From: Myxococcales bacterium
Lineage (GTDB): Bacteria; Myxococcota_A; Polyangia; Nannocystales; Nannocystaceae
Direction of reading: 5' to 3'
Length of the DNA stretch: 64,000 nt
Assembly: GCA_020633295.1 (NCBI GenBank)
Contig: JACKDW010000001.1
Span: forward strand, 1,341,828 to 1,405,827
Position numbers and translations under genes: made by a program. The notes below the pieces were generated by a model that was not told where the DNA came from, did no database searches, and worked only from the letters and a program-made list of their open reading frames with translations. This document shows positions 1 through 64,000 of this stretch, in pieces; the stretch's first letter is position 1, and the number at the start of each line of letters is the position of its first letter.

Positions 1-58
1 GGCCCGCCGCGCGTGGGCCTTTGCTACGCTGACCGAGCGCGTGGGTCGTTCGTTGCAC

Positions 59-3000
59 ATGCAGCCACACCTCGAGATCCCGGGTATCGAGCTCGATCGG
101 TCCGTCGGCCAGGGCGCCGCGAGCCTCGTGTTCCGGGGCCGGTGCGCGCGCGCGGGCGCGGACAAGGTCGTCGCGGTCAAGCTGTTCACGCCGGCCCACC
201 ACGACTCGGCCGAGGCGCTGCGCCGACGTGTGATCCGCGAGGCCGCGCTGCTCGCCAGCCTCGACCACCCCGGGCTCGCCGAGATCTATGAGGTCGGCGA
301 GCACGAGGGGCGCCCCTACATCGTGATGGAGTTCATCGAGGGCCGCTCGCTCGCGTCCACGCTGGCGACGCGCGACGGCCCGCTCCCGACCCCGCGCGTG
401 CTCTCGGTCGCGCACGCCGTCGCCGAGGTGCTCGATCACGTCTGGCGCCGCGGGCTGGTCCACCGCGACCTGAAGCCGTCCAACATCCTGATCGACTCGA
501 GCGGGACCGTGAAGGTGATCGACTTCGGCTTCGCGGAGCTCTGGTCGCGGGACCCGGGGGACTGGTCAGCGGACGCGGGCAATCAGCGACCTGTCGGCAC
601 GTTCACGTACAGCGCGCCCGAGCAGACCGGGATCCTGCGCCGACCGGTCGACGGCCGCGCCGATCTGTACGCGCTCGGGGCGGTGCTGTACGAGTGCGCG
701 ACGGGGCGGCCGCCCTTCGTCGCCGACGACGTCGGCAGCCTCTTGCACATGCACGCGGCCGTGCGCCCTCGTGACCCCCGCGAGCGCAACCCGGCCGTCT
801 CGTCGGGGCTCGCGGCGATCATCGCCCGGCTCCTGCGCAAGGATCCTGAGGAGCGCTACCAGTCGGCCTCGGCGCTGCTCGCCGACCTCGCGCGCGTTGA
901 CGTCATCTCGGGCCAGCTCGACGCGCTGCCGAGCGGCGGCGCCGTCGACGACGCGTCGCCGGCCGAGCTCGTGGAGGAGCGCGTCGATCCGCCGCTCGGC
1001 GTGCTGTCAGCGCCCTCGGGCGACGGCATGAGCCCGCTGCTGAGGGCCCGGGAGCCGGAGCTGCGCGAGCTGCTCTCGCGCTGGCGGCGGACGATGGCGG
1101 GCCGTGGTTGCTTCGTGCTGATCGAGGGCTCCCCCGGCGCGGGCGGCCAGCCGCTGTGCGCGGGGCTGCGAGAGCGCGCGAGCGCGTCGGAGCGCGCGAT
1201 CGTGCTGCGCGGGCGCTGCGACGAGGAGCTCCACCTCGCCTTCGGCCCCTTCGCGCAGGCGCTCGTCAATTTCATGAGCGACGCGGCGGGCGGGCGCGCG
1301 TCGATCCTCGCGCGCCGCGGCCTGATCCGCGCCGCAGCCGGGGAGCGCCGCGCCGCGCTGGCCCGCCTGACCCCGCGGCTCGCCGGGCTCCTGGGCGTGC
1401 CGGCGACGAGCGTCGCGGCCCGCGAAGGGCTCACGGCCGAGCAGGTCGCGGCGGTCGTGCGGGTGCTGTGCGAGCTGGCCAAGTCGGGGAGCCCGGTGCT
1501 GCTGGTGCTCGAGGACGGGCAGTGGATCGACGAGTCGAGCCGCGAGGTGCTGACGGCGCTGCGACGGCGCTTGGAGGGTCCCGGCGCGCCGGCTTTGATG
1601 GTCGTGTGCACCACCCGCGACCGCGAGCGCGGCGACGCGCGGACCGGCGACGCGCGGACCGACGACGCGCGGGCCGACGACGCGGCGGACGAGGACGGCG
1701 ACGAGGTCGTGCGCCTGCGCCCGCTGCTGCGCTCGGCGGCGCGACGCGTGATCTCGGACTGCCTCGGCGGGCGCCCGGTCGACGCGGCGCTCGTGCGCGC
1801 CGTGCTGGCGCGCAGCGGCGAGCAGCCCGAGACCATCGTCGAGTGCGTGCGGACGATGCTCTCCGCCGGGATCCTGCGGCCGGCGTGGGGGGCGTGGGAG
1901 TTCGAGAGCGATCGCCTGCGCGAGCTCGGGCTGCCCGGCGACATGGCGTCGCTGGTGCTCCACCGGCTCGCCGACGTCGACGCCGGCGATCGCGACGTGC
2001 TGCGCTGGTCGGCGGTGCTCGGCGCCCGGTTCTCGCTCGCGCACCTGCCGTCGATCATCGAGCGCGACAGCGACGCGGTGGTGCGCGCGGTCGAGAACGG
2101 CACGCGCGCGGGCGTGATCGAGCGCGTGCACGGCGACGAGTACGGCTTCGTGCACCCGAGCATCCGCGCGGCGCTGCTCGGCGAGCTCTCGGGGACGCAG
2201 CGCCGCGCGTGCCACCTGCGGATCGCCGCGGCGCTCGACGCCATCCCGACGCTGACGGCCGCGCAGCTGTTCGGGCGCGCGCGCCACTACGCCGAGGCGC
2301 TCGACCACGAGACGGCGCGTCGCGTGTACGAGACCAACCGCAGCGCCGGCGCGCTCGCGCTGCGCACCCACGCCCCCGAGCACGCCTATCAATTCCTCGC
2401 CGCGGCGCTGCAGGCCCGCATGGTCGGCGGCCTCGGCGAGGACCTCGACCTCTACGAGACGCTCGGCGAGGTCTGCCTCCGGACGGCGCGCTACCGCCAG
2501 GCCGAGGCGCACCTGCGGCACCTGCTCGAGCGGCGCGACGAGCCGGCCGCGCGCGCGAGCGTGTGCGCGACGCTCGCGAGCGTGCACGCGGCCGCGCCCG
2601 ATGTCTCGTCCGCGCGCGCCAGTATCAAGCGCGGGCTCGAGGAGCTCGACCCGCCCCAGGCGACGCCCGACGGTCCGGGGCTCACCGGCGCGGTCGCGCG
2701 GCTGCGACGGTCGGTCGTGCGCGCGGCCGCCTGCGCGCGCGCGCGCGACGGGGATCAGCGCCGCGCGCTCGCGGCCGACGTCGCGCTGCGGCGCTGGGCG
2801 GCGGGTTTCGAGCTGGCGGAGCCAACCACGAGCGCGCGCTCGAGCACGTCCGCGCGGCGTTCGGCTCGGCGCGGCGGCTGCCGCGGGGCCCGCGCACGCG
2901 CGCCTCGACATCACCGGCGCGCAGGTCTGGGCCGCGCACGGCTACTTCGGGCGCGCGGACGAGCTGTGCGCGCGCGCCGAGGCGGAGGCCGAGCGGCTCG

Positions 3001-5392
3001 ACGACCCGGCGCTGCAGGGCGAGAGCCTGGTCGCGCGCGGCGTGCTGCTCGAGCACGCCGGCGACAGCGTGGGCGCCGCGAGCGTGCTCGACCGCGCGCT
3101 CGCGGACCACGGCGCGCGGCTCGACCCGTGGAACGCGACGCGCGCGCGGCTCGTGCTCGGTGGAGCCTCGTCCTTCGAGGACATGTCCGTGAAGCCATCT
3201 CGGTCCTCGAGCGCTCGAGCCGGCGCAGCGGCGCGGGCCTGCGCGCGCGCCCGAGGCCGCCGCCGCGCGCGGGCGCGGCGAGCGTGCTCAGGGCCTGCGA
3301 GGCGCTGCTCGGGCGCGGCGCGGAGAGCCGCCAGCGCTTCGAGCAGGCCCAGGAGCGGCTCGCCGACCACGACGTCGGGCGGCTGACGCGGGCGCTGCAC
3401 TCGCTCGCGCGCAACCTGGTGTTCGTCGAGGAGGGCGCGCTCACGGGCGCGCTCGAGCTCGAGTCGACGCTGTCGCGGTCGCTCGAGAGCGCGGCGCTCG
3501 GGGTCTCGAGCACGCCGCTCCTGCTGCGGCCGATGTGGCTGCTGCGGGCGCGCCAGCGGCTCGCGATGCTCGAGACCTCGCTCGATCGCGCGGGCGGCCG
3601 CACGGGCGGGCAGGAGCGCGATCGCATGCGCGCCGAGCTCGACGACGCGCTCGCGGACCTCGCGACCAACGCGCGCGAGCAGCCGGCGCTCGGCTGCCAC
3701 CTGCGCGTGCTGGAGGCCGCGCGCGCGCGCCTGGATCACGCCGAGGGTCGCGACGCGCGCGACCTCCAGCGCGCCCTCGAGATGCTCGGGCGGGCGCAGA
3801 GCGCCGCGTTCTCGGTCGACAGCCCGTGGGCGCTGTACGAGGTGCACCGCGAGCGCGCGCGCCTGCTGGCGACCATGGGGCACGGCGCGGCGGCGCGGCG
3901 CGAGGCGAACGCCGCGCTGCAGCTCGCGCTCGAGCAGGGCTGGGCGCCGCGCGCGAGGCGAGTCCGCGCCGAGTTCGAGCTCGTGGATCCGGCCCCGCGC
4001 GTGCTCGGGGGCTCGCGGGACTTCGAGACCGGCGAGGCCGCGGTGCCCACGCCCGGCCGGCTGCTCCGTCGCGGCGCGGCCGGGGGCAGCGCGCTCGATC
4101 GCTGCTTCGACTCGCTGCTCGAGGTCAGCCGCACCGCGGTCGCGCGCGGCGACGCGGAGCTGCGAGAGCAGGCGCGGCACGTGCTCGACGCGCTCATCTC
4201 GGCGATGGGGGCCGAGCGCGCGCTGCTGTTCGTGCACGAGGAGGGGCGCGACGAGCCGCGCGAGGGCGAGCCCGGCGAGCTCGGTCAGCTCCGGCGCATC
4301 GCGGGACGCGACAGCCGCGGGCGCGACCTCGAGGTCGGCGAGCGCTACAGCACGACGCTCGTCGAGCACGTCGTGGCCACGCGCGCGGTCCGGGTGATCG
4401 GCGGGACCGACGAGACCGAGCGCGCGCCGTCCGAGAGCGTCGAGTCCCTCGAGCTCAAGAGCGTCGTCGGGGCGCCGCTGCTCGTGCAGGACCGCCTCAT
4501 CGGCGTGGTGTACCTCGACAACCGCCTCGTCCGCGGGCTGTTCGGCCCGGAGGATCTTCGCCTGCTCGTCGCCATGTGCAACCACATCGCGATCGCGCTC
4601 GAGAGCTCGCGGCTGACCCGCTACATGCGGATCACGCGGGACCAGGCGCTCGAGGCGAGCAGGCTCAAGAGCGCCTTCCTGACGCACATGAGCCACGAGC
4701 TGCGGACGCCGCTCAACGCGGTCATCGGCTACAGCGAGATCCTCGCGGAGGACCTGGCGACGCGGGCCCCCGACGCGCTGCCGGATCTGACGCGCATCGG
4801 CGACGCGGGCAAGCACCTGCTCGAGCTGATCAGCGACGTCCTCGACCTCGCCAAGCTCGAGTCCGGCAAGCTCGAGCTGCATCGCGCCCGCTTCGAAATC
4901 GGCCCGCTCGTGGAGGAGGCGGTCGACTCGGTCAAGGGCGAGCTCGCGCGCAACGACAACGACCTGCAGGTGAGCTGCCCGCCCGGCATCGGCGAGCTGT
5001 GCTCCGACCGCCAGAGCGTGCTCCGAGTGCTGCGCGCGGTGCTCGGCAACGCCGCCAAGTTCACGCACCGCGGCGTCATCGAGCTCGACGTCCGCTGGCA
5101 CGCGCGCCACGACGGCAAGCACCTCGCGTGCGAGATCCGCGACTCCGGCATCGGCATGGCGCCCGATGACGTCGAGCGGCTGTTCACCGAGTTCTCGCAG
5201 GCGGACATGTCGACGACGCGCGAGTACGGCGGCGCGGGCCTCGGCCTCGCGATCAGCCAGCGGCTGTGCAAGCTGCTCGGCGGCTCGATCCACGTCGAGA
5301 GCCAGGAGGGCCGCGGCTCGACCTTCACGATCGTGCTGCCGGACAGCGAGCCGGAGCGAGCGGAGCGCGGGCTCTCGCCCGCGACGAGCTGA
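59..5392 (+). CDS. Multidomain Ser/Thr protein kinase - AAA/STAND-like ATPase - helical (TPR-like) region - GAF - histidine kinase (HisKA + HATPase_c)
   Basis: One open frame (track ORF 41..5392; first ATG at 59). Kinase motifs HRDLKPSNIL, DFG and SAPE. C-terminal H-box HMSHELRTPLNAVIGYSE and G-boxes DSGIGM and GGAGLGLAIS. A GAF-like block precedes the H-box. Between ~2818 and ~3160 the protein-like signal moves to other frames (see findings). Confidence 0.9.
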   Translation: MQPHLEIPGIELDRSVGQGAASLVFRGRCARAGADKVVAVKLFTPAHHDSAEALRRRVIREAALLASLDHPGLAEIYEVGEHEGRPYIVMEFIEGRSLASTLATRDGPLPTPRVLSVAHAVAEVLDHVWRRGLVHRDLKPSNILIDSSGTVKVIDFGFAELWSRDPGDWSADAGNQRPVGTFTYSAPEQTGILRRPVDGRADLYALGAVLYECATGRPPFVADDVGSLLHMHAAVRPRDPRERNPAVSSGLAAIIARLLRKDPEERYQSASALLADLARVDVISGQLDALPSGGAVDDASPAELVEERVDPPLGVLSAPSGDGMSPLLRAREPELRELLSRWRRTMAGRGCFVLIEGSPGAGGQPLCAGLRERASASERAIVLRGRCDEELHLAFGPFAQALVNFMSDAAGGRASILARRGLIRAAAGERRAALARLTPRLAGLLGVPATSVAAREGLTAEQVAAVVRVLCELAKSGSPVLLVLEDGQWIDESSREVLTALRRRLEGPGAPALMVVCTTRDRERGDARTGDARTDDARADDAADEDGDEVVRLRPLLRSAARRVISDCLGGRPVDAALVRAVLARSGEQPETIVECVRTMLSAGILRPAWGAWEFESDRLRELGLPGDMASLVLHRLADVDAGDRDVLRWSAVLGARFSLAHLPSIIERDSDAVVRAVENGTRAGVIERVHGDEYGFVHPSIRAALLGELSGTQRRACHLRIAAALDAIPTLTAAQLFGRARHYAEALDHETARRVYETNRSAGALALRTHAPEHAYQFLAAALQARMVGGLGEDLDLYETLGEVCLRTARYRQAEAHLRHLLERRDEPAARASVCATLASVHAAAPDVSSARASIKRGLEELDPPQATPDGPGLTGAVARLRRSVVRAAACARARDGDQRRALAADVALRRWAAGFELAEPTTSARSSTSARRSARRGGCRGARARAPRHHRRAGLGRARLLRARGRAVRARRGGGRAARRPGAAGREPGRARRAARARRRQRGRRERARPRARGPRRAARPVERDARAARARWSLVLRGHVREAISVLERSSRRSGAGLRARPRPPPRAGAASVLRACEALLGRGAESRQRFEQAQERLADHDVGRLTRALHSLARNLVFVEEGALTGALELESTLSRSLESAALGVSSTPLLLRPMWLLRARQRLAMLETSLDRAGGRTGGQERDRMRAELDDALADLATNAREQPALGCHLRVLEAARARLDHAEGRDARDLQRALEMLGRAQSAAFSVDSPWALYEVHRERARLLATMGHGAAARREANAALQLALEQGWAPRARRVRAEFELVDPAPRVLGGSRDFETGEAAVPTPGRLLRRGAAGGSALDRCFDSLLEVSRTAVARGDAELREQARHVLDALISAMGAERALLFVHEEGRDEPREGEPGELGQLRRIAGRDSRGRDLEVGERYSTTLVEHVVATRAVRVIGGTDETERAPSESVESLELKSVVGAPLLVQDRLIGVVYLDNRLVRGLFGPEDLRLLVAMCNHIAIALESSRLTRYMRITRDQALEASRLKSAFLTHMSHELRTPLNAVIGYSEILAEDLATRAPDALPDLTRIGDAGKHLLELISDVLDLAKLESGKLELHRARFEIGPLVEEAVDSVKGELARNDNDLQVSCPPGIGELCSDRQSVLRVLRAVLGNAAKFTHRGVIELDVRWHARHDGKHLACEIRDSGIGMAPDDVERLFTEFSQADMSTTREYGGAGLGLAISQRLCKLLGGSIHVESQEGRGSTFTIVLPDSEPERAERGLSPATS

Positions 5393-5517
5393 CCGCGGTC
5401 ACGGGCGGAGCGGCGGTCGAGGGCGGCGGGGGCTGTCGGCGCGCTGCGGGGGCCCTCCCCGTCCTCGCGCGTGACGGTCGCCTCGCGGCGAGGGCGTCGC
5501 GGGCGCGACGACGGATG

Positions 5518-5537
5518 ACATGACTATTAAGACATGT
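5518..5537. promoter_or_regulatory. Inverted repeat ACATG-N10-CATGT (site A: ACATGACTATTAAGACATGT)
   Basis: Perfect 5+5 inverted repeat in an AT-rich intergenic island. 19/20 identical to the site at 40073..40092. A 9/10 copy lies at 5592..5611. Confidence 0.5.
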
Positions 5538-5643
5538 ACACCGCGGGCCGCTGGTCTGGCGCTCGCGCGGCGCCCCGGCCCTGCGCATGTGACATGTGCC
5601 TGTACACATGACCCATTAGACACCCATATGATCTCGCGCTCCC

Positions 5644-5706
5644 GCGCGGTTCTGCGCGCACGTTTTCGCGCCGCGCGATAGCGCCACTGAGCGCGCAGAA
5701 CCGCGC
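5644..5706. other. Perfect 16-bp inverted repeat (GCGCGGTTCTGCGCGC / GCGCGCAGAACCGCGC) with a 31-nt loop
   Basis: Arms at 5644..5659 and 5691..5706 are exact reverse complements. Intergenic, between the kinase stop and imuA. No U-tract follows. Confidence 0.6.
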
Positions 5707-5755
5707 CGCGGCGCGGCTGCGGGCGTGAATTTAACGAAATTATTCTTACAGATAC

Positions 5756-5784
5756 TTGGATACTGATTTGAAGTTCAGTATCCT
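5756..5784 (+). promoter_or_regulatory. Putative imuA promoter (-35 TTGGAT, 17-nt spacer, -10 TATCCT) overlapped by an SOS/LexA-type palindrome GATACTGA-N8-TCAGTATC
   Basis: The palindrome at 5759..5782 has perfect 8-bp arms. Its core CTGA-N8-TCAG resembles the CTGT-N8-ACAG class, and it contains GTTCAG as in the reported Myxococcus LexA box. It lies 23 nt upstream of the imuA start. Confidence 0.55.
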
Positions 5785-5804
5785 TAACAGGTCGGGGGGA
5801 TGGG

Positions 5805-6623
5805 GTGATGGGTGGGCTCAAAACGCGCGCCAACGCGCATATTCACGCACTCTGGGCGAATTCGTCGCAGGAGGAACAGGCCCGCGAAGACGCGGAGCGA
5901 CGCTCCGAGCGGGCGACAAAACAAACACCTGTCAGCCTCGCCGTCGCCGAGGATCTGACTCGAGATCGGGACGATGCGCATGCACGCGCGCCGGGTGAGC
6001 CGGAGCGCGCGCGCGAGGGGCTCGGGGCGCTCTGTCGACCCGGCAAGCTCCTCGAGCTCTCGGGCGACGGCGACGCGGCGCTGCTGACCACCGCCGCCGC
6101 CATCGTCCGCGAGGCCCAGCGCGAGCGCGAGACCACCGCGTGGGTGCAGCCCACGGGCGGCCCGCTGTTCCCGCCCGACCTCGCCGAGGCGGGCGTCGAC
6201 CTCGAGTCGCTGATCGTCGTCCACGTGCCCCGCCCCGCCCCGAGCGGGCGACCCAAGAGCGCCGCGCTCGAGCTGGCGCGCGCCGCCGAGCTCCTGCTGC
6301 GCTCGGGCGCGTTCGGCCTCGTCGTGCTCGACCTGTGCGAGGCGCCGCCGCCTCGCAGCAGCCGCCGCGGCGCCACCTGGCAGGCGCGCCTGCTCGCGCT
6401 CGCGCGGCAGCACCACAGCCGCCTCGTCATCCTGACCCAAAAGCCCGATCACCATGACTCCGCCGGACCGCTCGTCAACCTCCGCGTCGCGCCCCGCCGC
6501 GTGCTCCGGGCCAGCCCTCGCGGGCTCGGCTTCGAAGTCATCCCGCGTGTCCTCAAGGACAAGTCGGGTGACGCGCCGGCGCTCTCGCCCGACGCGCGCC
6601 GCGGCCCCTGGGGTCTCACCTGA
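5805..6623 (+). CDS. imuA: ImuA, RecA/SulA-like component of the inducible mutagenesis cassette
   Basis: Track ORF 5805..6623 (GTG 5805 or ATG 5808). RecA-fold-like blocks GKLLELSGDG...TAAAIVREAQ...TAWVQP...GVDLESLIVVHV...LLRSGAFGLVVLD. Sits directly upstream of imuB and dnaE2. Confidence 0.8.
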   Translation: MMGGLKTRANAHIHALWANSSQEEQAREDAERRSERATKQTPVSLAVAEDLTRDRDDAHARAPGEPERAREGLGALCRPGKLLELSGDGDAALLTTAAAIVREAQRERETTAWVQPTGGPLFPPDLAEAGVDLESLIVVHVPRPAPSGRPKSAALELARAAELLLRSGAFGLVVLDLCEAPPPRSSRRGATWQARLLALARQHHSRLVILTQKPDHHDSAGPLVNLRVAPRRVLRASPRGLGFEVIPRVLKDKSGDAPALSPDARRGPWGLT

Positions 6624-6672
6624 GCGCGCCGGGCCGCCGTCGCTGCCGCTGACGCCGACCCGCGATCGGACC

Positions 6673-8346
6673 ATGACGACCCCTCGGGCCTCGCCTGCGC
6701 GCGTGGCCTGCCTCGCGCTGCCCTCCCTGCCGCTGCAGCTCGCGCTGCGCGAGCGGCCGGCGTGGCGCGACCAGCCCGTGGTGGTGGTCGACAAGGAGGG
6801 CCCCCAGGGCGTGGTGCTGTGGGCCAACGCGCTCGCGCGCGCGGCCCGGATCACCCGCGGCACGCGGTACGCCGCCGCCTGCAGGGCTCGTCCCGGCGCT
6901 GCGCGCCGAGGTCGCGCGCGGGCGCCCGCGCTCGAGGAGGCCGGCGCGGCGCTGCTCGCCGCGCTGCAGCGCTGCTCGCCGCGCGTCGAGGCCTACGCCC
7001 TGAGCGCCCAGGATCTTCTGGCTCGACCCCTCCGGCCTCGAGCGGCTGTTCGGAGATCTCGAGCGCTGGGGCCTCGCGGTCGTCGCGGCCGTCGCCGAGT
7101 TTCGGAGCCCGACGCGACCGTCGTCATCGGCTTCACGCGCTTCGCCACCCTCGCGCTCGCGCGCCTGCGCGCGGCGCGACGCGCCTGCGCCCGTCTTGAT
7201 GCTCCAAGAGCCAGCCGAGGAGCGCGCGGCGCTGGACCGCGTGCCGCTCGCCGCGCTGCCCCGCGAGGACTTCCCGCCGCGCCTGCGCGAGAGACGCTCG
7301 CGCCCCTGGGCGTGCGCACGCTCGGCGACTTCCTCGCCCTGCCCGCGCCGGCGCTGCGGCTCCGGTTCGGGCGCGCCGCCGCCGAGCTGCACGCGCGCGC
7401 GCGCGGGCAGACCTTGGACCCGCTCACGCCGGCGGCGCTGCAGGAGCCCCTCGAGGTCAGCCGCGTCGTCGATCCGCCCGACGACCACCACGAGCGCCTG
7501 CTGTTCATCCTCAAGGAGGCGCTCGCCGAGCTGCTCGGCAAGCTCGACGCGGGCGGCGCGAGCGAGCGCGACGCCCTGCGCGCGCTGACCGTCGAATTCG
7601 AGTTCGACATGTCCATTGAGACATCCGATCTCGAGGACAGGCCCCAGGCCGCGGGCGACCCCGGGCGCCTCGAGCTGCGCCCGGGCGCGCCCACCCGCGA
7701 CCTGATGCAGCTCGTCGACCTGCTGCGCCTGCGGCTCGGCGAGCAGGCCACCCGCGGCGGCCTCCCGGCGCCTGTGCGCGCGCTGACCGTCACGGGCGAG
7801 CCCGAGCGCCTGCGCGACGCCCAGGTCGCGCTGCTCCCGGGGCAGCGCCCGCGTCGTGATCCCGAGGCCGTCGCCGCCGCGCTCGCGCGCCTGCGCGCCG
7901 CCTTCGGCGAGCAGGCGGTGACGCGCGCGCGCCTGCGCGACGCGATCCTCCCCGAGGCGAGCTTCACCTGGGAGCAGACGCTGCGCCCGAACGCGCGCCC
8001 CGCCCCGCCCGCGGATCCTTGGCCAGCCAACGATCACGATCCGCTGCAGCGCGCGCCGCTGCTGCGCCGGGTGTTCCCGCGTCCGCTGCCCCTGCCCGCG
8101 CCGCCCGACGGCGCGGCGCCCTGGCGCGTCCCGGAGCGCCCGCCGTTCGACATGTCCAACAAGACGTTTGAGCCGAGGATGACGACCGTGCGCCGCTTGC
8201 ACGGCCCGTTCCGCGTCAGCGGCGGCTGGTGGGCGCGGACCGTCGAGCGCGACTACTACTACGCCGAGACCGCCCGCGGCGCGCTGATGTGGATCTTCTA
8301 CGACCGCCCGCGCGACCGCTGGTTCTGGCACGGCCTGGTCGACTGA
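6673..8346 (+). CDS. imuB: ImuB, Y-family-polymerase-like protein of the mutagenesis cassette (multiple internal frame switches)
   Basis: ATG at 6673 within track ORF 6454..8346. N-terminus MTTPRASPARVACLALPSLPLQLALRERPAWRDQPVVVVD is typical of ImuB. The middle and C-terminal regions are colinear with ImuB (LGVRTLGDFLALPAPALRLRFG). Between ~6880 and ~7270 the plausible protein alternates between frames 1 and 2. Confidence 0.8.
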   Translation: MTTPRASPARVACLALPSLPLQLALRERPAWRDQPVVVVDKEGPQGVVLWANALARAARITRGTRYAAACRARPGAARRGRARAPALEEAGAALLAALQRCSPRVEAYALSAQDLLARPLRPRAAVRRSRALGPRGRRGRRRVSEPDATVVIGFTRFATLALARLRAARRACARLDAPRASRGARGAGPRAARRAAPRGLPAAPARETLAPLGVRTLGDFLALPAPALRLRFGRAAAELHARARGQTLDPLTPAALQEPLEVSRVVDPPDDHHERLLFILKEALAELLGKLDAGGASERDALRALTVEFEFDMSIETSDLEDRPQAAGDPGRLELRPGAPTRDLMQLVDLLRLRLGEQATRGGLPAPVRALTVTGEPERLRDAQVALLPGQRPRRDPEAVAAALARLRAAFGEQAVTRARLRDAILPEASFTWEQTLRPNARPAPPADPWPANDHDPLQRAPLLRRVFPRPLPLPAPPDGAAPWRVPERPPFDMSNKTFEPRMTTVRRLHGPFRVSGGWWARTVERDYYYAETARGALMWIFYDRPRDRWFWHGLVD

Positions 8347-8348
8347 TC

Positions 8349-8432
8349 GCGACCTCCTCCGCGACCTCCTCCGCGACCTCCTCCGCGACCTCCTCCGCGA
8401 CCTCCTCCGCGACCTCCTCCGCGACCTCCTTC
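8349..8432. repeat. Tandem repeat, 12-bp unit GCGACCTCCTCC x7
   Basis: Six exact copies plus one degenerate last copy, read directly. Fills most of the 117-bp imuB-dnaE2 spacer. Confidence 0.95.
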
Positions 8433-8463
8433 TTCTCGCCCTCCACCCCCTCACCGGATCGCC

Positions 8464-11739
<3,276 letters not shown>

Positions 11740-11810
11740 GCCCACGGTCACGCGCCCGCGCGACGTCGCGCGGCTTGACGCGCTCCCAGCGGGGCGCGAC
11801 AGTCCTCGCG

Positions 11811-13811
11811 ATGCGAACGTCCTGGGCGCCCCGCTCCCGCTCCCCGCTCCCTCGACCGCGCCGCGCGCCCGCGCTCGCGCTCGCGCTCACGCTCGCGGCC
11901 CCGCTGCCGGGCTGCAAGAAGTCCACGCCGCCCCCCGAGACCCCGCTCTACATCGAGGAGGCGCCGGATCCCGACGACCGCGTCAACGCCGCGCTCGCGT
12001 TCCGCGGCGTGCGCGTGTTCGACGGAGAACAAGTCCTCGAGGACATGACCGTGCTCGTCGGCGAGACCGGCCTCATCCTCGACATCGCGACCAGCAAGCA
12101 GATCGGCGTGCCCGACGGCGTCGAGCTGATCGAGGGCGTCGGCTACACGCTGCTGCCCGGGCTGATCGACGCGCACACCCACACGATGGGCCGCGAGTCG
12201 CTGCGCCAGGCGGCCGTGTTCGGCGTCACGACCGAGCTCGACATGTTCGCCGACCCGAACTGGGTCGCCGGCGCGCGCGAGCGCGAGCAGGCCGGCAAGA
12301 GCCCCGACCTCGCCGACCTGCGCTCGGCCGGCGTGCTCGCGACCGCGCCCGGCGGCCACGGGACCGAGTACGGCGTCGACATCCCGACCATCTCGTCGCC
12401 GGGCGAGGCCGAGGCCTTCGTCGCCGCGCGCGTCGCCGAGGGCGCCGACTACATCAAGATCGTCTACGACGACGGCGCGGCGCTGGGACTCGAGTTCCCG
12501 ACGATCGACGCAGACACGCTCAAGGCGCTGATCGACGCCGCGCACGCCCAGCGCCGCCTCGCGATCGTCCACATCGGCTCGCAGGAGGGCGCGATCGCGG
12601 CGCTCGAGGCCGGCGCCGACGGCCTCGCGCACATCTTCTTCGACACCCCGCCGTCCCCGGAGCTCCTCGCCGCCGCGACCCGGCGCGAGGGCGGCCCCGC
12701 GTTCGTCACCGACACGCTCGCGGTCTGTCACGCGCTGCGCGGCCCGGAGCTCGGCGCGGCTCTGGCCGCCGACGCGCGCCTGCGGCCGCTGCTCGCCCCC
12801 GTCGAGCTGCGCACGCTCAGCGCCGCGGCGCAGGTCACCGACGCGACCCGATCACGGCTTCACTGCGAGCACGCCGCCGCGGCCGTCAAGGCGCTGCACG
12901 AGGCCGGCGCCCCGGTGCTCGCGAGCACCGACGTGCCCAACGGCGGCATGCTCCACGGGCTCTCGCTCCACGGCGAGCTCGAGCTGCTCGTACAGGCAGG
13001 TCTGAGCCCGACCGACGCGCTCGCGGCCGCGACCTCGCGCCCCGCCAAGGCGTTCGGCCTCGCGGACCGCGGCCGGATCGCGCCGGGGCTGCGCGCCGAC
13101 CTGCTGCTCGTCGAGGGCGACCCGACCCGCGACATCACGGCGACGCGCGACATCGTCGCGGTCTACAAGCAGGGCCGCGCGATCGACCGCGCCGCCTACC
13201 AGGTCAAGATCATGCAGCTGCACGCGGCCGCCAAGCGCCAGCGAAACGCCCCGCCGCCCCCCGGCGCCGGCCCTGGCCTCATCAGCGACTTCGACGACGG
13301 CGCGCTCACGACCGCCTTCGGCGCTGGATGGCAGCCGTCGACCGACGCGCTGCGCGGCGGCGCCTCGACGGTCGAGCTCACGGTCTCGCGCAAGGGCGCC
13401 CGCAGCAAGCACGCGCTCGACATCACCGGCACGATCGACGCGGGCCTCGGCGCGCTCGCCTGGGCCGGCGCGATGTTCTCGCCCGGGCCCAAGCCGATGC
13501 AGCCCGCCAACCTCTCGGGGCGCACCCACGTCAGCTTCTGGGCGCGCGGCGACGCCGGGGCGATCGTCGTCATGGCCTTCGCCACCCAGCTCGGCCCCGT
13601 GCCAGCCCGCGTCGAGGTCCCGCTCGAGGGCGGCGGCTCGCAGTGGAAGCGCTACACCGTCTCCTTCGAACAGCTCGGGATCGAGCCCTACGATCTGCTC
13701 GGGCTGTACTTCGGCGCGCCCGCCAAGCCCGGGCCGTTCACCCTGCGCATCGACGACGTCCGCCTCGAGCCCGCGGTCGAGGAGACCGCGCCCGCCAGCG
13801 CGCCGGAGTAA
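11811..13811 (+). CDS. Secreted/lipoprotein amidohydrolase with an extra C-terminal beta-rich domain
   Basis: ATG at 11811 within track ORF 10125..13811. Signal/lipobox ...[10 protein letters not shown]. Metal-binding motif [11 protein letters not shown] and the amidohydrolase C-terminal block [17 protein letters not shown]. Confidence 0.85.
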
Positions 13812-14023
13812 CGCGAGGCGACGGGCGAGCCCCGCACACGAAGTCCACAGCGCTCGAACGAGCCCGGAGCGCGCCCCGGATCGAGCAGCTCCCGACGTCG
13901 ACGAGAACGCTCGCGCGCCCCCAGGCGCGCGGAGGGGGGCCCGGTAAAGCTTTCGCGCCGCGCGGGCGCGTCGCGCGACCGCGCAGGTTGACGCGGGCGC
14001 CGCCGTGGGCCTTGATCGTCGCC

Positions 14024-15181
14024 ATGCTCCCCCGCGCCCGAACGCTCCGCACGCTCTCCGCTCACCTCGCCCTGTTCACCGCCACCTGCGCCGGGACGAT
14101 CGCGTGCGACGCGATGCTCGGCGGCTCCGGGAACGTCAACACCAACGTCCAGGGTGTCAGCAAGGACAGCCTCGTCGGCGCGGTCAAGGGCGCCGCCTGC
14201 CCCGAGCTCGTCAGCGGCGCGAACGCGCTGCAGGGCAAGTTCACCGCCGACGCCAAGGCGAACGCGACGATCGGCGCGTTCATCCAGGCCTCCAAGGACT
14301 TCGAGGCCGCCGCGAACCAAGCCAACATCGAGCTGTCCAACACGTGCAAGAAGATGGGCGCCGACCTCGGCGTCCCGGCCGATCAGATGAAGCCCGCTGA
14401 CGGCCCCGGGGGCGCGAGCAAGGGCGCGTGCGCGGCGGTCTCCGCCAAGATCCAGTCGATCCTCTCGGGCGGCGTGCAGATCAAGGTCGACGCCCAGCCC
14501 CCGCGCTGCCAGGTCAACGCCAACGCGCAGGCCCAGTGCGAGGGTCACTGCGGCGCCAAGCTGACGCCCGCCGAGATCGTCGCCAAGTGTGAGCCCGGCA
14601 AGATCTCCGGGACATGTCAGGGCACCTGCTCTGGCCGCTGCGAGGGCACCTGCAACGGCAAGTGCGAGGGCCAGTGCACCGCCAAGGACGCCCAGGGCAA
14701 CTGCACGGGCGAGTGCAGCGGCACCTGCACCGGGCAGTGCAGCGCGACCTGCCACGCCAAGTGCGAGGGCGAGTGGCAGGCGCCGCGCTGCGAGGGCGAG
14801 TTCAAGGGCCCCAAGGCCGAGGTCGACTGCCGCGCGAGCTGCAAGGCGAGCGCCGAGTTCAAGGCGCAGTGCACCAAGCCCAGCCTGAACATTCAGACAT
14901 CTGGGAACGCCGCGGCGCTCGCCAAGCTCTCCGCGACGCTCAAGGCCAACCTCCCCGCGCTGCTCGCCGTGCAGTTCAAGCTCGCGAAGCAGATGGCCGG
15001 CGACGTAAAGACGCTCGCGCGGCTCTCGGGCGAGCTCAAGGGCGAGCTCAAGGGCGCGGGCGGCAAGGCGATCGCGTGCGTCACCGGGGCCGCGACCGCG
15101 ATCGTGAGCGCGTCCGCCAGCGTCAAGGTCTCGGTCGAGGCCAGCGCGAGCGTCAGCGGCAAGGTCGGCGCCAAGGTCTAG
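14024..15181 (+). CDS. Secreted Cys-rich repeat protein (C-x3-C period-4 array), probable lipoprotein
   Basis: ATG at 14024 within track ORF 13328..15181. Signal-like N-terminus ending FTATCAG. Core GTCQGTCSGRCEGTCNGKCEGQCTAKDAQGNCTGECSGTCTGQCSATCHAKCEG. Confidence 0.75.
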   Translation: MLPRARTLRTLSAHLALFTATCAGTIACDAMLGGSGNVNTNVQGVSKDSLVGAVKGAACPELVSGANALQGKFTADAKANATIGAFIQASKDFEAAANQANIELSNTCKKMGADLGVPADQMKPADGPGGASKGACAAVSAKIQSILSGGVQIKVDAQPPRCQVNANAQAQCEGHCGAKLTPAEIVAKCEPGKISGTCQGTCSGRCEGTCNGKCEGQCTAKDAQGNCTGECSGTCTGQCSATCHAKCEGEWQAPRCEGEFKGPKAEVDCRASCKASAEFKAQCTKPSLNIQTSGNAAALAKLSATLKANLPALLAVQFKLAKQMAGDVKTLARLSGELKGELKGAGGKAIACVTGAATAIVSASASVKVSVEASASVSGKVGAKV

Positions 15182-15319
15182 GGCCGTCGCCCGCCCGCGG
15201 GAGCGCGCGCGAGGCCAGCGCGAGCGTCCGCGGCACGGTCGGCGGTATACAACACAGAACATCGCGCGCCCGCGCAGGTGGGCGCGCGAGGTCGTCTACA
15301 CGCGCGAGCGCGACGCAGG

Positions 15320-16765
15320 TCAGCTCGCCGGGTCGTCGCCCGCGGACCGCTCAGCGCCCGCGGACCGCTCGGCGCCCGCGAGCTCCTCCGCCTCGTCCAT
15401 GATCGCGCCGAACACCGCCTCCGCGTCGTAGCCGCAGGTCGCGGTGTCGTAGCTCGTGTTCTTGACCACGAGCTTCTTGTAGCGCTCGTAGGTCTTCGGC
15501 TTCTGCAGCAGCTCGATGAACTCCAGGTACTTCTTGTGGTTGGCGAAGAAGTCGCCCGCGAGCAGGTAGTGCCCGGCCGCGAGCGCGTCCTTGTGCTCCT
15601 CGTGCAGCAGGTTCGCCGCGCCGCCCGCCTGCGCGAAGTTGATGGAGACGGGGTTGTAGAACAGGTGGATCGCGCGGTCGACGAGCTTGTACGCGCCGTT
15701 AATCTCGGCGTACGCGGCGTCGATCGCCGCGCGCCCGGCCTCCGCGCCCTCGCGGAGCTGCACGCCGACCGCCCCGGCGACGAGCTGCGCGCTCTTGATC
15801 GAGAGGTACACGCCGCTGGCGAGGATCGGATCGATGAACGCCGCCGCGTCGCCGACGATCGCGTAGCGGTCGCCGTACTTGCTCTCGGAGTAGTACGAGT
15901 AGTTGCCGTTGAACGCGAGCGGCATCGCGACGCGCGCGTCCTTGATGACCCTGGCGACGAAGGGCGACGACAGGAGCTCCTGCCGGTACAGCGCCTCCTG
16001 CCAGTCCTCGACGCCCTGCTCCTGGAGCTTCGCCTTCTGCTCGCGGATGTAGCCGTGGTTGAGCACGCAGCCGATGCTGATGCGCCCGCGCGCGACCGGG
16101 ATCACCCAGATCCAGCCCTTCTTCTCGCCGCCGAGGTAGACGATCTGCAGGAGCCCCTCGTCGATGCCGCCGGCCATGTCCGCGCCGAGCCAGTGGGTCG
16201 AGAGCGCCGCGCGATCGAGGTCGCGGTGCGGCCGCTTCGTCCGCAGGCGCCCGGCGAGGAAGGTGTCGCGCCCGGTCGCGTCGACGAAGAAGCGCGCCTC
16301 GTGCTCGCGCGCGACGCCCTCGTCGTCGACCGAGCGCACGAGCACGCCGCCGCCCTCGCGCTCGAGCTCGACCTCCGTGACCTTGGTCCGCTGGCGCACC
16401 GCGACGCCGAGCCGGCTCGAGTTCTCGAGCAGCACGTTGTCGAACTCGGCGCGGCGGACGTGGAACGAGAGCGCCTCCGGGCCCTTGATCACATGACCAA
16501 AGCACCATGTCGTTTGAGACCGGCCGTCGACGTCGACGAAGCGGACGCCGGGCTTGCGCACGAAGCGGCGCTCGAGCCGCTCCATCACGCCGAGCTCGCG
16601 CAGGATCGGGTAGCAGAACGGCAGCAGCGACTCGCCGACGTGCTCGCGGGGGAACTGCGCCTTCTCCAGCAGGGTCACCTTGTGGCCCGCCTTCGCGAGG
16701 TAGGAGGCGGTGGTAGACCCGGCGGGGCCGCCCCCGGCGATGACGACGTCGACTTGCTCTCTCAT
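15320..16765 (-). CDS. FAD-dependent oxidoreductase, flavin-dependent halogenase / geranylgeranyl-reductase-like family
   Basis: 481-aa ORF. N-terminal dinucleotide fold VDVVIAGGGPAGSTTASYLAKAGHKVTLLEK. Later GDAAAFIDPILASG motif. The C-terminus carries an 18-bp duplication (GAERSA x2). Confidence 0.85.
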   Translation of the reverse strand: MREQVDVVIAGGGPAGSTTASYLAKAGHKVTLLEKAQFPREHVGESLLPFCYPILRELGVMERLERRFVRKPGVRFVDVDGRSQTTWCFGHVIKGPEALSFHVRRAEFDNVLLENSSRLGVAVRQRTKVTEVELEREGGGVLVRSVDDEGVAREHEARFFVDATGRDTFLAGRLRTKRPHRDLDRAALSTHWLGADMAGGIDEGLLQIVYLGGEKKGWIWVIPVARGRISIGCVLNHGYIREQKAKLQEQGVEDWQEALYRQELLSSPFVARVIKDARVAMPLAFNGNYSYYSESKYGDRYAIVGDAAAFIDPILASGVYLSIKSAQLVAGAVGVQLREGAEAGRAAIDAAYAEINGAYKLVDRAIHLFYNPVSINFAQAGGAANLLHEEHKDALAAGHYLLAGDFFANHKKYLEFIELLQKPKTYERYKKLVVKNTSYDTATCGYDAEAVFGAIMDEAEELAGAERSAGAERSAGDDPAS

Positions 16766-16931
16766 ATCCGCTCCTCGCGGCGCGCGACGCTACCCGTGCG
16801 CGAGACCAGTCTAGAGTGTCCTAATATTTATGTACATTTGTTAATGTCGCGACAGCGCGCGCGCGCGCGGGCCGTCGCGGCGCGCGAGGCGATCGAGCCC
16901 GCGCGTCGCGGCCGCCTCGCGCCGCGGTCGC

Positions 16932-17145
16932 TCACGCGCGCCAGTTCACGGGCGCGCCGTCGCGCCGCCAGCGTTCGCCCTCGAGGCCGCACGCGCGGCA
17001 GCGCAGGCGCTCGAGGCCAGGCAGCGGCGAGCACGCCCGCGCCGTCACCGTCACGCCCTCGATCCAGACGTCACGCGCGCGCGCAGCGCGGGCAGCTCAG
17101 CGCGCCGTCGCGGCGCGCGTCGGCGGGCGGCTCGCCCGCGCTCAC
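16932..17145 (-). CDS. Possible small CxxC...CxxC zinc-ribbon protein, interrupted by one frame shift
   Basis: GTG at 17145 gives MSAGEPPADARRDGALSCPRCARA, then an in-frame TGA at 17071..17073. The next frame continues DVWIEGVTVTARACSPLPGLERLRCRACGLEGERWRRDGAPVNWRA. Weak composition-based call only. Confidence 0.3.
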
Positions 17146-17178
17146 TCGCCCGCCCCTCGCTGCGGAACGGGTCGTCGC

Positions 17179-17329
17179 TCACCCGCGCGAGCGGCCCTGA
17201 CGGCGCGCCGCCTCGGTCAGCACGTAGACGATCTGCGCGTTGACGCTGCGCAGCTCGTCGGCGGCCCAGCGCTCCAGCGCCGCGTGCAGCCGCGGGTCGA
17301 GCCGAAGGAAAACGTTTCTTTTGGGTCAT
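17179..17329 (-). CDS. Ribbon-helix-helix (Arc/CopG-like) DNA-binding protein with an apparent 1-nt frameshift near codon 7
   Basis: ATG at 17329 (MTQKKRF...). The convincing sequence [43 protein letters not shown] lies in the adjacent frame, which has a TGA overlapping the ATG. The shift falls at the run CGTTTTCC. Located downstream of the SPFH gene. Confidence 0.6.
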
Positions 17330-17427
17330 GTTGAAGACCTCGCGTGCGCGCCGACGCGCGCGGCGGCGGGCGGACGCGCCGCGCGACCGCGAGCGCGCCC
17401 GCGGCGGCGGCGAGCCGGCGCCGCACG

Positions 17428-18312
17428 TCAGTAGACCGTGCCCGTGTTGATCACCGGCTGCGCCTCGTGGTCCGCGACGAGCGCGACGAGCAGGTTGTTG
17501 ACCATCATCGCCTTGCGGTCGTTGTCGAGCTCGACGACGCCGTACTCGCTGAGCTGCTCGATGCCCATCTTGACCATCCCGACGGCGCCCTCGACGATCT
17601 CGCGGCGCGCGGCGACGATCGCCTGGGCCTGCTGACGCCGCAGCATCGCCTGGGCGATCTCGGTCGCGTACGCGAGGTGGGAGAGCCGCGCCTCGATCAC
17701 CTCGACGCCCGCGACCTCGAGGCGCTCCTGGATCTCGTCGCGCAGCGCCTTGCTGACGACGTCCGTGTCGCCGCGCAGCGACACCTCGTCGTCGTGGGGA
17801 TCGTAGGGGTACTGCGTCGCCACGTGGCGGATCGCGGTCTCCGTCTGGATCGCGACGAAGCCGGTGTACTTGTCGACGTCGAACAGCGCGCGCGCCGAGT
17901 CGGTCACGCGCCACACGACGACCGTCGCGATCTCGATCGGGTTGCCGCGCGCGTCGTTGACCTTGAGCGTGTCGCTGTTGAAGTTGCGCACGCGCAGGCT
18001 GACGGTCTGCCGCGCGGCGAAGGGGTTGGCCCAGAAGAAGCCGGCGGTTCGCACGGAGCCGATGTAGCGACCGAAGAACACCAGGACCTTGGCCTCGTTC
18101 GGCTGGACGATGAAGAACCCGCCGGTGAGGAACAGGCTCCCGATGAGCACGGCCACGGGCGTGATGATGGCGAAGGGGTCCGGATGGTTGACATCCATCG
18201 CCATCGCGTTGGTCACGAGGAGGTAGATGCCTCCCCCCAGGAGCGCCAAAAACCCCAACAGGGCGAGAAACCCGTTGATCGACAGCGCCTTGGATTCACG
18301 GATCGACTGCAT
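17428..18312 (-). CDS. SPFH/band-7 (stomatin/prohibitin-like) membrane protein
   Basis: 294-aa ORF. Two N-terminal hydrophobic helices are followed by an SPFH-like core ([18 protein letters not shown]...[21 protein letters not shown]...[17 protein letters not shown]). Confidence 0.85.
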
Positions 18313-18343
18313 GAAGGCAGGATGACCTCAAAGTGATATCATT

Positions 18344-18372
18344 TTGACATTGAAACTCCGGCAATTTATGCG
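18344..18372 (+). promoter_or_regulatory. Sigma70-like promoter: -35 TTGACA (18344..18349), 17-nt spacer, -10 TATGCG (18367..18372)
   Basis: Perfect -35 hexamer with canonical spacing in the AT-rich divergent region between the SPFH gene and the small ORF at 18442. The -10 matches only 3/6. Confidence 0.4.
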
Positions 18373-18441
18373 GATCACGCGCGAATCCGAGCCAGGGCGT
18401 CGATCGCCAGGTCGCCGCGGCGCGGCTACGATGGACGCCCG

Positions 18442-18732
18442 GTGCCACCCAACGCGCCACCCAACGCGCCACCCAACGCGCCACCCAACGGTCCTCCCAA
18501 CGCTCCCGAGCGCCCCGACGACGGCGCCGCCGTGCTGCTGTGGCTGCCGCTGGGCATGTTCTTGGTGTTCGGGCTCGCGTTCGCGGGCTGGCTGCTCACG
18601 CGTCCCGCCGCCCCCGAGCAGCTCGAGGGGCTCGAGCCGCTCCCGCCGCTGTCGACGACGCCGCGCGCTCCGGCCACGAGACGCGCGCCCGCGCAGCCTG
18701 TCCCGAAGTCGGCGCCGGCCCGCGAGCCGTGA
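18442..18732 (+). CDS. Small single-pass membrane protein with an N-terminal PPNA repeat
   Basis: Track ORF 18442..18732 (GTG start). Clear TM helix AAVLLWLPLGMFLVFGLAFAGWLL. The N-terminus is encoded by a 12-bp tandem repeat (18444..18503, about 5 copies). The nearby ATG at 18431 is in another frame. Confidence 0.5.
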   Translation: MPPNAPPNAPPNAPPNGPPNAPERPDDGAAVLLWLPLGMFLVFGLAFAGWLLTRPAAPEQLEGLEPLPPLSTTPRAPATRRAPAQPVPKSAPAREP

Positions 18733-18741
18733 GCGCCCACG

Positions 18742-19227
18742 TCAGCCCGCGAGGCGCTTGTGCATCTCCACGCACTCGAGCACGTCGCCGCTGCGCAGCG
18801 CGTGGGAGCACCGGCGCCGCTCGACGTAGCCGCGCGCGGCGTAGAACGGCGCCGCGTTGAGCGACGCGGACAGCCGCAGCGCACGGACGCCGCGCGCGAG
18901 CGCGTCGCGCTCGACCGCCGCGAGCAGCTGACGACCGACGCCGCGCCGCGCCCACGCGGGCGCGACGTACACCGCCCGCACCTCGTCGCCCTGCCACGCC
19001 GAGAAGCCGACGATCTCGCGACCGCGCGCGGCCGCGAACATCACCTCGCCGCCGGCGAGCGCCTGCCGGTAGCGATCGGGCGTCTTGCCCTGGGTCCACG
19101 CGTCGATCTGCGCGGGCGTGTAGCTCACCGACGCGAGCCCGCGGATCGACGCGACGTGCACCGCCGCGATCCCGGGCGCGTCGTCGGCGGACGCGCGCCG
19201 GATCACGATGTCATCCGGATCGCTCAC
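18742..19227 (-). CDS. GNAT family N-acetyltransferase
   Basis: 161-aa ORF with the acetyl-CoA-binding motif RRGVGRQLL and GNAT-like topology. Confidence 0.85.
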   Translation of the reverse strand: MSDPDDIVIRRASADDAPGIAAVHVASIRGLASVSYTPAQIDAWTQGKTPDRYRQALAGGEVMFAAARGREIVGFSAWQGDEVRAVYVAPAWARRGVGRQLLAAVERDALARGVRALRLSASLNAAPFYAARGYVERRRCSHALRSGDVLECVEMHKRLAG

Positions 19228-20366
19228 AGCGGCAGCTCCTCGCCGGTCCGCGCGACCGCGAAGCCGCGCGACTCGAGCTCGCGTCGCGCGGGGCTCGCGG
19301 GATCGAGCGCCGGGTTCGAGTGGTTGAGGTGAACGAAGCGCACGCGCAGCCGCCCCGACGCCACGCGCGACGCGAGCAGCTCCATCGTCTCCGTCATCAG
19401 CGGGTGCCCGATCTTCGCGAGGTCGCGACCGGGCAGCTCATCCCCCGAGTAGAACGAGCCGTCGACGAGCGCGACATCGACCGCGTCGAACAGCGCGCGC
19501 GGGTCGTTGTCCGCGGGCCAGCGCGCCCACGGATCGCAGTCGGGGAGATACAGGACGCGCGCGCGCGGACCCTCGATCCGGTACGCGAGCGTGTCCGCGT
19601 ACTCATCTCGGTGGGGCACGGAGAGCGCCGTCACGTACACGTCATCGCCCAGCGCCACGCGCTCGCCCGCGGCGATCGGCGCGAGCGCGAGGTTCTCGAG
19701 CGCGACGAGCTGGGCCCACGGCGCGTGCTTCGTCAGGAACGCGCCCATCGCCGGGCTCGCGTGCACCGTCAAGCGCGACGTGTGGATCGCTTCGAAGCCG
19801 AAGAACGCGAGCCCCAGGTAGTGCCCGATGTGCGCGTGCGTCAGCAGCACGCCGTCGACCGGGTGACGATCGACGCCCCCGCGCGCGGCCCCCTGCCCGC
19901 GCGCGCCGACGTCCGCGAGCATGTCGAGCTGCGCGCGCAGATCCGGGGTCGCGTCGACGAGCAGCGTGCGCGACGGCAGCACGAGCCCGAGGCTCGCCAC
20001 GTACTCGCGCCGCGACGGCAGCTCGCGGGCCGCCTGGCACCGAGGACAGGTACAAGCCGCGTGCGGGATGCCGCCGTCCTGCGCGATCCCGAGGACGCGG
20101 ACGCGCGCGCCCGTGACCGCGGCCGAGGCCGAGGCCGATTCCGCGGCCGGCGAGGCCGAGGACGCCGACCGCGGCGCGACGTCCTGAGGCGGCCGCCCCC
20201 CGCGAGCGTCGGCGGACGCGACGTCCACCGCTGGCGACGCGCAGGCGAAGAGCGCGAGCGCGGCGAGCGAGACCAGCGCGCGCCGTTTTGCGCTGCGGGC
20301 GTGCTCGCGGGCGCCGCGGATCGCCGGTCCGCCCGGCGACACGTGAGCTCGCGCGCGCCGAGTCAC
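19224..20366 (-). CDS. Metallo-beta-lactamase-fold protein, PqqB-like
   Basis: 380-aa ORF. Motifs GIAQDGGIPHAACTCPRC, LLTHAHIGHYLG and SVPHRDEY resemble the PqqB/MBL family. Signal-like N-terminus. Confidence 0.8.
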   Translation of the reverse strand: MTRRARAHVSPGGPAIRGAREHARSAKRRALVSLAALALFACASPAVDVASADARGGRPPQDVAPRSASSASPAAESASASAAVTGARVRVLGIAQDGGIPHAACTCPRCQAARELPSRREYVASLGLVLPSRTLLVDATPDLRAQLDMLADVGARGQGAARGGVDRHPVDGVLLTHAHIGHYLGLAFFGFEAIHTSRLTVHASPAMGAFLTKHAPWAQLVALENLALAPIAAGERVALGDDVYVTALSVPHRDEYADTLAYRIEGPRARVLYLPDCDPWARWPADNDPRALFDAVDVALVDGSFYSGDELPGRDLAKIGHPLMTETMELLASRVASGRLRVRFVHLNHSNPALDPASPARRELESRGFAVARTGEELPL

Positions 20367-20761
20367 GGTCCGTCACCGGACGGACGGGTGATCTTCCCGT
20401 CCTCGCGCCCGTCCGCGCGATCGAGCTCTCGCATGATCACCGTCAAGGTCTGGCGATCGATCGCCCCCTGATTCTCCATGTACATCAATAGCCCCTCGAG
20501 CAGCAGCTCGAGGCGATCGACGCGGCGATTGGCGGCCTCCAGCGCCTGCGCGACCCGCTGCAGCGTCTCGCCGTCGAGCTCGGTGTTGAGCTGCAGCGTG
20601 CGAATGTCACGGCGTTGCTTCCAGTCGTCGTCGAGGATGTAGTCCCAAAGCGCCACGTCGCCATCGTACCCGACCCAAACAGCCACGTGCGCCGCGCACA
20701 ACCGCACCGGCGCGGCGCTTGCCGTCGCCGCCGCGATCAGCGACGATCGCGGCGGCCCCAT
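20363..20761 (-). CDS. Hypothetical protein (coiled-coil-like C-terminal half)
   Basis: Track ORF 20363..20791. Sequence is not low-complexity (WDYILDDDWKQRRDIRTLQLNTELDGETLQRVAQALEAANRRVDRLE). The start is uncertain: the ATG at 20761 overlaps the opposite-strand start at 20760. Confidence 0.5.
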   Translation of the reverse strand: MGPPRSSLIAAATASAAPVRLCAAHVAVWVGYDGDVALWDYILDDDWKQRRDIRTLQLNTELDGETLQRVAQALEAANRRVDRLELLLEGLLMYMENQGAIDRQTLTVIMRELDRADGREDGKITRPSGDGP

Positions 20762-21683
20762 GACGACGCACTCGCCCGATGAACTCCGCACGCCGGAGGA
20801 GCGCTTCGCCTCGCTCCCCGACTTCCCCTGGGCCCCGCGCTACCTCGAATTCTCCGGAGAGGCGCCGTCGGGGCTGCGGCTCCACTACCTCGACGAGGGG
20901 CCGCGAGACGCCGAGCACACCTTCCTGTGTCTGCACGGGCAGCCGACCTGGTCGTTTCTGTACCGCAAGATGATCCCGGTGTTCCTCGAGGCCGGGCAGC
21001 GCGTCGTCGCGCCTGACTTCTTCGGCTTCGGCCGCTCGGACAAGCCCGGCGATCCGGAGCGCTACACCTTCGACTTTCACCGCCAGACCATCATCAGCCT
21101 GATCGCGCAGCTCGACCTGCAGAACATCACGCTCGTGTGCCAGGACTGGGGCGGCCTCATCGGCCTCACGATCCCGATGGACATCCCCGAACGCTTCGCG
21201 CGGCTGCTCGTCATGAACACGGGCCTGGCCGTGGGCGTCGACCCGGGCGAGGGCTTCCAGGCCTGGAAGGCCTACAACGCCGCGAACCCGGACCTGCCGA
21301 TCGCCAACCTCATGAAGCGCGCCGTGCCCGGGATCTCGCCCGAGGAGGCCGCCGCCTACGAAGCGCCCTTCCCCGACGTCCGCTACAAGGCCGGCGTCCA
21401 GCGCTTCCCCGAGATCGTCCCGGTGACGCCCGACATGCCTGGCGCCGCGCTGTCGCGGCGCGCCGCCGAGTGGTTCTCGACCAAGTGGAACGGCCCGACG
21501 TTCATGGCCGTCGGCGAGCTCGATCCTGTCCTCGGCCCGCCCTCCATGAAGGCGCTGCGCGCCGTCATCCGCGGCTGCCCCGAGCCGATGATGCTCCCGA
21601 ACGCCGGTCACTTCGTGCAGGAAGCCGGCGAGCCCGTCGCCCGCGCCGCGCTCGAGGCCTTCGCGGCCCACCCCGCGCGCTGA
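20760..21683 (+). CDS. Haloalkane dehalogenase-like alpha/beta hydrolase (DhlA-type)
   Basis: 307-aa ORF. Motifs LCLHGQPTWSFLYRKMI and the nucleophile elbow NITLVCQDWGGLIGL closely resemble my recollection of DhlA-type dehalogenases. Confidence 0.85.
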   Translation: MTTHSPDELRTPEERFASLPDFPWAPRYLEFSGEAPSGLRLHYLDEGPRDAEHTFLCLHGQPTWSFLYRKMIPVFLEAGQRVVAPDFFGFGRSDKPGDPERYTFDFHRQTIISLIAQLDLQNITLVCQDWGGLIGLTIPMDIPERFARLLVMNTGLAVGVDPGEGFQAWKAYNAANPDLPIANLMKRAVPGISPEEAAAYEAPFPDVRYKAGVQRFPEIVPVTPDMPGAALSRRAAEWFSTKWNGPTFMAVGELDPVLGPPSMKALRAVIRGCPEPMMLPNAGHFVQEAGEPVARAALEAFAAHPAR

Positions 21684-21782
21684 CGACCCGCTCGCCAGGA
21701 TTGCGCGCGCCTCCCCGAAGTCGCCGCGGTACAACCGTGCGCGAAAACGCGCACCCGATTTCCGCGCGTAGAGGAGGACGCA

Positions 21783-22271
21783 ATGGCCAAACCTGCGAAG
21801 GCCCCCGTGCCCGAGGGCATGCACACCATCACCCCGCACCTGTGGTTCAACGGCGAAGCCGCAGCGGCGCTCGATCTGTACCAGCGCGCGTTCGGGGCCG
21901 AGGTCGTCGGCGATGTCGCCAAGGGACCCGACGGCAAGAGCGTCATGCACGCGATGCTGCGCTTCGGCACCTCACACGTCATGATCGCCGACGCGTGGCC
22001 CGGGAACTGGGAGCGCGGCCCCACGGACGCCGCGACCGCCGGCCTCTGGGTCTACGTCAACGACTGCGACGCGCTGTTTCGCCGCGCCGCGGCGGCGGGC
22101 TGCGAGGTCACGATGCCCGTCGCCGACATGTTCTGGGGCGACCGAATGGGCAAGCTCAAGGACCCCTACGGGCACACCTGGGCGATCGCGACCCACAAGG
22201 AGGTCCTGACCCCGGAGGAGATCCACGAGCGCGAGCAGGCCTGGCTGCGCTCGATGCAGGGCGGCGGCTGA
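21783..22271 (+). CDS. VOC/glyoxalase-fold protein, PhnB-like
   Basis: 162-aa ORF. ITPHLWFNG...HAMLRFG...FWGDRMGKLKDPYGHTWAIA is the typical PhnB-like signature. Confidence 0.8.
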   Translation: MAKPAKAPVPEGMHTITPHLWFNGEAAAALDLYQRAFGAEVVGDVAKGPDGKSVMHAMLRFGTSHVMIADAWPGNWERGPTDAATAGLWVYVNDCDALFRRAAAAGCEVTMPVADMFWGDRMGKLKDPYGHTWAIATHKEVLTPEEIHEREQAWLRSMQGGG

Positions 22272-22367
22272 GCGCCGCCCGGCGATGACCACGAGCGAGC
22301 GCGGCGCCCCGCGACTGCGGCGCGCCGCGCCGGTTCACGCCGTCGCGTTCAACGCATGACCATTCGG

Positions 22368-24308
22368 TCAGCCCGTGACGCCGCGCGCCGAGCTCACGAG
22401 CTCGTCGACGACCGACGGATCCGCCAGCGTCGACGTGTCCCCGAGCTGGTCGTGCTCGCCGGCCGCGATCTTGCGCAGGATCCGGCGCATGATCTTGCCG
22501 GAGCGCGTCTTCGGCAGCCCGGACACGACCTGGATAAAGTCCGGCGACGCGATCGGCCCGATCGCGTGGCGGACCTGCTGCTTGAGCGCGCCCCGCAGCT
22601 CGCCGGGATCCGTCGACTCGTACTCCGGCGTGATGATCACGTAGGCGTAGATGCCCGTGCCCTTGATCTCGTGCGGGCAGCCGACGACCGCGGCCTCGGC
22701 CACCGCGTCGTGGGCCACCAGCGCGCTCTCGATCTCGGCGGTGCCCAGGCGGTGCCCGGAGACGTTGAGCACGTCGTCGACGCGCCCCGTGATCCAGTAG
22801 TAGCCGTCCTCGTCACGTCGACAGCCGTCCCCCGTGAAGTAGCGGCCAGAGAAGCGCTGGTAGTACGTGCGATAGAAGCGGTCGTGATCGCCGTAGATGG
22901 TCCGGGTCTGCCCCGGCCACGGCGCGGCGATGCACAGGTTGCCCGACACGCCGTTGCCGGTGAGCTCGTTGCCGTCGTCGTCGACGAGGATCGGCTGGAT
23001 GCCGAAGAACGGCAGCGTCGCCGAGCCCGGCTTGCACGGCGTCGCGCCCGGCAGCGGCGTGATCATGATCCCGCCCGTCTCGGTCTGCCACCAGGTGTCG
23101 ACCACCGCGCAGCGCCCGTCGCCCACGACGTCGTGATACCAGCGCCAGACCTCCGGGTTGATCGGCTCGCCGACGGTGCCGAGCACGCGCAGGCTCGCGC
23201 GAGAGTACTTTCGGACAGGCTCGTCACCCTCGCGCATCAGCGCGCGGATCGCCGTCGGCGCGGTGTAGAAGATCGTCGCCTTGATGTCGTCGATGATCTG
23301 CCAGTAGCGCCCGGCGTCCGGGTACAGCGGCGTCGACTCGAACATCACCGTCGTCACGCCGTTCGCCAGCGGCCCGTAGACGATGTAGCTGTGCCCCGTG
23401 ATCCACCCGGCGTCAGCTGCACAAAAGTACACGTCGTCCTCGTGCGCGTCGAACACGTAGCGATGGGTCAGCATCGCGTACAGCAGGTAGCCGGCGGTCG
23501 TGTGCAGCACGCCCTTGGGCTTGCCCGTCGAGCCCGAGGTGTAGAGCACGAACAGCGGATCCTCGCTCGCCATCCACTCGGCCGGGCAGACCGCGCGCTC
23601 GCGGGCCATCTCGTCGGCCAACCAGCGATCGCGCCCGGCGACCATCGGCACCTCGGCGTCGGTGCGCTTGGCGACCAGCACCGACGACACGCACTCGACG
23701 CCCTCGAGCGCCTCGTCGACGATCGCCTTCAGCGGCACGCGCTTGGGCCCGCGCACGCCCTCGTTGGCCGTCACGACCACCGAGCAGCGCGCGTCGAGCA
23801 CTCGCTCGCGCAGCGCCTCGGCCGAGAAGCCCGCGAACACCACGGAGTGCACGGCGCCGATCCGCGCGCACGCGAGCATCGTGTAGGCCAGCTCCGGGAT
23901 CATCGGCAGGTAGATGCACACGCGGTCGCCCTTGCGGACGCCCCGCGCCTTGAGGACGTTGGCGATCCGACCGACGTGCTGCGCCAGCTCCGCGAACGAG
24001 ATGTGCTCGTAGGTCCCCGGCTCGTTCCCGACCCAGATGATCGCGGTCTTGTCGGGCGCCGCGTCCGCGTGCCGGTCGACGCAGTTGAAGCACATGTTGA
24101 GCCGCCCACCGCCGAACCACGAGAACTCGGCGCGCTCCATGTCCGCCGACACCGTGGAGTGCGGCGGGTGGAACCAGGTCACGAGCTCATCGGCCTTCGC
24201 CTGCCAAAACCCGGCCGGGTCCTCGATGCTCTGCGCGTACAGCTCGCGGTACTCCTCCATGGACTTGATGTGCGCGGACTGGGCGATGGCGGGCTTTACT
24301 TCGATCAC
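22368..24308 (-). CDS. acs: Acetyl-CoA synthetase
   Basis: Track ORF 22368..24401. Preferred start is GTG at 24308, preceded by AGGAGAGAG, giving about 646 aa beginning [27 protein letters not shown]-binding motif [11 protein letters not shown] and C-terminal [12 protein letters not shown]. Confidence 0.95.
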
Positions 24309-24402
24309 GAACGGCTCTCTCCTGACCCCGCGTGCGCCGCGAAGCCGCCCCGAGCTTCGCACGCGTCGCCGATGATGCAAACCGCCCCCAGACGGCGACA
24401 CG

Positions 24403-25377
24403 CTACACGCACCGGCGAAACCGACCAGGCCGCGTCTCGACGATCAAGCCGAGCGCCTCGGCCTCCGTGAGGGCCTCCAGGAGCGCACCTGGATCCTCTG
24501 CGGAGTCCACGCCCAGCCCGCGTGGACCCGCGTCCACGAGCGCGCGCGCGAGCCATCGCAGCGACTCCGGCCACCCCGCCAGCTCCGCCGCCGCCGCCGC
24601 GCCGAGCTCCCCGCTCCCCGACGGCACCGCGCGCGCGAGCCACCGCTCCAGTCGCTGCGCGAACGAGCCTCCGACGACCGAGAACCCGAGCGGCGCCGGC
24701 CCGGGCAGCGGATGCGCGCCAGCCTCGATGAGCAGCCCGCACCCCGGAGATCCGCACACCGCCGCAGTCGCTACGCGACGACGCAGCGAGAGGCGCCCGG
24801 TGCCGCACGAGCCCGAGCGCGAGCTGGCCTGGACCACGAGCACCGCGTCGGCGAGCGCGACGACGAAGCGATTGCGACTGGCGAACATCCCCCGGGCGAG
24901 CCGCGTACCCGGCGGATGCGCGAACAGCAGCCCGGAGCCCGGCGCTGACGCGACGGCGTGAAACAGCGGGGCGTGGGCTGCGGGATAGGGCTGATCGGGT
25001 CCACACGGCAGCACGGCGAGCTGCGGCACCCCCTCGCGGAGCGCGGCGCGATGGACCGCCGCGTCGATCCCGAGCGCGCCGCCCGAGATCACCGACCACC
25101 CGCGCGCCCCCGCGACCGCGACCGCTGCGCCCGCCAGCTCACACAGAGGGAGACGCGCGGCGCGGCTGCCAATGATCGCGAGCCGAGGCCTGGAGGGAAT
25201 CGAGCCCGCGCGCTCCAGCGTGTCCCGCGTCGCCAGTCCGAGGGCCTCGGCTGTGATCGTCTCGGTCGCGAAGGCGGGGCGCGCGGACTCCAGTCGTCTC
25301 ACCACGCGCAGCGGTCGGCCCCGCGCAGGTCGATGTTGCGTCGGCGCCTCCCCCTGGACGCACGACATTCGCGTCAT
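24403..25377 (-). CDS. dprA: DNA processing protein DprA (Smf)
   Basis: Track ORF 24403..25536, start taken at ATG 25377. Core LAIIGSRAA...[18 protein letters not shown]...[19 protein letters not shown]. Confidence 0.85.
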
Positions 25378-25526
25378 GGAGTCACGGCCTCGCCCGGTCA
25401 CGCGACTGACACACGCGCCAGTCGAGCCCCCGCGCGACTCCGCCCACATCGTCCAACACGCTGAAATCACGGCAAAAACCACGATCATCCTGGGATAGCT
25501 CGACACCTGCATTGCCAGGGGACGCC

Positions 25527-26114
25527 ATGCTCGCACGACGCATCTTTCCGCTGCTCCTGACCTGCGCCCTGGCCGCAGCCACGGGCTGCGACACCCTGGA
25601 CGGCGCGGAGTTCGGCAACGCCACGAGCGCCCTCGACAGTGACGCCGAGCAGCTCGCCGAGGACGACTCCGCCGGCGCCGGCGAGGACGAGGACCTCGAG
25701 CCCACGCTCCTCGTCCAGTGCAGCCAGCCCGTCCTCTGCGACGCGATGCCCCTTCACGGCGACGAGAACGGCGCCGTGACCAACGACGCGTCCGTGGCGG
25801 CCTACTCTGACACCGAGCGCTGCGTGCTCGAGAGCCTCGCGCGCGGCGAGCCCGCGCTGATCCAGACGGTCGCGGACTTCGAAAACGCGACGGCCTTCCT
25901 CGACTTCGCGCTCGTCGGCAGCGACGCGGCGCTGCGCCAGGCCCACGGAGACGGCGTCGACGTCGGCATCTGGACGAACAACCCGTATCGCTGCGAGCTC
26001 CGGCCGCGCGACTACTTCCAAGACTGCCTCGACAACCACGACCCGGGCTGCTTGCAGCCGTCCAACTGGGTCGAGCGCTGTGAGGACCTCGGCGCGCTGA
26101 TCTGTCCCGAATGA
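25527..26114 (+). CDS. Hypothetical Cys-rich lipoprotein
   Basis: ATG at 25527 gives MLARRIFPLLLTCALAAATGC (lipobox). The mature part is acidic with about 10 Cys. Confidence 0.7.
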   Translation: MLARRIFPLLLTCALAAATGCDTLDGAEFGNATSALDSDAEQLAEDDSAGAGEDEDLEPTLLVQCSQPVLCDAMPLHGDENGAVTNDASVAAYSDTERCVLESLARGEPALIQTVADFENATAFLDFALVGSDAALRQAHGDGVDVGIWTNNPYRCELRPRDYFQDCLDNHDPGCLQPSNWVERCEDLGALICPE

Positions 26115-26310
26115 TCCGCCCCGCCCGATCGCCCCGAGTGAACCTCCACGCTTGATCCGCTTAACGGAAACACACCGGCCGAGGGGTGGCGTAGCCGGGG
26201 GGCCGCCGCCCCTCCGGCCGGTGTTCCCGGATCGCGCGCGACCTCCAGACCGCGTCACCGCGACGTTTGACGCCGTTCTGCAACCCGCCTACGCTCGGTC
26301 GCTGCGGTGA

Positions 26311-27462
<1,152 letters not shown>

Positions 27463-27470
27463 GCACCCGA

Positions 27471-27505
27471 GCCTTCGGCCAGGTTTAAAAGACCAGGTCG
27501 AAGGC
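27471..27505. terminator. Long imperfect hairpin between convergent genes (possible bidirectional terminator)
   Basis: GCCTTCGGCCAGGT-ttaaaag-ACCAGGTCGAAGGC: 13 of 14 positions pair (one G-U, one mismatch). Lies between the adhC stop (27462) and the stop at 27555. No U-tract. Confidence 0.45.
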
Positions 27506-27554
27506 CGACCGCTGGCGCGACGAGCTTCGCCACGCGCGGACGCGCCGCGGGCGG

Positions 27555-28007
27555 CTAGGTCCCGAACGCCAGGTAGCCGACGAGGCCGGCGATCGCCGCG
27601 AGCGCGACCCACAGCAGCGAGCGCGAGGCGCCCGCCTGGGCCACCGCGCCCGGCGGCAGAAACGGCGCGATCGCGTTCTCGTGGTCGACCCGCACCGTCA
27701 AGAGCAGGTCGCCCGCGCGTCCCCCAGGCGCGCGCTCCCCCTGCCCTCGCAGGCGCAGCGTCCCGCCGTCAGGGAAGCTCGCGGGGAGCCGGAGGGTCAT
27801 CGCCGCGCCGTCGTCGTGGGGCGACGGCGTGCGCGCGACCAGCTCGTCGCCGACTGGGAGCTCGAGCGGCACCTCGACGGAGAAGCCGTCGTCATCGCCG
27901 AGCGAATTCGCGGGGACGGTGACCTCGGCGCGCAGCGTCCGGCCGCGCGCGTCACCGCTCGCGGCGCCGCCGTCCGCCTGCTCGAAGATGTTGCCGAGCT
28001 GCGTCAT
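27555..28007 (-). CDS. Membrane-anchored protein with a DnaJ C-terminal-domain-like beta fold
   Basis: ATG at 28007 within track ORF 27555..28739. GRTLRAEVTVP...TLRLRGQGERAPGGRAGDLLLTVRVD resembles the DnaJ CTD. C-terminal TM helix LLWVALAAIAGLVGYLAF. Confidence 0.6.
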   Translation of the reverse strand: MTQLGNIFEQADGGAASGDARGRTLRAEVTVPANSLGDDDGFSVEVPLELPVGDELVARTPSPHDDGAAMTLRLPASFPDGGTLRLRGQGERAPGGRAGDLLLTVRVDHENAIAPFLPPGAVAQAGASRSLLWVALAAIAGLVGYLAFGT

Positions 28008-28323
28008 CGCGCCGAGATGATACGACACGGGGGCGCGCGCCTGCCGAGCGCGGCGCCGCGCTCCCGCACGGACGCCGTGCGCCCGTGCTCGTCTGCCCGA
28101 GCGGGCATGACCCTTCGACTGCGTCCGATCTGATGTGAGCGTGCGCATCGCTTCGGGCGCGCGCGAGTTCGCCCGTCGCTGCGCCCGCCGGCCGGCGCGC
28201 GTTGGAATGATGTTCCCGCGCGCCGCCGACGACCACGAGCGCCGACCTCCGCCCGCGAGAGACTCGCTTGTAGCTGCACAAACCGACTTTTCAATTCGAC
28301 ACCTCGACGGGTAGCGTCGTTGC

Positions 28324-29568
28324 ATGCACGGCTGGACCTGCGCTGGATTCGTTGATCTACCACCGAGTCGCGGGCTCCTCCTCGCCGCGCTGCTGCTCGC
28401 CGCGTGTGGCGCCGAGCCTGGCCTCGGCGACACGCTCACGGACGACACGCTGCCGGGCGACAGCCTCACGAACAACGGCAGCCTGACCAACACCAGCCTC
28501 TCGGGCGCCGACACCGACGACACCGACACCGACGACGGGGGCACCGGACCTGGGACGGGCGGCTCCGGCGTCTCCGGCGCCTCCAACGGTTCGGGCGGCT
28601 CCAACGACACGATCAAGTTTGACGTCGGCGACGGCCAGGACAGCCACGGGACGACGACCGGCGACGACCCCTGCGACACCGACGGCACCGACGGCTGCGA
28701 GTGCACCATCCCCGAGCACACGCCCTGCGACGCCGGCACCTTCGATCCCTTCTACGCCATGGGCCTCAACTGCCCCGGCGAGTTCCAGGTCAACGCGTCC
28801 ACGAACGGCGCGCCCTCGGCGATCGGCGTGCGCAGCAGCTTCGGCGGCAGCAACGCGTTCGACCCGCGCGAGGGCTCCGTCTACGCGGTCATCGGCAGCG
28901 GTCACATCGCCGACCTCGACCTCGTGACGCCCGGCGGCGACAGCAACGCCGGCCCGACGCACTGCAACGACGACCTCGGCAACTACGACCCCGGCGGCTC
29001 CCTGCCCGCGCCGATCTTGACCAACGACGTCGGCGGCGACTGCACCCAGAACGCGGGCCTGATCGGCACCGGCGACTGCTCCAACACGATCAACGGTCAG
29101 TTCACGCAGGGCGGCTCCGCCAACGACTACACCGAGCTGCGCGTCGTCGCCAACGTGCCCCCGGACGTCACCTCGTTCAGCTACGACTTCGCGTTCTTCA
29201 CGACCGAGTGGCCGTGGTACGCGAACTCTGCCTTCAACGACATGTACATCGGTTGGCTGACGTCGGAGCTGTGGACCGGCAACATCTCCTTCGACAACCA
29301 GGGCAACCCGATCTCGCTCAACGCCGGCTTCCTCGACTACAAGGATCAGAACGGCACGCTCAACGTGTTCGCCGGCACCTGCATGCGCCAGCACGCGGGC
29401 ACCGCCTGGCTCTCGACGACCGCGAGCGTCAGCCCGGGCGAGAGCATCACGCTGGTGTTCGCGATCTTCGATCTCAGCGACTCGATCCTCGACAGCTACG
29501 CGTTCCTCGACAACTTCCAGTGGGGCTGCGAGCCCACCGGCAAGCCGAGCACCGAGCCGATCGGCTGA
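28324..29568 (+). CDS. Secreted lipoprotein, choice-of-anchor-L-like domain
   Basis: 414-aa ORF. Lipobox LLLAAC, a Thr/Asp/Gly-rich linker, then conserved blocks FSYDFAFFTTEWPWYANSAFNDMY and LVFAIFDLSDSILDSYAFLDNF. Confidence 0.75.
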   Translation: MHGWTCAGFVDLPPSRGLLLAALLLAACGAEPGLGDTLTDDTLPGDSLTNNGSLTNTSLSGADTDDTDTDDGGTGPGTGGSGVSGASNGSGGSNDTIKFDVGDGQDSHGTTTGDDPCDTDGTDGCECTIPEHTPCDAGTFDPFYAMGLNCPGEFQVNASTNGAPSAIGVRSSFGGSNAFDPREGSVYAVIGSGHIADLDLVTPGGDSNAGPTHCNDDLGNYDPGGSLPAPILTNDVGGDCTQNAGLIGTGDCSNTINGQFTQGGSANDYTELRVVANVPPDVTSFSYDFAFFTTEWPWYANSAFNDMYIGWLTSELWTGNISFDNQGNPISLNAGFLDYKDQNGTLNVFAGTCMRQHAGTAWLSTTASVSPGESITLVFAIFDLSDSILDSYAFLDNFQWGCEPTGKPSTEPIG

Positions 29569-29809
29569 CCGGCGCCGATCGGGTTTTCGGAGCCATGGAC
29601 CGTCGCGCGCGCGCCGGAGCGAGCGCGCCGGCGCCGGGACCGTCGGCGCGCGAGCCAGGAGCTCCGGCGCCGGCATCCAGCGCCGCCGGGTCCGCGACGG
29701 TCCGCGACGGTCCGCGCGAGCGCGCGCGCGCGTGAGCGCGATCGCGTGAGCGGGCCGTTGTCCCGCCGGCCTCGCCCCTGGTACCGTCGCCCGCACACGA
29801 GGAGCCTCG

Positions 29810-30379
29810 ATGTCCACGCGCACCCCGACGGATGAGGAAGACGCCTACTTCAAGCGCCAGGAGATGGCGCTCCGCACCAAGCTGCGGAACAAGCTCAACA
29901 GCGCCGCGGGCGAGCTCGCGGGGTCGCGACCCTCGTCCACGGAGATCGCCGAGCGCATCCGTGCCCTCGGCTTTGGCGGCGAGAAAGCGCGGGTCTTCGA
30001 CGTCCTCCCGCTGGTGCACGTCGCCTGGGCCGACGGCACGATCCAGCGAAAGGAGCGCGCGTCGATCTTCCGGCTGCTCGAGAGCCGCGGCATCCGCCCC
30101 GGCACCGAGCCGTTCCGCGTGATCGAGAGCCTGCTCGAGTCGCGGCCCTCCGAGGAGTTCCTCAAGGAGTCGCTCGATCTTCTCAAGGAGGTCGTCTCCG
30201 ATCGCGAGCGCGCGGAGGAGGTCGTCGACTGGTGTGTCGAGGTCGCGCGCGCTGCGGGCGGGCTCCTCGGGCTCGGAATCGGCGAGACGGTGTGCGCTGA
30301 AGAGCGCGCGCTGATCGAGCAGATCGCACGCACCCTCGGGCGCGACGCGGTCAAAGAGTTCCGCCGCCGCCTCGGTTAG
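29810..30379 (+). CDS. TerB-like (tellurite-resistance TerB family) domain protein
   Basis: 189-aa ORF. LPLVHVAWADGTIQRKERASIFRLLE and a second helical hairpin ending EERALIEQIARTLG fit the TerB-like fold. The assignment is by pattern only. Confidence 0.5.
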   Translation: MSTRTPTDEEDAYFKRQEMALRTKLRNKLNSAAGELAGSRPSSTEIAERIRALGFGGEKARVFDVLPLVHVAWADGTIQRKERASIFRLLESRGIRPGTEPFRVIESLLESRPSEEFLKESLDLLKEVVSDRERAEEVVDWCVEVARAAGGLLGLGIGETVCAEERALIEQIARTLGRDAVKEFRRRLG

Positions 30380-30623
30380 AAAGCGCGATCGCGGCGTCCT
30401 GCACGACGTGCGGAGGACCTGCGCTCACCCAACGCGACGCTGCTCGGCGCGGACATCATTTCCGCGCGCGAGCCGTGGGCGCACGTCCGCGCGTTGACTT
30501 GAAAACCTGCGCGTGCGCCCGTGGTGAGTCTCTGGCAGACTTCGGACCCCGCGTCGTCCTGGCCGTTGTGTAGATCGGCCTCGTCGCGGCACGGCGAGCG
30601 CGCGTCGCTCGTCGACCCACGCC

Positions 30624-47810: not shown

Positions 47811-49490
47811 ATGCCGTACGAGACCCACGAAGTCCTCAACCAACCGCCGCCGCTCGCCGGCTACAACCTGTTCACGAGCGACGCGCCGCTGCGCGACGCG
47901 ATCCTGCGCGCCGGGGTCGACTGGGCGCGCGAGCGCCTGACTCGCTACGGCGCGGAGCTCGGCGCGCCCGAGTTCATCGATCAGGGTCGCCTCGCCAACG
48001 AGCACCCGCCGCGGCTGCGCACGCACGACCGCTACGGCCGCCGCATCGACGAGGTCGAGTTCCACCCGGCCTACCACGCGCTGATGACCAAGGGCGTCGC
48101 GGCGCGGGTGCACGCGCTGCCGTGGATCGAGTCGCCGCCCGCCGGCGCCCACACGGTGCGCGTCGCCCAGCACTACATGCTCACGCAGATCGAGGCCGGC
48201 GTCGGCTGCCCGCTGACGATGACCTTCGCGGGGCCGCCCGCGCTGCGCAAGCAGCCCGAGCTCGCCGACGAGTGGATCCCGCGGCTCGTCAGCGACGAGT
48301 ACGACCCGCGGATGATCCCGCCCGAGCGCAAGCGCGGCTGCCTCATGGGCATGGCGATGACCGAGAAGCAGGGCGGCTCGGACGTGCGCGCGAACACGAC
48401 CCGCGCCGCGCCGGCGAGCTCGCGCGAGGGCCCGGGCGCCGAGTACCTGCTGACCGGGCACAAGTGGTTCTGCTCCGCGCCCATGTGCGACGTGTTCCTG
48501 ACGCTCGCGCACACGCGGCGCGGCCTGACCTGCTTCCTCGTGCCGCGCTGGCGCCCCGACGGCGTCCGCAACAACCTCCGCATCCAGCGGCTCAAGGACA
48601 AGCTCGGCAACCGCTCGAACGCCTCGAGCGAGATCGAGTACGACGGCACCTGGGCGCGCATGGTCGGCGACGAGGGCCGCGGGATCCCGACCATCATCGA
48701 GATGGTCAACCACACGCGCCTCGACTGCGTGGTCGGCTCGGCCGGGATCATGCGGCAGGCCGTGGCTCAGGCGCTGCACCACGCGCGGCACCGCAGCGCG
48801 TTCGGCAAGCGCCTCATCGAGCAGCCGCTCATGCGCAACGTGCTCGCCGACCTCGCGCTCGAGTCCGAGGCCGCGACGACCACCGCGCTGTGGCTCGCGG
48901 GCACCTACGAGCGTGAGGACGCGCGCCCGCTCTCGCGCGTCGCCACCGCGATCGCCAAGTACTGGGTCTGCAAGCGCTGCCCCGGGCTGGTCTACGAGGC
49001 GCTCGAGTGCCACGGGGGCGCGGGCTACGTCGAGGAGTCGATCATGCCGCGGCTGTACCGCGAGGCGCCGCTGAGCTCGATCTGGGAGGGCTCCGGCAAC
49101 GTCATGTGCCTCGACGTCCTCCGCGCCATGTCGCGAGAGCCAGACTCACTCGCGGCGCTGCTCGCCGAGCTCGCGCGCGCGCGCGGGGCCGACCGCCGGC
49201 TCGACGCGCACCTCGATCGCCTCCAGGCCGCGCTCGCGGACCAGCGCGAGCTCCAGCACCGCGCGCGCGCGATCGTCGAGGCGCTCGCGCTCGCGCTGCA
49301 GGCCGGGCTGCTCGTCCGCCTCGCGCCCGCGCCGGTCGCCGACGCGTTCTGCGCGGCGCGCCTCGGCGGCGCCTCGGGGCTCGCCTACGGCGCGCTGCCC
49401 CCCGGCGTCGAGCTCGACGCGATCCTCACGCGCGCGACGCCGGAGCTGGAGCCGCGCGACGCCGAGCGGCCGCCCGAGCGCGAGTACTGA
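47811..49490 (+). CDS. aidB: AidB-like acyl-CoA dehydrogenase
   Basis: 559-aa ORF. GMAMTEKQGGSDVRANTT, HKWFCSAP and LKDKLGNRSNASSEIEY are characteristic of the AidB subfamily. Confidence 0.9.
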   Translation: MPYETHEVLNQPPPLAGYNLFTSDAPLRDAILRAGVDWARERLTRYGAELGAPEFIDQGRLANEHPPRLRTHDRYGRRIDEVEFHPAYHALMTKGVAARVHALPWIESPPAGAHTVRVAQHYMLTQIEAGVGCPLTMTFAGPPALRKQPELADEWIPRLVSDEYDPRMIPPERKRGCLMGMAMTEKQGGSDVRANTTRAAPASSREGPGAEYLLTGHKWFCSAPMCDVFLTLAHTRRGLTCFLVPRWRPDGVRNNLRIQRLKDKLGNRSNASSEIEYDGTWARMVGDEGRGIPTIIEMVNHTRLDCVVGSAGIMRQAVAQALHHARHRSAFGKRLIEQPLMRNVLADLALESEAATTTALWLAGTYEREDARPLSRVATAIAKYWVCKRCPGLVYEALECHGGAGYVEESIMPRLYREAPLSSIWEGSGNVMCLDVLRAMSREPDSLAALLAELARARGADRRLDAHLDRLQAALADQRELQHRARAIVEALALALQAGLLVRLAPAPVADAFCAARLGGASGLAYGALPPGVELDAILTRATPELEPRDAERPPEREY

Positions 49491-49502
49491 CGCGCGCGCC
49501 GG

Positions 49503-50144
49503 TCAGTACTCGAGCGTCTGCTTCACCTTGACCGAGCCCTTCTTCGGCTTGTCGAACTTCGCCTTCGTGATCTGCTTCTTGATACAGGACTCGAACTTCT
49601 TGTCCTCGTCCCCGCTCGACTCCGCCTTGAACCCGCTCGCGCGCCGCGTCGACTTGATCGTGAACGACGCCGTGAGGCTCCCGGAGAACTCCTCGGCGCG
49701 CCCGCGCGCCTCGTCCAGGCAGCCCTCGAGCGCGGGCTTGAGCTGCTCGATCGACCCCTTGACGCTGTCCTCCCCGAGCTGACCCGAGACCTCGAGCGCG
49801 CCCAGCTGCAGCGGCTTGATGACCGGCTCCGGCGGGAGATCGGGCGTCAGCGGGAGGTCCGGCGGCGTCGCGGTGTCGGTGTCGTCCCCGCCGGTCGTCT
49901 CGCCCGCCCCCTCGAGCTCGGGGAAGAACGGACGTCCCGTCACGGTCTCGAACAGCGCCAGCGCCTTGTCCTCGTAGATGAACGCGGCCGCGACGACGAG
50001 GCCGAGCGCCGCGAGGATCAGGACCAAAAAGATGTAGAGGGTCGAGCGCCGCGAGCCGAGATCGATCGCCTTGGGGCGCGAGGCCCTGATCTCGGCCTCG
50101 GTGGCCCCCTCAAACTCGTCAATGAACGTCCCTGGGCGCTTCAT
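49503..50144 (-). CDS. Single-pass membrane protein with a small C-terminal beta domain (TonB-C/AgmX-like, tentative)
   Basis: ATG at 50144 within track ORF 49503..50384. TM helix LYIFLVLILAALGLVVAAAFIY. Lys-rich C-terminal domain of lower GC. Confidence 0.65.
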   Translation of the reverse strand: MKRPGTFIDEFEGATEAEIRASRPKAIDLGSRRSTLYIFLVLILAALGLVVAAAFIYEDKALALFETVTGRPFFPELEGAGETTGGDDTDTATPPDLPLTPDLPPEPVIKPLQLGALEVSGQLGEDSVKGSIEQLKPALEGCLDEARGRAEEFSGSLTASFTIKSTRRASGFKAESSGDEDKKFESCIKKQITKAKFDKPKKGSVKVKQTLEY

Positions 50145-50470
50145 CCGGCTCCGCAGCTCGCTCGGAGTGTGCGTCTTTTCGGCCGATAACGCCAGCCGGG
50201 CCGCGGCGCTCACCACGCGGTGGGCGAGACGACGCTCCCCTCGCCGCGCGGCCGACGTCCGGGTGGCCGCGCGCGCGCGTCCGCGATCCTCCGCGCGCCG
50301 ATCGAGGGTCGATCGCGTGTCGCGGTCGATCGAGGACCTCCACACCGAGGTGGGGCCATGCGCCACAGGCTGCGCGCGCGTCACCCCGCACGCGCTCGCA
50401 GCACCAAAAGGACATGTCTATTTAGACATATTGAAACCCGAACGAGACCTCGCGCTGCTACGCTCGTGCC

Positions 50471-51646
50471 ATGAAGACGAGAGCAGCGGCGATCGGTGCC
50501 GCGGTCGCCATCGCGATCGCGGCGTGCGGTGACAACTCGCAGGAGGGCAGCTCCGCGAGCGCGACGAGCACGGGCACGGAGACCGAGTCGGGGACCGCGT
50601 CGAGCGACGCGCAGACGAGCCAGGGCCCCAACGCCTCGATCACCGCGACCGACCCGAGCTCCGGCATGTCGGCGTCGGCGACCGGCACGGACGCGACCGA
50701 GGGCACCGCCGCGAGCTCGGACTCCTCGGCGACGGAGCTGAGCGCGACGGCGGCGACGATGACGATGACCGACCCGACGATCACGGACCCGGAGACGTCG
50801 ACCACCGGGGACCCGACGATCGACCCCTCGACCGAGACCGACGACCCCTCGACCACCGACGCGACCACCGACGGCGACACCGACGCGACCACCGGCGACA
50901 ACACGACGGGCGCGCCCGACACGGACACCGACACGGACACCGACACCGGCGGCCTCGACGGGCTGTGGCTCATCACCGTCCACGACCTCACCACCCCGTC
51001 GAGCGTGTGGCGCATCGACATCGAGACCGGCGAGGGCCTGCAGCTGTGCGAGCTCGACGTCAACCACAACTACAACACGAGCACGTTCTCGCGCGACAAC
51101 ATCCTCTACGCCGCGAACGCGACGACCAAGGATCTCGAGATCATCGACCCGTGCACCTGCGCGCGCACGGTGGTCGGCCCGACCGGCGTCAACGCGCTGC
51201 CGGGCATCACCGCCGACCAGCTGTTCGGGCTCTACGGGCTCGAGACGACCCAGGACATCTTCGTCGACATCGACACCGACAACGGCATGGCGACGCCGAT
51301 CGGCGCGCTCGGGATCAACTGGGGCACCGGCGGGCTCACCTGGTCGGACGCGCTCAACGACACCTACGCGATCAACGGCAGCGACGATCGGCTCTACGTC
51401 ATCGACCACATTACCGGCATGGCGAACCAGCTGATCCAGACCAACTACAACTTCGGCAGCGTCGGCATCGAGTACCACTCGGCGACCGAGCAGCTGTTCG
51501 CGTGCTCCAACGACGGCGATCTGCTCGAGGTCGACATCGACACGGGCTCGGTCACGTCGATCGGCCCCATGGGGCTCGCCGGCGGCATCAAGTGCGACAA
51601 CCTCGCGGCGCCCTGGGCCGGCATCGCGTGCGTCGACAACCCGTAG
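50471..51646 (+). CDS. Lipoprotein with a Ser/Thr/Asp-rich linker and a beta-propeller-like C-terminal domain
   Basis: 391-aa ORF. Lipobox AIAIAAC and a DTDTDTDT microsatellite (about 50920..50950). The C-terminal part is non-repetitive and of normal composition. Confidence 0.75.
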   Translation: MKTRAAAIGAAVAIAIAACGDNSQEGSSASATSTGTETESGTASSDAQTSQGPNASITATDPSSGMSASATGTDATEGTAASSDSSATELSATAATMTMTDPTITDPETSTTGDPTIDPSTETDDPSTTDATTDGDTDATTGDNTTGAPDTDTDTDTDTGGLDGLWLITVHDLTTPSSVWRIDIETGEGLQLCELDVNHNYNTSTFSRDNILYAANATTKDLEIIDPCTCARTVVGPTGVNALPGITADQLFGLYGLETTQDIFVDIDTDNGMATPIGALGINWGTGGLTWSDALNDTYAINGSDDRLYVIDHITGMANQLIQTNYNFGSVGIEYHSATEQLFACSNDGDLLEVDIDTGSVTSIGPMGLAGGIKCDNLAAPWAGIACVDNP

Positions 51647-51698
51647 CGAGCGCGGCGCGCGGCGGGCTTCACCGGCGCGCGCCGGCGCGGCGAGCGAA

Positions 51699-52442
51699 TC
51701 AGAAGCCGACGCGGCGCATGACCGCGCGCGGGAGGTGCAGGATCACGAGCATGATCAGGCGCCAGATCGAGGGCGTGTAGATCATCGGCGTGCCGGCGTC
51801 GATGGCCTTGAGGACATCTCGCGCGACCTTCTCGGGCTCGCCCGCGAACGGCGGCGGCTTGAGGCCCGCGGTCATGCCGGTGTTGACGAAGCCGGGCTTG
51901 ACGCAGATCGTCACGAGCCCCTGATCGCGGAAGCGGTGGTCGAGGCTCTCGAGGTAGTGCGAGAGGCCGGCCTTGCTCGCGCCGTAGAGCGCCACGGGCT
52001 TGCGCCCGCGATCGCCGGCGACCGACGAGAACACGCACAGCGTGCCGCCGCCGCGCGCCATGAGCGTGGCGCGGGCGTGCTCGCAGAACACGACGGTGTT
52101 CGTGAAGTTGACCCGCAGCAGCAGCTCGGTTCGGTCGATGTCGGCCTCGAGCTGCTCCTGCGTGGCGAACAGCCCGGCCGTGACGACGACGACGTCGACG
52201 CGCCCGAGCGCCTCCTCGGCCGCGCGCAGCGCCGGCGCGAAGCTCTGCGTGTCGGAGAGATCGCAGGGCGCGTGCCCGCGAAACCCCTTGAAGTTCGGCG
52301 CGCGCACGGCCAGATCCGCGGCGCTGCGCTCGAGCTCCTCGGCGTCACGACCGAGCAGGAACACCCGGTCGCCGCGCTCCGCGAGCAGCCGCGCGAGCGC
52401 GCGCCCCATCCCGCGCGTGGCCCCCAGCATCACGATATTCAT
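51699..52442 (-). CDS. Short-chain dehydrogenase/reductase, DprE2-like partner of the adjacent FAD oxidase
   Basis: ATG at 52442 within track ORF 51699..52562. GATRGMGRALA (TGxxxGxG-type) and YGASKAG (YxxxK). Confidence 0.85.
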   Translation of the reverse strand: MNIVMLGATRGMGRALARLLAERGDRVFLLGRDAEELERSAADLAVRAPNFKGFRGHAPCDLSDTQSFAPALRAAEEALGRVDVVVVTAGLFATQEQLEADIDRTELLLRVNFTNTVVFCEHARATLMARGGGTLCVFSSVAGDRGRKPVALYGASKAGLSHYLESLDHRFRDQGLVTICVKPGFVNTGMTAGLKPPPFAGEPEKVARDVLKAIDAGTPMIYTPSIWRLIMLVILHLPRAVMRRVGF

Positions 52443-52491
52443 GGCGTCCTCGTCCTCGCTGCGCGGGCCTGCGGCCCGCAGACTCCTGTTG

Positions 52492-53907
52492 TCACGGCGC
52501 GTCCCCCAGAACGCGGACCGACTGCGCCGAGCGCAGCGCGCCCTCGGGATCCCAGCGCTCACGCACGGCGCTCCAGGCCGCGAGCCGCGGCTCCATGGCC
52601 GCGAAGTGCTCGGGCCGCGTGAACATGTCCTTGGCCAAGTAGATGCGCCCGCCCTCGCGGATCACCAGCTCGTTGAGCCGGTCCACGAGGCGCTGCGTGT
52701 CGTCGGTGATCGGGAAGTCGAGCGCCAGCGAGGTGCCGGCCATCGGGAACGAGAGCATGCCCTCGCCCTCGGGCCCGCAGTCCTTCATGATCGCCAGGTA
52801 GGGGACGCCGCCCTCGCGCGCCATGACCTCGAGGAGCCGGCGCACCGCGCTCACGCCGGCGGCGTTCGGGAGCACGCACTGGTACTGCGTGAAGCCGCGC
52901 GGCCCGTAGAGTCGGTTCCACCGGCGGAAGGTGTCGAGCGGGTAGAAGAAGTCCTCGAAGTGGCGCAGGCCGTGGCGCTTGTGCCGAGGGACGTGCTTGC
53001 GCACCAGCAGGCTGTAGAACAGCCCCACCGACCATCGCTGCCGCAGCGCGGCGGGCATCGAGAACGGCACGGTGACGCGACGCTTGAAGCGGACCGGGCG
53101 CCCGCCCGCCTCCTCGGCCGTCGCCCAGCGCCCGTAGTCGAGGATGCCGCGGCCGAGCTGCTCGCCGCGCGCGAGCCCGTCGACGATGCCGACCTGGTAC
53201 GGCCACTCGACGCTCGTCTCCTTGAGCCGCGCGATGAACTCGTCGAGGTCATCGACGCGCCGGCTCTCGGACCAGATCCACGGCGACGCGACGCGCCGCA
53301 TCGTGAACTCGACCTCGAGGATGTGCCCGGTGAGCCCCATGCCGCCGAAGGTCGCGAGCAGCAGGTCCGGGTGCTGGTCGCGCGAGACCTCGAGCACGCG
53401 CCCGTCCGCGACGCGCATCCGGAGCGCGCGCACGTGCTGGCTCGCGAAGCAGCCCGCGCGATGGTGCCCCTTGCCGTGCACGTCGGCGGCGACCATCCCG
53501 CCGAGCGTCACGAATTGCGTGCCCGGCGTGACCGGCGTGAACCAGCGACGCGGGATCATCAGGCGGTTGAGCTCGAGCAGCGAGAGCCCGGCCTCGGCCC
53601 GCAGCGCGCCGGTCTCGGGATCGAAATCGAGCACGCGATCGGCGAGCCGCGTGCCGAGCACGATCGGCTCGGACGACGGCGGCAGCGAGGAGTCGCCGTA
53701 GGAGCGCCCCAGCCCGCGCGAGAGCACCGCGCCCGCGCTCGCGCGCTCGATCCGCTCGCTGAGTCGTTCGCGTCCACGCGCGGGCACGTTGCCCCACCCG
53801 CTGAGCGTGGTCACGGGGACAGGCTCAGGCGCGCGTGCGTCGTGCGCGACGGGGCGCGACGGGCCGGACGACGCGGACGGAGCGCTTGCGATCTCGGTCA
53901 TGCTCAC
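52492..53907 (-). CDS. FAD-binding oxidoreductase, DprE1-like (decaprenylphosphoryl-ribose 2'-oxidase family)
   Basis: 471-aa ORF. LSRGLGRSYGDSSL, TLGGMVAADVHGKGHH and C-terminal GGRIYLAKD. Confidence 0.85.
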   Translation of the reverse strand: MSMTEIASAPSASSGPSRPVAHDARAPEPVPVTTLSGWGNVPARGRERLSERIERASAGAVLSRGLGRSYGDSSLPPSSEPIVLGTRLADRVLDFDPETGALRAEAGLSLLELNRLMIPRRWFTPVTPGTQFVTLGGMVAADVHGKGHHRAGCFASQHVRALRMRVADGRVLEVSRDQHPDLLLATFGGMGLTGHILEVEFTMRRVASPWIWSESRRVDDLDEFIARLKETSVEWPYQVGIVDGLARGEQLGRGILDYGRWATAEEAGGRPVRFKRRVTVPFSMPAALRQRWSVGLFYSLLVRKHVPRHKRHGLRHFEDFFYPLDTFRRWNRLYGPRGFTQYQCVLPNAAGVSAVRRLLEVMAREGGVPYLAIMKDCGPEGEGMLSFPMAGTSLALDFPITDDTQRLVDRLNELVIREGGRIYLAKDMFTRPEHFAAMEPRLAAWSAVRERWDPEGALRSAQSVRVLGDAP

Positions 53908-54023
53908 GGATGCGAGGAGCTCGCGCGGCGAGTGTAGCCGCAGCGCGGCCGCGTGCCCAGCGGCGCCGCGCCGCGCCGGCGCGCTCGCGAAGGGGGTGTA
54001 TCCTGCGAATCACGACCTCCCCC

Positions 54024-54656
54024 ATGGGCACGACAGGCGACATGACCAACGGACCCGCGAGAGCCCCACGCGTGCTCGTCGTGAGCGGCTCACGCCACCT
54101 CGAGAGCAACCTCCACGAGCTCGTGCGGATCGCGACCGAAGCCGCGCGCGCGGCCGGGGCCGAGCTCCAGACGCTCGCGCTGCACGAGCTCGACCTCCCG
54201 GTGATGCACTACAACGACCGGTCGCAGCGCGAGCTCCCGAGCGTGCGGCGCGTCCACGAGTCAGCGCGCTGGGCCGACGGCTTCATCCTCGCCACGCCCG
54301 AGTACCACGGCAACATGAGCGGCTGCCTCAAGAACTGGTTTGACTTCCTGTACGGCGAGCTCGCCGGCAAGTTCGCGGGCGTGATCGCCTGCACCGGCGG
54401 CGGCGGCGGGGACATGTCGATCACGTCCGTCAAGAACTCGTTCAACTGGTGCCACGGCTTCACGCTGCCGTTCCACGCGGCCGCGCGCAGCAGCGACTTC
54501 AAGGACGGCGCGCTCGTCAACCACAAGGTGCTCGACCGGGTGCAGCGCGTCGCCCACGACGTGGTCCGCTACGCGCCGCTGATCCGCAGCGCGTTCGACC
54601 AGGCCCGCCAGGACGGCGAGGGCGTGCGCTCGGGCGTCGCTGGCATGCACTCCTGA
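54024..54656 (+). CDS. NAD(P)H-dependent FMN reductase family protein
   Basis: ATG at 54024 (alternative 54042) within track ORF 53835..54656. VLVVSGSRH...ATPEYHGNMSGCLKNWFDF. Confidence 0.8.
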   Translation: MGTTGDMTNGPARAPRVLVVSGSRHLESNLHELVRIATEAARAAGAELQTLALHELDLPVMHYNDRSQRELPSVRRVHESARWADGFILATPEYHGNMSGCLKNWFDFLYGELAGKFAGVIACTGGGGGDMSITSVKNSFNWCHGFTLPFHAAARSSDFKDGALVNHKVLDRVQRVAHDVVRYAPLIRSAFDQARQDGEGVRSGVAGMHS

Positions 54657-54729
54657 GCGTCGACGCCCGCCGCCAGCACGCGCGACGCGGCGACCCGCCG
54701 TGGGCGAGTCGCCGCGAGCGTCATCGGGC

Positions 54730-55698
54730 TCAGGCCGGCTTGGTCCAGAACACGACGTCCGGCTCCGTGTAGTACAGCGTCTTGAGCTCGGTCTCGTCGC
54801 AGATCGGGATCTTGTAGCCGCCGCAGTCGATCTCCTCCGTGAGCCAGTCCGTGCGCAGCTTCTTGCCGCTGCAGACCATGCCGTCCGTGTCCCAGACGCC
54901 CTCGCTGTCCATGGGGAAGCCAGGACCCCAGCTGTTGACGCCCATCGAGTCCATGACGCGCAGCGGCGTGCCCGGGATCGTCAGCGAGTCGGCGTTGCCG
55001 CACGGCGACAGCATCGTCATGTAGATGCCGGCCTGGTACGCCTTGGGCCCGTGCTCCCAGGGCGAGACCCCCATCATGTCGACGGTCTTGCCGATGGAGC
55101 CGCTCGTGCACGCGAGGTACACGATGTCCGACACGTCGAACATCTTGCCGTCCTTGTCGAAGTCGACGTTGTCGAGCACGACCGACCAGAAGGTGCCAGG
55201 CTGGTCCGGATCCTCGTCGCAGGTCGGCATCTTGTCGGGCCCGGACGCGAGGTCGTTGAAGCGATACAGGTACTCGCTGCCGTTGTGGTTCATCTCCGCG
55301 ATGGTCAGCTGCACGCTGTCGCCGTCGAGCTGCATCTTCCAGATCGAGTCCAGGAACTGCCAGCCGTTGTGGATGACGCCCTTGTCGTCGCGGCAGAACA
55401 GCTCGCCTTCCTCCGCCCAGACGTGAACGCAGTCGGCCTCGATCTCCCCGAACGAGAGGCGAACGCTGGTGAGCTCGGTGTGGTTGTACTCCTTGAACAG
55501 GCCGTTGATCGCCGAGAACAGCTTGGCGCCCTGCTTGTTGGTGTTGAACTTGATGCCGCCGCCGTCGCGGTTCTCGACGTTCTCGACCGACTCGTGACCG
55601 TCGTCGTCGATGTAGTCCAAGTCCTCCGAATCCGCGTCACAGGCACACAGCGCGAGCCCCGTGGCCAGCAGCACCGACTTGTTGAAGAAGCTGTTCAT
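54730..55698 (-). CDS. ADYC-type lipoprotein paralogue
   Basis: ATG at 55698 preceded by GGAGGA. Lipobox ATGLALCAC. The C-terminal block LSPCGNADSLTIPGTPLRVMD...GVWDTDGMVCSGKKLR parallels the 38520..39559 protein. Confidence 0.75.
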   Translation of the reverse strand: MNSFFNKSVLLATGLALCACDADSEDLDYIDDDGHESVENVENRDGGGIKFNTNKQGAKLFSAINGLFKEYNHTELTSVRLSFGEIEADCVHVWAEEGELFCRDDKGVIHNGWQFLDSIWKMQLDGDSVQLTIAEMNHNGSEYLYRFNDLASGPDKMPTCDEDPDQPGTFWSVVLDNVDFDKDGKMFDVSDIVYLACTSGSIGKTVDMMGVSPWEHGPKAYQAGIYMTMLSPCGNADSLTIPGTPLRVMDSMGVNSWGPGFPMDSEGVWDTDGMVCSGKKLRTDWLTEEIDCGGYKIPICDETELKTLYYTEPDVVFWTKPA

Positions 55699-56180
55699 CG
55701 TTCGTCCTCCACCCGCGTCTCCGCGTATAAATGTCTCGTCCCGCGTGCTCCGGGGCCTGCGTAGCCGGGGGGGCTCGGGCCGGGGAGCCGGGGGTGTGGC
55801 GCGGTCTCCTCGCGCCACCGTCTCCACTTGGGCAGTGATTCCCGAGCGGTCAACAATTGCGCCCGTTCGAAAAAAAGTTCGAAACGGCGAGAAACCGGGG
55901 ATCGATTCCTCGATCGCGTGGTCTCAGCCCCACGGCTCGCGGGCCGGGGGCGAGCGCGCGCGGAGGCGCGCACGAGCCCGCGAGCCCGTACAGGTCGGGC
56001 CGACAGCTCGTCGCCGCCGGTCGCGTGACCGCTCGTCGCAGGGTGTAGGTGCTCTGGAAGTGTTCGCTCCCGCGGAATCAATTGCTTCCCCCGCGAGATT
56101 TCTTGCGCGCGCGTCGACGCAATTGCTGGGCGCGCTCGGGTCACTGCCCCCTTGGTGCCGGCCCCCGGCACGGTGAACGC

Positions 56181-64000: not shown

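What the first reader, a model, noticed from the sequence alone, without database searches (positions are those of the whole stretch)
5518..5611. Recurring intergenic inverted repeat ACATG-N10-CATGT (sites A and A')
Site A at 5518..5537 is ACATGACTATTAAGACATGT. It is 19/20 identical to 40073..40092 (ACATGACTTTTAAGACATGT). It closely resembles 50413..50432 (ACATGTCTATTTAGACATAT), which is an almost perfect 20-bp palindrome: ACATGTCTA-TT-TAGACATaT. A second copy of the geometry lies at 5592..5611 (ACATGtgcctgtacaCATGa). Further copies lie at 33385..33404 (perfect) and 45578..45597 (9/10). All are intergenic. For an i.i.d. model at about 70% GC I estimate far fewer than one perfect ACATG-N10-CATGT per 64 kb, and three perfect copies are present. 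The shared AT-rich spacer wCTwTTwAGA in three sites suggests an operator for a dimeric DNA-binding protein. Alternatively it could be a conserved RNA hairpin placed just after long genes.
Basis: seen in the sequence. Interest (0 to 1): 0.6.

Follow-up and report, generated by a model that had tools for sequence, protein, structure and literature searches.

The report
PadR-type operator palindromes in a myxobacterium
The recurring 20-bp palindrome is real and conserved across the myxobacterial family Nannocystaceae; it most likely binds a two-subunit PadR-type regulatory protein rather than forming an RNA hairpin, so it is a new example of a familiar kind of gene switch.

Summary
The window has four perfect ACATG-N10-CATGT matches against 0.01 expected. 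Three intergenic sites (5518, 40073, 50412) each lie within one mismatch of ACATGTCT-N4-AGACATGT, and none of 300 scrambled palindromes of the same composition does as well.

A scan of 185,579 species genomes with the 20-mer gave 32 hits. About 24 fall in Nannocystis, Nannocystaceae or related Polyangia genomes of 60-75% GC. The motif is therefore a conserved, clade-specific element.

The core is ATGT-N8-ACAT, the published PadR-family operator dyad. Copies often overlap in a 14-bp register because each ACATGT hexamer serves two dyads. The same phased arrays lie directly upstream of padR genes in three orthologous groups of Solirubrobacterales (Actinobacteria).

In Nannocystaceae, genes with the motif on their 5' side are lipoproteins in 13 of 25 cases, against 24 of 159 other genes. 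Mismatches are mostly uncompensated and the RNA hairpins are weak, so the hairpin reading fails.

Three problems remain. No PadR gene lies near any Nannocystaceae site. About a fifth of the arrays sit between convergent genes. The lipoprotein link did not replicate in a mixed metagenome sample.

Verdict: probable trans-acting PadR-like operator family, a new member of a known kind.

The parts
5518..5537 (.). Site A: strong copy ACATGACTATTAAGACATGT, one mismatch (T6 to A) from the family consensus ACATGTCT-N4-AGACATGT. It lies 125 bp after the stop of a giant GAF histidine-kinase gene and 267 bp before the imuA-like gene.
5592..5611 (.). Site A': degenerate copy ACATGTGCCTGTACACATGA, four mismatches. 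The C7/G14 pair is swapped symmetrically to G/C. Bases 12-17 coincide with the -35-like hexamer TACACA of the only sigma-70-like match in this intergenic region (-10 TATGAT at 5627-5632, + strand).
40073..40092 (.). Strong copy ACATGACTTTTAAGACATGT, with the same T6-to-A change as site A. It lies 23 bp after the stop of the STAND Ser/Thr-kinase gene (40116-44306, minus strand) and 513 bp upstream of the ADYC lipoprotein gene (38564-39559, minus strand).
50412..50431 (.). Strong copy ACATGTCTATTTAGACATAT, one mismatch. It sits in a divergent region, 39 bp before the ATG of a DUF6923 lipoprotein gene (50471-51646, + strand) and 27 bp from the called start of 49503-50384 (minus strand).
45580..45599 (.). 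Weak copy ACATGTCCATAAATGCATCT: good left half, poor right half, four mismatches. It lies in the divergent region between a lipoprotein gene (44476-45474, minus strand) and a trypsin-like protease gene (45712-46689, + strand).
33385..33404 (.). Perfect ACATG-N10-CATGT, but four mismatches from the family consensus. It is embedded in a 13-bp-stem GC-rich hairpin 32 bp after the vault-protein-like gene. Membership is doubtful and it may simply be a terminator-type hairpin.
17312..17331 (.).

Best explanation
The sites belong to a family of operator dyads, conserved across the Nannocystaceae, for a dimeric winged-helix regulator of the PadR type that is encoded elsewhere in the genome.

Shown: each 20-bp palindrome ACATGTCT-N4-AGACATGT contains the canonical PadR dyad ATGT-N8-ACAT. 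The hexamer ACATGT holds both ACAT and ATGT, so one hexamer can close one dyad and open the next. This explains why copies line up every 14 bp in arrays of two to four.

Inferred: one dimer binds per dyad, with neighbouring dimers sharing a hexamer. Binding probably represses or tunes nearby promoters, preferentially those of secreted lipoprotein genes. Site A is a strong copy. Site A' is a weak copy that overlaps a -35-like hexamer upstream of the imuA-imuB-dnaE2 cassette.

Status of each step. Conservation, anatomy, intergenic location and the padR linkage in Actinobacteria are shown. The identity of the binding protein in Nannocystaceae and the direction of regulation are inferred.
For: Excess over chance.
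- The motif is far above chance in the window.
- A scan of one genome per species with the 20-mer gave 32 hits. About 24 are in Nannocystis, Nannocystaceae, Polyangia or 'Myxococcales' genomes of 60-75% GC, where this AT-rich 20-mer is very improbable. All of them carry the perfect half-site ACATGTCT.
- In 264 kb of such DNA there are 93 sites with four or fewer mismatches. A reversed-motif control gave none at that spacing.

Anatomy.
- Sites occur in a 14-bp register, for example L012 2942/2956/2970, L013 4316/4330 and 6146/6160/6174, and L016 3503/3517/3531.
- Deviations are position-specific. T4 and G5 vary in 1 and 3 cases, against 11-34 deviating pairs at the other six half-site positions. 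They are also mostly uncompensated, 100 single against 11 compensatory, as expected for independently recognised half-sites.

Match to PadR.
- The core equals the published PadR consensus ATGT-N8-ACAT with the canonical 8-bp separation (PMC3506622; PMC5428041).
- In L068 a perfect 20-mer plus a third core 14 bp away fills the divergent region between a padR gene and an MFS pump gene.
- Orthologous padR loci at 63-77% protein identity carry the same phased arrays directly upstream of padR: L174/175 and L176-178.

Link to target genes.
- Genes with the motif on their 5' side are lipoproteins in 13 of 25 cases, against 24 of 159 other genes (odds ratio 6.1, p = 1e-4).
- Genes with the motif on their 3' side are at background, 7 of 35. 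The 5' versus 3' comparison gives p = 0.013.
Against: - No PadR homologue is present in the window or in about 450 kb of Nannocystaceae loci held here (regex; tblastn). None appeared among the families listed for the 43 genes flanking the sites, although only 25 of 60 families were shown. PadR regulators are usually encoded next to their operator.
- 6 of 27 arrays lie between convergent genes and only 2 in divergent regions. In tandem regions the arrays sit closer to the upstream stop codon (mean relative position 0.35, p = 0.03).
- Distances to start codons range from 39 to 513 bp, so there is no fixed promoter geometry.
- The lipoprotein enrichment was found post hoc. Several sites come from the same genomes and from paralogous gene families. 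It did not replicate in a taxonomically mixed metagenome sample, where about 2-3 of 10 were lipoproteins.
- Homologues of the DUF6923 lipoprotein carry an upstream site in only 1 of 6 other loci.
- Some copies have extra flanking complementarity that an operator does not need.
Confidence: 0.55

Rival explanations
1. A REP-like or architectural palindromic element: a short extragenic palindrome that spreads or is kept in promoter-free spacers. It would be bound by a nucleoid, topology or transposase-type protein, and would not control the adjacent promoter.
For: - Sites are intergenic. They occur in convergent regions at least at background frequency (6 of 27), are rare in divergent regions (2 of 27), and often lie within 25 bp of a stop codon.
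- Tandem arrays recall clusters of REP (repetitive extragenic palindromic) elements.
- Three copies have 5-7 extra complementary flanking bases (L035, L011, L020).
- Window sites 5518 and 40073 share the same asymmetric change and are 19/20 identical.
- Estimated density is roughly one site per 20-40 kb.
- REP-like long hairpins with the same core exist in other metagenome contigs.
Against: - The sequence is conserved across genera and across 58-75% GC, whereas REP families are typically species-specific (established knowledge).
- The conservation profile is position-specific, which does not fit neutral decay.
- There is an asymmetric link to the 5' side of lipoprotein genes.
- The identical architecture acts as a padR-linked operator in Actinobacteria.
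- The positional biases are statistically weak (p = 0.03-0.17).
- No transposase was seen next to the sites.
Confidence: 0.2
2. The operator belongs to a different dimeric regulator family, for example a LuxR/GerE-type protein binding a lux-box-like 20-bp palindrome, rather than PadR.
For: - It has the same 20-bp dyad geometry as lux boxes (PMC4338825).
- The best-conserved bases form TG-N10-CA, at the positions of the lux-box CTG-N10-CAG (the comparison with lux boxes is from established knowledge).
- The identical 20-mer overlaps the start codon of a luxR gene followed by luxI in three Rhodobacteraceae MAGs, and stays conserved while the flanks diverge.
Against: - It lacks the CT-N12-AG signature of known lux boxes.
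- No LuxR-type gene lies next to any Nannocystaceae site.
- The PadR consensus matches exactly and comes with a replicated gene linkage.
Confidence: 0.15
3. An RNA hairpin at the 3' ends of transcripts, acting as a terminator or stabiliser.
For: - The sequence is palindromic and many copies lie shortly after stop codons.
- Site 40073 is followed by a T-run on the + strand.
- Site 33385 forms a strong hairpin of -19.5 kcal/mol.
Against: - The hairpins of the three strong sites are weak, -4.6 to -6.5 kcal/mol in a 72% GC genome.
- No U-tract follows in the direction of the upstream gene. The T-run at 40073 is on the strand with no upstream gene.
- Deviations are overwhelmingly uncompensated.
- No Rfam family matches.
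- The terminator scan finds nothing at the sites.
Confidence: 0.05

Closest known systems
PadR-family operators (PadR/padC, LmrR/lmrCD; consensus ATGT-N8-ACAT)
   Same: - The core dyad is identical and has the canonical 8-bp separation.
- A dimeric winged-helix protein is expected.
- In Solirubrobacterales the same 20-mer and the same 14-bp arrays sit between padR and a divergent MFS pump gene, the classic PadR/LmrR layout.
   Different: - In Nannocystaceae the sites are numerous, scattered, not next to a padR gene, and often far from start codons or between convergent genes.
- The extended half-site ACATGTCT and the overlapping 14-bp arrays were not mentioned in the two PadR papers read here.
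Vibrio AphA, a PadR-family global regulator
   Same: It is a PadR-fold protein with many chromosomal targets. The Solirubrobacterales homologues found here carry the AphA-like and Vir_act_alpha_C Pfam signatures.
   Different: The AphA binding motif, as I recall it from memory and did not check here, is not ATGT-N8-ACAT. No orthology to a Nannocystaceae protein was shown.
lux boxes of LuxR-type quorum-sensing regulators
   Same: Both are 20-bp palindromes whose outer bases are critical. The identical 20-mer lies at a luxR-luxI locus in Rhodobacteraceae.
   Different: The motif lacks CT-N12-AG, and no LuxR gene is linked to it in Nannocystaceae.
REP/BIME extragenic palindromes
   Same: Both are short extragenic palindromes that are often 3'-proximal, occur in clusters and have many copies.
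   Different: This motif is much shorter and is conserved across a whole bacterial family. It has no GTAG head and no associated RAYT (REP-associated tyrosine transposase) gene was seen. It shows a 5'-side bias toward one class of genes.

Membership tests
PadR-type operator | Inverted repeat ATGT-N8-ACAT (canonical 8-bp separation) | tested here: met
   Positions 3-6 and 15-18 of ACATGTCT-N4-AGACATGT give ATGT-N8-ACAT. T4/G5 and C16/A17 are the least variable positions. The consensus comes from PMC3506622 and PMC5428041.
PadR-type operator | Linked to a padR gene (autoregulation, or a divergent target such as an efflux pump) | tested here: not met
   No PadR homologue is present in the window or in the Nannocystaceae loci. 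The feature is met only in the Solirubrobacterales loci L068, L174/175 and L176-178.
PadR-type operator | Bound by a PadR-family dimer | not testable with these tools
   This needs EMSA, DAP-seq or ChIP-seq.
PadR-type operator | Overlaps or adjoins promoter elements of the regulated gene | tested here: inconclusive
   A' overlaps a -35-like hexamer, and 50412 is 39 bp from an ATG. Other copies are 100-500 bp upstream or lie between convergent genes.
lux box (LuxR-type) | 20-bp palindrome with CT-N12-AG / CTG-N10-CAG | tested here: not met
   The length and symmetry are met, but the bases are AT-N12-AT.
lux box (LuxR-type) | Adjacent luxR/luxI genes | tested here: not met
   The feature is met only in the three Rhodobacteraceae MAGs. 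No such genes were seen next to Nannocystaceae sites.
REP / BIME elements | Imperfect palindrome of about 20-40 nt, extragenic, in high copy number and clustered | tested here: inconclusive
   The motif is extragenic and clustered. Copy number is only estimated, at about one per 20-40 kb.
REP / BIME elements | Associated RAYT (Y1 transposase) gene and a conserved 5' GTAG | tested here: not met
   There is no GTAG head. No transposase family appeared among the families listed for the flanking genes. Whole genomes could not be searched.
Intrinsic terminator | Stable GC-rich hairpin followed by a U-tract on the transcribed strand | tested here: not met
CarH/LitR operator | Tandem 11-bp direct repeats containing TnnACA | tested here: not met
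   The period here is 14 bp and the units are dyad-symmetric.

The most novel reading that the evidence does not exclude
A single PadR/AphA-like protein acts as a global regulator in Nannocystaceae, with hundreds of ACATGTCT-N4-AGACATGT sites. It would control a large set of secreted Ser/Thr-rich lipoproteins. Phased multi-dimer arrays placed at both ends of some genes would enable DNA looping or transcriptional insulation. That mode is not described for PadR proteins, which normally control one adjacent operon.
Probability: 0.25. Interest if true: 0.55.

Novelty: new member of a known kind. Interest (0 to 1): 0.4.

Why it matters
Nannocystaceae are large-genome predatory myxobacteria that produce many natural products, and almost nothing is known about their gene regulation. 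This work offers a conserved, easily scanned 20-bp operator family and a candidate regulator class. The operator has a simple rule: ATGT-N8-ACAT, with overlapping copies every 14 bp. Together these give a concrete entry point for mapping a regulon, possibly that of secreted lipoproteins. They also make operator arrays predictable for PadR proteins in other phyla.

Tried and rejected
- RNA hairpin or terminator. Rejected: the folds are weak, no U-tract follows, changes are uncompensated, and there is no Rfam hit.
- LexA box. The imuA-imuB-dnaE2 cassette downstream of site A has its own separate CTGA-N8-TCAG palindrome at 5758-5783. Motif sites elsewhere are not next to SOS genes.
- CarH operator. 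A phytoene synthase gene flanked one site, but CarH operators are 11-bp direct repeats.
- Sigma-54 enhancer (UAS) for an NtrC-type activator. Sigma-54-like promoters lie near two window sites, but only 2 of 21 motif-linked genes have one, against 4 of 143 others.
- MarR-like winged-helix gene next to the array in L131. Homologous loci lack the motif.
- Phage origin. Only 6 hits were found in the viral collection, which I judged no more than chance.
- Recurrent neighbouring regulator gene. None was found among 43 flanking proteins.
- Footprinting upstream of DUF6923 lipoprotein homologues. A site was present in only 1 of 6 loci.
- Replication of the lipoprotein link in metagenome contigs. The sample was taxonomically mixed and showed no enrichment.
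- Literature searches for the sequence or for Nannocystis repeats. They found nothing relevant.
- All-against-all comparison of the loci. It yielded no orthologous intergenic regions for testing site conservation.

Full report
**The observation**

The window is about 72% GC. It carries myxobacterial genes, including an ADYC-domain protein, a STAND Ser/Thr kinase, vault-protein-like domains and an AgmX/PglI tail domain. One gene is identical to a gene in the MAG GCA_020431325.1.

The third strong site is 50412-50431 and the weak site is 45580-45599.

The window has four perfect ACATG-N10-CATGT matches against 0.01 expected. With one mismatch there are eight against 0.27 expected. The fourth perfect match, at 16491, lies inside a gene and does not resemble the others.

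Three sites share a full 20-mer: 5518, 40073 and 50412. I compared them with 300 scrambled palindromes of the same composition. The real consensus has 3 sites at one mismatch or fewer, against none for the controls. At four or fewer mismatches it has 12 sites, 7 of them intergenic, against a control mean of 0.51 (0.13 intergenic). The strong sites are beyond doubt. The weak intergenic ones (5592, 17312, 33385, 45580) exceed chance as a group.

**Conservation**

I scanned one genome for each of 185,579 species with ACATGWCTWTTWAGACATRT. This gave 32 hits. About 24 are in Nannocystis punicea, N. pusilla, Nannocystis sp. RBIL2, or in Nannocystaceae, Polyangia and 'Myxococcales' MAGs.

All of these carry the perfect half-site ACATGTCT, so the family consensus is ACATGTCT-N4-AGACATGT. 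The window's 5518 and 40073 share a T6-to-A variant.

In 264 kb of this DNA there are 93 sites with four or fewer mismatches at a 4-bp spacer. A reversed-motif control gave none at that spacing.

**Anatomy**

Sites line up every 14 bp in arrays of two to four ACATGT cores. The outer flanks of a 20-mer are only weakly conserved, while the inner TCT/AGA bases are conserved. The functional unit is therefore the 20-bp dyad, and arrays are overlapping dyads that share a hexamer.

Deviations from the consensus are strongly position-specific. T4 and G5 change in 1 and 3 cases, while the other six half-site positions show 11-34 deviating pairs each. Deviations are also mostly uncompensated: 100 single, 11 compensatory and 9 non-complementary double changes. 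This pattern fits two independently read half-sites, not a maintained stem.

**Not an RNA hairpin**

- The three strong sites fold at only -4.6 to -6.5 kcal/mol.
- No U-tract follows them in the direction of the upstream gene. The T-run beside 40073 is on the strand that has no upstream gene.
- Rfam and the terminator scan find nothing at the sites.
- Site 33385 is different.

**What it matches**

The core is ATGT-N8-ACAT. Published work calls this the canonical PadR-family operator, with 8 bp as the canonical separation (PMC3506622; PMC5428041). ACATGT contains both ACAT and ATGT, so consecutive dyads sharing one hexamer must repeat every 14 bp. This explains the arrays.

A metagenome scan returned a taxonomically mixed set of hits. 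One of them, L068 at 71% GC, is informative. It carries a perfect 20-mer plus a third core 14 bp away. These lie in the divergent region between a padR gene and an MFS pump gene. Homologues of that PadR protein carry Pfam PF03551 and come from Solirubrobacterales.

Two further orthologous groups, at 63-77% protein identity, carry the same 14-bp phased arrays directly upstream of padR. L174 has sites at 2442/2456/2470 and L176 at 2485/2499/2513. This architecture therefore behaves as a PadR-linked operator array in another phylum. That conclusion rests on genomic context, not on experiment.

**Context in Nannocystaceae**

Nearly all strong sites are intergenic. The flanking genes are diverse and no regulator gene recurs among them.

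Genes with the motif on their 5' side are lipoproteins in 13 of 25 cases, typically with a lipobox followed by a Ser/Thr/Gly/Asp-rich linker. Among other genes the figure is 24 of 159 (odds ratio 6.1, p = 1e-4). Genes with the motif on their 3' side are at background, 7 of 35. The 5' versus 3' comparison gives p = 0.013. In the window the ADYC, DUF6923 and 44476-45474 lipoprotein genes fit this pattern.

This finding has caveats:
- The association was found post hoc.
- Several sites come from the same genomes and from paralogous gene families.
- It did not replicate in the mixed metagenome sample.
- Homologues of the DUF6923 gene carry a site in only one of six other loci.

**Evidence that does not fit a simple operator**

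- Six of 27 arrays lie between convergent genes and only two in divergent regions.
- In tandem regions the arrays lie nearer the upstream stop codon (mean relative position 0.35, p = 0.03).
- The tests for region type are weak, with p between 0.04 and 0.43 depending on the baseline.
- Several genes are bracketed by arrays at both ends.
- Three copies carry 5-7 extra complementary flanking bases.
- No PadR homologue occurs in the window or in about 450 kb of Nannocystaceae loci.

A REP-like or architectural element therefore remains a live rival. A different dimeric regulator family also remains possible. The identical 20-mer overlaps the start codon of a luxR gene followed by luxI in three Rhodobacteraceae MAGs. 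The motif does, however, lack the lux-box CT-N12-AG signature.

**The flagged region itself**

Sites A and A' lie in the 412-bp spacer between a giant GAF histidine-kinase gene (ending at 5392) and a mutagenesis cassette. The cassette has three genes:
- an imuA-like gene at 5805-6623, a weak match;
- an imuB-like Y-family polymerase gene at 6454-8346;
- dnaE2 at 8464-11739, matching NF004225 (error-prone DNA polymerase) at 1227 bits.

A separate palindrome at 5758-5783 (CTGA-N8-TCAG) is the likely LexA box. A' overlaps the -35-like hexamer of the only sigma-70-like match in the spacer. Whether A and A' regulate this cassette is unknown.

**Verdict**

The most likely mechanism is binding by a trans-encoded PadR-type dimer (confidence about 0.55). 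Confidence that the site binds some dimeric DNA-binding regulator, of whatever family, is about 0.7. It is a new member of a known kind. The open questions are the identity of the regulator, the copies that lie away from promoters, and the possible lipoprotein regulon.

Noticed in passing
window 5758-5783: Palindrome GGATACTGATTTGAAGTTCAGTATCC (CTGA-N8-TCAG) lies 22 bp before an imuA-like / imuB-like / dnaE2 (error-prone polymerase) cassette at 5805-11739. It is probably the LexA (SOS) box of this lineage.
   Followed up: partly
window 39599-39614 (minus strand) and 50456-50471 (minus strand): Two near-consensus sigma-54 promoter elements. TGGTACGGAGGTTGCA lies 40 bp before the ATG of the ADYC lipoprotein gene. 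TGGCACGAGCGTAGCA points toward motif site 50412 and gene 49503-50384, and overlaps the ATG of the opposite-strand lipoprotein gene.
   Followed up: partly
window 33375-33414: A 13-bp-stem GC-rich hairpin (-19.5 kcal/mol) lies 32 bp after the vault-protein-like gene 30624-33353 and just before a tRNA-Thr/Gly/Ser cluster (33512-34025).
   Followed up: partly
window 38564-39559 (minus strand): The ADYC-domain lipoprotein carries six tandem NGYRM pentapeptide repeats. Its 500-bp upstream region is unusually AT-rich for this genome, at about 60% GC.
   Followed up: no
window 40093-40102: A run TATTTTTTTT directly follows site 40073 on the + strand, where no upstream gene is called. It could mark the end of an unannotated small transcript.
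   Followed up: no
L015 2673-2692, L017 832-851, L031 1133-1152: The identical 20-mer ACATGTCTTTTTAGACATGT overlaps the start codon of a luxR homologue followed by luxI in three Rhodobacteraceae MAGs. It stays perfectly conserved while the flanks diverge to 68-80% identity.
   Followed up: partly
L044 12604-12623; L179 6127-6146; L013 269-302: A variant dyad ACCTGTCY-N4-RGACAGGT (CTGT-N8-ACAG) also occurs in Nannocystaceae intergenic DNA, sometimes in the same 14-bp register. It may be the site of a second regulator.
   Followed up: no
L055 529, L092 2710, L096 7550, L099 10817, L133 1731 and 1785: In metagenome contigs of 65-67% GC, the same core sits at the tip of much longer perfect hairpins with TCCG/CGGA loops. 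These repeat within a contig and look like a genuine REP-like family in an unidentified organism.
   Followed up: no
L012 694-2936: Two tandem paralogous 339-aa lipoprotein genes in Nannocystis sp. RBIL2 are each followed by a motif array, and the second array fills the whole 53-bp gap to a convergent lipoprotein gene.
   Followed up: partly
window 46680-46753: A tRNA-Lys(CTT) gene starts within the last codons of the trypsin-like protease ORF 45712-46689.
   Followed up: no
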